Positions 1-64,000 of a stretch of DNA of 64,000 bases are shown piece after piece. Each line of letters begins with the position of its first letter. The first letter of the stretch is position 1. The notes under the pieces are model-generated. The model did not search any database, had not been told where the DNA came from, and worked only from the letters and a program-made list of their open reading frames with translations. This DNA comes from a bacterium (GTDB taxonomy: Bacteria > UBA8248). The stretch lies in contig OZ253442.1 in the NCBI GenBank assembly GCA_965261085.1, forward strand, positions 1,536,001 through 1,600,000. The letters are read 5' to 3'. The position numbers and the translations under genes were made by a program.

Positions 1-252
1 TACGAGCAGGGAGCGGGTAGCGAGGCCGGCGGAGGTGTCGGGTATCTCGAAGAGGGATTCGACGACGGCCTCTTTGGCGCCCGTGCGGACGAGGTCGCCC
101 CGCGCCCGCGCGCCTAGGGTGAGGTTCAGGGCGTCGAAGATGATGGATTTTCCCGCGCCCGTCTCACCCGTCAGGACGTTCAGGCCCGGGCCGAAGGCGA
201 TTTCCAGGTCGTCGATGATGGCGAAATTCGTGATCTTGAGTAGGCGGAGCAT
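1..252 (-). CDS. recN: DNA repair protein RecN, N-terminal part (runs off the window edge)
   Basis: Not in the ORF track. Manual translation from ATG (cat 250-252) gives MLRLLKITNFAIIDDLEIAFGPGLNVLTGETGAGKSIIFDAL, the SMC-like Walker A of RecN; lies downstream of nadK in the usual order. Confidence 0.93.
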   Translation of the reverse strand, partial: MLRLLKITNFAIIDDLEIAFGPGLNVLTGETGAGKSIIFDALNLTLGARARGDLVRTGAKEAVVESLFEIPDTSAGLATRSLLV

Positions 253-258
253 GGGGTT

Positions 259-1164
259 TTACGTTTTCCGCCCGCCGCGCGGGTGGGTCTCCCACAGGAG
301 TTTCTCCCGCAGGGTCTCGAAGAAATCCGCCCCCCTGGGGCGTATGATCCGCACGGGGGTCCGGCTTTTCCTGATTTTCACCGAATCGCCGGCCTCGAGT
401 TCACACCCGGGAAAGCCGTCGAGCGTGAGGAGAACCTCGCGTCCCTCAGCTTCGGTGTCCGGGAAGATGGTGATTTCCAGTTCCGTCTCCGCAGGTACGA
501 CGATGGGCCGGTTGCTGAGCGTGTGCGGGCATATCGGGTTGATGAGCATCACGTTCAGATCAGGCAGCACGAGAGGCCCGCCCGCTGAGAGGGAATAGGC
601 CGTGGAGCCTGTGGGGGTGGCGATGATGAGGCCGTCGGCGCGGAAATAGCCGAGGTGGCGGCCTTCCATCTGAATCTCGTATTCGACCATGCGGGCCAGG
701 GGTCCAGTGGTGAGCACGATGTCGTTCAGCGAATCGGAGAGCACCGGCGGCGCGCCCCCGTTTTTTTGCACCGAAGCGCCGAGCCGCATACGCGATTCGG
801 TGGAAAACTCCTTGTTGATCAGTATCCTCTCCAGCGCCGGGTAGAGTTCGGCCTGCGGGATGTCGGCCAGAAAACCCAGATGGCCCGTGTTGATGCCCAA
901 CAGGAGGGGAGATTCCTCCCCGATGTTGTGCGCGGTGCGCAGCATGGAGCCGTCGCCGCCGAAGACGATTACCAGATCGGCGCGCTTGACGACCTCCTCG
1001 CGGGGCAGTCCCGTTTTCTCTCCCGCCATCTCGGCCGTGTCCAGATCGAGATGAACCTCGAAGCCCCTCTCCCTGAGCCAGGCGGTGAGACTGGCGAAAT
1101 CGAGCGGGCTTTTTTGCGCTCCCGCCCATGCGGTAAGTGCGATGCTTTGAATGTTCGTCGCCAC
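259..1164 (-). CDS. nadK: NAD kinase
   Basis: GGDGS motif, LNDIV, GLIIATPTGSTAYSLSAGG and PICPHTL. Confidence 0.96.
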   Translation of the reverse strand: MATNIQSIALTAWAGAQKSPLDFASLTAWLRERGFEVHLDLDTAEMAGEKTGLPREEVVKRADLVIVFGGDGSMLRTAHNIGEESPLLLGINTGHLGFLADIPQAELYPALERILINKEFSTESRMRLGASVQKNGGAPPVLSDSLNDIVLTTGPLARMVEYEIQMEGRHLGYFRADGLIIATPTGSTAYSLSAGGPLVLPDLNVMLINPICPHTLSNRPIVVPAETELEITIFPDTEAEGREVLLTLDGFPGCELEAGDSVKIRKSRTPVRIIRPRGADFFETLREKLLWETHPRGGRKT

Positions 1165-1237
1165 GTGATGAATCTCCCGAATCTATCTGGGTGGCAAGGT
1201 ATCCCAGGGTATGTACAGCGGCAACCACCCCCGCCGT

Positions 1238-2155
1238 TCATGCGCGCGCCCGCTTCGCGGCGTCTTTTCTTTTTTGGGGAAGACGCCGCCAGTAGCGGCA
1301 GGCGTCCTGAAGAGGACAGCCCGCGCAGAGCGCCAAGTTTCGCTTGCTCGGACAATGCTTGAGAATACCCATCCGCGAGATGGCGAAATCGTAGCGCACC
1401 GGGTCGTCCGGGTCGATGCGTTTCAGGTTTGCGGTGATCTCGAGCGCCATCTTGAGGTCCGGCGTCTTCCTGTCGGTGAGTCCCAAAAGACGCCCGATGC
1501 GCGCGATGTGGGTGTCGAGCGGTATGATGAGCTGATGCGTTTTGGGCCCTTTCCAAAGCCCCAGGTCCAGGCCGTCGGCGGGCCGCACCATCCACCGGAG
1601 AAACAGGTGAAACCGCTTGCACGCGCTGCCGCTGCCCGGGTCCGGCAGCAGGTAGTGGATGCCGCGCTCGACCTTTGGGTTCGCGGGCGACGCCGGGAGG
1701 GAGCGGAGCAGGCGGTCCCTGAATTGCTTGAGCGCCCCTTGGAGCGTCTCCTCCTCAGCGCGGTAGCCTTTGAGAAACAAGGCTTCCAGCGAGCCCTCGC
1801 TCCTGAGCGCGGTGCCGATCGCCTGGGCGAGGAGCCCGATGGCCTCGGGCCCCACCCATCGGTGGTAGAGGCCCTCGAAGAGGCGGGCGTTCTTCTCGGG
1901 GCCATAGCGCCGCAGCGCGCCGGCAGGCTCGGGGCCGAGCCGATCCATGATGCGCTTGACGCTTTCGCGTATGGCGGCGGCGTTGCCGAAGGCCAGCGAT
2001 GCGCTCAGAAAAGCCGCGACCTCGCGATTCCGCTCGCCCTGATAGGCGTGCGCGATCTCGAGCGGGTCGGTGGCGAGATAGGCGTCGTGATAGGTGCGGG
2101 CGAGCGCGTCGAGCTTGTCCTTGAGGAGCGGCACGTCTTTGGCCTTGAGAGCCAC
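1238..2155 (-). CDS. TIGR02757/DUF2400-family protein with C-terminal Cys cluster
   Basis: SACKRFHLFLRWMVR, DLGLW, PLDTHI and DPVRYDFA; C-terminal C-x8-C-x2-C-x5-C. Confidence 0.85.
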   Translation of the reverse strand: MALKAKDVPLLKDKLDALARTYHDAYLATDPLEIAHAYQGERNREVAAFLSASLAFGNAAAIRESVKRIMDRLGPEPAGALRRYGPEKNARLFEGLYHRWVGPEAIGLLAQAIGTALRSEGSLEALFLKGYRAEEETLQGALKQFRDRLLRSLPASPANPKVERGIHYLLPDPGSGSACKRFHLFLRWMVRPADGLDLGLWKGPKTHQLIIPLDTHIARIGRLLGLTDRKTPDLKMALEITANLKRIDPDDPVRYDFAISRMGILKHCPSKRNLALCAGCPLQDACRYWRRLPQKRKDAAKRARA

Positions 2156-2604
2156 TAAAACGCGCCCCTCGTATCGAGCAGCAAGGTGACGGGGCCGTCG
2201 TTCACGAGCGCCACTTCCATCATCGCGCCGAAGCGGCCCGCCGCGACGCGAACACCCAGTTTTTCAACCTGCGCGATGAATCGCTCATACAGAGGCTCCG
2301 CCTGCTCGGGCGGGGCCGCGGCGATGAAGGCGGGACGCCTCCCCTTTCGGCAATCGCCGTGCAAGGTGAACTGGCTGACGACGAGCATCGCTCCGCCTGA
2401 ATCGAGAAGCGAGAGGTTCATTTTCTGCGCCTCATCCGGAAATATCCTTAAACCGGCGGTTTTCCAGGCGAGGAAATCGACGTCTTTTTCGCCGTCCTCG
2501 CGTCCGACTCCCAGAAAAACGAGGAGTCCGCCCCGAATTTCTCCGACCACCTGAGAATCCACCCGGACGCAGGCCTTGCTCACGCGCTGAACAACGGCTC
2601 TCAT
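2155..2604 (-). CDS. dtd: D-aminoacyl-tRNA deacylase
   Basis: MRAVVQRV start, SQFTL and NDGPVT motifs. Confidence 0.97.
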
Positions 2605-2887
2605 GTTCGCTCATCCCGTGGTGTCATATCATTTTCTCCAAGTCGCCCACCATTCCCCTAACTGCTTTTCATCGGCGATGGCGTCCAGAATATATGGCGA
2701 TGGCGTTGAAATTCAACGTCCTCGAACCTCATCTCGCCCGGGCGGCGTTTTCAAGTCTTCTGCGTGACTTGCCTTGGTTGAAATGCGGGAAGCAATGTGC
2801 GAGAAATCAGTTGCGAAATTTTTCGCGCCAACTACTCACGTAAATGTGAATACGGCTTCATATCCTTAGCCACAATGGGGGCGGCCA

Positions 2888-3490
2888 TTGTCCAGTGCGG
2901 AGAAATTATTCAAGAAAAAGGTGTTTACGACGTTCGAATTAGCGGAAATCTGCGACGTCACGCCGGTTACGATTCAAAACTGGATAGACAAGGACTGGCT
3001 GCACGCATACCGAACGCCTGGAGGCCATAGAAGGGTGAGAAAAGAAGCGCTTCTCTCCTTTCTCGAATCACGCAACATGCCCCATCCTTTTCCGAAGAGG
3101 GGGGAAGTTCCCCGGGTCCTCATCGTGAACGGCGAGCAGGGCCTCGCCGATTCTCTCAAAGAAGCGCTCTTGTTCGATGAGTCAGGCTATGAAATTCAGG
3201 TGGCGCGCGACGGGTTCCGGGCCGGCGTCCTGTATTCCAACTCTCATCCGGATGTGGTGATACTCGACCTGAATCATTCAAGTGTGGATGGTTACGAGGT
3301 GTGTCGTCAAATCAAGCAGAGCGAAGCCGGCGGCGAAACGGTCGTCCTGGCGATCGACGGCGGCGATGGGGAAGGGCGCAAGCGCATTCTCGACATGGGC
3401 GCGGCGCATTGCCTACCCAAACCGGTGGATGCGGTGGGTCTTAGAAATCTGGTGAAAGAGGCCGTCCTGAATCGCTGGAGGTCCGCTTAG
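2888..3490 (+). CDS. Response regulator: N-terminal excisionase/MerR-like HTH plus receiver domain
   Basis: FTTFELAEICDVTPVTIQNW...RTPGGHRRV HTH; receiver with VILDL and KP motifs. Confidence 0.85.
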   Translation: MSSAEKLFKKKVFTTFELAEICDVTPVTIQNWIDKDWLHAYRTPGGHRRVRKEALLSFLESRNMPHPFPKRGEVPRVLIVNGEQGLADSLKEALLFDESGYEIQVARDGFRAGVLYSNSHPDVVILDLNHSSVDGYEVCRQIKQSEAGGETVVLAIDGGDGEGRKRILDMGAAHCLPKPVDAVGLRNLVKEAVLNRWRSA

Positions 3491-3595
3491 GCGCGCTCGG
3501 CGCCCCGGAGCCGCCGCAGGCGAATCGGCGCGGCCCCTTGGTTTTCATGGCGGTGGGTTGTGGGATCGCCCGTGCCGGGCTGAAATATGTGTCGC

Positions 3596-4483
3596 CTACT
3601 TCTCCTCGGGCGCGTCCCCATCGGCGCCCCGGTTTCTCAGGAAACGTTCCAGTTCCCTGGCCAAATCATCTCCTGAGGGCAGCTCGCCCGGCTGGTGCTC
3701 TTCATCGAAACCATCGTCTCTGAGCTTTAGCTGCTCCACGTAGTCTCTCACCGACTTGTTTTTCTCCAGTGCTTCATCGACCTTCTCCTCGAATTCATAC
3801 GCACCCGCCTCTAGTTCCGAGAGGTTGAGGGGGTAGGAGAGAAACTCGCTGAGCCGCTCCACGAGGGCGAGCGCCGCCTTCGGGTTGGGCGTCACGTTCA
3901 CGTAGTGGGGCACGTTCGCCCAGACGCTGACGGCGGGCAGGTTTTCTTCGCGGAACAGATTGTTCAGCACGCCGACGATTCCGGTGGGCCCCTCATAGCG
4001 CGAGGGCCTGAGGCCCAGTTGCGAGGCCAGATCGGGGTTCGTGGAAGTGCCGGTTATCCGGACCCTGTTTTTGTGGTAGACGTCGGCGAGCAGGGCGCCC
4101 ACCGTCACGGCCATCCGCACCCGGCATTCACGCACCATGGACAAGATGATTTTTGAATAGCGGCCCCATTGCAGATGAGGTTCCACGCCCAGGAACACCA
4201 CCACGTCATGTTCGAGATTCGGCGTCTCGCATGCGTAGAACGTGTTCGAGGGCCAGGTGATCTTCCGGCGGCTCTCTCCATCGAGGCTGACGTGGGGCCG
4301 CATGTCCTGAAAATTGTAGAACGGGTCGGAGTCGATTTGCGCGAATTCCGAACCCCCCATTTTCTCGGTGATGAAGCTCGCGGCGGTCGTGGCGGCGCTA
4401 CTCGCGTCGTTCCAGCCTGCAAAAGCCATGAGGAGAGCGGGGTCTCTGAGCTTCGGCGTTTCCTGGATGTCGAGATGTTCCAT
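3596..4483 (-). CDS. PAC2 (proteasome assembly chaperone) family protein
   Basis: AFAGWNDA, GVEPHLQW, YEGPTGIVGV, WANVPHY and ELERFLR. Start reassigned to MEHLDIQ (ATG at 4481-4483). Confidence 0.88.
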   Translation of the reverse strand: MEHLDIQETPKLRDPALLMAFAGWNDASSAATTAASFITEKMGGSEFAQIDSDPFYNFQDMRPHVSLDGESRRKITWPSNTFYACETPNLEHDVVVFLGVEPHLQWGRYSKIILSMVRECRVRMAVTVGALLADVYHKNRVRITGTSTNPDLASQLGLRPSRYEGPTGIVGVLNNLFREENLPAVSVWANVPHYVNVTPNPKAALALVERLSEFLSYPLNLSELEAGAYEFEEKVDEALEKNKSVRDYVEQLKLRDDGFDEEHQPGELPSGDDLARELERFLRNRGADGDAPEEK

Positions 4484-4741
4484 TTGTTTGTCCCCCCTGT
4501 GCCGCTTTATGACTTCAAAATAAAAAAGCAAGATACCCATTGTATGAGGTCTCGGAAGGGGATTCAATCCTTTATTTCGAGGTTTCTCGTGCGGCGTTTG
4601 ATGACGGCGCGCCCGTGGGATATAAATTTCCAGCCCGTGAGTCTTCGTCGCTTTACGGCAGGGTGGAGGCGATTCCCCGCCTTGGGGGAGTGGGCGTGGG
4701 CAGGAGCGGGCTAAATGCGGAGTAGACGTGAGGGTTGAGCC

Positions 4742-5524
4742 ATGAACGCGCCCGAATCGGCGGGTATGAAGGAAAAGGTGGTTTTGGTGACGGGCGCCTC
4801 GCGCGGCATCGGCGCCGCCATTGCGAGGCGCTTCGCGCGCGAGGGCGCGCACCTGGTCTTGAATCACAGGAACGAGAGAGGCCGGTCCTCCCAGATGGCG
4901 GCTGAGCTTTGCCGCGAGGTCGAAGCCGCCGGGGGACGGGCTGTCGCCGCTCCTGCGGATATTTCAAAGAAAAATTCCGTCAAGACTATGTTCACGCAGG
5001 TGGAGGAGGAGTTCGGGCGGCTCGACGTGCTTGTCTTAAACGCGGCGCGCGCGCCGTTCAAGCCGTGGGAAAAACTCCTCGAGCGCGATCTCAAACTGCT
5101 GGTGGAGACGAATTTTCTGGGCAACGTCTTCTGCCTGCAGGGGGCGCTTCCGCTGCTTTCGCGCCAGGGCGGAGCCATCGTGTTCATTTCGAGTCTGGGG
5201 AGCCGTTTTTATAGTCCCGAATACCCGCTGGGGCCCATGAAGGCGGCCATGGAGGCCGCGGTCAGGCATTGGGCTGAGAGTTTCGAGGAGAGAGGCGTGT
5301 CGGTCAACGCCGTCTGCGCAGGGTTGGTGAAGACCGATTCGTTCAAGACGCTGCGCATGATTCAGCCGGAGTTGGACGCATTGGACGAACGATATTTCGT
5401 GACGCCGGAGGAAGTGGCCGAATCGGTCTATTTTCTAGCCGGAGCGGGCGCGGCTTCCATACGGGGGCAGACCCTCGTGGTCGACAGGGGACTCAGCAAC
5501 CGCCTGAACCGCCCTCCGGGGTGA
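4742..5524 (+). CDS. SDR, FabL-like enoyl-ACP reductase
   Basis: TGASRGIG, NAA, ISSLGS and a Y-PLGPM-K spacing (not the FabG YxxxK); first gene of the FAS-II-like cluster. Confidence 0.75.
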   Translation: MNAPESAGMKEKVVLVTGASRGIGAAIARRFAREGAHLVLNHRNERGRSSQMAAELCREVEAAGGRAVAAPADISKKNSVKTMFTQVEEEFGRLDVLVLNAARAPFKPWEKLLERDLKLLVETNFLGNVFCLQGALPLLSRQGGAIVFISSLGSRFYSPEYPLGPMKAAMEAAVRHWAESFEERGVSVNAVCAGLVKTDSFKTLRMIQPELDALDERYFVTPEEVAESVYFLAGAGAASIRGQTLVVDRGLSNRLNRPPG

Positions 5525-5659
5525 TGGAACGGGGGAGATTCTTCGGGAGCGGTTGATTTTCGCTCCCCTCCTTGGTTGTATACGCTTGAATGCGTGGGGA
5601 ATTTCGCGCGTGGCCTGAGGGAGGATGGACAGCGCGCTTGATCGTTACAGAGGAAAGCC

Positions 5660-6223
5660 ATGTCGCAAAACCTGGTATCAGACGATACGATTTTAGAAGA
5701 AGTGAAAAAGGCAATCGCCCACACCACGGGAATCGATGAGGAAACCATCGAGCCGGACAGTTCCCTGGTGGATGACCTGGGCGTTTTGTCTCTCGATTTT
5801 CTGGACGTGAACTTCCGCCTCGAGCAGGTGTTCGGCATCAAGATGGCGCGCAATTTCGTTTTGGAGCACGTGGAGGAAATGTTCGGCGAGGGCGTGGCCA
5901 TCAACGAGGAGAGCGAGGTGACGGAAAAGGGTGTCGAGGTCTTGAAGCTGCGCCAAAGCGAAGCGGCTGTGGATCTGGAGCCCGGAACCCCCGTGGATGA
6001 GCTTCCGGCCCTCGTAACGCCGAAAACGCTGGCGGGCGCGGTGCGCGACGTGCTGAACTGCCTGCCCGAGAAGAGCCCGGCGGGGGCGGAGTGGACGACC
6101 GAAGATGGAACGCGCATCGTATGCGCGAAGACGAACGAGCCTGCCTCTTTGCCCAGCGGGGATGAAGTGGTTCAGAACTGGTTGAACCGGGTGGAAGAGG
6201 AAAGAGGCCTCTTCTCCTCCTGA
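5660..6223 (+). CDS. Extended acyl carrier protein (AcpXL-like core, 187 aa)
   Basis: DDLGVLSLDFLDVNFRLEQVFGIK phosphopantetheine helix; about 100 residues longer than a standard ACP. Confidence 0.85.
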   Translation: MSQNLVSDDTILEEVKKAIAHTTGIDEETIEPDSSLVDDLGVLSLDFLDVNFRLEQVFGIKMARNFVLEHVEEMFGEGVAINEESEVTEKGVEVLKLRQSEAAVDLEPGTPVDELPALVTPKTLAGAVRDVLNCLPEKSPAGAEWTTEDGTRIVCAKTNEPASLPSGDEVVQNWLNRVEEERGLFSS

Positions 6224-6267
6224 GGCCGCTGGCTTCATCCAAGTCATTTTACCGGGAGAACGCCTGA

Positions 6268-7578
6268 ATGGCCGGTAGCGACAGACGGGTCGTGATCACC
6301 GGATACGGGGCGATGACGCCTCTGGGCGGGGACGTCGCCTCCACGTTCGACGCCGCGCGCGAGGGACGCTCCGGAATCGACGTGGTCCGGCGCTTCGATC
6401 CCGAAAAACTCCCCTGCCGAATCGCCGGTGAGATAGAAGACGAGTGGCTCGCCTCCCAGGAGAACGGCGGCGGACGCAGGCTCGACAAATTCTCCACCCG
6501 GGGCGTGCGCATGATGCGCGTGGCCGTATCCCAAGCGGCCCGGGCGGCGCGCTTGGGTGAGGTTCCGGAGAGAAAGCGAGTCGGCGTCGCGCTCGGTTCC
6601 CACGGCGATCACCCCCAGGTCGAAGAATTGCTCCGCATCTTTCCCTACTGGAGGCCCGCGGATGGCGACCCCCTGCGGGGCGGGTGGGACATCAAGGAAC
6701 TCAAAAGCCGCGGCGTCTATGATCTGATGACGTTTTTCAGAAGAAAATCCGACGTGGCGACCTCGGTCGTCGCTCTCGATTTCGACTGCCGGGGTCCCAC
6801 GGTTTCCATCTGCTCGGCCTGCGCGGCGGGAGCGCAGGCGATCGGCGAGTCGGTGCGTCTCATCCGCGACGCGAAGGCCGACGTCATGGTGGCGGGCGGC
6901 TGCGAGTCGGCCATCACCTACGTGGGGTTTCTCGGGTTCGTCCTGCTCACCGCGCTCGTGGAGAGATACGAAACCCCCCAAAGCGCGTCTCGTCCCTTCG
7001 ACAGGAGGCGAAACGGCTTCGTGATGTCCGAAGGCGCGGGCGCGTTGATACTCGAGAGCTACGAGCACGCGCGCGCGCGCGGCGCCGAGATTCTGGGCGA
7101 AGTGCTCGGCTACGGCGATTCCTCGGATGCCTTTCGCATCACCGACATGCACCCGAGGGGGCTGGGCGCGGTGTTCGCCATGAAAAAGGCGCTCGAAGAC
7201 GCGGGCGTCGCCCCCGGTGGCGTCGAATACATCAACGCGCACGGCACCTCGACGCCCAAGAACGATTCCACGGAGACCAGGGCCATCAAGGAGGTGTTCG
7301 GCGCCCATGCGGAGAGGATACCCATCAGCTCCAATAAATCCATGATCGGCCACACCATCGGCGCGGCCGGCGCCATCGAGGCGATTCTGGCCGTCGAGGG
7401 GATGCGCCGCTCGGAAATCCTGCCGACCATCAACTACCAGAATCGCGACCCCAAGTGCGACCTCGACTACGTGCCCAACGAGACGAGGGCGCAGGCCCAT
7501 CGCGTGGCTCTCTCCAACAGTTTCGGTTTCGGTGGGCAGAACGCCTGCCTTTGTCTGGGCGGCCCCGAGATCGCGTGA
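6268..7578 (+). CDS. Beta-ketoacyl-ACP synthase (FabF-like) 1, intact Cys-His-His
   Basis: SACAAG, INAHGTST, GHTIGAAG and NSFGFGG. Confidence 0.93.
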   Translation: MAGSDRRVVITGYGAMTPLGGDVASTFDAAREGRSGIDVVRRFDPEKLPCRIAGEIEDEWLASQENGGGRRLDKFSTRGVRMMRVAVSQAARAARLGEVPERKRVGVALGSHGDHPQVEELLRIFPYWRPADGDPLRGGWDIKELKSRGVYDLMTFFRRKSDVATSVVALDFDCRGPTVSICSACAAGAQAIGESVRLIRDAKADVMVAGGCESAITYVGFLGFVLLTALVERYETPQSASRPFDRRRNGFVMSEGAGALILESYEHARARGAEILGEVLGYGDSSDAFRITDMHPRGLGAVFAMKKALEDAGVAPGGVEYINAHGTSTPKNDSTETRAIKEVFGAHAERIPISSNKSMIGHTIGAAGAIEAILAVEGMRRSEILPTINYQNRDPKCDLDYVPNETRAQAHRVALSNSFGFGGQNACLCLGGPEIA

Positions 7579-8765
7579 AGTTCTCGCCCCTCCCCATCAC
7601 CGGGGTCGGCCTGGTAACGGCGGCGGGATGTGGCGTCGAACCCGCCTGGGAGGCGCTTTGCGCGGGCCGCTTCCTTCTCGCCTTAGACGCAGACCCCGAA
7701 CTCGCCGGTTTTCCTCCCATCGAAACGGCGCGGTGCGCGCGGATCGACCCCGAATCCATCGGCGCGGACCGCCGTGCGGCGAGAATCATGGGCCATCACA
7801 CCCACATGCTCCTGGCGGCGGTTCACGATGCGCTGGCGGGCGCTCCCGCCGCCCTGGAGATGGCCGGGGAGGAGGTCGCCTTTTTCGCAGGCATGGACTC
7901 GGTCGATCCGGGGAGCGATGAGCTGCTCGGCGCGGTGAGGGAATCGGGGGGCCGGGCGGACCTCGGGCATTTCTTCCGCGAGGGGATGGACGGCATCCCT
8001 CCCTTATGGCCGCTCGGCTTGCTGAACGCGATAGGCTTCAGCCAGGTGGCGATTCAGCATGGCTGGCGCGGCGAGAACGCCGTTTTCAGCGCGGGTGCGG
8101 AGGCGACGGCGCGAGCCGTCTGCGAGGCGGCGGACTCCGTGGGGACGGGCAAGGCGAGGCTCGCTCTTGCCGCCGGCGTGAGTGGGGTGATTTCCCCCCG
8201 GATGCTGGCCCGCGCGGCGCGGCGGGGCGTCTGGCCCCAAGCCGGGGGGCTGGGCGAGGGTGCGGGGGTGATTCGTTTCGAGAAGCCTGAGGATGCCGAT
8301 CCGTCCAAAATACTTGGTTGGCTCAAGGGTTATTGTTCCGTTCGCGCGCTTAAAAAACGAGGCGGCCTCGCCCGGGCGATTCAAAAATCGGCCCAAGGCG
8401 CGCTCGCAAGTGCTGGTCTCGCGCCCGGGGAGGTGGACCTCCTCGTGCTTCATGGGGAGGGGGAGTCCCGGGCGGATGACGCGGAGGCGGAAACAATTTC
8501 CGCCATTTTCGGGTGCCACAAACCTTGGGGGCTTGCGACGAAGGGCATATTCGGCCACCTTTGGGGGGGGAGTCCGGCGCTGGACTTGATCATGGCGCTG
8601 AGAGCGTTGGCGGAAGGCGGGGCGCTCCCGGCTCCCGGAATGATGGAGAATTTGTTTCGCGGCGCGGCGCATGTGCCCGGTCGGGACGAACTGCAAAACG
8701 CGCTCGTGCTTCTGCAGGGCTTCGACGGCGTATGCGCAGGCTTCGTCGTGGGGAAAAACGCTTGA
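7575..8765 (+). CDS. Ketosynthase-fold protein lacking catalytic Cys (chain-length-factor-like)
   Basis: GTGA overlap with KS1. GENAVFSAGAEA aligns to GPTVSICSACAA with Ala at the Cys position; HG and GH motifs remain. Confidence 0.8.
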   Translation: MKFSPLPITGVGLVTAAGCGVEPAWEALCAGRFLLALDADPELAGFPPIETARCARIDPESIGADRRAARIMGHHTHMLLAAVHDALAGAPAALEMAGEEVAFFAGMDSVDPGSDELLGAVRESGGRADLGHFFREGMDGIPPLWPLGLLNAIGFSQVAIQHGWRGENAVFSAGAEATARAVCEAADSVGTGKARLALAAGVSGVISPRMLARAARRGVWPQAGGLGEGAGVIRFEKPEDADPSKILGWLKGYCSVRALKKRGGLARAIQKSAQGALASAGLAPGEVDLLVLHGEGESRADDAEAETISAIFGCHKPWGLATKGIFGHLWGGSPALDLIMALRALAEGGALPAPGMMENLFRGAAHVPGRDELQNALVLLQGFDGVCAGFVVGKNA

Positions 8766-8780
8766 CGGGAGAACGGGAAA

Positions 8781-9233
8781 TTGCGGTTTCTCTTTTTCGA
8801 TCAGATCAAGGAAGTGGTGCGCGGCGAGCGCATCGTGGGCGTCAAGACGTTTCCACTCTCGGAAGCGTATCTGAACGCCCATTTCAGTCGCGCTCCCCGG
8901 GTGCCCGGCTCTATCCTGATAGAGGCGATGGCGCAGATTACGGGGTGGCTCGTGGTCTACACGCATGATTTCAAGACCTCGTGCGTCATCTCGCTCATCG
9001 ACGACGTGGAGGTGGCGAGCGACCTGCGCCCGGGGGTGTCTTTGGAGATTCATGGCGAGATAATCGATACGAACGAACGGGCGAGCCTGTGCCGCGCGAG
9101 GATCGAAAAAGACGGCGTCCCCGTGGCCAAAGCGGAGCGGTTCGTCTATCCCCATTTTCCCAACGATGACCCCGACGGCCTAAAAGAGCGCTTCAGGAGC
9201 TATGGCTGGCTGGAGTTCGAGGCGAGCCCATGA
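8781..9233 (+). CDS. FabZ-like 3-hydroxyacyl-ACP dehydratase 1
   Basis: HFSRAPRVPGSILIEAMAQ hot-dog His/Glu motif. Confidence 0.88.
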   Translation: MRFLFFDQIKEVVRGERIVGVKTFPLSEAYLNAHFSRAPRVPGSILIEAMAQITGWLVVYTHDFKTSCVISLIDDVEVASDLRPGVSLEIHGEIIDTNERASLCRARIEKDGVPVAKAERFVYPHFPNDDPDGLKERFRSYGWLEFEASP

Positions 9234-10495
9234 GCGCGCAGGTATTCATCACGGGTCTCGGCATGGTGACCTCGCTGGGCGCCGACGTGGAAACCTCGTG
9301 GCGACGTGCGCTGGCCGGTGAATCGGGCATCGCGCCGATAGAATCTTTCGACGCGAAGGCGCTGCCCATCGCCGGAGCAGGGGAGGTTTCAGAGGAAACG
9401 CTCCTCGCCATCAGGGAGAGGCTGCCCGAAGAATACGCGGGAGAGGGCGAGTGCAGGGTGTTGTTCGCGCTCGATGCCGCGCAGAGCGCGGTGGCCGACG
9501 CCGGGATGCGCCCCGGCGATTATGCGCCCGAGCGCGCGGGCGTGGTGATGGGAACCGGGCTGAGCAGCTACCGGCTGGAAGATTTTTCCGCCTGGGCGGA
9601 CCCGGAAAACGGTTTCGACGCCGCGCGCTTCGCCAGAGAACTCGACAAGACGCAAGTATCGGGCTACTTCAACAACCCGCCCGAGCGGGCGACGTCGAAG
9701 ATTGCGGAGTGGTTCGAACTCGGGGGCCCCACCGGCACCATCACCTCCGCCTGCGCGGCGGCGGGACAGGCGATAGGCCTCGGGATGCGCATGATCCGCA
9801 GGGGCGAGGCGGACGTGGTTCTTTGCGGCGGGGCCGATTCGATGATCCATCCCGTCGGGATGGCCATATTCCTCCTGCTGGGCGCCGCGTCAAAATCGAA
9901 AGACCCCGTTTGCCGCCCGTTCGACAGGAGACGCTCCGGCCTCGCCGTGGGCGAGGGAGCGGGCGTGGTGGTTCTCGAATCAGAAGCCCATGCGCGCAAG
10001 AGGGGCGCTGCGCCCTATGCCGCCCTGTCGGGCTATGGCGCGAGCATGGACGCCCACCAGGTGACGGCCCCCCACCCGGCGGGCCGTGGCGCAGTTCGCT
10101 CGATGAGCGAGGCGATAGAAGATGCGGGTCTCGCGCCTTCCGACGTCGTCTACGTCAACGCGCACGGCACGGGCACGAAACTAAACGATCCGGTCGAGAG
10201 CAGGGCGATCCGCGAGGTGTTCGGCGCGCGGGCGGATTCGCTGGCGGTGAGTTCTTCCAAATCCATGATCGGGCATTTGATAGCCGCCTGCGGCGCGCCC
10301 GAGTTCATCTTCACGGCCTTGAGCGTCGCGCGCGACATCGTGCATCCTACGACGAACCTGGAGAACCCGGACCCGAAGTGTAATCTCGACTACGTGGCCG
10401 AGGGGGCGAGAGAGATGCCCGTGCCCGCCGCCATCACGAATTCCTTCGGCTTCGGCGGTCAAAACGCCACCCTCCTCGTGAGAAAGGCGGCTTAG
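9230..10495 (+). CDS. Beta-ketoacyl-ACP synthase (FabF-like) 2, intact Cys-His-His
   Basis: SACAAA, NAHGTGT, GHLIAA and NSFGFGG. Confidence 0.93.
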   Translation: MSAQVFITGLGMVTSLGADVETSWRRALAGESGIAPIESFDAKALPIAGAGEVSEETLLAIRERLPEEYAGEGECRVLFALDAAQSAVADAGMRPGDYAPERAGVVMGTGLSSYRLEDFSAWADPENGFDAARFARELDKTQVSGYFNNPPERATSKIAEWFELGGPTGTITSACAAAGQAIGLGMRMIRRGEADVVLCGGADSMIHPVGMAIFLLLGAASKSKDPVCRPFDRRRSGLAVGEGAGVVVLESEAHARKRGAAPYAALSGYGASMDAHQVTAPHPAGRGAVRSMSEAIEDAGLAPSDVVYVNAHGTGTKLNDPVESRAIREVFGARADSLAVSSSKSMIGHLIAACGAPEFIFTALSVARDIVHPTTNLENPDPKCNLDYVAEGAREMPVPAAITNSFGFGGQNATLLVRKAA

Positions 10496-10520
10496 AGACT
10501 TAGAAGAAAGGTGATTCAGA

Positions 10521-11273
10521 ATGAAAATCGATTTAAGCGGAAAAATTGCGCTGGTGACCGGAGGCGGGCGGGGCATCGGACGCGCCTGCTGCACGGCCCT
10601 GGCCGAGGCGGGCGCTTCGGTGGCGGTCAACTACAGCCGCTCGGCCGAGGCCGCCGAGGAAGTGAAACAGGAGATCGAGTCAGCCGGCGGCAAGGCGCTC
10701 ACCTACCAGGCCGACGTTTCCTCTTATGAGGAGGTGACGGCGATGTTCGATAAGGTGAAGGAGGATTTCGGCACGCTCGACATCCTGGTGAACAACGCGG
10801 GCGTCATCCAGGACGGTCTGCTGCTCACGATGAAGCCCGCCGGCTGGCGGAAGGTCATCGGCGTAAGCCTGGACGGCGCCTTTCACTGCACGAAGGCGGC
10901 GGGCGAGATTATGTTCAGAAAGCGTTCCGGCAAGGTGATCAGCATCTCCTCGGTCATGGGAGTCTCGGGCGGGGCCGGGCAGACGAACTACGCTTCCGCC
11001 AAGGCGGGCATCATCGCCTTCATGCGCGCCTGCGCCGCCGAAATGGGAAAACGGGGTATTCAGTTCAACACCATTTTGCCGGGGATGATCGTCACCGACA
11101 TGAGCGAGCGCGTGCGCGAGAAGGGTGGAGACGTGATTTTAGGGCGCATACCGGCTGGCCGCTTTGGTGAACCCGAGGACGTGGCCAGGCTCGTGGTGTT
11201 CCTGGCTTCGGCGCAATCGGATTACATCACCGGTCAGGCGATAGCTGTGGATGGCGGCCTGCTTACCGGCTGA
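10521..11273 (+). CDS. fabG: 3-oxoacyl-ACP reductase
   Basis: TGGGRGIG, NNAG and GQTNYASAK. Confidence 0.88.
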   Translation: MKIDLSGKIALVTGGGRGIGRACCTALAEAGASVAVNYSRSAEAAEEVKQEIESAGGKALTYQADVSSYEEVTAMFDKVKEDFGTLDILVNNAGVIQDGLLLTMKPAGWRKVIGVSLDGAFHCTKAAGEIMFRKRSGKVISISSVMGVSGGAGQTNYASAKAGIIAFMRACAAEMGKRGIQFNTILPGMIVTDMSERVREKGGDVILGRIPAGRFGEPEDVARLVVFLASAQSDYITGQAIAVDGGLLTG

Positions 11274-11292
11274 AGGCGGAGGAGTTTTGGGG

Positions 11293-11709
11293 ATGCGGCT
11301 GTACCAGGGGGTGGATTTGGTGGAGGTGGCGCGCTTGAAGGAGGCCTACGAGCGTCACGAGGCGTTCGGCGAAGACGTGTTCACGGAAGCCGAGCGCGCC
11401 TATTGCTTGAAGCGCCGCAATCCCTATCCCCATTTCGCGGCCCGCTTCGCGGCGAAAGAGGCCTGCCTCAAGGCCTTCGGACTCGGTCTTTCCGAACCGG
11501 GCGGGCTGGGCGGTCGAGGCCGTCTGCGCGAGATCGAAGTGGAATCGGCGGCCTCGGGCAAGCCCACGCTCAAGCTGAGCGGTTCGATGGAGCGCATGAG
11601 CGCGAGAAAGAAGATCACCCAGTCCACCATTTCGCTGAGCCATACGCTGGAGTTGGCGGTGGCCCAGGTGATTCTCTTAAGCGATGACGGGCCGGAAGAA
11701 ATCGGCTAG
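11293..11709 (+). CDS. acpS: Holo-ACP synthase (phosphopantetheinyl transferase)
   Basis: GVDLVE, FTEAE, ARFAAKEA, GKP and SLSH; start after GGAG at about 11281. Confidence 0.92.
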   Translation: MRLYQGVDLVEVARLKEAYERHEAFGEDVFTEAERAYCLKRRNPYPHFAARFAAKEACLKAFGLGLSEPGGLGGRGRLREIEVESAASGKPTLKLSGSMERMSARKKITQSTISLSHTLELAVAQVILLSDDGPEEIG

Positions 11710-11721
11710 GGGGTTGTTCGT

Positions 11722-12174
11722 TTGAGATACATGCTCGTGGACAGGGTGATGGCGTGGGAGGCGGGAGCCTCCATACAGGGGGTGAAGAACGTCACGATGA
11801 GCGAGGATTTTCTGGAGTTTCACTTTCCCCGGTTTCCCGTCATGCCGGGTGCGATGATATTCGAGGGTCTCGTCCAGCTTGCCGGCTGGCTCGAGGCGGC
11901 GGGCTCTGATTTTGCGAACTGGATTCTTTTGGAAAAGGTTCGCAGCGTCAGGTACTATGGATTCGCCTTTCCGGGGGATCAGGTCCTCCTGAACGTGGAG
12001 GCGCGGGGAGAGGAAGAAGGACTCAGGAATTTCAGGGGTGTGGCCACCGTGGAGGGGGAACGCCGGGTGGTCGCCGATTTTGGGGCAAAGGTGGTGCGGC
12101 TTGCGGATTACGAGGATCCTGAAGAGCAGCGTCATCATTTTCGTGTTCTCGGCCGCGAGATTCGGTTGAGTTAG
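11722..12174 (+). CDS. FabZ-like dehydratase 2
   Basis: LVDRV, KNVT and HFPRFPVMPGAMIFEGLVQ. Confidence 0.9.
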   Translation: MRYMLVDRVMAWEAGASIQGVKNVTMSEDFLEFHFPRFPVMPGAMIFEGLVQLAGWLEAAGSDFANWILLEKVRSVRYYGFAFPGDQVLLNVEARGEEEGLRNFRGVATVEGERRVVADFGAKVVRLADYEDPEEQRHHFRVLGREIRLS

Positions 12175-12186
12175 GCGGGATGACCG

Positions 12187-13485
12187 ATGCGAGGCGCGGA
12201 TGTGTGGATCACGGGCGTGGGGTTGCTGACTTCTGTGGGCGAGAGCGCCCCGGAGAACTGGGAAGCGTTTCGCGCCGGCAGAAGCGGCGTCGCCTATCAT
12301 CCAGGCGAGGAGAACGACTCTTTTCCGGATAATTTCTTCTACCGTGGCGCAATCCCCGGCCACGAAGACCCGCCCGAGGTGCCGCCCAGACTCGCGAGCC
12401 AGCGGAAATTCCTGAACAGAAGCTCCATCCTGGGGCTTTACGCGGCGGCGGAAGCGGTGGCTTGCGCCGGCCTCGACATAGGGGAGGTGGCGCCCGAGAG
12501 AAAGTCCCTCTATGTGGGCGCCGGCGATTTCACGCGGGTGGGCTATGTGGATTTCTACGCGGCGCTCAAACAGACCGCCGGCGAGGCGTGGGATGTACCG
12601 AAGCCTGAGTCCCTCAACGAAGCGGCGCTCCACAAGGTAAGCCCTTTTTTCCTGCTCGAGGGCCTGCCGAACAATCTGTTCAGCTATCTATCTGCCATGT
12701 ACGAATTCATGGGGCCGAACGGCAGCTTCTCCAGCCTTTCTTCGTGCGGCGCGCAGGCGCTCGAGAATTGCGACCGCGTGCTTCGCTTTGGGGAGGCCGA
12801 TGTCGGCCTGATCGTAGGTTGCGGAAGCTGGGCGCACCCCGTGATGCTTCTGGAACTGGACGGCCTGGGTATTCTCTCCCGGGCGAAAGATGGTCCTGCG
12901 TCGTTTCGGCCTTTCGACAAGAGGCGCGATGGATTCTTCCCCGGAGAAGGGGCCGCCGCCCTGGTGCTGGAGAGCGCCGAATCCGCCCGGGCGCGGGGCG
13001 CGAAGCCCCTGGGCCGCGTCATCGGCGCGGCGAATTGCCAGGAATTCTCCTCTGAGCGCTATATTCCCGTTCCAACTGGAGCGGTGCGCCATTCGGTGGA
13101 ATCGGCCATGGCCGAGGCGGGCCTCGCGCCCGATGATCTGGCTTTCATCCTTCCCCACGGGAGCGCGACGCCCCAAGGAGACGCGGGCGAATTGTCCGCC
13201 TTGCTCTCGTATTGCGGCGAAGCGAAAGGCGCGATTCCGCTCGCGGGCTGGAAGCCCTATACGGGACACATGGGCTCCGCCAGTGATTTGAGCGAGATGA
13301 TCCTGGGGCTCTCCGCCCTCAAAGACGGCCGCCTCCCGCCCACGCCGGGTTTGGAGCAAAAAGACGATGCGTTCGAGGCCCTCCACATCCCCACCGAAGA
13401 ATGCGCCGTCGCGGGGGCTGCGTTCTTGTCCTTGAGTCACGGCATCGGCGGGCAATCCTCCGCAACCATCGTCGCCGCGCAGTGA
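12187..13485 (+). CDS. Ketosynthase-fold protein, Cys->Ser variant with both His
   Basis: GPNGSFSSLSSCGAQA has Ser at the catalytic position and Cys displaced +2; HGSAT, GHMGSA and RPFD are present. Confidence 0.85.
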   Translation: MRGADVWITGVGLLTSVGESAPENWEAFRAGRSGVAYHPGEENDSFPDNFFYRGAIPGHEDPPEVPPRLASQRKFLNRSSILGLYAAAEAVACAGLDIGEVAPERKSLYVGAGDFTRVGYVDFYAALKQTAGEAWDVPKPESLNEAALHKVSPFFLLEGLPNNLFSYLSAMYEFMGPNGSFSSLSSCGAQALENCDRVLRFGEADVGLIVGCGSWAHPVMLLELDGLGILSRAKDGPASFRPFDKRRDGFFPGEGAAALVLESAESARARGAKPLGRVIGAANCQEFSSERYIPVPTGAVRHSVESAMAEAGLAPDDLAFILPHGSATPQGDAGELSALLSYCGEAKGAIPLAGWKPYTGHMGSASDLSEMILGLSALKDGRLPPTPGLEQKDDAFEALHIPTEECAVAGAAFLSLSHGIGGQSSATIVAAQ

Positions 13486-14468
13486 ACAAATCCGGGAAAC
13501 CCAAAAAGAGAAGGCGGAGCAAAGACAAGGGCGCATTTCACCAATGGGTGGAATACGCCGTACTCGTCTCGTTTCTGAAGCTGATTCGCCTGCTGCCCTA
13601 CGGGGCTTGCCGCGCCGTCGCCGCCGTGGCGGGAGAGGCGATTTTCCGGTTCGCTCCCAGGAGAAGGCGCATCGCGCGGGCCAACCTGCGCATTGCCTTT
13701 CCCGAACTCGACGAGACGCAGCGCCTGGTTCTGGCGAGGCGCAGTTGCCGTTCGTTCGTCCTCACCTGTCTGGAGGGTGCGAAGTTTCTCTATCGCTTCG
13801 AGCCGCGACGCGCAGAGGAGACGATGCGCGAGATCGTGGACGGGGCGGAGGAGATGTTCGAAAAGGTGCGCGCGGTTCACGAAGACGCGGGCGGCTGTGT
13901 GTTCGTCGTGCCGCATTTGGGGAACTGGGAGTGCCTCGCCCATGCCGGCGCGCTGGCGGGGATTCCGCTCACCATACCCGTGCGTCCCCTGGACAACCGG
14001 AAGCTCGAAGCCTTGCTGTATGAAATGCGCGCGTCCTCCGGGCAGGAGATACTCGCCAAGAAAAACGCTTTCTTCCATCTGCGCGAGGCGCTGCGCAAGG
14101 GTCGCTCGGTGGCGATTCTGGCGGACCAGAACGCGGGCGGCGAGGGGATAGACGCGCCGTTTTTCGGCAAGCCCGCCAGGACGACGCCGGCCCCCGCCGC
14201 GCTCGCGGTTTTGTACAACCGGCCCATCGTGCTGATTTCGTGCCTGAGAAAAGGGGATGGCCGGCGCTATGAGATATTGGTGAGCGAACCGGTAGTCCCC
14301 GATATGGATGCGCAAAGCGCGAAGGGGGAAATCGAGAGGCTCACGAGGGCGGTGAACGAGGAGACGGAAAATTTCATACGGAAAGGGCCGGAGCAGTACC
14401 TATGGATACACGACAGGTGGAAACTCACCAAAAAAGTAGGACCCGCGCGTTGGGCCGACTCAAATTGA
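13482..14468 (+). CDS. Lipid A acyltransferase family (LpxL/HtrB/LpxXL-like)
   Basis: HLGNWE (H-x4-E), RPLDN, ILADQ, FFG and PEQYLWIHDRWK; GTGA overlap with the upstream KS. Confidence 0.9.
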   Translation: MNKSGKPKKRRRSKDKGAFHQWVEYAVLVSFLKLIRLLPYGACRAVAAVAGEAIFRFAPRRRRIARANLRIAFPELDETQRLVLARRSCRSFVLTCLEGAKFLYRFEPRRAEETMREIVDGAEEMFEKVRAVHEDAGGCVFVVPHLGNWECLAHAGALAGIPLTIPVRPLDNRKLEALLYEMRASSGQEILAKKNAFFHLREALRKGRSVAILADQNAGGEGIDAPFFGKPARTTPAPAALAVLYNRPIVLISCLRKGDGRRYEILVSEPVVPDMDAQSAKGEIERLTRAVNEETENFIRKGPEQYLWIHDRWKLTKKVGPARWADSN

Positions 14469-14867
14469 GGATTGAGAGGGAGAGGCGGTTTCTTCCAGGT
14501 GCATGAAGAAGGGGACGCCCAGTTTCTTCAGTTTCGCCTCGATCTTTTCCGTGCAATCGCAATCGCCGCAGACGGGATAGCCCTCGCAATCTTCGAGTTT
14601 TCGGGCGAAGCGCACGTCGATTTCCTCGAAATACGCCTCCCAGTAGGGCAGTTCCTCGTACAGTTCATAACCCGGCCCGAACGCCTCGCGGCAGTAGCAG
14701 ACCTCAAGCCAGCGGACCTCGCCCTCGGTCGTGAGCCTCGCATCTTTCATGCATTTCAGGAAAGTTTTATGCGCGATGGAGCCGCGCCCGAGTTCGCCCG
14801 ATTCGATGGCTTCGAGCAAGGCGGCGCTTTTCCCATCGATGACTTTTCCGCGCACCAGATATCGCAT
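14460..14867 (-). CDS. Hypothetical protein with Cys motifs
   Basis: GGAGG SD upstream; CYC and C-x5-C-x2-C-x-C motifs. Confidence 0.75.
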   Translation of the reverse strand: MRYLVRGKVIDGKSAALLEAIESGELGRGSIAHKTFLKCMKDARLTTEGEVRWLEVCYCREAFGPGYELYEELPYWEAYFEEIDVRFARKLEDCEGYPVCGDCDCTEKIEAKLKKLGVPFFMHLEETASPSQSSI

Positions 14868-14977
14868 GGAACCTCCACGCCTTTTTCATGAACCATTCAT
14901 TCGATTGTAACATAAGCGTTATGATTCATGTATAGATTGGCGAAGGCTTCGAGCATCGAAGGCGTGCGAGAGCAGGG

Positions 14978-16468
14978 ATGAGCTCGATGAACCCGGGAGT
15001 CGGTGGCATGACGGAAAAACCAATCGAAATCACCATGGTGGCGAGCGAGATGTTTCCCTTCGCCAAATCGGGCGGGCTGGGCGACGTCATCGGCGCGCTG
15101 CCGGCGGCGCTGAGGCGAATGGGCCACAATGTCTGTGTCTACCTGCCCGCGTACCGCGCCATTCTCCGTAAATACGAGCCCGGCTCCCCCGCGCAGGTCG
15201 CAGACGTCTTCTCGGATGCGCGCTACGAGGTGTTCTCGCTGGAGCACGAGGGCGTTTCGGTCAAACTCGTCGCTGCGGATGAGCTGTTCGATCGGGACGG
15301 GTTCTACGGAGACGCAGACGGGGCGTTTCCCGACAACGCGGAGCGCTTCGCCCGTTTCGCCCGGGGCGCGCTCTCCCACATGGAACGGGAAGGGGCGTAT
15401 CCGTCCGTCATCCATTGCCATGACTGGCAAAGCGCCCTGATACCCCCCTTGTTGAAATATCGCCGCGCGGACGATGCGAATTGGAGCGGTGTTTCCACCG
15501 TTTTCACCATCCACAACCTGGCGTATCAGGGCCGCTTCCACCCGGATGATTTCGCGCACACTTGCCTTCCCGATGAGGCGATGGGCTTCGAGGGCCTGGA
15601 ATTTCACGACGACGTGAACTTCATGAAGGGCGGCATCTTGTTCAGCGACGTCTTCTCGACGGTGAGCGAGCGGTATGCGCAGGAGATGCTGACGAAAGAA
15701 CAGGGAGAGGGGCTCGAAGGGGTGGTCGCTCTCAAATCTTCTTCTTTGTTCGGCATCATGAACGGCATCGACGATGGGGTCTGGAATCCCGAAAGCGACC
15801 CCCACGTTCCGGATCCGTTCTCGAGCGCGCATCCGGAAGCGAAGGGGAAGTGCAAGGCGGCGCTGCAGGCTGAATTGGGGTTGGACCCGGACGCAAAGGG
15901 GCCTTTATGCGTCGTCGTCTCGCGGCTCGCGCATCAGAAGGGAATCGACCTGATTCTCGAAACGATGGACGAGTTGATGGATTCAGGCGTAAGCCTGGCT
16001 GTCCTGGGAACCGGCGAGGAGGAGTTGGAGGAAGCCCTGGCGGAGGCCGCCGCGGCCCACCCGGGCCGGGTGGCTTTCGCGCCCGCCTACGACGAGGCGC
16101 TCTCTCACCGCATGTACGCAGGAGGCGACGTTTTGCTGATGCCCTCGCGCTATGAGCCTTCAGGCCTGAACCAGCTATACGCCATGCGCTACGGCGCCCT
16201 CCCTTACGTGCGGCGGGTCGGCGGACTCGCGGATTCTGTTTCTTCATCTCCCGTACCTGCGCCGGACGTGGACACCGGCTTTCATTTCGACGCCTTCGCT
16301 CCTGCCGATTTCCTCGCAGGAATGAAGGGGATTTGCCGGGTGTTTTTGGATCAGGGGCTTTGGCGTATGATGATGCGAAACGCGATGGATAAGAACTCCG
16401 GTTGGGACGGCGTCGCGCCCCGTTATGTCGATTTATACGAAAAGGCGATGCGCCCGCAGCCGCGTTGA
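14978..16468 (+). CDS. glgA: Glycogen synthase
   Basis: KSGGLGDV, HCHDWQ, TIHNLAYQG, SRLAHQKG and PSRYEP. Confidence 0.95.
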   Translation: MSSMNPGVGGMTEKPIEITMVASEMFPFAKSGGLGDVIGALPAALRRMGHNVCVYLPAYRAILRKYEPGSPAQVADVFSDARYEVFSLEHEGVSVKLVAADELFDRDGFYGDADGAFPDNAERFARFARGALSHMEREGAYPSVIHCHDWQSALIPPLLKYRRADDANWSGVSTVFTIHNLAYQGRFHPDDFAHTCLPDEAMGFEGLEFHDDVNFMKGGILFSDVFSTVSERYAQEMLTKEQGEGLEGVVALKSSSLFGIMNGIDDGVWNPESDPHVPDPFSSAHPEAKGKCKAALQAELGLDPDAKGPLCVVVSRLAHQKGIDLILETMDELMDSGVSLAVLGTGEEELEEALAEAAAAHPGRVAFAPAYDEALSHRMYAGGDVLLMPSRYEPSGLNQLYAMRYGALPYVRRVGGLADSVSSSPVPAPDVDTGFHFDAFAPADFLAGMKGICRVFLDQGLWRMMMRNAMDKNSGWDGVAPRYVDLYEKAMRPQPR

Positions 16469-16494
16469 GACGAGTCGAACAAAGGAGCCAGAGT

Positions 16495-17724
16495 TTGGAT
16501 TCGCGTGATCCCAGAGTCATAGCTTTCGTCATGGCGGGCGGCGCCGGAAACAGGCTTCGCCCCTTGACGGTCGCGCGCGGCAAGCCGGCCGTGCCGTTCG
16601 GCTCGAAATACCGCATCATCGACTTCGCGTTGAGCAATCTGGTGAACTCGGGCTATCAGTCCATCTACGTGCTGGTGCAATATCTGGCGCAATCGTTGAT
16701 CGAGCATCTGAGGCGCTCTTGGAACATCAGCGGGACGCTGGGCAAGAATTTCGTGACGGCCGTCCCGCCCCAGCAGCGCGCAGGCGAGTTCTGGTTCAAG
16801 GGTACGGCCGATTCCATCCATCAGAACAGAAACCTGGTGACCGACAATGCGCCCGACATCGTTCTGGTGTTCGGGGCGGACCATATCTACCGCATGGACG
16901 TGAGCCAGATGGTTCGCTTTCATCTCGAAAGCGGGGCGGATGCGACCATATCGGCCCTGCCCGCCCCCATCGAAGACGCCCGAGAATTCGGGGTGCTGGC
17001 CGTGGACGAGGCGGGACGGGTGGAGAGTTTCGATGAAAAGCCCGCCCACCCACGGCCCATGCCGGGTGATCCCTCGCGCGCCCTGTGCTCCATGGGAAAT
17101 TATGTGTTTTCCTCCCAGGTGCTGGTGGATGCGCTCATCAGCGACGCGGCGCGCGAAGGGGAGCACGACTTCGGGCGCACCATTATCCCCGCCTTGCTGG
17201 GCGAGCGTAAAATACTCTACGCCTATGATTTCATGAAAAACGAGATCCCGGGGGTGAGGCCCACCGAGGAGAAGGGCTACTGGCGCGACGTGGGCACCAT
17301 CAAGACCTACTGGGAGACGCAGATGGACCTGTTGGGAGAGGCGCCGCTCCTTGATCTGAGCAACCCCGACTGGCCGATACACACCAGCGCATACCCGGGG
17401 CCGGGCAGCCGAATCGTATCCACGCAGGTGGAAAACGCCCTCATCGGTGAGGGATGCCAGATTGTGGGCGCGCGAATCGAGCGCTCCGTCATCGGTCGCG
17501 GCGTGGTCATCGAAAAAGGGGCGGAGATCACCGATTCCATCGTCATGGATCACACCCACATCGGGGCGGGGGCTAAACTGGAAAAAGCGATCCTCGACAG
17601 GTTCAACCAGATCGGGGCGGGCGCTTCGGTGGTGGTTGAAGAGGCCGAATCCTTCCCCGGCGCCGTCGCCGATCCTTCCGGCATCATCGTCTTGCCGCGC
17701 GGGTTCACCCGGCCCGTCATATGA
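16495..17724 (+). CDS. glgC: Glucose-1-phosphate adenylyltransferase
   Basis: AGGAGNRLRPLT, KPAVPFG, KGTAD, DHIYRMD and YWRDVGT; TTG start at 16495 after AAGGAG. Confidence 0.96.
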   Translation: MDSRDPRVIAFVMAGGAGNRLRPLTVARGKPAVPFGSKYRIIDFALSNLVNSGYQSIYVLVQYLAQSLIEHLRRSWNISGTLGKNFVTAVPPQQRAGEFWFKGTADSIHQNRNLVTDNAPDIVLVFGADHIYRMDVSQMVRFHLESGADATISALPAPIEDAREFGVLAVDEAGRVESFDEKPAHPRPMPGDPSRALCSMGNYVFSSQVLVDALISDAAREGEHDFGRTIIPALLGERKILYAYDFMKNEIPGVRPTEEKGYWRDVGTIKTYWETQMDLLGEAPLLDLSNPDWPIHTSAYPGPGSRIVSTQVENALIGEGCQIVGARIERSVIGRGVVIEKGAEITDSIVMDHTHIGAGAKLEKAILDRFNQIGAGASVVVEEAESFPGAVADPSGIIVLPRGFTRPVI

Positions 17725-19223
17725 ATCCACTGCGTTTGGCGAATATCCGTACCCGCGCCGAAGCCTTTCTCACCGAATTACGAAAAGAGTGGTACGAGGT
17801 CGGCGCCGGTCTCAAGGAAGATGTGCGCCTGAGCGAGATTTTCGCTGAATACGCCGACCTTTTTACGCGCGAGAACATCCATACTCTCCGCTCCCTCGCC
17901 GATTCGGCGGAAGGTGAAGCCGAATCCACGAGGCTCTCCGAGTTGCGCGGTTTTTTGACCTTGGGCCACATACGCGACGCGACCAGGGAGTTGAGCGAGG
18001 GGGCGCTCCTTTTCGAGACGCAAACGATGGTGAAAACGCCCGGGGGAGAGTCCATTCCCTATCGGCAAAGCGCCGTCGCGCTCTTGAACGAGCCGGACCG
18101 CGAGAAGCGGATTTTTCTGGAAAACGCCCGCTCGGAGGCCTTGGCGCAGAAGAACGAATTCTTGCAGCAAATTCATCACACCACCCATGAAATGGCCGAT
18201 GATTTGGGTTTCAAGGGCTACCTGGGGATGATGGCGGCGTTGAAGCGCTATCCGCTGGAGCCGGTTCACAAGGAGTTGGAGCGGTTTTTAGGGCGCACCG
18301 GGGAGCTTTATGCGGAGGCGATGGAAGAAGAACTGAGCCGAGCGGACGTTCCCCCGGCTTCCGCGCAGCGCCACGATGCGCAGTACTGTTTTCGCGGCGC
18401 CGAGTACGACGCTCTTTTCCCGGCGGAGAAAATCGAAACCTCGGCGCGGGAGGTTTGCGCCTCGATGGGCCTCGATCTCTTGGCGGAAGGTCGGGTGCGC
18501 CTCGACATCGAGGATCGTCCGCTCAAGAGTCCCCGCGCGTTTTGCGCCTCCCTGCACGTACCGGAAGAAGTCTACCTCGTCATCAGGCCCCGGGGCGGTT
18601 ATGACGATTACCGCGCGTTCTGGCACGAACTCGGCCATGCGCTTCATTTCGCCAACGTGGCGGCGGACGCGCCTTTCGAGTGGAAGCGCCTGGGGGATAA
18701 CTCCGTGACCGAGGGGTTCGCCATGCTCTTCGATCATCTTCTGTTCGACCCGCTCTGGCTCGAGGACGCCCTGGGCGGGGAGGCTTCGGACTACGAGGCG
18801 TTTTTGGCCCATCATGCGCTTTTCGAGCTATACATGCTGAGGCGCTATGCGGCGAAAATCGACTATGAGCTCACGCTTCATCAAGGTGCGGAACTCGCGG
18901 GCAAAGACGCCGTTTACCGGGAGAAGCTGAGCGCCGCGACGAGGGTGGAATACCCCGAAGTCTCCTATCTCGACGACGTGGACCCGTTTTTCTACTGCGC
19001 GAATTATCTGCGGGCGTGGATGCTCCAGGCCCAGATGGCCGAGGTCCTGAAGACGAAGTTCGGCAAGAGGTGGTGGATGAATGGCGAGAGCGGCGGATTC
19101 CTGATGGACATCTGGCGCGATGGGCAACGCCACGACGGCGATTCCCTCTCCCGCCACCTCGGCTACCGGAGGCTCACAACGGAACCGCTCGAGGCGCAAA
19201 TCAGGAATCTCATGCCGCGCTAG
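17721..19223 (+). CDS. Zinc metallopeptidase (M3/M32-like gluzincin)
   Basis: KSPRAFC, HELGH and a downstream TEGFA Glu ligand. Confidence 0.8.
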   Translation: MNPLRLANIRTRAEAFLTELRKEWYEVGAGLKEDVRLSEIFAEYADLFTRENIHTLRSLADSAEGEAESTRLSELRGFLTLGHIRDATRELSEGALLFETQTMVKTPGGESIPYRQSAVALLNEPDREKRIFLENARSEALAQKNEFLQQIHHTTHEMADDLGFKGYLGMMAALKRYPLEPVHKELERFLGRTGELYAEAMEEELSRADVPPASAQRHDAQYCFRGAEYDALFPAEKIETSAREVCASMGLDLLAEGRVRLDIEDRPLKSPRAFCASLHVPEEVYLVIRPRGGYDDYRAFWHELGHALHFANVAADAPFEWKRLGDNSVTEGFAMLFDHLLFDPLWLEDALGGEASDYEAFLAHHALFELYMLRRYAAKIDYELTLHQGAELAGKDAVYREKLSAATRVEYPEVSYLDDVDPFFYCANYLRAWMLQAQMAEVLKTKFGKRWWMNGESGGFLMDIWRDGQRHDGDSLSRHLGYRRLTTEPLEAQIRNLMPR

Positions 19224-19247
19224 CCCGCCGATAAGTGAAGGAACACG

Positions 19248-19291
19248 CAGCGGCGAGCCTCCCGGTTCGCCTCGGGCGGCTCGCCGCCGCG
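19248..19291. terminator. GC-rich hairpin between convergent genes
   Basis: GCGGCGAGCC...GGCTCGCCGC inverted repeat; no clear U-tract. Confidence 0.45.
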
Positions 19292-19314
19292 TCAGCTTCT
19301 AATCCGTCTGAACC

Positions 19315-20379
19315 TTAAAGCTCGATGGGCTTGCGCTCCTTACACGAGCGGTCCGCCGCCATGGTGAGGGCGAGTACGTCTCTCGCATGCGCGCCCGTGG
19401 CGAGCCCCACCCCGCCGATTCCCAGGATGTGGCGCACGAAGGCGTCGGTCTCCTCCTTCATGGGGCCGAAGAACTCGCCCATCACGAAATCTCCCGGCAT
19501 GGCGGAGCCCAGGAAGGCGACGTTCACCTGATGCTCGGGCGTGTAGGGGCAGGGAATCGCTTCTTCGGCCGCTAAAATTACGTCCCTGTGCGCGTCGTCC
19601 ACGTTCAGCGAACCTTTCGTGCCTTGCAAGTCGATTTCCATCGTCGCCGTATAGGCGGGCCAGTGGTGGGGCTGGAGCCAGCTCGTGCCCAGCGTGGCCA
19701 CGCTCCCGTCGTCGAAGGTGACGATCATCCACTGGAAATCGTCGCGGTTGTATTTCTTGAACACGAAGCTCGCCGAGCGGGCGTAGACCTCGACGGGTTT
19801 TTTCCCCTCCATGTACCAGAGGATGAGGTCGACCATGTAGGTGAGGGTATTGATGGAGGGCGTGGTGTTGGGCGAGCGCTTCGCCACGGCCTCGCCCACG
19901 GCGCGCGTCACGTAGATCTTGCCGAGCGCCATCACGATGTCGCCGAGCTGGCCGGCGAAGGCCGCCTGTTTCGCGAGCAGAAAGCGCCTTCTGTAGCGCT
20001 GGGTGTAGCCCACGAATATCTCGGCGCCCGACGCGTCGGCTTTCGCCAGAATGTCGTCCGCCTCGTCCAGATTGAGGACGAAGGGTTTTTCGATGAGCAC
20101 GGGCTTTCCGAGTTCGGCCGCCAGAGCCGCCGGGCCGTGGTGAAACTCCTCATCCGATGAGACGATGACGGCGCCCACGCGCTCGTCCCTTATCGCCACT
20201 TCATATTTTTCCGTCGCCACGTCGGCCCGCACCGACTCCGCCAGGCGGTCGAGCTTCTCGGGCACGATGTCGCATATGGCGAGATAATCCACCTGGGGGA
20301 TTTGCGCGCAAGAATGCGCTCTGAGCGTTCCGATGCCACCGGCGCCGATGACGGCTACTCCTGTCGTTTTCACAATCAT
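19315..20379 (-). CDS. Gfo/Idh/MocA family oxidoreductase
   Basis: VIGAGGIG, EKP and GYTQRY. Confidence 0.9.
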   Translation of the reverse strand: MIVKTTGVAVIGAGGIGTLRAHSCAQIPQVDYLAICDIVPEKLDRLAESVRADVATEKYEVAIRDERVGAVIVSSDEEFHHGPAALAAELGKPVLIEKPFVLNLDEADDILAKADASGAEIFVGYTQRYRRRFLLAKQAAFAGQLGDIVMALGKIYVTRAVGEAVAKRSPNTTPSINTLTYMVDLILWYMEGKKPVEVYARSASFVFKKYNRDDFQWMIVTFDDGSVATLGTSWLQPHHWPAYTATMEIDLQGTKGSLNVDDAHRDVILAAEEAIPCPYTPEHQVNVAFLGSAMPGDFVMGEFFGPMKEETDAFVRHILGIGGVGLATGAHARDVLALTMAADRSCKERKPIEL

Positions 20380-20465
20380 CTCCTCACAGAATTTGCATCC
20401 GCTTCGTTTCAGGGGAATAATCCCCTTGTCTCGTATATATTCCCATCATACATCGGGAGAATTCC

Positions 20466-21443
20466 ATGCGCATCGACGTTCAGACCCATCACGTGCCACA
20501 AGCCTATGTCAAAGCGCTCGCCACGCGCTCCGACTTTCCGCACTACGAGAAGGCGGAGGATTTCTGGTGGGGGTGGGCGAGCCCGGATGAAAAACTTCCG
20601 ATGCGGCCACCCGCCCTGGACATCGCCATCAAGCTCGCCGAAATGGATGAGCAGGAAATCGATATTGCCCTAATCAGCATCAACATTCCAGGCGCGGACC
20701 TCGCAAAAAACCCAAAAGACGCGGATGAACTCGCGAGAATCGGCAACGACGGCCTGGCCGAGGCCGCGGCGCTTCATCCGGGGCGATTCCGGGGGGTGGC
20801 CTCGCTCGGCTTTGGCGATATCGACGCGACTTGCCGCGAGTTGGAGCGCTGCGTGGATGAGCTTGATTTCGTGGGACTGCAGGTGTTCGCCTACGTGGGC
20901 GGCAAGCGCTACATCGACGACGCAGCCCATGAACCCCTCTGGGCGCTTCTGGCCGAGCGCGGGGTTCCGCTCGTACTGCACCCGGGGCCTTCTCCATCGG
21001 GGCCGCAGTATAAGGACCACTGGCTGGGGCCGATGATAGGCTTCATGTTCGATGAGTGTCTGGCGGCGCTGAGACTCATTCTGGGCGGCGTACTGGAGCG
21101 TCACCCTGCTCTCAAGGTGCTCTTGCCGCACGGAGGCGCATCGCTTCCATTCTTCATCGGGCGGGTGGACAACCTGAGTTCGCGCTACCGAGACGATCAG
21201 GACTTGATCACCCGCGAACCGAGCGAATACTTCGCGCGTTTTAGCACGGATACGGTGGTTCACTCCCAAACGGCGCTCGAGTTCTCCTTGAAGGAGATGG
21301 GCGCATCGCGCATGATGTTCGCGAGCGACGCCCCCTGGGTGCCCGTGAAGCGCCATGTCGACATGGTGAACGCGCTGGATATCTCACCGGAAGATGCGGA
21401 AAAAATCTGGAGCGGCACGGCGAAAGAGTTTTTCGGGTTGTAG
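20466..21443 (+). CDS. Amidohydrolase-2 family (ACMSD-like) protein
   Basis: IDVQTH, LHP, PHGG and MFASD. Confidence 0.88.
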   Translation: MRIDVQTHHVPQAYVKALATRSDFPHYEKAEDFWWGWASPDEKLPMRPPALDIAIKLAEMDEQEIDIALISINIPGADLAKNPKDADELARIGNDGLAEAAALHPGRFRGVASLGFGDIDATCRELERCVDELDFVGLQVFAYVGGKRYIDDAAHEPLWALLAERGVPLVLHPGPSPSGPQYKDHWLGPMIGFMFDECLAALRLILGGVLERHPALKVLLPHGGASLPFFIGRVDNLSSRYRDDQDLITREPSEYFARFSTDTVVHSQTALEFSLKEMGASRMMFASDAPWVPVKRHVDMVNALDISPEDAEKIWSGTAKEFFGL

Positions 21444-21453
21444 AGCGCCTGGT

Positions 21454-21909
21454 TTATGCATCGCTTCTGAGAAGCATGCGCTTCACGTCGTATTCGAGCA
21501 CCACCTCGCCCTTTTGATTGAGCACCCTTTGATGCGTGGAGACGACGCCGCGATCGGGCCTGCTTTTAGAAGGACGCACGTCGGTCGTCGCCACTTCCAC
21601 CGTGAGCGTATCGCCCACGTAGACCGGCGCGCGCGCCACGAGGCCATCGACGCCCAAAAGGGCGATCGCATAATCGTGCAGGACGCCCGTCTGGACGATG
21701 AGCGTATCCGCTATCCCGCAGGTGAATAGGGCCGGCGCCATGCGCTTCTCATGGCCTTTTTCCCGTAAAAACTCCATGTCGAGAAACAGGCTTTCCGTAT
21801 AGCCCACCAGATTGACGTAGGTCACCACGTCGGTCTCGGTGATGGTTCTGCCCCGGGTGGTGAATTTGCTCCCGACCTCCCATTTTTCAAACGCAACGCC
21901 TTCGCCCAT
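21454..21909 (-). CDS. MaoC-like hot-dog dehydratase
   Basis: RTITETD, APVYVGDT, RPDRGVV and NQKGEVV; start at MGEG. Confidence 0.85.
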   Translation of the reverse strand: MGEGVAFEKWEVGSKFTTRGRTITETDVVTYVNLVGYTESLFLDMEFLREKGHEKRMAPALFTCGIADTLIVQTGVLHDYAIALLGVDGLVARAPVYVGDTLTVEVATTDVRPSKSRPDRGVVSTHQRVLNQKGEVVLEYDVKRMLLRSDA

Positions 21910-22150
21910 GTAACCTGAAACCTCCTGAATAGTCGTGTGGTTCCGCGGAAGAGCGATTCTACAGGTGAGCGGCGAAATCTTCAAAGTTCGCGCGGGTTCT
22001 GCTTGTCGGGACGGGAAACGAGAGGCGTCAAGCCTTTGATTCGGTGAGCCGGCCCCATCTATACTGACCCGTATGTATTGATCGAGTATGTGTCCGTGTA
22101 CGACTTGCCCGATAAAATCGTCTAAGAATAACCGGATCGAATACATCGTC

Positions 22151-22993
22151 ATGACGCGCATCGTGTGCTGCAACATCGCAAAGAGAAACCCGCCTTGGAA
22201 AGAACTGCTGGAGATGGAGGTGGACGTCGCCTTGCTACAGGAGGCGGGTAGGCCGCCGTCCAATCTGGCCCGCCCGGTCGAGTTGGGACCTCAATTTCCC
22301 TGGGAGCCGTGGGACGAGAGTCTCTATGACCGAGGGGCGATGGTCGTCAAACTCTCCGAGCGGGTCGAGATAGAGTGGTTCAAGCGCGTTTTTCCGATCA
22401 GCGTGGCGAAGCGCGATGAAATCCCGGTCAGCGGTATCGGCACCATCGCGGCCGCAAGGGTGATTCCGGGAGAGGGGGAGCCGTTTATTGTGGTGTCGAT
22501 GTATGCGCGCTGGATCAAGCCTCATGTCACGACCGGGACGAAATGGAGGGTAGGCTACCCGGATGGGTCGGCCCACCGAATCATCTCGGATATGTCCGCG
22601 TTCATCGGCGACATTGACCCCTCGACGCACCGCATTCTGGCGGCCGGCGATCTCAACACGATATACGGCGCGACGGACGACAATCGGCTGGCGCTTCCGG
22701 CGCGGGATCGTACGATCTTCGATCGAATGAACGCGCTGGGCCTGGAATTCATAGGGCCGCAATACCCGAACGGCAGGCGGGCGGAGCCCACGCCGAAAGG
22801 GTTGCCGAAAGACACGAAGAATGTTCCGACCTACTACACGACGAGGCAATCTCCCGCGACCGCCCAGAATCAACTCGATTACGTCTTCGCCTCGCGGGGA
22901 TTCCACGAGAGTGTGGCCGTCCGCGCCCTGAACGGCGTCGATGAGTGGGGTTCGAGCGACCACTGCCGAATATGGATAGAAGTCGGCCCGTAG
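22151..22993 (+). CDS. Endonuclease/exonuclease/phosphatase (EEP) family protein
   Basis: N-terminal xCNI, LLQE, AGDLN, QLDYVF and SDH. Confidence 0.85.
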   Translation: MTRIVCCNIAKRNPPWKELLEMEVDVALLQEAGRPPSNLARPVELGPQFPWEPWDESLYDRGAMVVKLSERVEIEWFKRVFPISVAKRDEIPVSGIGTIAAARVIPGEGEPFIVVSMYARWIKPHVTTGTKWRVGYPDGSAHRIISDMSAFIGDIDPSTHRILAAGDLNTIYGATDDNRLALPARDRTIFDRMNALGLEFIGPQYPNGRRAEPTPKGLPKDTKNVPTYYTTRQSPATAQNQLDYVFASRGFHESVAVRALNGVDEWGSSDHCRIWIEVGP

Positions 22994-23163
22994 TGGGCCT
23001 TTGGATGGCGTGAGAGACGCTTCGGACATGGAATGATACAAATGTAAAGATATCAATGCTTTATCTAAGAGTGGAACCCGGCGGCGTCTATGAGTATAAT
23101 ATGGGAGTCGCCGGTTCACATCTTTTCTCGTCAAATGAGGAAAGTTCCAGGGAGGGCGGACGA

Positions 23164-23916
23164 ATGAGGCGTTATGGAATTATCATCGCTTTAAGCGTTT
23201 TGGCGGTCGTTTTTCTGATCAACACTGCGGCGGCGGGTGACCGTCGCGGTCGGCGCCACGGAATTAAACGGCATCATAAATATAAATCGCAGCGACAACA
23301 CAGAGTGCAACGGCATCGCAAATGGCAACGCAATCACCGTCGTCCCCGCACTATCATTCGCCACAACTACTGGTACGGCCTGCGCTTCGTCGCTCCAGTC
23401 TTGTACGGCTATCCGGTCTGGAATGGCCCGCGCGTCATTTATCGGCCCTACCCGCGTGAGCGTTACGTGTACCGCTCCCCTGATTATGGCTGCGCATCCT
23501 ATGTCTCGGATAACGACAACGAGGTTCTCGGCTCGATGATCGGCGCTATCAGCGGCGGCGTCATCGGACACCAGGTCGGCAGGGGAAGTGGGCAGGCGCT
23601 GGCCACCTTCGCGGGCGTGCTTCTCGGAAGCGTCGTGGGTGGGCAGATCGGACGAGACCTCGATGACGCCGAGCGGCTCAAGCTCGCAAGCGCCACGCAG
23701 TACGCGCTCGAGAACCAGCGCTCCGGCACGCGAACCGTCTGGGACAACCCGGACAGGCGGGTTTGCGTCGTCGTCGTTCCCAAGCCTGCCTTCAAGAACG
23801 AACTTAACCAGTATTGCCGGGAGTTCCAGCAGTCGATCGCCATCGACGGCAAAAAGCAAAGCGCCTACGGCACCGCTTGCAGGCAGCCCGACGGGCAATG
23901 GAAGATCGCCAACTAG
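23164..23916 (+). CDS. Secreted glycine-zipper protein, 17-kDa surface-antigen-like C-terminus
   Basis: Signal peptide, glycine zipper, and YCREFQQ...AYGTACRQPDGQW. Confidence 0.85.
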   Translation: MRRYGIIIALSVLAVVFLINTAAAGDRRGRRHGIKRHHKYKSQRQHRVQRHRKWQRNHRRPRTIIRHNYWYGLRFVAPVLYGYPVWNGPRVIYRPYPRERYVYRSPDYGCASYVSDNDNEVLGSMIGAISGGVIGHQVGRGSGQALATFAGVLLGSVVGGQIGRDLDDAERLKLASATQYALENQRSGTRTVWDNPDRRVCVVVVPKPAFKNELNQYCREFQQSIAIDGKKQSAYGTACRQPDGQWKIAN

Positions 23917-23934
23917 CCCGCTGACGCTTATAGC

Positions 23935-24975
23935 CTAATCCATCACGACGACCGCGCGGCCCGTGACGGCAGCCACTTCCAGCCGCTCGTGGACCTTTTC
24001 CACCTCATCGACGTTGAACGAGTAGGTTTCCGTCACCACGGGCCAGACGTCGCCCCGCGCCACGAGGTCGAGCGATTCCTTGAGCTCCTGTTTCGACGCG
24101 TACCGGCTGCCCATGAGTTCCAGTTCTTTTTGCACCATCTCTCGCGATGCGGTCTGAAACGTCTGCCCCGTGCCGCCCAGCGTCACCAGGCGTCCGCCGA
24201 TTCCCAGGGCTTGAACGCCCGCTTCCATCGTGGCGGCTGAGGAGACGAAATCGATCACCACGTCCACGCCCTTGCCGCCCGTCAAGTCCAAAAGCGCGCC
24301 TGCGACGTCTTCCTGGGATGCGTCGACGGCCTCATCCGCTCCCACGTCGCGGCATTTGCCGAGTTTGTTCGCCGCGATGTCCACGGCGATGACTCTGGCG
24401 TGCGCCCACTTGGCCATCATGACCATGTGGATTCCCACGCCGCCGCCCGCGCCCACGACGGCCACGGTCTCGAGAGGCGCGATGCGCGCGCGCTTCGTCA
24501 CCTTGTAAGGTGTGGCTATCGCGTCGCAGATGACGGAGACTTCCGCGGCGTTGTTTTCATAGTCGAGCCTGGCGGGGAGTTTGATGAAATTCCTCGCGGG
24601 CAGCTTGATGTATTCGGCATAGGCGCCCTGCACCTGGCGGCCGATGTAGCCCGTGAAATTCTCGCACAGCGTCTCGCGGTTGATGAGGCACCACTTGCAC
24701 CTTCCGCAGGTGACGTAGAAATGGGCGGTCACCGCGTCGCCCTCCTGTAGGCCCTCCACGCCCTCTCCGACGGCGGAGATGACGGCGGTGATCTCATGAC
24801 CGATGATGAGGGGATAATCCACCCCGGGCACCCGGCCCATGCGGGCGTGGTGGATGGTCAGCCCGGCGCCGCAGGCCAGTATCTTCGCAACCGCTTCCCC
24901 CGGCCCCGGCACGGGGTCTGGATATTCTTCCTCGACAAAGGGTTTTCCCGGCTCTCTCAGCACCATCGCCTTCAA
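23935..24975 (-). CDS. Zn-binding MDR alcohol dehydrogenase-like protein
   Basis: GHE, C-x2-C-x2-C-x7-C and GAGGGVG. Confidence 0.88.
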   Translation of the reverse strand: MKAMVLREPGKPFVEEEYPDPVPGPGEAVAKILACGAGLTIHHARMGRVPGVDYPLIIGHEITAVISAVGEGVEGLQEGDAVTAHFYVTCGRCKWCLINRETLCENFTGYIGRQVQGAYAEYIKLPARNFIKLPARLDYENNAAEVSVICDAIATPYKVTKRARIAPLETVAVVGAGGGVGIHMVMMAKWAHARVIAVDIAANKLGKCRDVGADEAVDASQEDVAGALLDLTGGKGVDVVIDFVSSAATMEAGVQALGIGGRLVTLGGTGQTFQTASREMVQKELELMGSRYASKQELKESLDLVARGDVWPVVTETYSFNVDEVEKVHERLEVAAVTGRAVVVMD

Positions 24976-25104
24976 GGGGCGTCCTCCTCGTAAAAATGGA
25001 ATGGAATTTCGAAGGCTCGATTACAGCACATAGGCGCGCGCCTAGGCAATGAGGAACGGATGGCGTACCCTCCTCGGTGACGTCAAACTACGAAAAGCGA
25101 AAGC

Positions 25105-25491
25105 ATGGTGAATGAGCCCGTTGGAAGTGAAGAAAGAACGTTCAGCGCGAATCGCGCTGCCAAGACTACGCTGCTGGTCGCCTCCTTGATGCTCGCCTTC
25201 ACCGCGTCGGCGCTCTATACGAACCAGCCGGGCAGGGTGGGCTACGGCTGGGCGACGCTGGCGGGAGGGGTGGCCCTGGGCGTCTTCGGGCTGGCGACCT
25301 GGCGCGGGTTCACGTGGTGTTGCTACCTATCGGCCCTGGTTCTGGGCGTATTCGATTTTATCTGGATGATGCGGGTACTCGAGGGCTTCGAGGTCGGCCT
25401 CGCCATCTGGATAGCGATATGCTTTTTCTCCATCAAGGAGATTTGGCCGGGCATCGACGAGAAATTTCCCTGGCTCAAGCGCAATCCCTAA
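25105..25491 (+). CDS. Small integral membrane protein (about 4 TM)
   Basis: Four hydrophobic segments; fills the intergenic gap. Confidence 0.65.
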   Translation: MVNEPVGSEERTFSANRAAKTTLLVASLMLAFTASALYTNQPGRVGYGWATLAGGVALGVFGLATWRGFTWCCYLSALVLGVFDFIWMMRVLEGFEVGLAIWIAICFFSIKEIWPGIDEKFPWLKRNP

Positions 25492-25516
25492 AGAGGGGCC
25501 GCGCTTCTATCCCCTA

Positions 25517-26623
25517 TTACAATTTGTCCATCACGTAGCGGACGCTCTCGAAATGGCGGGGCGCACCGCCCGGCGCGAAATCAGGCGCGTTCAAGGCCCA
25601 TAGCGGCACCTCGCTCTCGTGCAGCGAGCCGTGGCTTCTGAGGCGAACCTCGCGCTCTGCTTCATCCATCACGCCGAACACGGTCTCCTCATCCGCCAGC
25701 ACCATGATGTCGCCCACCCGCTCGGCCATTAGCTGAAAGCGCGCGGCCGCTTCCTGGCGCGTCAGCGCATCCTCGATTCCCGGGCAGGCTTTGAGGATGG
25801 AAACGGCATCAGGGAGCGCATCCTCGCTTTCCATGTGGACGTAGGCCGCGCCGCCCTGGTTCCCGTGGTGGACGACGTATCTATCCTTGATGATGGGCAC
25901 GGCTTCCGCGCCGACGCCCTGGTTTCTCAAGATGACGCCCGGGTCCAGCGCCCTTGTTTTATCGCGCATCCCGTGGTCTGCGGTGATGAATATCGCCCCG
26001 TCTTTATGCGTGCTCATCCAGCTATCGACCAGCTTTCCGATTTCCGCGTCGAGCGCGGCGTGGTGTTCCTGCGCCTCGGCATGCTCGGGAGCGAATTTGT
26101 GCTGCAGGTAGTCCGTGGTGGTGACGTAGAGCAGGTCCGGCTTTTGATCTTCGAGCACCGCGCGCGCCGCCCGCAGAAGCCAGAGGTTGACGGCCCCGCT
26201 GTATATCTCCTCTTTGGGACCCGCTTTTTGGGTGAGCCACCCGGGCGGGTCTTCGGCGGTGACGACCGCTCCCGCCCCTTTGCCGATCATGTCGCAGAGT
26301 TTTTGTTTGGACGCCAAAACGGCGGTCTTCCGCCCCGAAGCGCGGCCCATCTCCATGAGCGTGGGCGAGAGGACGAAATCTCCCGATTCCATGTAGACCT
26401 CTTCGCCCGTTTCCGGGTTCAGGAAGTAATTGGCCGTAATTCCGTGTGAGGCGGGGGGCGCGCCGCAGATCATCGAGACGTTGTTCACGTTGGTGACGGA
26501 GGGCATCTGGCACGAAACGATGAAGCGCGCGCCCTGGCTCTCGATTCTATCGAGATTCGGCGTGGGGGAGGCCTCGAAATAGGCGGGGTCGCCGCCGTCG
26601 ATCAGGATGATGAGGGCTTGCAT
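25517..26623 (-). CDS. Alkaline-phosphatase superfamily, phosphonoacetate hydrolase-like
   Basis: IDG, MPSVTNVNN, TTDYLQHK, ADHGM, DRYVVHH and RSHG match PhnA-type motifs. Confidence 0.8.
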   Translation of the reverse strand: MQALIILIDGGDPAYFEASPTPNLDRIESQGARFIVSCQMPSVTNVNNVSMICGAPPASHGITANYFLNPETGEEVYMESGDFVLSPTLMEMGRASGRKTAVLASKQKLCDMIGKGAGAVVTAEDPPGWLTQKAGPKEEIYSGAVNLWLLRAARAVLEDQKPDLLYVTTTDYLQHKFAPEHAEAQEHHAALDAEIGKLVDSWMSTHKDGAIFITADHGMRDKTRALDPGVILRNQGVGAEAVPIIKDRYVVHHGNQGGAAYVHMESEDALPDAVSILKACPGIEDALTRQEAAARFQLMAERVGDIMVLADEETVFGVMDEAEREVRLRSHGSLHESEVPLWALNAPDFAPGGAPRHFESVRYVMDKL

Positions 26624-26635
26624 GCGGAGACGCGA

Positions 26636-27916
26636 TCAGCCCAGGCGTCTTAAGGCCTTGGCGCCGATATCTTTCCTGAAATACGCATCTTCCCAATAAA
26701 CCAGATCGCTCGCCTCATAAGCGCGCGCGATGGCTGCGCGGATGTCGATCCCGCGCGCGGTGACGCCCAGTACGCGGCCTCCGGCGGTCACGACGACGCC
26801 TGTATCGTTCAGGCCCGTTCCGGCGTGAAAAACGTGAACGCCGGGCAGGGCGTCGGCATCCTCGATTCCGTGAATCGCGTCGCCCTTCCGGTAGGCGTCC
26901 GGGTAGCCGCCCGCCGCCATGACGACGCAGACCGCGGCGTCTTTCGAATAGCGGATGGTCGTCTCATGGAGCCGCCCCTCGACGCACGCCATGAGGATGG
27001 GCAGCAAATCCCCCTCCATGCGGGTGAGCAGCGGCTGGCATTCGGGGTCGCCGAAGCGGCAGTTGAATTCCAGGACTTTCAGCTCATCGCCCTGCACCAT
27101 GAGGCCGGCGTAGAGAATCCCCCGGTAGGGCGTTCCTCGCCTCGCCATGGTGCGGATGGCGGGTTTGATGACGGTTTCGAGCGCTTTTTGCTCGAGCGCG
27201 CCCGAGAGCACGGGTGCGGGGGAATAAGCGCCCATGCCGCCCGTGTTGGGGCCGGTATCGCCTTCGCCGATGGCCTTGTGATCTTGCGCGGAGGCCATGG
27301 GGAGCACGGTTTCGCCGTCTGCGAACGCGAGAAAGCTCGCCTCCTCACCTTCCAGGAATTCCTCCACCACGCACGCGGCGCCCGCCTCGCCGAACGCTCT
27401 TTGTTCCATGATTTGGGATATGGCGTCGTGCGCGCTCGCCACATCGGGACACAGCAGCACGCCCTTGCCTGCGGCGAGACCATCGGCCTTCACCGCCCAT
27501 GCGCCGCCGCGCTGCGATACGAAATCCCTGGCCGCTCCCGCCTCTTCGAAAACGCCGTAGGCGGCGGTGGGGATTCCCGCCTCGTCCATCAAGGCCTTCG
27601 AGAACGCCTTGCTCGCCTCGATGCGGGCGGCCTCGGCCGATGGGCCGAACGCCCGAATCCCGAGCGCTTCGAGTTTGTCCACCAGCCCTAAGGCGAGGGG
27701 GGCTTCGGGGCCGACGACCACCAGGCCCGGTTTTTCCTCTTTCGCCAGAGAAAGGAGGCCTTCGACGTCCTCCGCGCCTAAGCTTATGTTTCGCCCGACC
27801 TGCGCCGTGCCCGCGTTTCCGGGCGCGCAGACGACCTCGTCCACTTCCGGGCTTTGGTTCAGTTTCCAGGCCAGGGCGTGCTCACGCCCGCCCCCGCCGA
27901 CAATGATGACTTTCAT
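26636..27916 (-). CDS. purD: Phosphoribosylamine-glycine ligase
   Basis: GGGGREHA, KADGLAAGKG, GPNTGGMGAYSP and EFNCRFGDPE. Confidence 0.98.
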   Translation of the reverse strand: MKVIIVGGGGREHALAWKLNQSPEVDEVVCAPGNAGTAQVGRNISLGAEDVEGLLSLAKEEKPGLVVVGPEAPLALGLVDKLEALGIRAFGPSAEAARIEASKAFSKALMDEAGIPTAAYGVFEEAGAARDFVSQRGGAWAVKADGLAAGKGVLLCPDVASAHDAISQIMEQRAFGEAGAACVVEEFLEGEEASFLAFADGETVLPMASAQDHKAIGEGDTGPNTGGMGAYSPAPVLSGALEQKALETVIKPAIRTMARRGTPYRGILYAGLMVQGDELKVLEFNCRFGDPECQPLLTRMEGDLLPILMACVEGRLHETTIRYSKDAAVCVVMAAGGYPDAYRKGDAIHGIEDADALPGVHVFHAGTGLNDTGVVVTAGGRVLGVTARGIDIRAAIARAYEASDLVYWEDAYFRKDIGAKALRRLG

Positions 27917-27992
27917 CGGATATTCCCGTTAAAGAATGGTGAAGGCCACAACTTAAGGCGGCGCGAAAAAGGTGTCAAACGATTGGGACACA

Positions 27993-28763
27993 TCAACCCA
28001 TATCGCCCAGCGCGTGTTGCACGATGGTGAGGAGCGAGACGGGAGCCGTGTCTGCGCGCAGGATTCTCGGGCCCAGGGATACCGGCAGGAAACCATAATC
28101 CATCGCTTGCCCTGATTCCTCCTCCGTGAGGTCTCCCTCGGGACCGGTCAAGAGAGCGGCGCGAAGCGGCGCGTCGGCGCTATGATCACTCACGCGCGAT
28201 AGCGCCTCTTTGGCGGACATCGCATGTTCTCCCAGATATCCCATCAGCTTGAGGTCGAAATCCTTCGTCTCGGCGAGAAAACTCTCAAGGTCACCGAGTG
28301 GATGAGCAACAGGCGGGGGCACGCGATCGCACTGCTTGGCGGCTTCCAGGACAATTCGCCGCCACCGCCTGTGGCGCTCGGCGCTCCTTTTTTCCTGAAT
28401 CCTAACTTCGCACCGCTCGAGCATGAGGGGATAGAATGCATCGGCGCCCAGTTCGCAGCCCTTCTGAAGAACCCACTCGAAGCGCTCACCTTTGAGCAGG
28501 GGAAGGCCCAAGGCGATCGACAGGGGCGAAGACGGCCTCCTTGGCAGGCGCTCGATGATTCGGGCGGTGCTTTCGCTCGCAGTAATTTCCGTCAGTTCGA
28601 TCTTGTATTCTTGGCCCTCTGAGGTCGCGGCGCGGCAAATCGCGCCCACCTTCATCTTGAGGACGCGGCGGATGTGCGCGGATTCCTCCGCCCCCAGAAC
28701 GACCCGTTCGCCCTGAACCGCCGCAGGCGGAATGTAGAAAAGCCGCAGCCCGTCGCGCGTCAT
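27993..28763 (-). CDS. rsmE: 16S rRNA m3U1498 methyltransferase
   Basis: HIRRVLK, EAAKQC, GPEG and LGPRILRADTA. Confidence 0.93.
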   Translation of the reverse strand: MTRDGLRLFYIPPAAVQGERVVLGAEESAHIRRVLKMKVGAICRAATSEGQEYKIELTEITASESTARIIERLPRRPSSPLSIALGLPLLKGERFEWVLQKGCELGADAFYPLMLERCEVRIQEKRSAERHRRWRRIVLEAAKQCDRVPPPVAHPLGDLESFLAETKDFDLKLMGYLGEHAMSAKEALSRVSDHSADAPLRAALLTGPEGDLTEEESGQAMDYGFLPVSLGPRILRADTAPVSLLTIVQHALGDMG

Positions 28764-29638
28764 GGCTTCGCCACCTCGATGCTCCCCCACTCCTCGATTC
28801 GGTTCGTGTTCTCGAGGGTGAAACCGGCCTCCCTGTAGATGCGGGCGAGAGTCTCCGTCTGCTCATAGCCTATGCCTGCGAGAACGGCCCGGCCACCGGG
28901 AGCGAGCGCCCCGTGAATGAGCGGCGCGAGTTCTCTGAGAGCGTCCAGGAAGATGTTCGCCGCGATGAAATCGACCCGGCCCCACCATTTTTCCAGTGCG
29001 CCGGGCGCAAGCGTCGTGTTGCGCGTCGTCATGCGGTTCGCCACCCCGTTTCTTTCCGCCAGGCCGATGGTCTCCTCCACGGCCTTTGGATCGAGGTCGA
29101 ATGCGGTTACGCGTTTTGCGCCGTAGAGGAGGGCGGCGACGCCCAGGATGCCCGAGCCGCAGCCTAAATCCACCATACGTTCGGGAGGTTTTTTGGCGCA
29201 TTCGTTTTCCACGGCGAGCAGGGCCAGGCGCGTGGAGGAGTGTCTGCCCGTGCCGAAGGCGAGGCCGGGTTCGAGCGTCAACTCGACGCGCCCGTCCGGC
29301 GTCTCGCTTTCATCCCAGGGCGGCCTCACCCAGAGTTTCTCCCCGTAGGCTTCGCCCTTGAAATGGCCGCGCGACTGGGCTATCCAGTCCTGATCCTCGA
29401 TGTTTTTAAGCGTGATGGCGCTTTTCGCGACGCCCAGGGTGGCGAGGAGCGCCTCTATCGCGCGGAGTTTTTTGGTCGCGCCGTCTTCAAGAGCGATGTG
29501 CGTGATGAGCAGCGATGCGCCCCCCGCGCCGACTCGCTCCTCCACGGCGGATGCGCCCGCATCCAGTATGAGAGCGGCGGCGTCCTCGGCCAGACCCTCA
29601 CAAACCTCGATAATGAGTTCGAGCCATTTTTTCTTCAC
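28760..29638 (-). CDS. prmA: Ribosomal protein L11 methyltransferase
   Basis: PGLAFGTGRH, DLGCGSGIL and AANI; next to rsmE. Confidence 0.92.
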   Translation of the reverse strand: MKKKWLELIIEVCEGLAEDAAALILDAGASAVEERVGAGGASLLITHIALEDGATKKLRAIEALLATLGVAKSAITLKNIEDQDWIAQSRGHFKGEAYGEKLWVRPPWDESETPDGRVELTLEPGLAFGTGRHSSTRLALLAVENECAKKPPERMVDLGCGSGILGVAALLYGAKRVTAFDLDPKAVEETIGLAERNGVANRMTTRNTTLAPGALEKWWGRVDFIAANIFLDALRELAPLIHGALAPGGRAVLAGIGYEQTETLARIYREAGFTLENTNRIEEWGSIEVAKP

Positions 29639-29651
29639 AGGCTCTCGCGTT

Positions 29652-30737
29652 TTATTCCGGCAGCCGAACCACGGCCGAGCCCGCCGTCGCCAGTTCGCCT
29701 TCCTGGTTCGTTCCGGTGATCTCCACCTTCACGGTGCGCTCGGCCTCGTTTTTCTCGACCACCTTGCCCGTGTGCCGGATGGTGTCGCCATAGATCATGG
29801 GGCGGCGCACCTGGACGTAGAGATTCTTGAGGAACGCGTTGTCCCCCATCCAGTTCGTGATGAAGGGGCTCACCCAGGCGAAGCGCATGACGCCGTTGTC
29901 GAAAGGCCCCGGCATCCCGCGCCCCGAGGCGAGGTTGAAGTCTTCGTGTTGCTGGGAGTTTTTCACCTTGATCCCGATCTGGGGGATGAGGACGGCGTTG
30001 TGCGGCGCTTTTTTGAGGTCGAGATAGCCGCGCCTGCCCGCCTTGTAGGAGGGGCCGTTGCCCGCGTTCCAGGCCACCATGTCGCCGATGGTGAGGGGGC
30101 CGCGAAGCATGGACGGGAGTTCATCCCCGACGGATACGTCCGCGAAGCGGCGCTTCTCGCCGCCACGTCTCTCCTCCGTCTCGTAGGCGTTTTCGATTTC
30201 TTGGAATTCCGTCTCGTCATACTTCTTGACGGGCCTCTCGTAGAGGAGCGCGTTTCCTTCTTGTAAGGTTCTGATCATCGTGCCGGCGCCCCTGGCGACG
30301 ACCTCATCCTCCTCGTTCCAGTAGGTGCACTCCGAGATGATGAAGATGAGTTGACGGCCCGCCTTGTTCGTCTTGACGAAGGAATCCTTCTGGATGGACT
30401 CCGCGCGCAGCTTGGCGCCGCGCGGGATGGGCTTTTCCCATTCGAATTCCACGCCCCCGATAAGGGAGGAGAGCGGAACTTCCATGGGCGCTCCGTGGAG
30501 AATCGGGTAGAGAACCGACACCAGAAACGCAGGCGGCGCCATGATGTTCCCGTGCGAGGCGCCGGATGCGTATTCGGCGTCCAGCCAAAGCGGGTTGTCG
30601 TCGTCGATGCCGTATGCGAAATGGCGGATGGCGTCGGCGCTCGCCTCGTTGTTCCACGCCTCCCGCTCGCGCACGGGCCGGCCGTTCAGTTCTCGTGTCT
30701 TTTCGATGAACTCATCGATGCGTGCTTGATTCGACAA
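29652..30737 (-). CDS. Double hot-dog MaoC/FAS1-like acyl dehydratase
   Basis: DAIRHFA...GIDDDNPLW, APPAF, and a second domain with H..A..RGMPG and YGDT. Confidence 0.8.
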   Translation of the reverse strand: MSNQARIDEFIEKTRELNGRPVREREAWNNEASADAIRHFAYGIDDDNPLWLDAEYASGASHGNIMAPPAFLVSVLYPILHGAPMEVPLSSLIGGVEFEWEKPIPRGAKLRAESIQKDSFVKTNKAGRQLIFIISECTYWNEEDEVVARGAGTMIRTLQEGNALLYERPVKKYDETEFQEIENAYETEERRGGEKRRFADVSVGDELPSMLRGPLTIGDMVAWNAGNGPSYKAGRRGYLDLKKAPHNAVLIPQIGIKVKNSQQHEDFNLASGRGMPGPFDNGVMRFAWVSPFITNWMGDNAFLKNLYVQVRRPMIYGDTIRHTGKVVEKNEAERTVKVEITGTNQEGELATAGSAVVRLPE

Positions 30738-30860
30738 TGTAGGATGCTCCTGTATCTGTTGTTAAGTGGATATACCGGATGGCTCGGTGAATTTTATTTT
30801 GTTTTTCGGAAAAGATATGTAGCAGGAAATTTCGGGCGCAACAAGGCGGCGCGGGCCACA

Positions 30861-31946
30861 TTATTCGAGAAGGGATTTCATCTTCTCCAGAAACGCCCGG
30901 GTTCGCGGGTGGGTGGATGGCGAGGAGATTCTCTGGAACTCGGCCAACATTTCGCGCTGACGCTCGTTGAGCTTGGTGGGCGTTTCGATGATCACACAAA
31001 TGCGCAGATCGCCCGTGTTCCGCCCGCCCGCCGGCGAGAGACCCTCTCCTTTCAGGCGAAACACCCGGCCCGACTGGGTTCCCGCGGGAATCTTGATTGT
31101 CCGCGTGCCCTTGAGGGTGGGCACGAGGGCCTCGTGGCCGAGGGCGGCCTGGGAGATGCTCACCGGCAAATCGAAGAGGATGTCGTTGACCTCTCTCTGG
31201 AAAACGGGATGGGGTTTTGCACGCACCGTGACGATGAGGTCTCCCTCCTCACCCTCGCGCGAGTCCTCATCGCCCTTGCCCTTGATTTTGATTTGAGCGC
31301 CCTCTTTGGTCGCGGCGGGAATCGTCACCATCAGATTCTCCCGCCTGTTCACGCGACCCTCTCCCCCGCAGGCCCGGCACGTCTCACCCGTGTGTTCACC
31401 GCTTCCGTCACAAGCCGAGCAGGGAATGCGCAACTCGGCGAGCCCCTGGTTGTAGCGAACCTCACCCGCACCCTTGCACGCGGGGCAGGCGCTCATCGGC
31501 GCGCCCGTTTCGGCGCCGCGCCCCGCGCATGAGGCGCAGCGAACGCGGCGCGAGACGGAAATCTCCTTTTCGGAATCCCGCGTCAATTCCTCGAGCGTCA
31601 CCTCGACGTGGGCGTTTAGGTCCTGAGACGCGGTTTTTTTCTCATCCACAGGTTCGCGCGCGCTCCGGAAAATATGGGAGAAAATGTCCTCCCATTTTTC
31701 TTCGTATTCATTTTTGGGGCGCGTCGAATTCCGCCCGCGGGGCGTTGCGCGGGTGTCTGAGCGTTTCGGGTTTTGGAGGATTTCGTGGGCGATGACGACT
31801 TGCTTGAAGCGCCTTTCCGCCTCCGGGTCGCCCGGGTTTCTGTCCGGGTGGAATTCCAGCGCCAGTTTCTTGTAGGCGCTTTTCAACTGGGACGTGGAGG
31901 CGTTTTTCTCCAGGCCGAGAATTTTGAGGGCGTCGGCGACGTTCAA
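30861..31946 (-). CDS. dnaJ: DnaJ-family co-chaperone with zinc fingers
   Basis: HPD J-domain, four CxxCxGxG repeats and a C-terminal substrate-binding domain. Confidence 0.88.
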
Positions 31947-31992
31947 GAAATCATGACCTCCGCCGGGGGTGGGGATGAAAGCGCTTTTTCGT

Positions 31993-33045
31993 CTATCGTT
32001 TTTCCGAGGATAGGAATTTCGACACCGAATCCGCAGTCCATTCCACCAGCGACACGGCGCGATCGTAGCGCATGCGCTTGGGCCCGATGATGCCGATGCT
32101 GCCCAGCGGGCGGTCGTCCATGTAGTAGCGCTGGGCGACGATGCTGCAATCCTTCATTTCTTCGAAATCGTTCTCGGAGCCGATGAGAATCGTGATGTCC
32201 GAGGATTCAAGACACTTGTCCAGCAGGCGCACGAGTTTTTCCCTCTCCTCGAACGTACGGTAGAGAGACTGGAGCTTCTCGGTGTTGGTGGCGAAGTCCG
32301 GCTGTGAGAACACGCGCGAGGCCCCTTCCACGAAAAGGGATTCCTGCGCGTCTTCGGATTCTGAGAGCGCCTCTTTGCTGAGCTTGAGGGCTAGCTGGAA
32401 GAGAGTGTCGAGGTTGTCCCGCGCATGGGACATTTTCTGGATGATCTTCTCGCGCACCTCCCTCAAGGCGACGCCGCTGAATTCCTCGTTCAGCAGGTTC
32501 GAAATCCTGTTCAACTCGTCCTGGCTGATGGGGGCCTCCATCGGAATGACGCGGTTCTGAACCACCCCGCTCATCGAGACGATGACGGCCAGGGTTTTTT
32601 CCTCCGACATCTTCACGAAATTGATGTGCTTGAAGTGGAGTTGCTCCCCTGCGGGCAGGAGCACGAGCCCCGCCGTGTTGGTGAGTTCGGAGAGCACGCG
32701 CGTCGCCTGTGCGAGCACTTGTTCGATTTGAGCGGCCTGCGCGGTAGCGCCTAAGCGCATGGATTCCTGCTCCTCGCTCGTGAGGGTATGGGAATCCATC
32801 AGGTCGTCGACGAAAAAGCGATACCCCAAGTCGGTAGGGAGCCTGCCGGAGGAGATGTGGGACTTGGTGAGGAAGCCCGCATCGGCCAGGTCGCTCATGA
32901 TGTTGCGGATGGTGGCGGGGCTCAGGGCCAGGTCTGAATGCTTCGAGAGCGTGCGACTCCCCACGGGTTCGCCCGTATCCACGAAAATGTTGATGATGGC
33001 GCGCAGGATTTCCCGGTTTCTCCGGGCAAGTTCCAGGGCGTCCAT
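31993..33045 (-). CDS. hrcA: Heat-inducible transcription repressor
   Basis: [22 protein letters not shown] and GPKRMRY; start at MDALE, with GGGAGG SD. Confidence 0.95.
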
Positions 33046-33089
33046 TCCGAGTGCCTCCCGGTGGGGCGTCTTCCCCGCTGAATTTTGGT

Positions 33090-33116
33090 GTGGCACTCAA
33101 GGGGATTGAGTGCTAA
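33090..33116 (-). promoter_or_regulatory. CIRCE operator upstream of hrcA
   Basis: On the minus strand TTAGCACTC-N9-GAGTGCCAC, versus consensus TTAGCACTC-N9-GAGTGCTAA. Confidence 0.92.
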
Positions 33117-33250
33117 TTTATGCACGATATGGGGGGATTTTCCCCGTGTCAAGCGGGTGGCGCAGGGTTAGGGGGAGTGGTTTTCCGAACCGGAAGTCTA
33201 AACCCCGGGGTCTGCGCCGAGTTGAGCGAAAGAGGCCGATTTTCTAAGGA

Positions 33251-35485
33251 ATGCAGATGCCGAACGCATGGACGAGAGCCTTTCGGGCGATTTGGAGACG
33301 ATGGTTCGGGCGTCGGACGCCGTCGCGCTCCCCATCCGTCCGCGAAACCGGGGATTCGGCGCGCTCGCGCATCGCCCAGTCGCGCCGGGCGAACCGGAAG
33401 TTCCAGTATTGCACGATAAGCGCGACGTTCATTTTGATAGTGATATTGAGTTTTCTCTCCTACCGGCTCTACGTGGACACCAAGGCCGAGACCGAGGAGA
33501 GGTCCAACCGCCGCCAGCTTCTTCTCGTGGAGCAGTCCGGCGATAGAATCGCCTCGTTCCTGGAGGCGCTCACGGCGTCTTTGCGCTACAGCGCGGGGTT
33601 TCTGCGCACCATCGAACCCGATCATCCCGGACGAATGGCGGTGATGATGGGATTGTACGAAAGGCTGGGCGGAAGGTTCCGCGTGAGCGAGCTGGGCTAT
33701 TTGCAGGAAAACGATGGGCAGATCGCCACCATACCGAAGGAATACCTCGAAAGACTGGCGAACTGCTCCTGGCCGAAGGGCGCCTGTATCCTCGTCATTC
33801 GCGACGAAGCCCAAAGGGTCTCCTCCTTGTTCGCGGCGGTGCCGGTGGAATCCAGAGGGGATGGGACTGAAGGAGTTGAGGCGCAGCGAAAGCGCGACTG
33901 GCTCTACGCGCAAATTTCCATGGCGGATCTGGTGCGCGCCTTCGTCGAGCCCGTTCAATCGGGAGGCCGCGAGCGGGCGTGGCTCGTGGACGGGACGGGC
34001 AGAATCATACTCCCTCCGGGCATCCCCCGGCTGGAGGGGGTTCATTTGTCCACCCTCGCGCGCGAATTGGGAGATGTGAGACTCGAAAAACTGGCCGGGC
34101 GCATGAAGAAAGAGGACAACGGTTTCGATTGGCATCTCGACCTCAGGCCCGATAAGAAAGAAAAACGCATGCGTTACCTGACGGCTTTCAGCAACTTCCC
34201 TGTCGGGCATGAGAAGTGGACTTTCGCTCTCACGGCGCCGTCTACCGAGTTCGTCGGTCTGATCGGGCGCTTGTTCCGAAAAGGTCTGCTCTTGACGGCT
34301 TTCGGGTTCGTCGCCTTGATTCTGGCCGCTCTTTTGATACTCGACCGCGAGCGCAGGCGCATACGGGCCGAGGATAGAATCCACTGGTCCGAGCAGGTGC
34401 TGGAGAGCAACAGACGCCTTCAGGCCCTGTTCGACGGCATCACGGACGCCATCGGCATTCTGGATGAGGATTTCCGCATCCGAATGCTCAATCGCTCGAT
34501 GGGCAGACTCTTCGGACGCGAGACATCCGATTTGCTGGATCAGAAATGGGAGATATCGCCGCTCACCGCGGTGCCGGAGTCTTTCGTCGAGCGATCCCTC
34601 GTCGTCAATACGTTCGCGACCGGCGAACCGGGCTTTTTCGAAAAGTCGATTTCGTGGGAAGATGGGCGCCGGATGGATATGGAATACTATACCTATCCGA
34701 TTCTCGACGCCTCGGGAGCGACGCTCCAAGTGATTTTGTATTTGAAGGATGTGACCGAGCGCAAGGCGCTCGAAAAAGAAGTTCTCCAAAGCGACAGACT
34801 CTCGATCGTCGGCAAGATGAGCGCCCAGGTGGCGCATTCCATACGCAATCCCCTCTCGGCCATCAACTTGAACTCGGAATTGCTCGGCGATGAATTGGCG
34901 CAATTCAAGGAGGCGGACACCTCCGAGGCGTGGGCGCTGCTCAAATCCGTGAGGGCGGAGGTGGATATCCTCGGCCAGGTGACGGCCGATTATCTCAAAT
35001 TCGTGCGGATGCCCAGTTTGGAGAGGACGCCGGTCGACTGCAACGATATGCTCGAGGATTTGCTGGACCAGCACGCGGAAGTGGCGGTGGGCAGGAAGAT
35101 CCGGATCGAAAAGGATTTCGAAAGAGACATCCCCGAGGTCGTCCTGGATGAAACGCAAATGCGCGTCGCGATTCAGAATCTCATCTTGAACGGTTTTGAC
35201 GCGATGCCCGATGGCGGTCGCCTGCTGGTGAAGACCGAATCGGAAAATCAGCACCTCGCTATCCGGATTTCGGACAGCGGCAAGGGCATCAGCCTCGAGG
35301 AGCAGGCTTCTTTGTTTACGCCGTTTTTCACGACGAAGGCGAACGGAACCGGCCTAGGCCTCGTGTTGAGCCAACAAATCATCACCGAGCACAACGGGAG
35401 CATCCACTTCGAGAGCGAGGAGGGGACGGGCGCCACCTTCATCGTCGAACTCCCGCTCGCCGTTGCGCAGGAGGCGAAGGTATGA
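33251..35485 (+). CDS. Membrane sensor histidine kinase (periplasmic Cache-like domain, PAS, HisKA, HATPase)
   Basis: Two TM helices, AHSIRNPL H-box, N-box NLILNG, DSGKG and GTGLGL; start uncertain. Confidence 0.92.
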   Translation: MQMPNAWTRAFRAIWRRWFGRRTPSRSPSVRETGDSARSRIAQSRRANRKFQYCTISATFILIVILSFLSYRLYVDTKAETEERSNRRQLLLVEQSGDRIASFLEALTASLRYSAGFLRTIEPDHPGRMAVMMGLYERLGGRFRVSELGYLQENDGQIATIPKEYLERLANCSWPKGACILVIRDEAQRVSSLFAAVPVESRGDGTEGVEAQRKRDWLYAQISMADLVRAFVEPVQSGGRERAWLVDGTGRIILPPGIPRLEGVHLSTLARELGDVRLEKLAGRMKKEDNGFDWHLDLRPDKKEKRMRYLTAFSNFPVGHEKWTFALTAPSTEFVGLIGRLFRKGLLLTAFGFVALILAALLILDRERRRIRAEDRIHWSEQVLESNRRLQALFDGITDAIGILDEDFRIRMLNRSMGRLFGRETSDLLDQKWEISPLTAVPESFVERSLVVNTFATGEPGFFEKSISWEDGRRMDMEYYTYPILDASGATLQVILYLKDVTERKALEKEVLQSDRLSIVGKMSAQVAHSIRNPLSAINLNSELLGDELAQFKEADTSEAWALLKSVRAEVDILGQVTADYLKFVRMPSLERTPVDCNDMLEDLLDQHAEVAVGRKIRIEKDFERDIPEVVLDETQMRVAIQNLILNGFDAMPDGGRLLVKTESENQHLAIRISDSGKGISLEEQASLFTPFFTTKANGTGLGLVLSQQIITEHNGSIHFESEEGTGATFIVELPLAVAQEAKV

Positions 35486-36861
35486 GCGAACACGACGGGG
35501 TGCGCGTGCTGGTGGTGGACGACAAGCGCGGCAGCCGCGAAGCCCTCCAGAAGATGATCGCCAAGGAAGGGTTCGACGTCGCCATGGCCCACGACGCGGA
35601 AACCGCCGCCGAGAAGTTCGGCGCCGAGCCCGTGAATCTGGTGATTACCGATCTCAGAATGCCCGGAATGGACGGCATCGGTTTGCTGAAGGAAGTGAAA
35701 CGCCTCAGCCCGGATACGGAAGTGATTCTGATTTCCGGCGCCGGGAGCATCGAGTCGGCCGTCGAGGCGATGCGCGAGGGGGCGTATGATTTTCTGACCA
35801 AGCCCCTGGAGCGCGTGGTCGTCTTGAAGGCGATAGACAAAGCGCTCGAAAAACAGACCCTCATGCGAGAGAACGCGGATTTGAGGGCGCAGCTCCAGAG
35901 CCTGAGGGACACCTCGGGCATGATGGGGGACCACCCCTCGATTCGCCGGGTGAAGGATATGGTTCGCCAGGTCGCGCCCACCTCCGCCAACGTCCTCATT
36001 CTGGGCGAGAGCGGAACGGGCAAGGAACTGGTGGCGAGCGCCCTGCACGAAGGGAGCGAGAGGGCGGGCAAGGCGATGGTGAAGGTGAACTGCGCCGCGC
36101 TGCCGGAGACGCTCCTTGAGAGCGAACTGTTCGGCTACGAGCGCGGGGCGTTTACGGGCGCCGTGGGCCGCAAGGAGGGCCGTTTCAAGATCGCGCACGG
36201 GGGTACGCTGTTTCTCGATGAAATCGGGGACATGCCCCTCGTGTTGCAGCCGAAGATTCTTCGTGTATTACAGGAGGGGGAATTCGAACGCGTCGGCGGG
36301 ATCGAGACGCTCAAGGTGGACGCGCGAATCGTGGCTTCCACCAACGCGGACTTGCAAACCGCCGTGGCCGAGAAGACGTTCCGCGGGGATCTCTACTATC
36401 GCCTGAACGTGATCACCATCCACCTGCCCGCCCTGAGAGATCGGCGAAGCGATATTCCGCTGATCGCCGAGCATTTCCTCCAGCGCTTCGCCGCGAAGAA
36501 CAACCGGCCCGTTCTCGCGTTTTCGCGCGAGGCGCTCGATGCGATGTCGAACTACCATTGGCCGGGAAACGTGCGTGAACTCGAAAACATGGTGGAGCGC
36601 GCCGTGGTGTTGGGCCGTGGAGTAATTCTCTCGATGGATGACCTCCCTGCGCAGGTCGCACGGGGCGAGCCCACGAACGGGGAGCAGTCGATGGCGCCCG
36701 ACTCGCCGCTCATCAACCTCGAAGTCGGCACCCCGCTCGCGGAAGTCGAGCGGCGGGTCATTCTGGAGACTCTCCGGCATACGGGCGGCGACAAGAGCGC
36801 CGCCGCCCGCCTCTTGGGAATCGCCACGCGCACCATTTACCGGAAGCTGGACGGGAGTTGA
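35482..36861 (+). CDS. Sigma-54-dependent response regulator (NtrC family)
   Basis: Receiver, GESGTGKE, GAFTGA, WPGNVREL and Fis HTH. Confidence 0.96.
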   Translation: MSEHDGVRVLVVDDKRGSREALQKMIAKEGFDVAMAHDAETAAEKFGAEPVNLVITDLRMPGMDGIGLLKEVKRLSPDTEVILISGAGSIESAVEAMREGAYDFLTKPLERVVVLKAIDKALEKQTLMRENADLRAQLQSLRDTSGMMGDHPSIRRVKDMVRQVAPTSANVLILGESGTGKELVASALHEGSERAGKAMVKVNCAALPETLLESELFGYERGAFTGAVGRKEGRFKIAHGGTLFLDEIGDMPLVLQPKILRVLQEGEFERVGGIETLKVDARIVASTNADLQTAVAEKTFRGDLYYRLNVITIHLPALRDRRSDIPLIAEHFLQRFAAKNNRPVLAFSREALDAMSNYHWPGNVRELENMVERAVVLGRGVILSMDDLPAQVARGEPTNGEQSMAPDSPLINLEVGTPLAEVERRVILETLRHTGGDKSAAARLLGIATRTIYRKLDGS

Positions 36862-36933
36862 TCGCTGGCGCATGCCGCTTCATGAGCGGGTTGTGCTAAG
36901 GTGTTGTGCGAAAATCTGCGTGGGAGTTTGCCG

Positions 36934-37587
36934 ATGCGGGGTCGTTTCATCACGTTCGAGGGTGTGGAGGGTTGCGGCAAGTCGACCCAGATGGCGCGCC
37001 TGCACGCGTGGATGGAAGAGGCGGGACTCGCGGTTCTCGCCACGCGCGAGCCCGGCGGCACGGAAGTAGGGGAGGGGATTCGCGAGTTGCTCCTTGCTCC
37101 GCGCGATGAGGGCCTGGGCGCCGCCACGGAACTCCTGCTCTACGAGGCGGACAGGGCGCAGCACGTGAGCGAGGTAATTCTGCCGGCACTCGAGGCGGGC
37201 GCCCACGTTCTTTGCGATCGGTTCTTTGATTCCACGACGGCGTATCAGGCCTTTGGACGGGGGCTGGATGAGCGCATGGTGCTGGAGATGAACCGGATGG
37301 CGAGCGGTGGACTTGTCCCCGAACTGACGCTGCTGTTCTCCGTAGCGATTGAGGAAGGCCTCGGGCGCGCGCGGGGGGAGAGCGCGGGTGATCGGCTCGA
37401 GGGCGAGAGCTTGGCGTTTCACCGAAAAGTGCAGGCGGGCTTCGCGGCGCTGGCGGCGCGCGAGCCCGGGCGTTTTCGCGTGCTGGGCGAGGGCGCGATC
37501 GAGGAGGTGCACGAAGAGGTGGTGGCCATCGTGAAGGAAAGATTCGAATGGGCTGGAAATCCATCCGCGGCCAGGACGCGGCTTTAG
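36934..37587 (+). CDS. tmk: Thymidylate kinase
   Basis: FEGVEGCGKSTQ, TREPGGT and CDRF. Confidence 0.95.
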   Translation: MRGRFITFEGVEGCGKSTQMARLHAWMEEAGLAVLATREPGGTEVGEGIRELLLAPRDEGLGAATELLLYEADRAQHVSEVILPALEAGAHVLCDRFFDSTTAYQAFGRGLDERMVLEMNRMASGGLVPELTLLFSVAIEEGLGRARGESAGDRLEGESLAFHRKVQAGFAALAAREPGRFRVLGEGAIEEVHEEVVAIVKERFEWAGNPSAARTRL

Positions 37588-38573
37588 ACCTGCTGAGAAG
37601 GGACTTATCCTCCGGGCAGGTGGCGGGCGCTTATATGTTTTATGGCCCCGACGGGGTCGGCAAGGCGAGCGCGGCGCGTCTTTTCGCCCAGACCCTCCAA
37701 TGCGCCGGCGATGCTCCGCCGTGCGGGGTCTGTAGGGCGTGCGAGAAGGTGCGCGCGAACGTCCATCCCGACGTCGTCTCCATCGGCCCGGTCGCGGGGT
37801 CGCGCTCCATCAAGGCGGAGGAGATCAGAGAAGAGGTGATCCGGCGCGCCCATCAGCGTCCCAACGAGGGGATGTGGCAGGTCTTCATCATCGAAGACGC
37901 GCATCTGCTGACGCGGGTGAGCCAGAACGCTCTGCTCAAGACGCTGGAGGAGCCGAGCGCCGGCACGATTTTGATTCTGGTGACGCCGAACCTCCACATG
38001 CTGCTGCCGACGATCATCTCGCGTTGCCGGAGGCTCAGGTTCCAGGCTCTGCCTCGTGCGGATATGGTCGCTATTCTCGAGGAACGATGCGGGGACGATG
38101 GGGCGGACGTGGAAAAACTCGTCTCTCTCAGCATGGGGAGGCTGGGCGTCGCCCTATCTTCTGACGTCGAGGCTCTCTCCGAGCGCCGGGACGAGGCGAT
38201 GAGGTTCCTGGAGGAGTTGAGCGCGCCGGCGGGCCGGGCGGACGAGGTAGTCCTCATCACGCTCGCCTCCGAACGGGCGGGCAGCGGGGCTTCGGGCAGA
38301 AACGAGACAATTCTCTTTTTGGAAATGCTTCGCGGGCTGCTTCGCGATATACTCATCACGCAGGAAGCGCCCGAGGCGATAGAATTGTGGCACACGGATA
38401 TTCGGGCGGCGTTGGCCGCCATGGGAGAGCGCTGGGGAAGCGCAGGTCTGACCAAGGCCCTCGAGAGGGTGGGGTCGGCCATGCGCGACGTGGGCGGCGG
38501 GAATACCAACCCGTCCCTGACGCTCGAAACTTTGGTATATTCCCTGCGGGAGACAGTTCCCGCCGGGGTTTGA
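37548..38573 (+). CDS. holB: DNA polymerase III delta' subunit
   Basis: GPDGVGK, CGVCRAC, HPD, NALLKTLEEP and TIISRC. Confidence 0.93.
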   Translation: MGWKSIRGQDAALDLLRRDLSSGQVAGAYMFYGPDGVGKASAARLFAQTLQCAGDAPPCGVCRACEKVRANVHPDVVSIGPVAGSRSIKAEEIREEVIRRAHQRPNEGMWQVFIIEDAHLLTRVSQNALLKTLEEPSAGTILILVTPNLHMLLPTIISRCRRLRFQALPRADMVAILEERCGDDGADVEKLVSLSMGRLGVALSSDVEALSERRDEAMRFLEELSAPAGRADEVVLITLASERAGSGASGRNETILFLEMLRGLLRDILITQEAPEAIELWHTDIRAALAAMGERWGSAGLTKALERVGSAMRDVGGGNTNPSLTLETLVYSLRETVPAGV

Positions 38574-38582
38574 GGTGAGCGA

Positions 38583-39521
38583 ATGAGTGATACATCGAAT
38601 GGCGGCGTCGCCCTCGAGGCGGCGCCCGAGACGCGCAAAATCGGCGTGGTCGGGGTCAAGACGCGCTTCGGCGCGCGGCCGGTTCATCACACCTACGGGG
38701 AATTGCGCCTTCGCGTCGGCATGAAGGTCATGCTCAAGAGCAACGATGGGGATACGGAGTTCGGCGAGATATCCGAGAATCCCCGGGTCATGGGTTCGCG
38801 CTATTATCCCGAGCCCCTCCCCGAGGTGTTGCGGATGGCCACCGAGGATGATGAGAAAAAGGTGGTCCGCACCGAGGCGAACGAGAAAAACGCCTATGAT
38901 TTTTGCCGGACGAAAATATCGGAACTCAAACTGCCCATGCGCCTCATCGAGGTTCGCTACATTCACTCGAACAAAAAGGCGACGTTTTATTTCTCCTCCG
39001 ACGGGCGCGTGGATTTCCGCAAACTGGTGCGGGTGCTCGCCGAGCGCCTCTCCGTTCGTGTGGAGATGCGCCAGATCGGCGTGCGCGACGAGGCGGGCAT
39101 GAAGGGCGGTTGTGGAGATTGCGGGCGCACCTATTGCTGCAGTTCCTTTCTCAAGTCGTTCGACCCCATTTCCGTCCGCATGGCGAAGGATCAGAGTCTG
39201 AGCTTAAATCCCGTCAAACTTTCCGGCGGCTGCGGGCGGCTCAAGTGCTGCCTTCGCTTCGAGCATTCCCACTACGTGTCGGTGAAGAAGAAATTGCCCG
39301 CGTGCAAGAAGAAAGTCGGCGGCTGCAACTGCGGCGCGACCGTCGTGCGTCAGGACCTGCTCAAAGAAGAGGTCACCCTGGCTCTCGAAACGGGAGATTT
39401 CATGACGGTTCACGCGAAGGATTTGATGCGCTTGCCCACGGGCCAGTTCTCGCTTAAAGCCGCCGTCGAGACCGATGCGCCCGGAGATGTTCCAAATAAG
39501 GAAAACGGCCCGAAACGATGA
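38583..39521 (+). CDS. PSP1/YaaT (RicT) family protein
   Basis: RVDFRKLV, EMRQIGVRDEA, CGRTYCC and SGGCGRLKCCL. Confidence 0.92.
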   Translation: MSDTSNGGVALEAAPETRKIGVVGVKTRFGARPVHHTYGELRLRVGMKVMLKSNDGDTEFGEISENPRVMGSRYYPEPLPEVLRMATEDDEKKVVRTEANEKNAYDFCRTKISELKLPMRLIEVRYIHSNKKATFYFSSDGRVDFRKLVRVLAERLSVRVEMRQIGVRDEAGMKGGCGDCGRTYCCSSFLKSFDPISVRMAKDQSLSLNPVKLSGGCGRLKCCLRFEHSHYVSVKKKLPACKKKVGGCNCGATVVRQDLLKEEVTLALETGDFMTVHAKDLMRLPTGQFSLKAAVETDAPGDVPNKENGPKR

Positions 39522-41467
39522 GCAAAAAACCATTTTACGTCTCTACGCCGATATATTACGTCAACGACAAGCCGCATCTCGGTCATGCCTACACGACGGT
39601 GGCGTGCGACGCCAAGGCCCGCTTCCACAGGCTGCGCGGCGAGCCGACGCAGTTTCTCACCGGAACCGACGAGCACGGCCAGAAGCTCGAGCGCGCGGCC
39701 AGAGAAGCCGGCATGTCGCCCCTGGCGTTCTGCGACATGAACAGCGCGAAGTTCCGCGAACTCTGGGAGAAGCTCGATATCTCCTATGACGATTACATCC
39801 GCACGACGGAGGAGCGCCACATTCGCGGCGTGCAGGAACTCTGGCGCCGCGTGGAGGCGGCGGGCGACATCTACCTGGGCGCCTACGCCGGCTGGTACGC
39901 CGTTCGGGACGAGGCCTTCTACACCGAGAGCGAACTCACGGAAGCCCCCGGAGGCGTGAAACTCGGCCCCACGGGTGCGGAGGTCGAATGGGTGGAGGAG
40001 CCGAGCTATTTCTTTCGACTGAGCAATTACGCCGAGCCGCTCCTCGCGCACTATGAGAAAAATCCCCTGTTCGTTCAGCCCGAGAGCCGAAGAAACGAGG
40101 TGATGAGCTTCGTGCGGGGCGGACTCAAGGATCTTTCCCTCTCACGCACGAGCTTTCAGTGGGGAATCCCCGTGCCGGGGGATGAGAAACACGTGATCTA
40201 CGTGTGGTTCGACGCGCTGAGCAACTACCTGACCGCTCCGGGCTTCGATGAGAACGGGGTTCGCGAGGGAAGCCCCTGGCCGACGGACCAGCATTTCATC
40301 GGCAAGGACATTCTGAGGTTTCACGCGGTCTACTGGCCCGCCTTTTTGCTCTCCGCCGGGGTTCCCCTGCCGGGCCAAGTCTTCAGCCACGGGTGGTGGA
40401 CGGTCGAGGGCCAGAAGATGTCCAAGAGCCTGGGCAACGCGGTCGACCCGCACTGGCTGATCGAGGAATACGGCGTCGACGCCATCCGCTATTTCCTGCT
40501 CAAGGAAATCCCCTTCGGGCTGGATGGGGATTTCTCCCACAACGCGCTGATCGACCGCATCAACAGCGACCTGGCGAACGATCTGGGAAACCTGCTGCAC
40601 CGGACCCTGAGCATGGTGAAGCGCTACAGAGAGGGCCGGCTGGAGCGCTCCCCGGCGGGCGATTCCGAGGCGGAGAGCGCGTTTCGCGAGTTCGTCGCCG
40701 AGGCGGCCGTGAAATACGAGCGCGGCATGTCGGCGACCCGCTTCCAGCACGGCTTGAGGGCCGCTTGGGAGGTGATTTCCTGCGCGAATAAATACATCGA
40801 CTCGAACGCCCCCTGGGCGCTCGCCAAAGAGGGCGACGAAGCCCGCCTTGGTTCGGTGCTCTGGCACGCGGTGGCGGCGATTCGCGTCGTCGCGGCCATG
40901 ATATCGCCCGTCATGCCCGCCTCCGCGCAGAAGATAGCGGCGCAACTCGGTCTGGCCGAAGACTGGGCGAGCGCGCCTTATTCCGAATTGATGGACATGC
41001 GGGGGTTGCCGGAGGAGCTGATCACCAGGCTTGGGCTTCCTCTGTTTCCGCGCATCGAGGCTGAGGCGAAAGAAGCCATCCAGGAGAAGGTGGCCAGGCG
41101 CATCGCCGGTGGTGCGGAGGCCGCGCCGGAAGAGGATGCGAAAGAGCGGATATCCTTCAAGGAATTTCAGAAAATGGATTTGCGCACCGCCCAGGTGCTC
41201 GAAGCCGAGCGTATTCCGAAGTCGAAAAATTTGCTGAAGCTCACCGTTTCTCTCGGAGAGGAAACTCGGACCGTCGTGGCGGGTCTGGCGAAACACTACG
41301 CGCCCGAGGATTTGCGGGGCCGCCAGGTGATCCTGGTGGCCAATCTCGAGCCCGCGAAGCTCATGGGCGTCGAGTCGCAGGGCATGGTCCTCGCCGCCGA
41401 GGATGGCGAGAAGCTCCTGCTCGCAGGCGTGGATAAAGCGGTGGCGCCGGGCGCGCCGATTAGGTGA
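39518..41467 (+). CDS. metG: Methionyl-tRNA synthetase with C-terminal tRNA-binding domain
   Basis: HLGH, GTDEHG, KMSKS and an OB-fold with ESQGM. Confidence 0.98.
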   Translation: MSKKPFYVSTPIYYVNDKPHLGHAYTTVACDAKARFHRLRGEPTQFLTGTDEHGQKLERAAREAGMSPLAFCDMNSAKFRELWEKLDISYDDYIRTTEERHIRGVQELWRRVEAAGDIYLGAYAGWYAVRDEAFYTESELTEAPGGVKLGPTGAEVEWVEEPSYFFRLSNYAEPLLAHYEKNPLFVQPESRRNEVMSFVRGGLKDLSLSRTSFQWGIPVPGDEKHVIYVWFDALSNYLTAPGFDENGVREGSPWPTDQHFIGKDILRFHAVYWPAFLLSAGVPLPGQVFSHGWWTVEGQKMSKSLGNAVDPHWLIEEYGVDAIRYFLLKEIPFGLDGDFSHNALIDRINSDLANDLGNLLHRTLSMVKRYREGRLERSPAGDSEAESAFREFVAEAAVKYERGMSATRFQHGLRAAWEVISCANKYIDSNAPWALAKEGDEARLGSVLWHAVAAIRVVAAMISPVMPASAQKIAAQLGLAEDWASAPYSELMDMRGLPEELITRLGLPLFPRIEAEAKEAIQEKVARRIAGGAEAAPEEDAKERISFKEFQKMDLRTAQVLEAERIPKSKNLLKLTVSLGEETRTVVAGLAKHYAPEDLRGRQVILVANLEPAKLMGVESQGMVLAAEDGEKLLLAGVDKAVAPGAPIR

Positions 41468-41506
41468 AGACGAGACGCCCCGCCCAGAAGAATTGGAGTT
41501 TGTGGA

Positions 41507-43237
41507 GTGAATGAATCAGTCGAGTCCGGGCCGGACTCATCCGGAGATAAGGACTCATTCTCAGGCGCGGAAAAAAAAGGACGACCCAACCGTCGCAGAC
41601 GCAGACGCGGCCGGAGGGGCGGGAAACGCGCAGAACACACGGAACGGCCGAATACATCCGCGAAAACCGAACCCGCCGTGCGCGCGCAAAACGGGGAGAA
41701 AACAGTTGCGCGCCCGGAAAACGGCGCATCGCGGGATGCCGATTCCCGGCGCAAGCCTCACGGGCGCAAGGGCAGGAACCGCCCGCGCGAAGAGCGGAGG
41801 CAAAGACCCAAACCGCAGGTCATCATCGCCGATCTGCCCGATACGAACGGCCTGCCCGTACTGGTGGACACCCACGCCCATCTCATCGACAAGGCGTTCG
41901 AGCCGGACCGCCAGGGGGTGGTGGAGCGCGCCATCGAGGAGGGGGTGCACTACATCATTTCGATGGGCACCTGCCTGGAGTCGAGCCGCGATACCCTGGA
42001 CCTCGCGGCGTCCTACGCGGGCGTCTACGCGGCGGTGGGCGTGCATCCGAGCGACGTCAAGGACGTAGACGAGCGAACCATCAGGGATATCGCCAGGCTC
42101 GCGGAGGATCCCAAAGCGGTGGCCGTCGGCGAGATCGGGCTGGACTACTACCGGGACAACGCCCCGCGCAAGACCCAGCGCAGGTGGTTTCGGGAGCAAA
42201 TCAGGCTGGCCGTCGAGGTGGGCAAGCCCATCGTCGTCCATTGCCGAGACGCGGCGGATGACGTTTATGAAGTACTCAATGAAGAAAAGGCGTGGCGCGC
42301 GGGCGGGGTCATCCATTGCTTCACGGGCGATGACGAGCAGGCGCGAAAATTTCTGGACATCGATTTTCATCTGGGCGCGGGCGGAGCCATCACCTTTTCG
42401 CGCTCAGAAGAACTCCGCGAAGTCTTCGAGCGCATCCCCATCGAGCGCGTGCTGCTCGAGACGGACAGCCCCTATCTCGCCCCCCCGCCCCACCGGGGCA
42501 AGCGAAACGAACCGGCTTACGTCGCGCGCGTGGCGGAGACCCTCGCCGAACTCCACGGGATGTCGACGGAGGAGGTGACGCGCCTCACCACGGAGAACGT
42601 GCGCCGCCTGTTCGGGGTAGGACCGGAACGCGACGGGGGGAGCATCGCCTATTCCCTCGGCGATACGCTGTATCTCAACATCACGAACGATTGCCAGAAT
42701 TCGTGTTTTTTCTGCGGTCTTCTGAGCGATTGCGTCTACAAGGGCCACAATCTGGCTCTTCAAGCAGAACCCGACGCGGGCGAGGTTCTCGCCGCCGTGG
42801 GCGACCCGTCCCGTTACGAGGAAGTCGTCTTTAGCGGATTCGGCGAGCCGACGCTTAGGCTCGACGTGGTGAAGGAGGTGGCGGGCGAGCTCAAGCGCCG
42901 GGGCGCCAGGCGAATCCGCCTGGTGACGAACGGACTTGCGAACAAGACGCACGAGAGAAACATTCTGCCCGAGTTGGGCGGCCTCGTGGACGCGATATCC
43001 ATCAGCATGCAGGCGGAAAGCCCCGAGGCCTATGCGAAAATCTGCAAGACCAAGGACATCGAAGACCCCTACCCGCTGGTCAAGGAGTTCGTCCGCTGGG
43101 CGAAGAACTACATCCCCGAAGTAGAGGTGACGGCGGTCAACATGTCCGGCCTCATCGACATCGAAGCGTGCGAGAAGGTGGCGACCGAGGAGTTGGGCGT
43201 GCCCTTCAGAGCGCACGATTACGTGCGGATGGATTAG
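41507..43237 (+). CDS. tatD: TatD hydrolase fused to radical-SAM domain, with Arg-rich N-terminal tail
   Basis: DTHAH, GEIGLDY, HC and ETDSPY, followed by CQNSCFFC and FSGFGEP. Confidence 0.9.
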   Translation: MNESVESGPDSSGDKDSFSGAEKKGRPNRRRRRRGRRGGKRAEHTERPNTSAKTEPAVRAQNGEKTVARPENGASRDADSRRKPHGRKGRNRPREERRQRPKPQVIIADLPDTNGLPVLVDTHAHLIDKAFEPDRQGVVERAIEEGVHYIISMGTCLESSRDTLDLAASYAGVYAAVGVHPSDVKDVDERTIRDIARLAEDPKAVAVGEIGLDYYRDNAPRKTQRRWFREQIRLAVEVGKPIVVHCRDAADDVYEVLNEEKAWRAGGVIHCFTGDDEQARKFLDIDFHLGAGGAITFSRSEELREVFERIPIERVLLETDSPYLAPPPHRGKRNEPAYVARVAETLAELHGMSTEEVTRLTTENVRRLFGVGPERDGGSIAYSLGDTLYLNITNDCQNSCFFCGLLSDCVYKGHNLALQAEPDAGEVLAAVGDPSRYEEVVFSGFGEPTLRLDVVKEVAGELKRRGARRIRLVTNGLANKTHERNILPELGGLVDAISISMQAESPEAYAKICKTKDIEDPYPLVKEFVRWAKNYIPEVEVTAVNMSGLIDIEACEKVATEELGVPFRAHDYVRMD

Positions 43238-43271
43238 GTCAATCCCGACCGATGAGGGAGGGGCTGTTTTT

Positions 43272-43598
43272 GTAGGGACAGGCCGCGTCCTGTCCCTACG
43301 GCGAAAACTTTTGTAGGGGTCGCATATATGCGACCCGCCTTTTTTCGGGTGGCCTGCGTGCCCACCTCTTCATACATCATACCTGAGAACACGCGGTAGG
43401 GGCGGTTCTCGAACGGTGGGACAGCCCCGAAGAGGGGCTGTCCCTACGGGGAACTCCCGTATGCGGGCAGGTTTTGTTCGTCGTTTCAAGCCGATACCTT
43501 CCCCGCCTGCGCGGGACGCATATATGCGTCCCCTACACTTACGTCTACGCGAATGAAGGGTGGACACACAGGTGGCAGACATATATGTCTGACCCTAC
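43272..43598. repeat. Cluster of GTAG-type REP-like palindromes
   Basis: GTAGGGACAGG-n6-CCTGTCCCTAC (43272), GTAGGGGTCGCATATATGCGACCC (43313), GGGACAGCCCC..GGGGCTGTCCCTAC (43418), GGGACGCATATATGCGTCCCCTAC (43513) and CAGACATATATGTCTGACCCTAC (ends 43598). Confidence 0.85.
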
Positions 43599-43810
43599 AA
43601 AAACCACCGCAATCCGGGATATTCTCCCCTGAGGGGGAGTAATTCCCCAAGCTAGTCGTTCCCGATCGAAAAGAAGTTTGCCGTCTACAGAACAATAAAC
43701 AACCCGGCCCCGTTGGGGTAGAATGGCCCCATGAATAACCGACATTCCCCGGAAAAATTTACGAGGCCCTTTCAGCCGAATCCGCGCATCATCCTTTGGA
43801 ACGACAGGCG

Positions 43811-44749
43811 ATGAACCGGCCCTTCTTCATCCTCTCACTCGACGGCGGGGGCTCGCTCGGGGTCTACACCCTGGGCGTGCTGGCCGAGGTGGAGCGCATG
43901 CTGGGACGCCCCCTGCACGAGATGTTCGACCTTGCCTACGGCGTCAGCACGGGTTCGATCATCGCCTCGATGGTGGCCCTGGGCGACCCGGTCGAGCCGA
44001 CGATTGCGGAGCGCTATTTCGAGCTTGCGCCCGACGTGCTGGGGCCATTGCTCGCGCGCTCGAAGACAAAGGCGCTTGAGCGGCACTCCCAAAGAATCTA
44101 TGGCGAGAGAACTTTTGAGGATTTCACGATGGACGTCGGAATCCTCGCTACGCACGCGGAACATGATCGCCCCATGGTGTTCAAAAGAGTCGTCAAACAA
44201 GCCGGCGGCGGCCCCGATAGTTTCTTATCGGGCCGGGGCCTCAAAATATCGGATGCGATTATGGCGTCTTGCGCCGCCTATCCGTTCCTGAAATACAAGC
44301 GCATCGCCATGCCCATTCATGGTGAGCGCACCGCGCTCGATGGCGGGTTCACGGCGAACAACCCCACGCTTTTCGCCATCGCGGACGCCCTCGGGCCGCT
44401 CGGCGTCGCCCGGGAGGATATCCGCATACTGAGCGTCGGGACGGGCAGTTATCCCGAGACGCGCAAATGGACGCGGCGGATTATCGCAGGAGTACGGCCG
44501 ATCAAGACCTTCATGACGCTCTCGAGAACGAGTTCGAACACCGTCGATACGCTGCGCGATCTTTTCTTCCCGGACATTAAAACCCTGCGGATCAACGAGT
44601 CGTTCACCGACAGCGCCTATGAGACGGATTTCATGGAGCACGACCCGGGAAAGCTCAAGAGCATATTCCAACTCGGGCGCAAATCCTTCGAGGGCGCCGA
44701 GGCCTGCCTGCGGGATTTTTTCAAGGATGCGCAGCCGCAGGCGAAGTGA
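43811..44749 (+). CDS. Patatin-like phospholipase
   Basis: DGGGSLG, GVSTG (GxSxG) and DGG..ANNP. Confidence 0.92.
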   Translation: MNRPFFILSLDGGGSLGVYTLGVLAEVERMLGRPLHEMFDLAYGVSTGSIIASMVALGDPVEPTIAERYFELAPDVLGPLLARSKTKALERHSQRIYGERTFEDFTMDVGILATHAEHDRPMVFKRVVKQAGGGPDSFLSGRGLKISDAIMASCAAYPFLKYKRIAMPIHGERTALDGGFTANNPTLFAIADALGPLGVAREDIRILSVGTGSYPETRKWTRRIIAGVRPIKTFMTLSRTSSNTVDTLRDLFFPDIKTLRINESFTDSAYETDFMEHDPGKLKSIFQLGRKSFEGAEACLRDFFKDAQPQAK

Positions 44750-44761
44750 GGTTTTGACGTT

Positions 44762-44880
44762 GTAGGGGCGGACCTGCGTGTCCGCCCTTTTTTGTTTTCT
44801 TTCTTGTTCGCGTAAGTAGGTTCGTGGTTTTCCTGTTGCGGGCGGACACGCAGGTGGCAGACATATATGTCTGACCCTAC
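44762..44880. repeat. Inverted pair of GTAG-type REP-like palindromes
   Basis: GTAGGGGCGGACCTGCGTGTCCGCCC ... GGGCGGACACGCAGGTGGCAGACATATATGTCTGACCCTAC. Confidence 0.85.
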
Positions 44881-44963
44881 GGTAGTCATCCCCGACCGGT
44901 AAAAGAACGCGCCCTTGAGGCGTGGATTCCATCCGCCCCCGTTTGGGGTAGAATGCCTCCGCT

Positions 44964-47900
44964 ATGGACAGACACTCATTTCATCCGCTGATTACGCGCT
45001 GGTTCTGTGAGAAATTCGGGGAGCCGAGCGCTCCCCAGGATGCGGGCTGGCCCGAGATAGCCACCGGGCGCGACACGCTCATCGCGGCCCCCACGGGCAC
45101 GGGCAAGACGCTGGCCGCCTTCTTGTGGTCTCTCGATTCACTCATTCGAGACGCGCTTGCGGGTGAACTCGAAGACGCCTGCCGCCTCGTCTACATCTCT
45201 CCCTTAAAAGCGCTCGGCAACGACATCCAGAAGAACTTGCAGGAGCCTTTGAGCGAAATCCGCGCGCTCGCGCGAGAAGAGGGCGTGGAGCTTCCCGAGA
45301 TCCGCGTGGCGGTGCGCTCGGGCGACACGCCCGCGCGAGAGCGCAGGCTCATGCTCAAAAAACGCCCCCACATCCTCATCACCACGCCTGAATCGCTCTA
45401 TATCCTCTTAACGGCCGAGCGAAGCCGGAAGGTGCTGGAATCCGCGCGCGCCGTCATCGTGGATGAGATTCACGCGGTCGCAGGGGATAAGCGCGGCGCG
45501 CACCTGGCGCTTTCTCTGGAGCGGCTCGACGCGCTTTGTAATGATCGGCTCCAGCGCATCGGCCTGAGCGCCACGCAAAAGCCGATTGACGAGATAGCGC
45601 GCCTGCTCATCGGCGCGGGGAGGCGTAGGGAGGACGGTTCTCCTGATTGCGCTATCGTGGACGTGGGCCACAAGCGCGAGATGGCGCTCACAGTCGAGGT
45701 GGCCGATCTGGATATCGGCCCCATCGCCTCGCACGAGTACTGGGCCGAGGTGTTCGAGCGCATCGCCGCCCACATCGAGAGCCACCGCACCACCATCGTG
45801 TTCGTCCACACGAGGCGGCTGGCGGAGCGCGTCTCCCACCGGCTCACGGAGAAACTCGGCGAGGGGCGCGTGGCCGCGCACCACGGCTCCTTGTCGCGCA
45901 AAATCCGCTTAGACGCCGAAGAAAGACTCAAATCCGGCGCACTCGCGGCCATCGTCGCCACGGCGTCGCTCGAACTCGGAATCGACATCGGCCACGTCGA
46001 CCTCGTCTGCCACCTGGGCGCGCCGAGAACGCTCGCTTCCCTGCTTCAGCGCGTGGGGCGTTCGGGCCACTGGAAGGGCGCGGTGCCGAAGGGAATCGTC
46101 TTTCCCCTGACGAGGGACGAACTGTTGCAAAGCGCCGCCGCGATTCGCTCGGTGCGGGGAGGCGCGCTCGACCTGGTGGTCTTCCCCAAAGCGCCCCTCG
46201 ACATCCTGGCCCAGCAGATGGTGGCCGAGGTCGCGGCGCAAGAAGAGGTGGAAGAAGAGGCGCTGTGGTCGCTCATCAGGCGCGCTCAGCCTTACGGGGA
46301 GCTTGAGCGGAGCGTTTTCGAGGACGTGCTCGAGATGCTCTCGGAAGGCATTTCCACCAGCCGGGGCAGGCGCACCGCCTACCTGCACAGAGACCGCGTG
46401 AACGCCCTCTTGAGACCGAGGCGCGGTGCGCGACTTTGCGCCATCACTTCGGGCGGCGCGATTCCCGACACGGCGGATTACGACGTGGTCGAAGGCGCGG
46501 CGGAGACCTTCGTGGGCAAGGTGAACGAGGATTTCGCCATCGAATCGAACGCGGGCGACATTTTCCTGCTCGGCAACCACTCCTGGCGCGTCAAGCGCGT
46601 GGAGCGCGGCAAGGTGCGCGTGGAGGACGCCGAGGGTCTTCCGCCCAACATCCCCTTCTGGCTGGGCGAGGCGCCCTCGCGCACGGCGGAACTCTCGGAA
46701 GCCGTCTCCGCGCTCAGGAGTGAGTTGGCGGGGCGTCTCGACGCTCCGGGCGAGGCGATTCGGTGGATGCGCGCCGAATGCGGGCTTTACGCCGCAGGCG
46801 CATCGCAGCTTATTGATTACGTGCGCGAGACCGTGCGGGTGCTGGGCCGCGTGCCCACGCAGGGCGAGATCGTGGCCGAGCGGTTTTTCGACGAGGCGGG
46901 CGGGATGCAGCTCGTGATTCACTCGCCTTATGGAGGGCGCATCAACCGCGCGTGGGGCCATACGCTCAGGAAGCGCTTTTGCCTCACGTTCGATTTCGAA
47001 CTCCAGGCCGCCGCCACGGACGACGGCATCGTACTCTCGCTCTCATCGCAGCACAGCTTTCCGCTCGAATCGATTTTCGGCTACGCGCGCCTGGCTTCGC
47101 TCAAGAAAGACATGCTCCAGTCCGCCCTGCAGTCGCCCATGTTCACCAACCGCTGGCGCTGGAACGCCACGCGAGCCCTCGCCCTGCCGAGGCGCAGCGG
47201 GGGCAAGAAGGTGCCGGTCGCGATTCAGCGCATGCGCGCGGAGGATTTGCTCGCCGCCGTCTTCCCGGCTCAACTCGCATGTCAGGACAACCACCACGGC
47301 CCCATCGAGCCTCCCGACCATCCCCTGGTGAACGAGACGGTGGAGAACTGCCTGACGGAAGCAATGGACATCGAGAGTCTGAGGGCGCTCATCGCCGAGG
47401 TCGAAAGCGGAAAAATCATGACTTTCGGCGTCGAGACACCAGCGCCCTCGCTCATGTCGCACGAGATACTGAACGCGAATCCCTACGCCTTCATCGACGA
47501 CGCTCCATTGGAGGAGCGCCGCTCACGCGCGGTGCCGCTCAGGCGCGCCCTGCCCGATGACGCGGAAAACGCCCGGCTCGACGCAGACGTCATCGAAGAA
47601 GTTTGCGAGCAGGCCTGGCCTGCTCCGCGCGACGCGGATGAGCTGCACGACGCGCTGCTCTCTCTTTGCGTGCTGCCGGTGGAGGAAGCGGGCGAATGGT
47701 CCGCCTGGGTGGATGAACTCCTCGCCCGGAACCGCGTGGCGAAAGCGGCTTGGGGGGCGGAGGGCGTCGAACGGGAAGGCTTGGTTCCGGCGGAGAGAAT
47801 GGCGCTGATACGCGCTGCGATCCCCGGAATCAAGCTCACGCCAGAGTCGATTCCCTTCCAGGGGGATGAGGCGGAAACGCCCGCGCAGGATGAGGCGGCT

Positions 47901-49289
47901 CTCGCTCTCGTTCGGGGGTGGATGGAGGCGTCGGGCCCCGTGACCGCCGAGGAGCTCGCCTCGCGGGTCGGCCTCGCGTTGCCGGACGTCAATATCGCCC
48001 TGGCCGCTTTGGAAGGAGAAGGAGCGGTTCTGCGGGGCCGCTTCGCGCGCCTTGCGCCCGAGGCCGAAATCGAATGGTGCGACCGCGTATTGTTGGCCCG
48101 CATCCACAGGATGACGCTCGGCAAGTTGAGACGGGAGATAGAACCCGTCACGGCGGCGGATTTTATCCGCTATCTGCTCAGGTGGCAGCACGTGCACGAG
48201 GACGCCATGCTGCACGGGCGCGACGGCGTGCTCGAGGTGATCCGCCGGCTTCAGGGGCTGGAGCTTCCAGCGCCCGCCTGGGAGGAGCGGATTCTTCCCG
48301 CGCGAATCAAGAACTACGACGCAGCCGATCTGGAGGCGCTTTGCCTCTCGGGCCTCGTCGCGTGGGGACGCCTGCGACCGGGCGCTCCGCCCGAGCCGCT
48401 CGATGTTCCGGAGAGCGGGAGCCGATCCAGAGGGACCCAGAAGGCGCAGCCTTCGCGCCGGGCCCTTCTGGCCTTTCTGTTGAGAGAGGAGGTGGGGCTG
48501 TTCCTGAAACCACGCGAAACCGAAGATGCCTGGCGGGGGAATCTATCTCGCACGGCGCGTGAGATACTCGATTTTCTGAAGGACAGGGGGGCCTCTTTTC
48601 TGGCCGACATCACGGCGGCGACGGGCAGGCTCAGAACCGAAGCCGAAGAGGCGCTTTGGGAACTCGTCGCGCGCGGTCTGGTGACGGGCGACGGCGTGGC
48701 GGGTCTCAGGGCCCTGATAGCGAGCGCGAAGGAGAAGAAAAAGGGCGAGCGGCGGCTGCGCGCCCTGCCGGGCGGGAGGGCCATATCGCGCGAGGCGAAA
48801 AAGCGCTTCATGCCCGTGGGCCGCTGGTCGCTTTGGGGAAGCGCTATCGCCCCGCTCGATGAGGAGGCCGTGCGCGAGGCCTATGCGCGGCAGTTGCTCA
48901 AACGCTACGGTGTCGTGCTCCGCGAGTTGGCCGTGCGCGAGGCCGCCGCTCCGCGCTGGCGTGAAATGGTGCGCGTATTCAGACGCCTGGAAGCGAAGGG
49001 CGAGATTCGGGGCGGGCGCTTCGTCTCGGGCTTCATGGGCGAGCAGTTCGCCTTGCCCGAGGCGGTGGAGGCCCTGCGCGCCGTGAGGAGGATTCCGGCG
49101 CGGGGCAAGCCCACCATGGTTCATGCGAGCGACCCGATGAATCTGGTGGGCGTCATCGCGCCCGGATCTAAAATTTCGGCCAGATCGCGCGACGTCATCC
49201 TCTACCGCGACGGCCTGGTGGCCGACAGCGGCCCGCTAGGCGAGGTGAGGAGTCGTCTTGCGAATGAATCCCTCACGGGCGGGGGGTAG
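44964..49289 (+). CDS. lhr: Lhr-family SF2 helicase (long form)
   Basis: APTGTGKT, DEIH, GLSAT, LELGIDIG, QRVGRSGH and a C-terminal winged-helix region (RGGRFVSG..GEQFA). Confidence 0.93.
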   Translation: MDRHSFHPLITRWFCEKFGEPSAPQDAGWPEIATGRDTLIAAPTGTGKTLAAFLWSLDSLIRDALAGELEDACRLVYISPLKALGNDIQKNLQEPLSEIRALAREEGVELPEIRVAVRSGDTPARERRLMLKKRPHILITTPESLYILLTAERSRKVLESARAVIVDEIHAVAGDKRGAHLALSLERLDALCNDRLQRIGLSATQKPIDEIARLLIGAGRRREDGSPDCAIVDVGHKREMALTVEVADLDIGPIASHEYWAEVFERIAAHIESHRTTIVFVHTRRLAERVSHRLTEKLGEGRVAAHHGSLSRKIRLDAEERLKSGALAAIVATASLELGIDIGHVDLVCHLGAPRTLASLLQRVGRSGHWKGAVPKGIVFPLTRDELLQSAAAIRSVRGGALDLVVFPKAPLDILAQQMVAEVAAQEEVEEEALWSLIRRAQPYGELERSVFEDVLEMLSEGISTSRGRRTAYLHRDRVNALLRPRRGARLCAITSGGAIPDTADYDVVEGAAETFVGKVNEDFAIESNAGDIFLLGNHSWRVKRVERGKVRVEDAEGLPPNIPFWLGEAPSRTAELSEAVSALRSELAGRLDAPGEAIRWMRAECGLYAAGASQLIDYVRETVRVLGRVPTQGEIVAERFFDEAGGMQLVIHSPYGGRINRAWGHTLRKRFCLTFDFELQAAATDDGIVLSLSSQHSFPLESIFGYARLASLKKDMLQSALQSPMFTNRWRWNATRALALPRRSGGKKVPVAIQRMRAEDLLAAVFPAQLACQDNHHGPIEPPDHPLVNETVENCLTEAMDIESLRALIAEVESGKIMTFGVETPAPSLMSHEILNANPYAFIDDAPLEERRSRAVPLRRALPDDAENARLDADVIEEVCEQAWPAPRDADELHDALLSLCVLPVEEAGEWSAWVDELLARNRVAKAAWGAEGVEREGLVPAERMALIRAAIPGIKLTPESIPFQGDEAETPAQDEAALALVRGWMEASGPVTAEELASRVGLALPDVNIALAALEGEGAVLRGRFARLAPEAEIEWCDRVLLARIHRMTLGKLRREIEPVTAADFIRYLLRWQHVHEDAMLHGRDGVLEVIRRLQGLELPAPAWEERILPARIKNYDAADLEALCLSGLVAWGRLRPGAPPEPLDVPESGSRSRGTQKAQPSRRALLAFLLREEVGLFLKPRETEDAWRGNLSRTAREILDFLKDRGASFLADITAATGRLRTEAEEALWELVARGLVTGDGVAGLRALIASAKEKKKGERRLRALPGGRAISREAKKRFMPVGRWSLWGSAIAPLDEEAVREAYARQLLKRYGVVLRELAVREAAAPRWREMVRVFRRLEAKGEIRGGRFVSGFMGEQFALPEAVEALRAVRRIPARGKPTMVHASDPMNLVGVIAPGSKISARSRDVILYRDGLVADSGPLGEVRSRLANESLTGGG

Positions 49290-49304
49290 CGGATCAGTGA
49301 ATGA

Positions 49305-49562
49305 CCCCCCACCGGCGCGACTTCGGGCTTCGCCCTCGTCTTGCCGACAATCCCTCATTCTTCAATCGGCAATCGCTCCTTCCTCAGTCGCGATTGACCC
49401 TCAAGGGGGGAGTAATCAAACGCTCGAAACGATGTAGATGAAATATTATTCCAATCGAGATGCCACTTCAAAATCACTCCCCCCTTGAGGGTCAATTCCG
49501 ACCGAGGAGGGAGGGAGTGTCGCAGAAGCCGAGCGCTGGCGAAGGCTGATGCGGTGGGGGGT
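49305..49562. repeat. Second repeat family (ACTCCCCCCTTGAGGGGGAG type), two half-units
   Basis: CCCCCCACCGG...CCCTCAAGGGGGGAGT followed by ACTCCCCCCTTGAGGG...GAAGGCTGATGCGGTGGGGGGT; both match 50678-50828. Confidence 0.85.
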
Positions 49563-49830
49563 CAAACCGGACAGATGAGGGGTTATTCAACAACCCCTGC
49601 CCGGTCGGGTTTGACACCGGAATGACGGCGGAATGGTTCAGTCTCGTCGGATGCGAGGGGGTGTAGGTGGCGGTCCCTCCCTCTCCGGTCGGAACCGACT
49701 CTTCGGGGCCGCCCCACGCATATATGCGACCCTCCTTTTTCGCCTTCCAGCGATGGGCCGCATGTATGCGGCCCCTACAAATAGAGAGTTCATCGATTGG
49801 ATGGACGATGAATCCTCCGCGCCTTTCTCT

Positions 49831-49867
49831 AAAAAAGAAAACCCCGGCGAATCGCGCCGGGGTTTTC
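49831..49867 (-). terminator. Rho-independent terminator of the cytochrome c' gene
   Basis: GAAAACCCCGGCG...CGCCGGGGTTTTC with an A6 run (U-tract on the minus strand). Confidence 0.85.
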
Positions 49868-49886
49868 CTGTATCTTTCAGGTCTCG

Positions 49887-50432
49887 TTATTTCTTTTTTT
49901 TCTTCTTCCTGAACGACTTGTGGCATGCTCCGCATTGTTTGCCGATAAGGCCCACAGCCTTCTTGATGGCCGCCGGGCCGCCCTTGTAGTGGATTTGCGC
50001 CAAGACGGCGGCGTTCGCGGCCAGACCGTCCGCAATGAGAGCGAATTTCGCCTTGTCCTTCCAGATGGCGGCGGTCGATGTCGTCTTGCCCGCCAGGGTG
50101 TTTTTCTTGAACGCCTTTTTGATCTTGCTCGCTTTCTTGTACATGTCCCCGGCGGCCTGGCGCACCTGCTCCTCGACCACCCAGCCGCTGCCTTGCTTCA
50201 TCGCGGTTTTCAGGCGCTTCATGTCGGCGCCGATGCCGCGCATGAGTTTCTTCCGCGCCGTGACGGCGGGGTCCTCACCGCCCTTCATCATCTTCTTGCC
50301 CATTATCTTGTCTTTCATGCCCGTCATTGCTTTCTTCATCTTGCCCATCATCTGGTCGTCCGCGCAGCCCGTAATGAGCGCGCCCGCGACCACTAGAACG
50401 GCCAGGCTTCTGAATACGTCTTGTTTTTTCAT
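49887..50432 (-). CDS. Class II cytochrome c (cytochrome c'-like) lipoprotein
   Basis: Lipobox LITGC, RKKLM, AIW and C-terminal CGACH. Confidence 0.85.
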   Translation of the reverse strand: MKKQDVFRSLAVLVVAGALITGCADDQMMGKMKKAMTGMKDKIMGKKMMKGGEDPAVTARKKLMRGIGADMKRLKTAMKQGSGWVVEEQVRQAAGDMYKKASKIKKAFKKNTLAGKTTSTAAIWKDKAKFALIADGLAANAAVLAQIHYKGGPAAIKKAVGLIGKQCGACHKSFRKKKKKK

Positions 50433-50677
50433 GACCGGATTTCCCCCACAAAATCAGAAACGAAAAAGAACGCTCAGGCGGACCTGAATGAAACCCTCTT
50501 GCGCCGAAGCGCGTGAAAACCAAGCATGGGCGGATATTTACCCAGCTTCACTGTGTATGGCCTCATATTAGCCTAAAAGAGGTCAAGCGGCCAGCCCGAA
50601 AAACGGGTGGGGGCGGGGCGCTTCAAAGGGGTAGTGTTTTCAGGGATGGGCATTTCCTCGCTCTTTAGTCGGAAATT

Positions 50678-50828
50678 ACTCCCCCCTTGAGGGGGAGTCG
50701 CAGAAGTCGAGTCCGTGGACGAAGGCTGATGCGGTGGGGGGTATGATTCTAAAATAAAAGTACCCCCCACCGGTTCGCTTTCGGGCTTGCGCCCTTACCT
50801 TACCGACTCCCCCTCAAGGGGGGAGTGA
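50678..50828. repeat. Complete ~150-bp REPIN/MITE-like unit of the second repeat family
   Basis: Terminal inverted repeats ACTCCCCCCTTGAGGGGGAGTC / GACTCCCCCTCAAGGGGGGAGT, inner GGTGGGGGGT / ACCCCCCACC, and an AT-rich central spacer. Confidence 0.85.
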
Positions 50829-51128
50829 TTTTTAGCGCTATCAAGGGGGGAGTGATGCCCCGAGGTCAATCCCGACAGGGGCGGGTAAGTCCGCACGCCT
50901 TCATTCCCGCGCCGTCGGGGCGGCGTTGATCCCGAGGCCCATTTGTGAAACCTTGGGACATTCCGAGGGATTCATGAGCGTCTTGCCTTCCATTCCGGCG
51001 AAGGCCGGACGGGGAGGAGAGATGAGAGACGCCGCGATGTCCGCGGCGTGAAATCTTTATTTCATTTGCCGGGTCGCTCGGCCCGAACCGCTTCCGGTCG
51101 GGCGGCCCCATTTGCGAAAGGAGTGAAC

Positions 51129-51422
51129 ATGAGCGCATTCGTGGTCGGACACATCACCGTCAAGGACGAAGAAGGATTCAACAACTACGCCGAACAGGGA
51201 CTCGCCATCGTCGCCTCCGTCGGGGGCGAGTTCGTGCTGGGCGGAGAACTCGTAAAGGTTCTCACCGGCGAGCACGACAGGCAGATGTTCGTCCTCCTGA
51301 AATTTCCCGACCAGGAGGCTGTGGAGAAATGGTATTACTCGGACGGCTACCAGGCCCTGATTCCCGGCCGCAACGAGGCGGTGGACATCACCTTCATCTC
51401 CTATGACGAGCCGTCGGAGTAA
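51129..51422 (+). CDS. DUF1330 family protein
   Basis: GGEF..GG, LKFPD..A..WYYSDGYQ and R; SD AAAGGAG. Confidence 0.88.
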   Translation: MSAFVVGHITVKDEEGFNNYAEQGLAIVASVGGEFVLGGELVKVLTGEHDRQMFVLLKFPDQEAVEKWYYSDGYQALIPGRNEAVDITFISYDEPSE

Positions 51423-51560
51423 GCATTTGAGGAGGGGGGACGCTCGGGCTGGAGCGCCGTTGCCCGCTTCTCCCATCCAGTCTCCATGCGCGCCGGGAAT
51501 GCGCATCCGCTGCGCCGCGGCGTTGAGCGGCCCGGCTTTCCGAGCGGAGGAATTTGAGGG

Positions 51561-52190
51561 ATGAAGCGTCTCTACCCCGACCTTTGGCGGACGGCCGAGG
51601 AGAAGCAGTTCGGCGTCTTGACCGTTCACGCCTATCTGCTGGAGCGCCCGGGGGGAAACGTCCTCTTCTACAACCCGAGGAGCACCGTAGATTTTGAGGA
51701 GATAAGCGATCTGGGCGGAATCGCGCATCACTGCCTGAGCCATTGCCACGAGGTGGATGAATCGCTCGCCGAGGTGACCGGGCGTTTCGGCTCCAAATTG
51801 TGTTGCCACGCGCTCGTGGAACCTTATCTCCCAGAAGCGGTTTCCGCCGACGTGCTTTTCGGTTCTCCCCCGCGCGAGTTTCTGGGCGGCGACATAGAGG
51901 TTATCCATACGCCCGGCCACACGAATAACAGCGTCTGCTACCGCTACCGCTCACCCCACGGCAAGACGTATCTCTTCACGGGCGACGCGATTTATCTCGA
52001 CGATGGAGAGTGGAAGACCATCGTCGTCGCCGATGACGGGGGCGATGAGGCGGAACTCGCGAGCAGTCTCTTATCCCTCAAGGATCTTCAGGTCGACGTC
52101 GTGATATGCAGCGTCTCGATAGGTGAGATGCGAATCGTGGAAGTCACGCCCGATGAATGGCGAAGCATCATCGATGGTTTGACGGGGTAG
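51561..52190 (+). CDS. MBL-fold metallo-hydrolase
   Basis: SHCHE, HTPGHT and FTGD. Confidence 0.85.
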   Translation: MKRLYPDLWRTAEEKQFGVLTVHAYLLERPGGNVLFYNPRSTVDFEEISDLGGIAHHCLSHCHEVDESLAEVTGRFGSKLCCHALVEPYLPEAVSADVLFGSPPREFLGGDIEVIHTPGHTNNSVCYRYRSPHGKTYLFTGDAIYLDDGEWKTIVVADDGGDEAELASSLLSLKDLQVDVVICSVSIGEMRIVEVTPDEWRSIIDGLTG

Positions 52191-52293
52191 GGGGGGGTGA
52201 AGTGGTTGAGGCGTATTGCGGTTCTTGTGCGATGGCTCATTTTCGGCAAGGATGCGACTCGAATCGCTTCCCCTGCTTGTTTAGGACTTACCC

Positions 52294-52881
52294 ATGCCTA
52301 TCATCCGGCAGACGCCCGATATTTCGAAATTCAATCCCGACATAGAGTCGCCTTATCAGCTTCGCCGGGAAGATTTTGCATTGGTCATGCAAGATGTCTA
52401 CGATTTCTTTTTTGACGTAAATACGCATTTGTTCAACAAGGGCATCAAACGCCTGGATGAAATGTTGCGGCCCGCCGCCATGTCCGGGCTGATTTCCGAC
52501 ATGATTACGGCGAGCATGGCGCAGCACTCGCGAACCCTGGTTGAGAACCGGTATCACAACGGTCACCCGGACCTCATTGTGAACGGTGTATATCCTAATG
52601 ATTCAGTAAAGGCCGGAGATGAAGGCGTCGAGGTTAAAAGTACGCGTAAACCAGGAGGAGCCGTCGATACGCACGGCGCAAGGAAGCAATGGATGTGCGT
52701 CTTTGTTTACCTAGTCGACAAAGAGACGGAACCTGCTGTTGATCGCGCAGCCATGAAATTTTCTGAAGTCTATCTCGGCCACGTCACCGTCGATGATTTT
52801 CGTAAAAATCCGCGAGGCGAACTGGGGACCAGAACGGCTACTTTGGACAGAGAGGGTATTCGAAAGTTGCGGCGCAGTTGA
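52294..52881 (+). CDS. Putative type II restriction endonuclease (PD-(D/E)XK)
   Basis: HPDL...GVEVK; convergent with a DNA methyltransferase; AT-richer than the flanks. Confidence 0.7.
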   Translation: MPIIRQTPDISKFNPDIESPYQLRREDFALVMQDVYDFFFDVNTHLFNKGIKRLDEMLRPAAMSGLISDMITASMAQHSRTLVENRYHNGHPDLIVNGVYPNDSVKAGDEGVEVKSTRKPGGAVDTHGARKQWMCVFVYLVDKETEPAVDRAAMKFSEVYLGHVTVDDFRKNPRGELGTRTATLDREGIRKLRRS

Positions 52882-53812
52882 GTGTATCTGGACACCTGAT
52901 TGCTTCCAGTTTCGGTATGGCCTGTTGGGCGAGTTTCACGTATCGCTCTGAGGATTCGACCCCGATGCTTCGGTAGCCGATGTGGTTGGCGGCGGCGAGC
53001 GTCGAACCCGAACCCGCGAACGGGTCGAGTATCACGCCCTTTTGCAGCGGCAGGGCGGCGCGGACCAGTTGACGCAAAAATGCTTGGGGTTTTAAGGATG
53101 GATGCGGCGCCAAGCGTTTCTCCGACGATCTGGTTGGATGCGACGAGATGACGTCGCCGAAAGGTTTTTTGTTTGATATTCGGCGGAGTCCACCGGTTCC
53201 CCATTTGCGCAAATTGTCCTGGACCCGGCCCTCCAAAGGTTTGCGGAACAACAACCAAGGTTCGGCCATCGAGCGAGGCATCACAGTGACGTCGGAGAAT
53301 TCTTCGTGCGCGTTCTTCGGGCGATCACCGCCGCGCATCGTCATGACGAGTCGAGTGATGACGCCCCGGTTTTCCAGCCCGGCGGCGGCTAGCGCAGACG
53401 CGACGATATGAGAAACCAAGGGATTGGACGCCATAAAGATATGAGCGCCGGGAACCAGAGCGCGCGATGCGCTGCGACCGAAACGCTCGAAAAATTCATG
53501 CATATTTTCGAGATCGGAGGTGCTCAAGGTAGTGAAGCGAGGGAGCGGCGCACGTTGGCAGCCGTCGAAGGATGGAGGGATTCGCCAGACCCCGCCTTTA
53601 CCTTTGAAAAGTTTACGTTGCTCTTTCTCTGTGTATTCGACTAGGCCATAGGGTGGGTCCGTCACGATCGCATGAATGCTTTCTTCACGGCAATTTTCTA
53701 ACCACTCGAAACAATCTTGGTGGTGCAATGCCGCTTTGCCGTGAACGATTACGGGTTTGGCGACTTTGCATGTTTTCTCGATGATGGAGGCCATGCTCAT
53801 CCAGTTTCGCAT
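52838..53812 (-). CDS. Beta-class N6-A/N4-C DNA methyltransferase
   Basis: TDPPY precedes HPSLKP and LDPFAGSGST; exact start uncertain. Confidence 0.92.
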   Translation of the reverse strand: MRNWMSMASIIEKTCKVAKPVIVHGKAALHHQDCFEWLENCREESIHAIVTDPPYGLVEYTEKEQRKLFKGKGGVWRIPPSFDGCQRAPLPRFTTLSTSDLENMHEFFERFGRSASRALVPGAHIFMASNPLVSHIVASALAAAGLENRGVITRLVMTMRGGDRPKNAHEEFSDVTVMPRSMAEPWLLFRKPLEGRVQDNLRKWGTGGLRRISNKKPFGDVISSHPTRSSEKRLAPHPSLKPQAFLRQLVRAALPLQKGVILDPFAGSGSTLAAANHIGYRSIGVESSERYVKLAQQAIPKLEAIRCPDTLNCAATFEYPLCPK

Positions 53813-54529
53813 TCAAGCTGGTGGCGGCTATGCCCGGTGTGTTTGAACATGTCGGGCGGGATCGTATGTAGGGGCGGACAAAAATCAGGAAAACTGCCAG
53901 CCTTAACTGCTATCGCCCATTTAATCTCCTGAACATTGATATCATCATCCCTCCCAATCGGGCAAGTAGTAAGTGTGTCTCGGATGATGTCGGGGAAATG
54001 TTTCTCGGGAGCGGACGATGAAGATTCGGATTCACTTCTTGTCTCGATCGCCAGTTCCTCCGTTCCCCATCGGAAATAATCCAAACGCATTTCCCCGCAT
54101 ATTCCGTCGCGGGTTTTTCGGGGCGATGGGGTATGCCCGGAAGGCCGCCCGACCGCCTTCGGTTTTTCAGGTGGCGGAGGCGGCGCGGACTACAGGAGTC
54201 GGGCGGTCGCTCAGGCGAAGTGAGGGACACGCAAAATGCAAAAAATAATATGTGAAAATATCGATAAAATTAGATAAATTCACGGTGTTATTCGATAAAT
54301 AAATGAATACTTTTGGGAGGGTCGGAAAGACGCCGCCGCATTGCAGCGCAGAGGAATTCTGCCATGGACCGCTACTCCTGCGGTGACGGCAAATGCGCGG
54401 AATTGCGGGGAGTTGCGCGCCCGCTCGGGGTGTCCGCCCGGCGCCGGGAGAGTAAGTTCACGCATCCATGAATGGCGCCTCTCGCTCTCTAATCGCATCG
54501 CCTAAGACGCTGTAAATATTTGATTTCGT

Positions 54530-55306
54530 TTATCTTCCCTTGAATTCGGCGGCTCTTTTCTCCAGGAACGCGGAGGCGCCTTCGACCTTGTCCTCGGTCG
54601 TCATCAGGCAGGCCTGGCCGAGCCGTTCGGCCACCATGCCCGCCTCGGGGCCGAACTTGAGCCCCGTGTTGATGGCGATTTTCGCGATGCGCACCGCCAG
54701 CGGGCCTTTGCTCATCATCTTTTTCGCGCATTTGCGCGCAGTTTCCAGCAGTTCCTCGGCCGGGACGACCTGGTTCACCAGCCCGATGCGGTGGGCCTCG
54801 CGCGCGTCGATGATGTCGCCCGTCAGGATGAGTTCCTTCGCTCTTCCGACGCCCACGAGGGAGACGAGCCTTTGGGTGCCGCCGGCTCCGGGCATGATGC
54901 CGAGATTGACTTCCGGTTGTCCGAATCTGGCGTTTTCGCTCGCGATGCGGATGTCGCAAGCCATTGAAAGTTCACAGCCTCCGCCTAGAGCAAAGCCGTT
55001 GACCGCGGCGATGACGGGCTTCTCAATTGCCTCGAGCCGCATGAGGGCGCGCTGCGAGGGGGCCGCCAGCCCGTCGATGAAGCTTCGCTCCTTGATCTGG
55101 GCGATGTCCGAGCCCGCGGCGAAGCATTTCTCGCCCGCGCCCGTGAAGATAATGACCTGAACGTCGGTGTCCGCTTCGAGTTCTTCCACCACGGTCCCCA
55201 CCTCGCGCCACGTCTGCGGGTCGAGCGCGTTTCGCTTCTCGGGACGGTTGATGGTGATGAGCGCGATGCCTTGTGATTTCTCGATCAACAGGTTCTTGTA
55301 CGGCAT
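54530..55306 (-). CDS. Enoyl-CoA hydratase (crotonase)
   Basis: FAAGSDI, GGGCEL, GQPE and GAGGTQRL; both catalytic Glu present. Confidence 0.93.
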   Translation of the reverse strand: MPYKNLLIEKSQGIALITINRPEKRNALDPQTWREVGTVVEELEADTDVQVIIFTGAGEKCFAAGSDIAQIKERSFIDGLAAPSQRALMRLEAIEKPVIAAVNGFALGGGCELSMACDIRIASENARFGQPEVNLGIMPGAGGTQRLVSLVGVGRAKELILTGDIIDAREAHRIGLVNQVVPAEELLETARKCAKKMMSKGPLAVRIAKIAINTGLKFGPEAGMVAERLGQACLMTTEDKVEGASAFLEKRAAEFKGR

Positions 55307-55545
55307 TTCAATCAAACTCCTTCTGCGTTGCGTATGAGAGGTTCTCCATAGCGAGGAGAAACGTGGATGCCATAATTCGACGAGAAGATAGCCCATGATG
55401 CGGAATACGTCACCCGATCACGGGATGGACGAAGGGCGGGATTTTGCGAAAATTCCAGGAATTTATTCATACTGGACCCGCCGCCATTTCCGGATGTGCC
55501 GATAAGTAAATAGAAATCAGATATTTAATTGAAGTAGCCGCGTTG

Positions 55546-55572
55546 TTAGCAGTCTAGTACCTTGAGTGCTAA
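55546..55572 (+). promoter_or_regulatory. CIRCE operator upstream of groES
   Basis: TTAGCAGTC-N9-GAGTGCTAA, one mismatch to consensus. Confidence 0.93.
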
Positions 55573-55578
55573 CAGCGC

Positions 55579-55607
55579 TTGACATATGGTCTCTTTTTCC
55601 CTATACC
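55579..55607 (+). promoter_or_regulatory. Sigma70-type promoter of groESL
   Basis: TTGACA-17 bp-TATACC immediately after the CIRCE. Confidence 0.7.
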
Positions 55608-55738
55608 TCGCTCAGAAGGAATGAGGTGAGAGTTCAAGAGTCGTTTCGCCCGAAAGACGACTTGCGGACGATAGAGATCATTTTCAGTTGGGTGTCCCGA
55701 TTAGAAGCAACATTTCTTTATTTTACAAGGAGGAAGTG

Positions 55739-57711
<1,973 letters not shown>

Positions 57712-57729
57712 GTTGTTGTTCTGATGTTC

Positions 57730-57760
57730 AAAGGGGGCCTCTCGGAGGCCCCCTTTTTTT
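57730..57760 (+). terminator. Rho-independent terminator of groESL
   Basis: AAAGGGGGCCTC-TCG-GAGGCCCCCTTTTTTT. Confidence 0.92.
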
Positions 57761-57905
57761 GTGTGGCGATGCGCTTTCTTGGACGCCTTGAAGAGAAGCC
57801 ACTCGTCTCATAAAATCAAAATCGAAGGGTTTTGAGCACTCAGGCCACGCGTTTACCTTCTCGCACTCATACAGACGATAATGGAGATTGAGCAGAGAGG
57901 GATAT

Positions 57906-59183
57906 ATGGCGAGAAATGAGTCGAAAAAACTTCCGTTCACCCTTTTCTTGATATCGCTATCATTGCACTTGTTCGTATTCGCGGCCTCAAGTCATGAATA
58001 CGTTTGGAGCAAACCTGTCAAGACAAGCCGTCCTCTGAAGTTTCGAGTCGTAGCCGTCGAGAAGGCCAAGAAAAAACTTCCACCTAACCCCCAAAGTCGG
58101 TTTTTATCGAATGCCAACCGAAAAGAAAGTGGTTCCGGCAAACCCGGCAAGACCCCGCTCTTAAGGCGCGAAAACAAAGACCGTATTCCCTCGCGTAGAG
58201 GTGAGCTTGTCCCTAATGTAGCGTCTTTAGCGCCAGCTCCAAAATCGAAGCTTCCAGTTCCAGTCGCCACGCCGGTGCGGCCTACACCCCCGGCAGTCGC
58301 AATGCCAAAGCCTGAGCCTAATAAGGTGGAGAAATCGAAGGAAAGGAAAGCTCTGCCGACACCGGAAACAAAGGAAACGCCCCAGTTAATAGAAACGGCG
58401 AGACTTAGCCCGGCCCCTAAGCCTCCACTTAAAATCCCATCACCTGCTCTTAGAGAAAAAATCAAACCAAAAGAAGAAAAGATAAAATCAAAAGCGCGTG
58501 TAGAACCAATAAAGAAAAAAATCGTAAACAAGGTTGTTGCAAAAGACAAGCGCAAGCCTAAACCAGTGGTCAAGAAAAAGGTGCTGAAGGAGATCGTCAG
58601 GAAGAAACCTCCCAAAGAGAAAAAGAAAGTCCAAGCAAAGGGAATAAGAAAAGAGAAGCTTAAAGTAGCCGCGTTGAAACCGGTTCCTCGGCCGATTCGG
58701 CCGCGACGTCCAGCCCCCAAGCGGCCTGAAACAAAAGACCCTTTGGCGCTATTTAGAGTGAAGCCCCAGCCAAAGGGAAAGCCCAATGCCCCCAAGTTCG
58801 ATCTCTCGGATGAAGAGGCGGACAGAATCGCAAAAAAAAGTTTGTTGGATAAAGACCTGGAAAAAGAAGAAGGTGAAACGATTTCGCTTGATACGCGTGA
58901 TTTTCGATACGCTTCCTATTTCGCTCATATAAAGAGAAGAATCCAGAATGCCTGGATATGGCCTCCAGAGGCGCAAAAGTACGGGGGCAAGTTGTTGTTG
59001 CGTTTTAAGCTGAGAGAAAATGGAACTTTGGAGGAAGTGCGTCTAATAAAGTCTGCAGGCATTCGAATTCTCGATGACTTGGCAATGGCCGCGGTCACCA
59101 AGGCGGCGCCGTTCGAGCCGATTCCTGTGGGTCTTAAGCGTCTAATGCGTAAATCAATAACAGCCACGTTTGTGTATGATTGA
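57906..59183 (+). CDS. TonB/TolA-type energy transducer
   Basis: N-terminal TM with SLSLH, long Pro/Lys linker, and TonB-C (YFAHIKRRI..W..P, SAG..LDD.A..AV..AAPF). Confidence 0.85.
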   Translation: MARNESKKLPFTLFLISLSLHLFVFAASSHEYVWSKPVKTSRPLKFRVVAVEKAKKKLPPNPQSRFLSNANRKESGSGKPGKTPLLRRENKDRIPSRRGELVPNVASLAPAPKSKLPVPVATPVRPTPPAVAMPKPEPNKVEKSKERKALPTPETKETPQLIETARLSPAPKPPLKIPSPALREKIKPKEEKIKSKARVEPIKKKIVNKVVAKDKRKPKPVVKKKVLKEIVRKKPPKEKKKVQAKGIRKEKLKVAALKPVPRPIRPRRPAPKRPETKDPLALFRVKPQPKGKPNAPKFDLSDEEADRIAKKSLLDKDLEKEEGETISLDTRDFRYASYFAHIKRRIQNAWIWPPEAQKYGGKLLLRFKLRENGTLEEVRLIKSAGIRILDDLAMAAVTKAAPFEPIPVGLKRLMRKSITATFVYD

Positions 59184-59228
59184 GTCGGATAGGAGCCCCA
59201 TTAGCGCATTTTGGGGTGATATAATTGG

Positions 59229-59257
59229 TTGACACCTGCAAGTGCTGAATTTACGAT
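59229..59257 (+). promoter_or_regulatory. Sigma70-type promoter
   Basis: TTGACA-17 bp-TACGAT upstream of the DtxR-family gene. Confidence 0.6.
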
Positions 59258-59295
59258 AATTTTTTGGTTTTTAATGCTAAGCAGGGGATTGTTCT

Positions 59296-59967
59296 TTGCC
59301 CGAGTCATCGTCACGGTTAAGCAAACATATCGAAGATTATTTGAAAAATATCTTCAAGCTTCAACAAAAGGCGTCTCCCGTCACTACGAGCGCGATTGCC
59401 GAGTGCATGGAAATATCGGCGGCATCGGTAACGAGCATGGTCAAAAAACTCGATCACTTGGGTTTGTTGACATATAAGCCATACAAGGGGGTTGTCTTAA
59501 GCAAAAAAGGCGAGAAAGTCGCTTTAGAGATTATTCGGCATCATCGATTGCTCGAACTGTATCTCAACCAAAAGATGGGAATTGAATGGGACAAGGTAGA
59601 TGTCGAGGCGGAAGAATTGGAGCATGTCTTGAGCGAGGAGTTGGAAGCCGTTTTGGACAAAGAACTTGGCTATCCCACCTTGGATCCCCACGGGGATCCG
59701 ATTCCCGCAAAAGATGGCACCATGATTGATACGAAGGAAATTGGTCTACTATCGCTTGAGGTGGGGCGAGCCACAAAAATCACCCGTGTTTTGCAAGATG
59801 ATCCAAATATATTGCGCTACTTGGGAGAGCTTGGTTTTTTCCCCGAAATGGCCATTGAGGTCATCGAGCAATCGCCTCTCGCAGGTACGGTAACGTTATT
59901 GGTCAATGGAAACAGACATATATTGGGCCGTGATATCGCCTCTCGAATTTTTGCTCTAAACGAATAG
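59296..59967 (+). CDS. DtxR/MntR family metal-dependent regulator with FeoA-like domain
   Basis: EDYLK, RHHRLLE, EAEELEH and DPHGDPIP. Confidence 0.93.
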   Translation: MPESSSRLSKHIEDYLKNIFKLQQKASPVTTSAIAECMEISAASVTSMVKKLDHLGLLTYKPYKGVVLSKKGEKVALEIIRHHRLLELYLNQKMGIEWDKVDVEAEELEHVLSEELEAVLDKELGYPTLDPHGDPIPAKDGTMIDTKEIGLLSLEVGRATKITRVLQDDPNILRYLGELGFFPEMAIEVIEQSPLAGTVTLLVNGNRHILGRDIASRIFALNE

Positions 59968-60170
59968 AATTGTATCTTTCATCGAAATCAATTCCTTGTT
60001 TCGTAGTTCTTTCAGCATAAAGTATACTTTTCCATATGGCGTTTATTTGAAGTAATTGCTGGACAGAACTTGGCCATACTGTCTGAGAGCAAAAAGACGA
60101 ATCTCAGCCAAAACCATTTGGAAAAACAACAGCATCGTGGGGTTTTTGAGCATTTTCATTAGGAGATGAC

Positions 60171-60734
60171 ATGCCTGCAAAGAAACAGACAACCAGGGGA
60201 AAGGCCGCCAAACAAGATTTTGACCACCGTTTCCGCGCCATCTATGCCAAGGATGTCGAGTGGCAAGAAGATGTGAGCAACGAACTGCTTACGCTGCCGA
60301 AAGGGGTTAAGGTGAAGATATTCGCCCATGATCCGGTGATGAAGCGCATCGACATGAAGGTGAAATTTCCGAAAGGCTATGTGGAACCTAGTCATACGCA
60401 CAAGAGTTGGCATTCCATTCTGGTGACTCGGGGTAGGATGTGCGTAGCGGGCAAGGATTTGAGGCCGGGCGATTATGTTTTCGGGTGGGATTTGCCGCAT
60501 GGACCCTATGAATACCCCGATGGCTGTGAGGTTTTTGTCGTCTTCATGGGCGACGGCACACAGCACGTTTGGGAAGAAGAAAAGCATCTCAAGCACAAAT
60601 TAAAGTGGGAAGCCGAATCGGCTGCGGGCAAAAAAGCCGCCGCCAAGGGCGATATGGCAAGGAAGCAGGCATTGGCGAAAAAAAGAGTGGCTGCAAAGTC
60701 CGCAGGGAAGAAAAAAACGGGTCGCGCGGGATGA
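60171..60734 (+). CDS. Cupin (ChrR/cupin_7-like) with basic Lys/Ala tails
   Basis: PSHTH, PGDY and PHGP; K/A-rich ends. Confidence 0.75.
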   Translation: MPAKKQTTRGKAAKQDFDHRFRAIYAKDVEWQEDVSNELLTLPKGVKVKIFAHDPVMKRIDMKVKFPKGYVEPSHTHKSWHSILVTRGRMCVAGKDLRPGDYVFGWDLPHGPYEYPDGCEVFVVFMGDGTQHVWEEEKHLKHKLKWEAESAAGKKAAAKGDMARKQALAKKRVAAKSAGKKKTGRAG

Positions 60735-60738
60735 GATA

Positions 60739-61758
60739 ATGACGCCGCAACGAATCGCCGTAATAGGAGCCGGCGCCTGGGGAACGGCGCTGGCGGATTT
60801 GTTCTCTGAAATCGGCCACGAAGTGACGCTTTGGGTTTTTGAAGCCGACCTTTGTGTTCGCATGGCCTCGCAACGTGAAAATGACGTGTATCTCCCGGGT
60901 ATCGCCCTTCATGAAAACTTGCGGTTCACGTCCGATTTGGCCGAAGCCGCCTCGGCGGGGCAGGATATTCTCGTGAGTGTGATGCCGAGCCACGTTGTTC
61001 GAGGAGTGTGGGCGAAGCTGGCGCCTTCGATTCACGAGGAAACGATTATCGCCAGCGCCACGAAGGGCGTGGAAGAAAATACCCTGCGCCTGCCCAGCCA
61101 GATTATCTCTGAATGCATCGGTGAAGCAGGTGGCGAGCAGCGCGTGCTCGCTTGTCTCTCTGGGCCTACGTTCGCTCGCGAGCTTGCGGAGAGAAGACCC
61201 ACGGCCATCACGGCGGCGTCTGATGATTCCGAAGTGGCGCACGCGATTCAAGAAGCGCTCTCCGCGCCCCATTTCAGGATTTACACGGGCGTTGACCCCA
61301 TCGGCGCCCAGCTCGGCGGGGCGCTCAAAAACGTCATCGCCCTGGCGGCGGGCATCGCGGACGGCATGGAACTCGGGCTCAACGCGAGGGCGGCGCTTAT
61401 CGTGCGCGGGCTGGCGGAAATCGGGCGATTGGGCGTAGCGATGGGCGGGCGGGCGGAGACGTTCGCAGGCCTCGCGGGAATGGGCGATCTTGTGCTCACG
61501 TGCACGGGAGATCTGAGCAGGAATAGAACGGTGGGCGTGCGATTGGGGAGAGGGGAACCCTTGCAGAAGATACTCGAATCCATGACGGCCGTCGCCGAGG
61601 GCGTCTCCACTGCGCCGGCGGCCGTGGGGCTGGCGGATAAGTTCGGGGTGGAGATGCCCATATGCCGCGAGGTGCACGCCATATTGTTCGAGGGCAGGGG
61701 TCCCAAGGACGCCGTGAGGGCCCTCATGTCGCGTCCGCTGAAGGCTGAACTCCCCTAG
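60739..61758 (+). CDS. gpsA: NAD(P)H-dependent glycerol-3-phosphate dehydrogenase
   Basis: GAGAWGTA, TKG, SGPTFA, LKNVIA and GDLVLTC..SRN. Confidence 0.97.
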   Translation: MTPQRIAVIGAGAWGTALADLFSEIGHEVTLWVFEADLCVRMASQRENDVYLPGIALHENLRFTSDLAEAASAGQDILVSVMPSHVVRGVWAKLAPSIHEETIIASATKGVEENTLRLPSQIISECIGEAGGEQRVLACLSGPTFARELAERRPTAITAASDDSEVAHAIQEALSAPHFRIYTGVDPIGAQLGGALKNVIALAAGIADGMELGLNARAALIVRGLAEIGRLGVAMGGRAETFAGLAGMGDLVLTCTGDLSRNRTVGVRLGRGEPLQKILESMTAVAEGVSTAPAAVGLADKFGVEMPICREVHAILFEGRGPKDAVRALMSRPLKAELP

Positions 61759-62313
61759 GAGGCTGCGGGCAATTGCGGGCAGGTGCGGGGAAATGCGGGG
61801 GAGGCGAAAACCTTTTTTTGTCGCTAAATCTGAGTGCAAGTCGCAAAGATTTGAAAGCAACTCTTTGTATTACAACCGTTTACATGGCTAATTCTTTTTA
61901 GAAATTTATCGAAAAACCCCGTGAATTTATCGATATTTGCAGGAAATTGGATTATTTTCATTTTTCTCGTCATTTCCAGGTCCATGAGCACGCCTCCCCT
62001 GCTCGCCGTGACCGATCCCGAGCGGTGAGGATCAAACATGATTGATGAGGGATGGGTTCTTCCGACTGAGTACGCGGCAATCGCCGCCTTCACGCTCGCC
62101 CTCTCGCCGGTTTCCATAAGAAAGCCTCCTCTCCTCTTGGTGATCAATCCCGATTGATGAATGAGGGATTGACCCCAGCGGTCAGCGAGGGTCGATTCCG
62201 ACCAAAGCGGAAGAAATTCCTTCCCCGCGTCGCGCGCACGATAGCGGAATACGGGATATGAGGAAGTACGGCAATTGCGGGGAATTGCGGTCTTGTCCGG
62301 TTTTATGGAAGTT

Positions 62314-62603
62314 GTAGGGGCGGCCCTCTGTGGCCGCCCGCGCCGCTTTCCCGAGGAGGGGATGAGCATGCGCGTTTGCTCGTGGGCGTGAGAAGGTGAA
62401 TAAGTGATAATACGATAGAAGGATATGTTGTCCGCCCTTGATTGCGTTGCTCCGATGTTGACGATCTTTGTAGCGGGCGGCTCGCGAGCCGCCCGCGCTT
62501 CTTTGATATTACCGTGATTCCGGCGCATGCCGGAATCCAGAACTGAACAATTTCTCATCCGACTAGTCCCCCGTGGTTGCCACCGGTTTTTGCCGGAGTG
62601 ACG
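62314..62603. repeat. REP-like palindromes (GTAG-type and CGTSATTCCGGCG-type)
   Basis: GTAGGGGCGGCC..GGCCGCCC (62314), GTAGCGGGCGGCTCGCGAGCCGCCCGC (62470) and CGTGATTCCGGCGCATGCCGGAATCCAG...GCCGGAGTGACG (62513-62603). Confidence 0.75.
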
Positions 62604-62685
62604 AGGTGGTGAGATCAATTCCGGTTAGGGAGACAAATTGGCAACTGGTATATAGAGGGGGCAATGAGATCTCGGTGCGCGAACT

Positions 62686-63177
62686 TTATCCGTTCGTCTT
62701 GGATTCTTCTGCTTGCCGAAACGTTTCTTCCACTTCTTTAATTCGCTGTGATTTTGCAAACCCCCGAATCTCGGAATATGTCTTGGGGCTGGACATACTT
62801 TTGATGAACTGTTTCTTGGCGTATTCGTTTTTGAGAACCTGCGGGATTACTTCGCGCATGTAATCTTTCACTTGTTCCTTGGTGGTGCCATAAAAGAGGC
62901 TCTTGTTGTGCAGGTGGCATGTTCCCTCAAGCAGACTCAGAACTTCGACTAACTCGAAGTTTTTGTTCTTCTCTTCCGCGTCCCTGAATTTCCGCCAACT
63001 ATTAGAGAATTGTTCTCTGATTTGCAAATAGCTATTCAGGTCACTCGTTCTTGCTTGTCTGCGAATCCACCAAGCGGTGAAACCAAGCGTGATTCCATTG
63101 AGAACAAGTAGACCAAAAAGTATCCAATCTCCACTGTCCATGTTATTGATGAAGCAATATAACCAAGACAAATCCAA
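62686..63177 (-). CDS. Membrane-anchored hypothetical protein (DUF4760-like layout)
   Basis: Single N-terminal TM helix followed by a helical domain; AT-rich. Confidence 0.7.
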   Translation of the reverse strand: MDLSWLYCFINNMDSGDWILFGLLVLNGITLGFTAWWIRRQARTSDLNSYLQIREQFSNSWRKFRDAEEKNKNFELVEVLSLLEGTCHLHNKSLFYGTTKEQVKDYMREVIPQVLKNEYAKKQFIKSMSSPKTYSEIRGFAKSQRIKEVEETFRQAEESKTNG

Positions 63178-63181
63178 AACC

Positions 63182-63439
63182 CTACTGCTTCTGATTTGGT
63201 TTATCTTGGGAACTTATCCGTCGCTCTCCTGTTCCCTTTTGCAGATTATCGCCGTCGCCCGAGCCGTCGCTAGGTGGATTGCCACTATTCTTTAGGTCCT
63301 CGTTACTAATAGCGGGTAGAATTTGGAGATGATGGGAAACCGGCTCGCTTAATTCGAGCATTTCCGATTCGTTAAATGGGAGCTTTTCAAGAAGTTTAGA
63401 GCGAGATTTGACCGACCTTTCGTGGTCCTTGTCATTCAT
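63182..63439 (-). CDS. Small disordered hypothetical peptide (paralogue A)
   Basis: SD AAAGGA upstream; shares P.SHH and SDGS.GDG.N.Q with 63529-63750. Confidence 0.65.
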   Translation of the reverse strand: MNDKDHERSVKSRSKLLEKLPFNESEMLELSEPVSHHLQILPAISNEDLKNSGNPPSDGSGDGDNLQKGTGERRISSQDKPNQKQ

Positions 63440-63528
63440 AATGTTTTCCTTTCACAATTGTGTTACTCGCCACCATCAAAACTTGAACCGAGGAGCTTTT
63501 CCATCATCATCAACCGGGCTGATATGTT

Positions 63529-63750
63529 TTAAGATTCATCGCTCTGTGTATTCTCGCCGTCGCCTTGGGAACCATCGCTGCTACTTGCGTTGCCACCGGA
63601 TTGTTCTACTTCTTGTCCCCCACCTTCTCCGTCACTATCCAAGGTATCAGTGTGATGACTTGTAGGAGTCGCCGCATCCTTAATTAAACGTTCTTGAGAC
63701 CTAATGGGTGCAGATAACTCCTGTGGCTCTTTGTTGTCTTCGCCCGTCAT
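63529..63750 (-). CDS. Small acidic disordered peptide (paralogue B)
   Basis: SD AAGGAG upstream; motif shared with 63182-63439. Confidence 0.65.
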   Translation of the reverse strand: MTGEDNKEPQELSAPIRSQERLIKDAATPTSHHTDTLDSDGEGGGQEVEQSGGNASSSDGSQGDGENTQSDES

Positions 63751-63805
63751 GGTGTTTGCTCCTTCTCATCTGCGTTCTGAATGTTGAAGAACCCCGCTTA
63801 GAGCA

Positions 63806-63886
63806 TCATATTATCATTTCCAGATTCATCTTGAGCAACTCCGCTAGCGCATCCTCTTCGGAAATGCCAGTGAACTGGCCGTAGGG
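63806..63886 (-). pseudogene. C-terminal remnant resembling type IIG/IIL (MmeI-like) R-M enzymes
   Basis: Translates as PYGQFTGISEEDALAELLKMNLEMII*; in-frame stop just upstream and no start codon. Confidence 0.55.
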
Positions 63887-63905
63887 ACACTACGGTCTTC
63901 CCCCC

Positions 63906-64000
63906 CTATATCTCCTCAAGCAACTCTTTCCAGCGTTGTCTGTTGCTCGGCTGCGTGCCGTATTCGTCCAACTGCTTGCCGACGTTTCCCAGAAAATCTT
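63906..64000 (-). CDS. 3' end of a hypothetical CDS entering from beyond the window
   Basis: Open frame ...DFLGNVGKQLDEYGTQPSNRQRWKELLEEI* ending at TAG. Confidence 0.5.
   Translation of the reverse strand, partial: DFLGNVGKQLDEYGTQPSNRQRWKELLEEI

Follow-up and report, generated by a model that had tools for sequence, protein, structure and literature searches.

Operon organization

A run of 11 open reading frames, all on the plus strand, occupies positions 4742-14468 of the window, that is, the whole stretch of 64,000 nucleotides that was analysed, and forms an operon of an uncultured Nitrospinota-like bacterium (Table 1). The earlier note described 11 co-oriented genes with named domains and GTGA/ATGA coupling, and this description is borne out. 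The domain assigned to each of the 11 ORFs was confirmed with Pfam and NCBIfam profiles, and three pairs of genes overlap by four bases, namely KS1/KSA (GTGA, 7575-7578), DH1/KS3 (ATGA, 9230-9233), and KSS/LpxL (GTGA, 13482-13485). The remaining intergenic gaps measure 12-44 nt, except for the 135 nt that separate the SDR from ACPx. Starts other than that of the longest ORF were adopted for KSA (GTG, 7575), AcpS (ATG, 11293, after GGAGGAG), and LpxL (GTG, 13482). In a consensus scan, neither internal promoters nor internal terminators were above chance within the operon (13 terminator-like sites versus 11.0 +/- 4.5 expected). Of the 10 gene junctions, 8 are spanned by contigs from four RNA libraries (two studies), with the reservation that such contigs may contain carried-over DNA. 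The small convergent ORF downstream adjoins lpxL in family members whether or not they have the accessory genes defined below.

Table 1. Genes of the operon and the adjoining convergent ORF, with the profile evidence for each.
Feature	Position	Strand	Evidence
SDR (FabL-like)	4742-5524	+	FabL is the top NCBIfam model
ACPx, 187 aa	5660-6223	+	PP-binding, residues 14-70 only
KS1	6268-7578	+	Ketosynthase domains
KSA (KS-like)	7575-8765	+	Ketosynthase domains, weak
DH1 (FabZ-like)	8781-9233	+	FabA/FabZ domain, PF07977, 43 bits
KS3	9230-10495	+	Ketosynthase domains
FabG	10521-11273	+	FabG models
AcpS	11293-11709	+	ACPS domain
DH2 (FabZ-like)	11722-12174	+	FabA/FabZ domain, PF07977, 63.4 bits
KSS (KS-like)	12187-13485	+	Ketosynthase domains
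LpxL-family acyltransferase (Lip_A_acyltrans)	13482-14468	+	PF03279, 180.4 bits
Small convergent ORF, 135 aa, Cys-rich end	14460-14867	-	Neighbour only; no Pfam family

Housekeeping and accessory genes

The operon consists of two layers. One is made up of housekeeping genes of the lineage, namely those for FabG, AcpS, and the LpxL-type acyltransferase. The other comprises eight accessory genes (the FabL-like SDR, ACPx, KS1, KSA, DH1, KS3, DH2, and KSS) that are gained and lost jointly, as a co-inherited unit. In G034, a 98% complete genome of the same genus, a PAC2 gene is followed by FabG-AcpS-(74-aa dehydratase remnant)-LpxL, and in two genomes of genus g8 the site reads FabG-AcpS-LpxL. ACPx and the FabL-like SDR co-occur: of 42 family genomes, the same 36 have both. 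Relatives without the other eight genes have kept precisely these three, FabG-AcpS-LpxL, in the same place. The proposal of a self-contained operon therefore fails, and the proposals that it adds its own ketoreductase and its own phosphopantetheinyl transferase also fail. A plsX-fabH-fabD-acpP-fabF operon elsewhere in the genome lacks fabG, and the FabG of the present operon tops the FabG equivalog model (287.8 bits on TIGR01830, versus at most 247.4 bits for 11 other SDR paralogues tested) and scores 244 on the FabG subfamily model NF009466 (cut-off 222). Judged from these matches, this ketoreductase is probably common to the accessory line and to housekeeping FAS-II. AcpS (64.0 on TIGR00516, cut-off 59.8) is the sole PF01648 match in the 4.27-Mb genome, and the only phosphopantetheinyl transferase found.

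The expectation that these genes would not be the only FAS-II set of the genome was correct, given that the separate operon is accompanied by a separate fabZ. The housekeeping FabF is the sole FabF in four genomes without accessory genes (G034 and three of genus g8). The accessory genes appear to form a second, segregated type II fatty acid synthase on its own carrier, ACPx. An alternative is that this is the main fab operon and that its extra DH-KS pairs supplement bulk synthesis, for example through an oxygen-independent unsaturated branch like FabA/FabB or FabN/FabO, as may be suggested by the coupling of DH1 with KS3 and of DH2 with KSS, and by the fact that the sole AcpS of the genome, its best FabG, and its sole ER-type SDR all reside in the operon. 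Nonetheless, bulk synthesis has no need for a separate enlarged carrier conserved across phyla, the catalytic cysteine is missing in two of the four KS-type proteins, and relatives drop all eight genes yet retain FabF, FabG, and AcpS, all of which makes this alternative improbable.

Carrier protein, reductase, and dehydratases

ACPx belongs to a family of 120 proteins of 102-328 aa, and its Ser44 is invariant in all 81 ACPx sequences compared. The structure model (pLDDT 90.4) predicts an ACP fold over residues 2-137 with an insert at approximately 76-111, followed by a hairpin-plus-helix extension (strands 145-155, then a helix at 167-182). Distant relatives carry a CxxC...CxxC motif that has been lost in this clade. 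By sequence and by Foldseek, the top solved relative is 2kw2/3lmo, the 'specialized acyl carrier protein RPA2022' of R. palustris; this preference for an AcpXL-type structure is slim, with 47.1 versus 43.7 bits by sequence and with VIA Z-scores (9.5-10.6) that do not separate it from many other ACPs, the anammox ACP among them.

The FabL-like SDR probably acts as the enoyl-ACP reductase dedicated to the accessory line. It scores 190.8 bits on the NCBIfam FabL model (cut-off 328), and its top PDB match is 3oic, an enoyl-ACP reductase (NADPH), with 131.9 bits versus 107.6 for the next. The position of the classical SDR tyrosine is a leucine in 78 of 78 orthologues, all of which have a tyrosine at the position of FabI Tyr156. 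No other recognisable enoyl reductase was found in the genome, and therefore the SDR may serve bulk synthesis too. Both dehydratases keep the catalytic histidine and glutamate (DH1 in 54/54 orthologues, DH2 in 52/52). DH2 is present in all reduced variants of the operon and is part of the core accessory set.

Ketosynthases and ketosynthase-like proteins

At the position of E. coli FabF Cys164 (counting Met1), KS1 and KS3 have a cysteine, KSA an alanine, and KSS a serine. KS1 and KS3 are predicted to be active FabF-type ketosynthases: KS1, which is 42% identical to the FabF of the same genome, keeps Cys/His/His/Lys in 77 of 77 orthologues, and KS3 keeps Cys/His/His in all 48 of its own. KSA reaches no more than 74.7 bits with the FabF model, and its 52 orthologues have alanine (32), proline (13), serine (4), or glycine (3) in place of the cysteine; at the position of FabF Phe134, all 52 have a tryptophan, and all 48 KS3 orthologues a glycine or a serine. 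KSA may be viewed as a CLF-like partner devoid of the active-site cysteine, with KS3 as its probable counterpart. In KSS, the serine is invariant (42/42 orthologues), as are the His/His/Lys (42/42). A quick tree was built from 68 rows (18 of the 80 related loci, plus references); in it, each of the four paralogues forms one clade with support of 100, and the KS1 clade spans phyla.

Conservation across phyla

The same gene order was found in metagenome-assembled genomes labelled Nitrospinota, Tectomicrobia, Nitrospirota, NC10, and Syntrophobacteraceae. A genome-contig search found a relative of ACPx encoded in 212 of 400 candidate stretches, and among the 59 related loci with at least 8.8 kb of downstream DNA, all nine genes after ACPx occur in the same order at 35. 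This recurrence excludes a chance arrangement. No named cultured strain is found among the carriers at the 80 loci. The earlier note's picture of a lipid-building operon with an enlarged ACP, two pairs of a KS and a KS-like protein, two dehydratases, and an LpxL-family end is upheld as a conserved one, and its two-stage elongation idea is consistent with four natural variants that miss KSA and the second ketosynthase, KS3, together. What emerges is a second line of fatty acid assembly, conserved but uncharacterised, that has an enlarged carrier protein to itself.

The acyltransferase and its proposed link to lipid A

In the genome, which also encodes LpxC, LpxD, LpxA, LpxI, LpxB, and KdtA, PF03279 matches the operon acyltransferase and no other protein. 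The H-x4-E motif of this enzyme is kept in 43 of 43 orthologues, and among 51 genomes of the phylum, 48 have a single PF03279 copy (one has a weak second match and two have no match). The special acyl chain is probably destined for the outer membrane. We favour, at a probability of roughly one half, a reading in which the second line uses ACPx to assemble an acyl chain that is special and probably long, and LpxL transfers this chain to lipid A; chain length, modification, and acceptor are what we infer.

In the proposed pathway, AcpS would activate AcpP and ACPx alike, and malonate would be loaded by the housekeeping FabD. KSS, with serine for cysteine and His-His-Lys kept, may prime the line by decarboxylation of malonyl-ACPx, or else be a non-condensing partner of KS1. 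Each cycle would consist of condensation by KS1, reduction by FabG, dehydration by DH2 (and DH1), and enoyl reduction by the FabL-like SDR, the last of which implies a largely saturated chain. KS3 with the catalytically dead KSA could provide an optional second stage of KS/CLF type that extends the chain, and the finished acyl-ACPx would then be handed to the LpxL-type enzyme and become a secondary chain on lipid A.

The position of LpxL could nonetheless stem from an older FabG-AcpS-LpxL backbone rather than from the use of acyl-ACPx. The accessory line would then feed another lipid (a phospholipid, an ornithine lipid, or another glycolipid) or yield a free long-chain product. This option is rather unlikely. 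In its favour, FabG-AcpS-LpxL survives without the accessory genes, LpxL is a single-copy gene in the phylum families f2-f4, in which ACPx is found in 0 of 9 genomes and PF03279 in 9 of 9, and the operon encodes no further release enzyme tying its product to LpxL. LpxL also works in G034 and g8, from which the accessory genes are missing. Against this option, the KSS and LpxL genes adjoin each other in full operons, here with the GTGA overlap, and remain adjacent in 5/5 genomes in which the operon is split. In part of the Nitrospirota, the first three operon genes lie directly behind lpxD-fabZ-lpxA-lpxI-gnnA; this block is directly upstream on the same strand at 5 of the 80 loci, and a further 5 of the 80 have a gnnA-like gene in that place. 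LpxL has also diverged disproportionately after accessory-gene loss: the ratio of LpxL to FabG identity stands at 0.64-0.68 in g8, versus 0.80-0.83 in similarly diverged carriers, and at 0.85 in G034, versus 0.90-0.97. Moreover, a tblastn screen of the 80 loci, for which proteins of the window were the only queries, showed no conserved alternative acyltransferase.

Comparison with known systems

The claim that the operon matches neither the acpXL nor the aryl-polyene gene set was confirmed with Pfam, NCBIfam, and BLASTP against the Ape proteins. The product of the rhizobial acpXL cluster is 27-OH-C28 on lipid A. The top NCBIfam models are NF005079 for ACPx and NF005120 for the acyltransferase, which we take to be acpXL-cluster models; all matches to models of that cluster are far under their cut-offs (51/83, 142.6/273, 336/629, and 77.8/320, score/cut-off). 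As given in PMC11901934, the rhizobial/alphaproteobacterial cluster reads acpXL-fabZXL-fabF2XL-fabF1XL-adhA2XL-lpxXL and, like the operon, combines in one orientation a dedicated ACP, a FabZ-type dehydratase, a FabF-type pair, and an LpxL-family acyltransferase. The R. palustris carrier as top PDB relative of ACPx adds to this likeness. In contrast, ACPx is twice as long, with its insert and hairpin domain, and the operon has four KS-type proteins and two dehydratases versus two and one, and a dedicated ER-type SDR and no Zn-type alcohol dehydrogenase. It also embeds the best FabG-like copy and only AcpS of the genome, and its hosts are Nitrospinota, Nitrospirota, NC10, and Syntrophobacteraceae. 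By analogy, the operon would parallel the rhizobial AcpXL/LpxXL very-long-chain pathway in function, but it is not a member of that family.

The aryl-polyene (APE) cluster of E. coli CFT073 likewise contains a KS with a CLF, a further KS, two dehydratases, a ketoreductase, dedicated ACP(s), and an LPLAT-type acyltransferase. This overlap, together with weak matches of the KS-type proteins to the cispentacin AmcF model, would suit a highly reducing type II PKS, aryl-polyene-like or of another kind, whose polyene or hydroxylated pigment lipid is anchored in the outer membrane by the LpxL-like enzyme. This is quite improbable and is disfavoured, given that all operon proteins are nearer to FAS-II proteins than to their Ape counterparts; at E <= 1e-3, BLASTP gave no match of DH1 or DH2 to ApeI or ApeP, of KSA to ApeC, or of LpxL to ApeD. 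Unlike the APE cluster, the operon has an enoyl reductase, and its co-inheritance speaks for saturated chains, while starter ligase, thioesterase, methyltransferase, glycosyltransferase, LolA, and MMPL genes are missing.

According to PMC10102598, the D. vulgaris cluster DVU2558-2565 has, besides a specialised ACP, a FabF, a FabG, and two FabZ-like genes, and is bracketed by bioF, bioA, bioD, and bioB. By this likeness, the line could make a cofactor precursor on its dedicated ACP, such as pimeloyl-ACP for biotin, and with a BioC match above cut-off in 0 of 51 phylum genomes, the pimelate route is open. Nonetheless, no bio genes flank the operon, and bioB, which lies approximately 1.08 Mb away, does not co-vary with the accessory genes, being present in 48 of 51 genomes, including the accessory-less G034 and g8. 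Four KS-type proteins and the LpxL link would also be unexpected for a C7 product, and this disfavoured reading is very improbable.

In the KS/CLF pairs of type II PKS, an active KS is joined to a Cys-less KS-like subunit, with a glutamine in place of the active-site cysteine in CLFs. Mycobacterial FAS-II (KasA/KasB, HadAB/HadBC, AcpM) has paired dehydratase subunits and a larger-than-usual ACP for long chains. The operon resembles both, with its active KS and Cys-less partner, two dehydratases, and large ACP. It differs in that KSA and KSS are FabF-derived and form their own clades, that both dehydratases keep His and Glu, and that KSS has its invariant serine rather than the glutamine of CLFs.

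Operon organization and conserved residues

The region 4742-14468 is occupied by 11 ORFs of the + strand, which were assigned with Pfam and NCBIfam (see table); the 11 co-oriented genes and the domains proposed in the earlier note are confirmed by these assignments, with three start codons adjusted. Three junctions overlap by 4 bases (GTGA, ATGA and GTGA), and the remaining gaps measure 12-44 nt, except for the 135 nt that precede the ACP gene. Scans of the operon for promoter and terminator consensus sequences gave no sites above chance. A divergent PAC2-family gene lies upstream, and a small convergent ORF, glgA, glgC and an M3-like gene follow downstream. The small ORF overlaps the lpxL stop, and it remains next to lpxL whether or not a family member has the accessory genes (SDR, ACPx, KS1, KSA, DH1, KS3, DH2 and KSS).

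Table. Genes of the operon and the adjoining convergent ORF (positions in the window)
Gene	Position	Strand	Assignment
SDR	4742-5524	+	top model FabL, 190.8 bits, under cut-off
ACPx	5660-6223	+	187 aa; PP-binding confined to residues 14-70
KS1	6268-7578	+	FabF-type ketosynthase
KSA	7575-8765	+	KS-like, weak match
DH1	8781-9233	+	FabZ-like
KS3	9230-10495	+	second ketosynthase of FabF type
FabG	10521-11273	+	3-oxoacyl-ACP reductase
AcpS	11293-11709	+	holo-ACP synthase
DH2	11722-12174	+	FabZ-like
KSS	12187-13485	+	KS-type protein
LpxL	13482-14468	+	PF03279 acyltransferase
small ORF	14460-14867	-	135 aa; Cys-rich C-terminal part; no Pfam family

For the census of catalytic residues, orthologues drawn from 80 related loci were aligned to the E. 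coli proteins. The Cys-His-His triad of a condensing FabF-type ketosynthase is found only in KS1 and KS3, not in KSA or KSS: KS1 keeps Cys/His/His/Lys in 77 of 77 orthologues and KS3 keeps Cys/His/His in 48 of 48. In KSS, Ser replaces the Cys in all 42 orthologues, which also retain both His and the Lys, and in KSA the Cys position (n = 52) is held by Ala (32), Pro (13), Ser (4) or Gly (3). At the position of FabF Phe134, which from KS/CLF structures we take to lie at the dimer interface and line the acyl pocket, KS3 carries Gly or Ser (48/48) and KSA carries Trp (52/52), residues that would be compatible with a lengthened pocket in a KS3:KSA pair. The His and Glu of FabZ are present in DH1 (54/54) and DH2 (52/52), and the Ser of ACPx in 81 of 81 proteins. 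In a 3.0-Mb genome of the same genus, the KSS orthologue (L017:16546-17837; G023:C1:853930-854717) is divided over two frames, split near residue 150-169, which reflects either a long-read indel error or a frameshift in a gene that is being lost.

The acyltransferase scores 180.4 bits on PF03279 (cut-off 22.3), and the His and Glu of its H-x4-E motif align with H132 and E137 of E. coli LpxL in 43 of 43 orthologues; it falls under the cut-off on the LpxL/LpxM equivalog models. AcpS exceeds the cut-offs of TIGR00516 (64.0 vs 59.8), TIGR00556 (78.5 vs 45.35) and PF01648 (58.4 vs 25). FabG exceeds that of NF009466 (244 vs 222) and lies slightly below that of TIGR01830 (287.8 vs 297.75), with Tyr151 and Lys155 kept in 46 of 48 orthologues.

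Four metatranscriptome libraries, which come from two studies, have contigs in 21-25 of 30 bins. In the 32 pieces listed out of 293, eight of the ten gene junctions are bridged by contigs with few differences, and those of KS1/KSA and DH1/KS3 are without cover, a gap that carries no evidential weight. Conserved SDR/KS motifs from other organisms account, as cross-matches, for the high-depth bins and the long joints. The contigs are consistent with transcription, do not imply a single transcript, and are also compatible with carried-over DNA.

Probable enoyl reductase

The Tyr of FabG-type reductases is replaced by Leu in 78 of 78 SDR orthologues, all of which have a Tyr aligned with Tyr156 of FabI, and this favours an enoyl reductase over a ketoreductase. 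The closest solved structure is an NADPH enoyl-ACP reductase (3oic). The top NCBIfam model is NF005975 (FabL), on which the SDR reaches 190.8 bits vs a cut-off of 328. With E. coli FabI as query, the top match in the window's own genome (G000) is the SDR of the operon, and FabI was not found elsewhere in that genome. A search for FabV gave no match there, but the control genomes were equally silent, so that this result carries no weight. A FabK-like gene of G000 scores 152.8 vs a cut-off of 453, and with this gene as query none was found in five relatives (G023, G034, G042, G043 and G045). Three further SDRs, considered as the housekeeping enzyme, are ordinary SDRs. By these searches, no housekeeping enoyl-ACP reductase is recognisable outside the operon in G000 and the five relatives, and relatives without the accessory genes are also without the FabL-like SDR.

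Conservation of the operon across phyla

The ACPx family comprises 120 proteins at E <= 0.001, nearly all of 180-191 aa, labelled as Nitrospinae/Nitrospinota, Tectomicrobia or Nitrospirae MAGs. A profile scan with one genome per species gave 212 relatives, and the best 80 loci carry the labels Nitrospinota, Tectomicrobia, Nitrospirota/Thermodesulfovibrionia, NC10 and Syntrophobacteraceae, with one Chloroflexota and one Desulfobacteraceae. Gene order was counted in 59 of these 80 loci, those in which the sequence continues for at least 8.8 kb past the ACP gene, the other 21 being too short. All nine genes follow the ACP gene in the order of the window in 35 of the 59, which establishes the conserved synteny proposed as a check; KS1 stands alone behind the ACP gene in 14, KSA and KS3 are missing in 2, and 8 are partial in other ways.

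A quick maximum-likelihood tree was computed from 68 rows, taken from the window and 18 of the 80 loci, with FabF and FabB of E. coli, ApeO, ApeR and the FabF of the window's genome as references. It places KS1, KS3, KSS and KSA in one clade each with support of 100, none of them within FabF, FabB or Ape, indicating that the four paralogues predate the spread of the operon. Literature searches found no paper describing this operon. In an NC10-labelled locus, the gene for a protein with a Condensation-domain match of 41 bits (L041:19224-20549) comes immediately after the LpxL-type gene. In a locus from an uncultured delta proteobacterium MAG (L064), KSA, KS3, FabG, DH2 and KSS are fragmented into numerous short frames, for which assembly indels are a more likely cause than decay.

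Housekeeping and accessory genes

The AcpS of the operon is the sole PF01648 match in the 4.27-Mb genome, and the acyltransferase is the sole PF03279 match. This genome has two ACPs, ACPx and an AcpP that adjoins FabF in a housekeeping operon plsX-fabH-fabD-acpP-fabF without fabG. On TIGR01830 the FabG of the operon scores 287.8 bits, and the SDR paralogues tested (11 of 47) reach at most 247.4.

ACPx occurs in 36 of 51 genomes of the phylum, all within one family, and the FabL-like SDR is present in exactly these 36 of the 42 family genomes. PF03279 is found in 49 of the 51, as a single match in 48. A genome of the same genus without ACPx (G034, 98% complete) carries, between the PAC2 gene and the small ORF, glgA, glgC and M3, only FabG-AcpS-LpxL with a 74-aa dehydratase-like remnant between AcpS and LpxL, and two genomes without ACPx from a small-genome genus (g8) have FabG-AcpS-LpxL followed by the small ORF. 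In G034 and the three g8 genomes searched, the housekeeping FabF is the only FabF. These loci indicate that the eight accessory genes were lost together while FabG, AcpS and LpxL were kept. This contradicts the view that the operon has its own ketoreductase and phosphopantetheinyl transferase, and corrects the idea that an AcpS within such an operon is a dedicated activator. The natural deletion variants part the housekeeping from the accessory genes and thereby define a clean set of eight.

Other variants subdivide this set. In five genomes only SDR-ACPx-KS1 stand at the ACPx locus and the rest is elsewhere, KSS adjoining LpxL in all five. The second locus of one genome (G052) reads KSA-DH1-KS3-FabG-AcpS-DH2-KSS-LpxL, and another genome (G051) has FabG-AcpS-DH2-KSS-LpxL only, with no orthologue of KSA, DH1 or KS3 found by the queries used. 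Three Syntrophobacteraceae loci hold the nine-gene form without KSA and KS3. The variants of G051 and Syntrophobacteraceae indicate that KSA and KS3 are gained or lost together; the constant core is SDR, ACPx, KS1, DH2 and KSS. The two stages proposed at the outset fit these variants, as a core elongation line and an optional KS3:KSA stage.

The carrier protein

ACPx was modelled with an alignment of 43 sequences, and the confidence of the model is high (pLDDT 90.4). The Foldseek and VIA matches cover residues 2-138 only; carrier proteins match over residues 2-137 yet align only about 80 residues, which suggests that the predicted four-helix fold carries an insert at about 76-111. After this fold the model has a beta-hairpin (145-155) and a helix (167-182). 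Around the hairpin (about columns 140-165 of the family alignment A1), the distant relatives from Nitrospirota, NC10 and Syntrophobacteraceae have a CxxC...CxxC pattern that is likely a zinc ribbon; in the clade of the window three of the four Cys are gone and one is kept, the hairpin still being present in the model. Among solved structures, the 'specialized acyl carrier protein' RPA2022 of R. palustris (2kw2), presumably an AcpXL orthologue, comes closest both in sequence and in Foldseek, by a small margin (47.1 vs 43.7 bits) and with VIA Z-scores tied among many ACPs.

Comparison with known systems

The models that we take to represent the rhizobial acpXL cluster all score far under their cut-offs: ACPx reaches 51 bits vs 83 on NF005079 (AcpXL), the acyltransferase 142.6 vs 273 on NF005120 (LpxXL), and, for the FabF1XL/FabF2XL pair, KS1 336 vs 629 on NF005076 and KSS 77.8 vs 320 on NF005084. 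Compared with AcpXL, ACPx is distinguished by its length of 187 aa and its extra parts, and a Zn-ADH-type domain, as expected for an adhA2XL-type dehydrogenase, was found by Pfam in none of the 11 genes. The two systems have a common logic but differ in gene content, which together with the low model scores bears out the mismatch claimed earlier. The rhizobial gene list follows PMC11901934, where fabF2XL measures 1197 bp, a length that fits the 397-position profile.

Membership in the aryl-polyene clusters was also claimed to be lacking, and it is rejected here: in BLASTP against the Ape cluster of E. coli CFT073, FAS-II proteins are nearer to every operon protein than the corresponding Ape proteins are. 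For the KS proteins, FabF gives higher scores than the Ape proteins, KSA has no match to ApeC, DH1 and DH2 have none to ApeI or ApeP, and LpxL has none to ApeD. Neither the region 4742-14468 nor its flanks (PAC2, glgA, glgC and M3-like) contain genes for an aryl starter ligase, a thioesterase, a methyltransferase or export.

A role in biotin synthesis was considered by analogy with the FAS-like biotin cluster of Desulfovibrio, which is bracketed by bioF/A/D/B (PMC10102598). BioC exceeded its cut-off in none of the 51 genomes of the phylum, which leaves the pimelate route open, though without tracking the operon. The biotin reading is disfavoured given that no bio genes were found near the operon and that the distribution of bioB does not follow that of the accessory genes, bioB being present in genomes that lack them.

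Proposed link to lipid A

The best-supported mechanism, to which we assign a probability of about 0.5, is a segregated fatty acid synthase line on ACPx, whose product would be handed to the single LpxL-type enzyme of the cell for lipid A. The accessory synthase would build the chain on ACPx, and the LpxL-type enzyme would receive it; the roles of KSS and KSA, the pairing of the KS-type proteins (KS3:KSA and KS1:KSS, as predicted from co-variation), the chain length and the acceptor are those that we infer. The window's genome has LpxC and a cluster bamA-ompH-lpxD-fabZ-lpxA-gnnA-like-lpxI-lpxB-DUF374-kdtA. In five of the 80 loci, from part of Nitrospirota, SDR-ACPx-KS1 are immediately preceded by lpxD-fabZ-lpxA-lpxI-gnnA in the same orientation, and in five more a gnnA-like gene stands at that place. 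The LpxL/FabG identity ratio is 0.90-0.97 in carriers of the same genus and 0.80-0.83 in carriers at the family level; where the accessory genes are lost it is 0.85 (G034) and 0.64-0.68 (g8), which suggests, on the basis of these two lineages only, that LpxL came under different constraints after the loss.

A wider proposal is tentative, and we regard it as rather doubtful: the eight accessory genes may form an undescribed lipid A tailoring system of Nitrospinota-like sponge and marine bacteria, Nitrospirota, NC10 and Syntrophobacteraceae, in which a two-stage KS/CLF-type synthase would work on a carrier with a zinc ribbon and make a chain that is bifunctional or of unusual length. The Ser-active-site KSS would have a job new for FabF homologues, as a priming decarboxylase or as an O-acyl shuttle to LpxL. 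If so, there would be outer membrane chemistry in these lineages that nobody has sought yet. The best-supported mechanism, if it holds, would mean that several environmentally important and mostly uncultured lineages, among them nitrite oxidisers and their relatives, NC10 methane oxidisers, syntrophs and sponge symbionts, decorate lipid A with a chain from a private synthase. Such a chain would bear on the rigidity and permeability of the outer membrane and on immune recognition in hosts, and it could act as a lipid biomarker. Two enzymological questions stand by themselves, namely the ketosynthase homologue with its invariant Cys-to-Ser change and the hairpin-bearing ACP.

The DUF374 gene between lpxB and kdtA (L082:1401-2153; G000:C1:3845400-3846152) belongs to what we take to be the LpxJ family of late lipid A acyltransferases, which may give the cell secondary acyltransferases of two different families. 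The LpxC domain occupies residues 438-706 of an uninterrupted 710-aa ORF (G000:C1:2592555-2594687; L083:4556-6688), in which a receiver of NtrC type and a sigma-54 AAA region are also found; this ORF is either a fusion of a regulator with LpxC or two genes sharing one frame.
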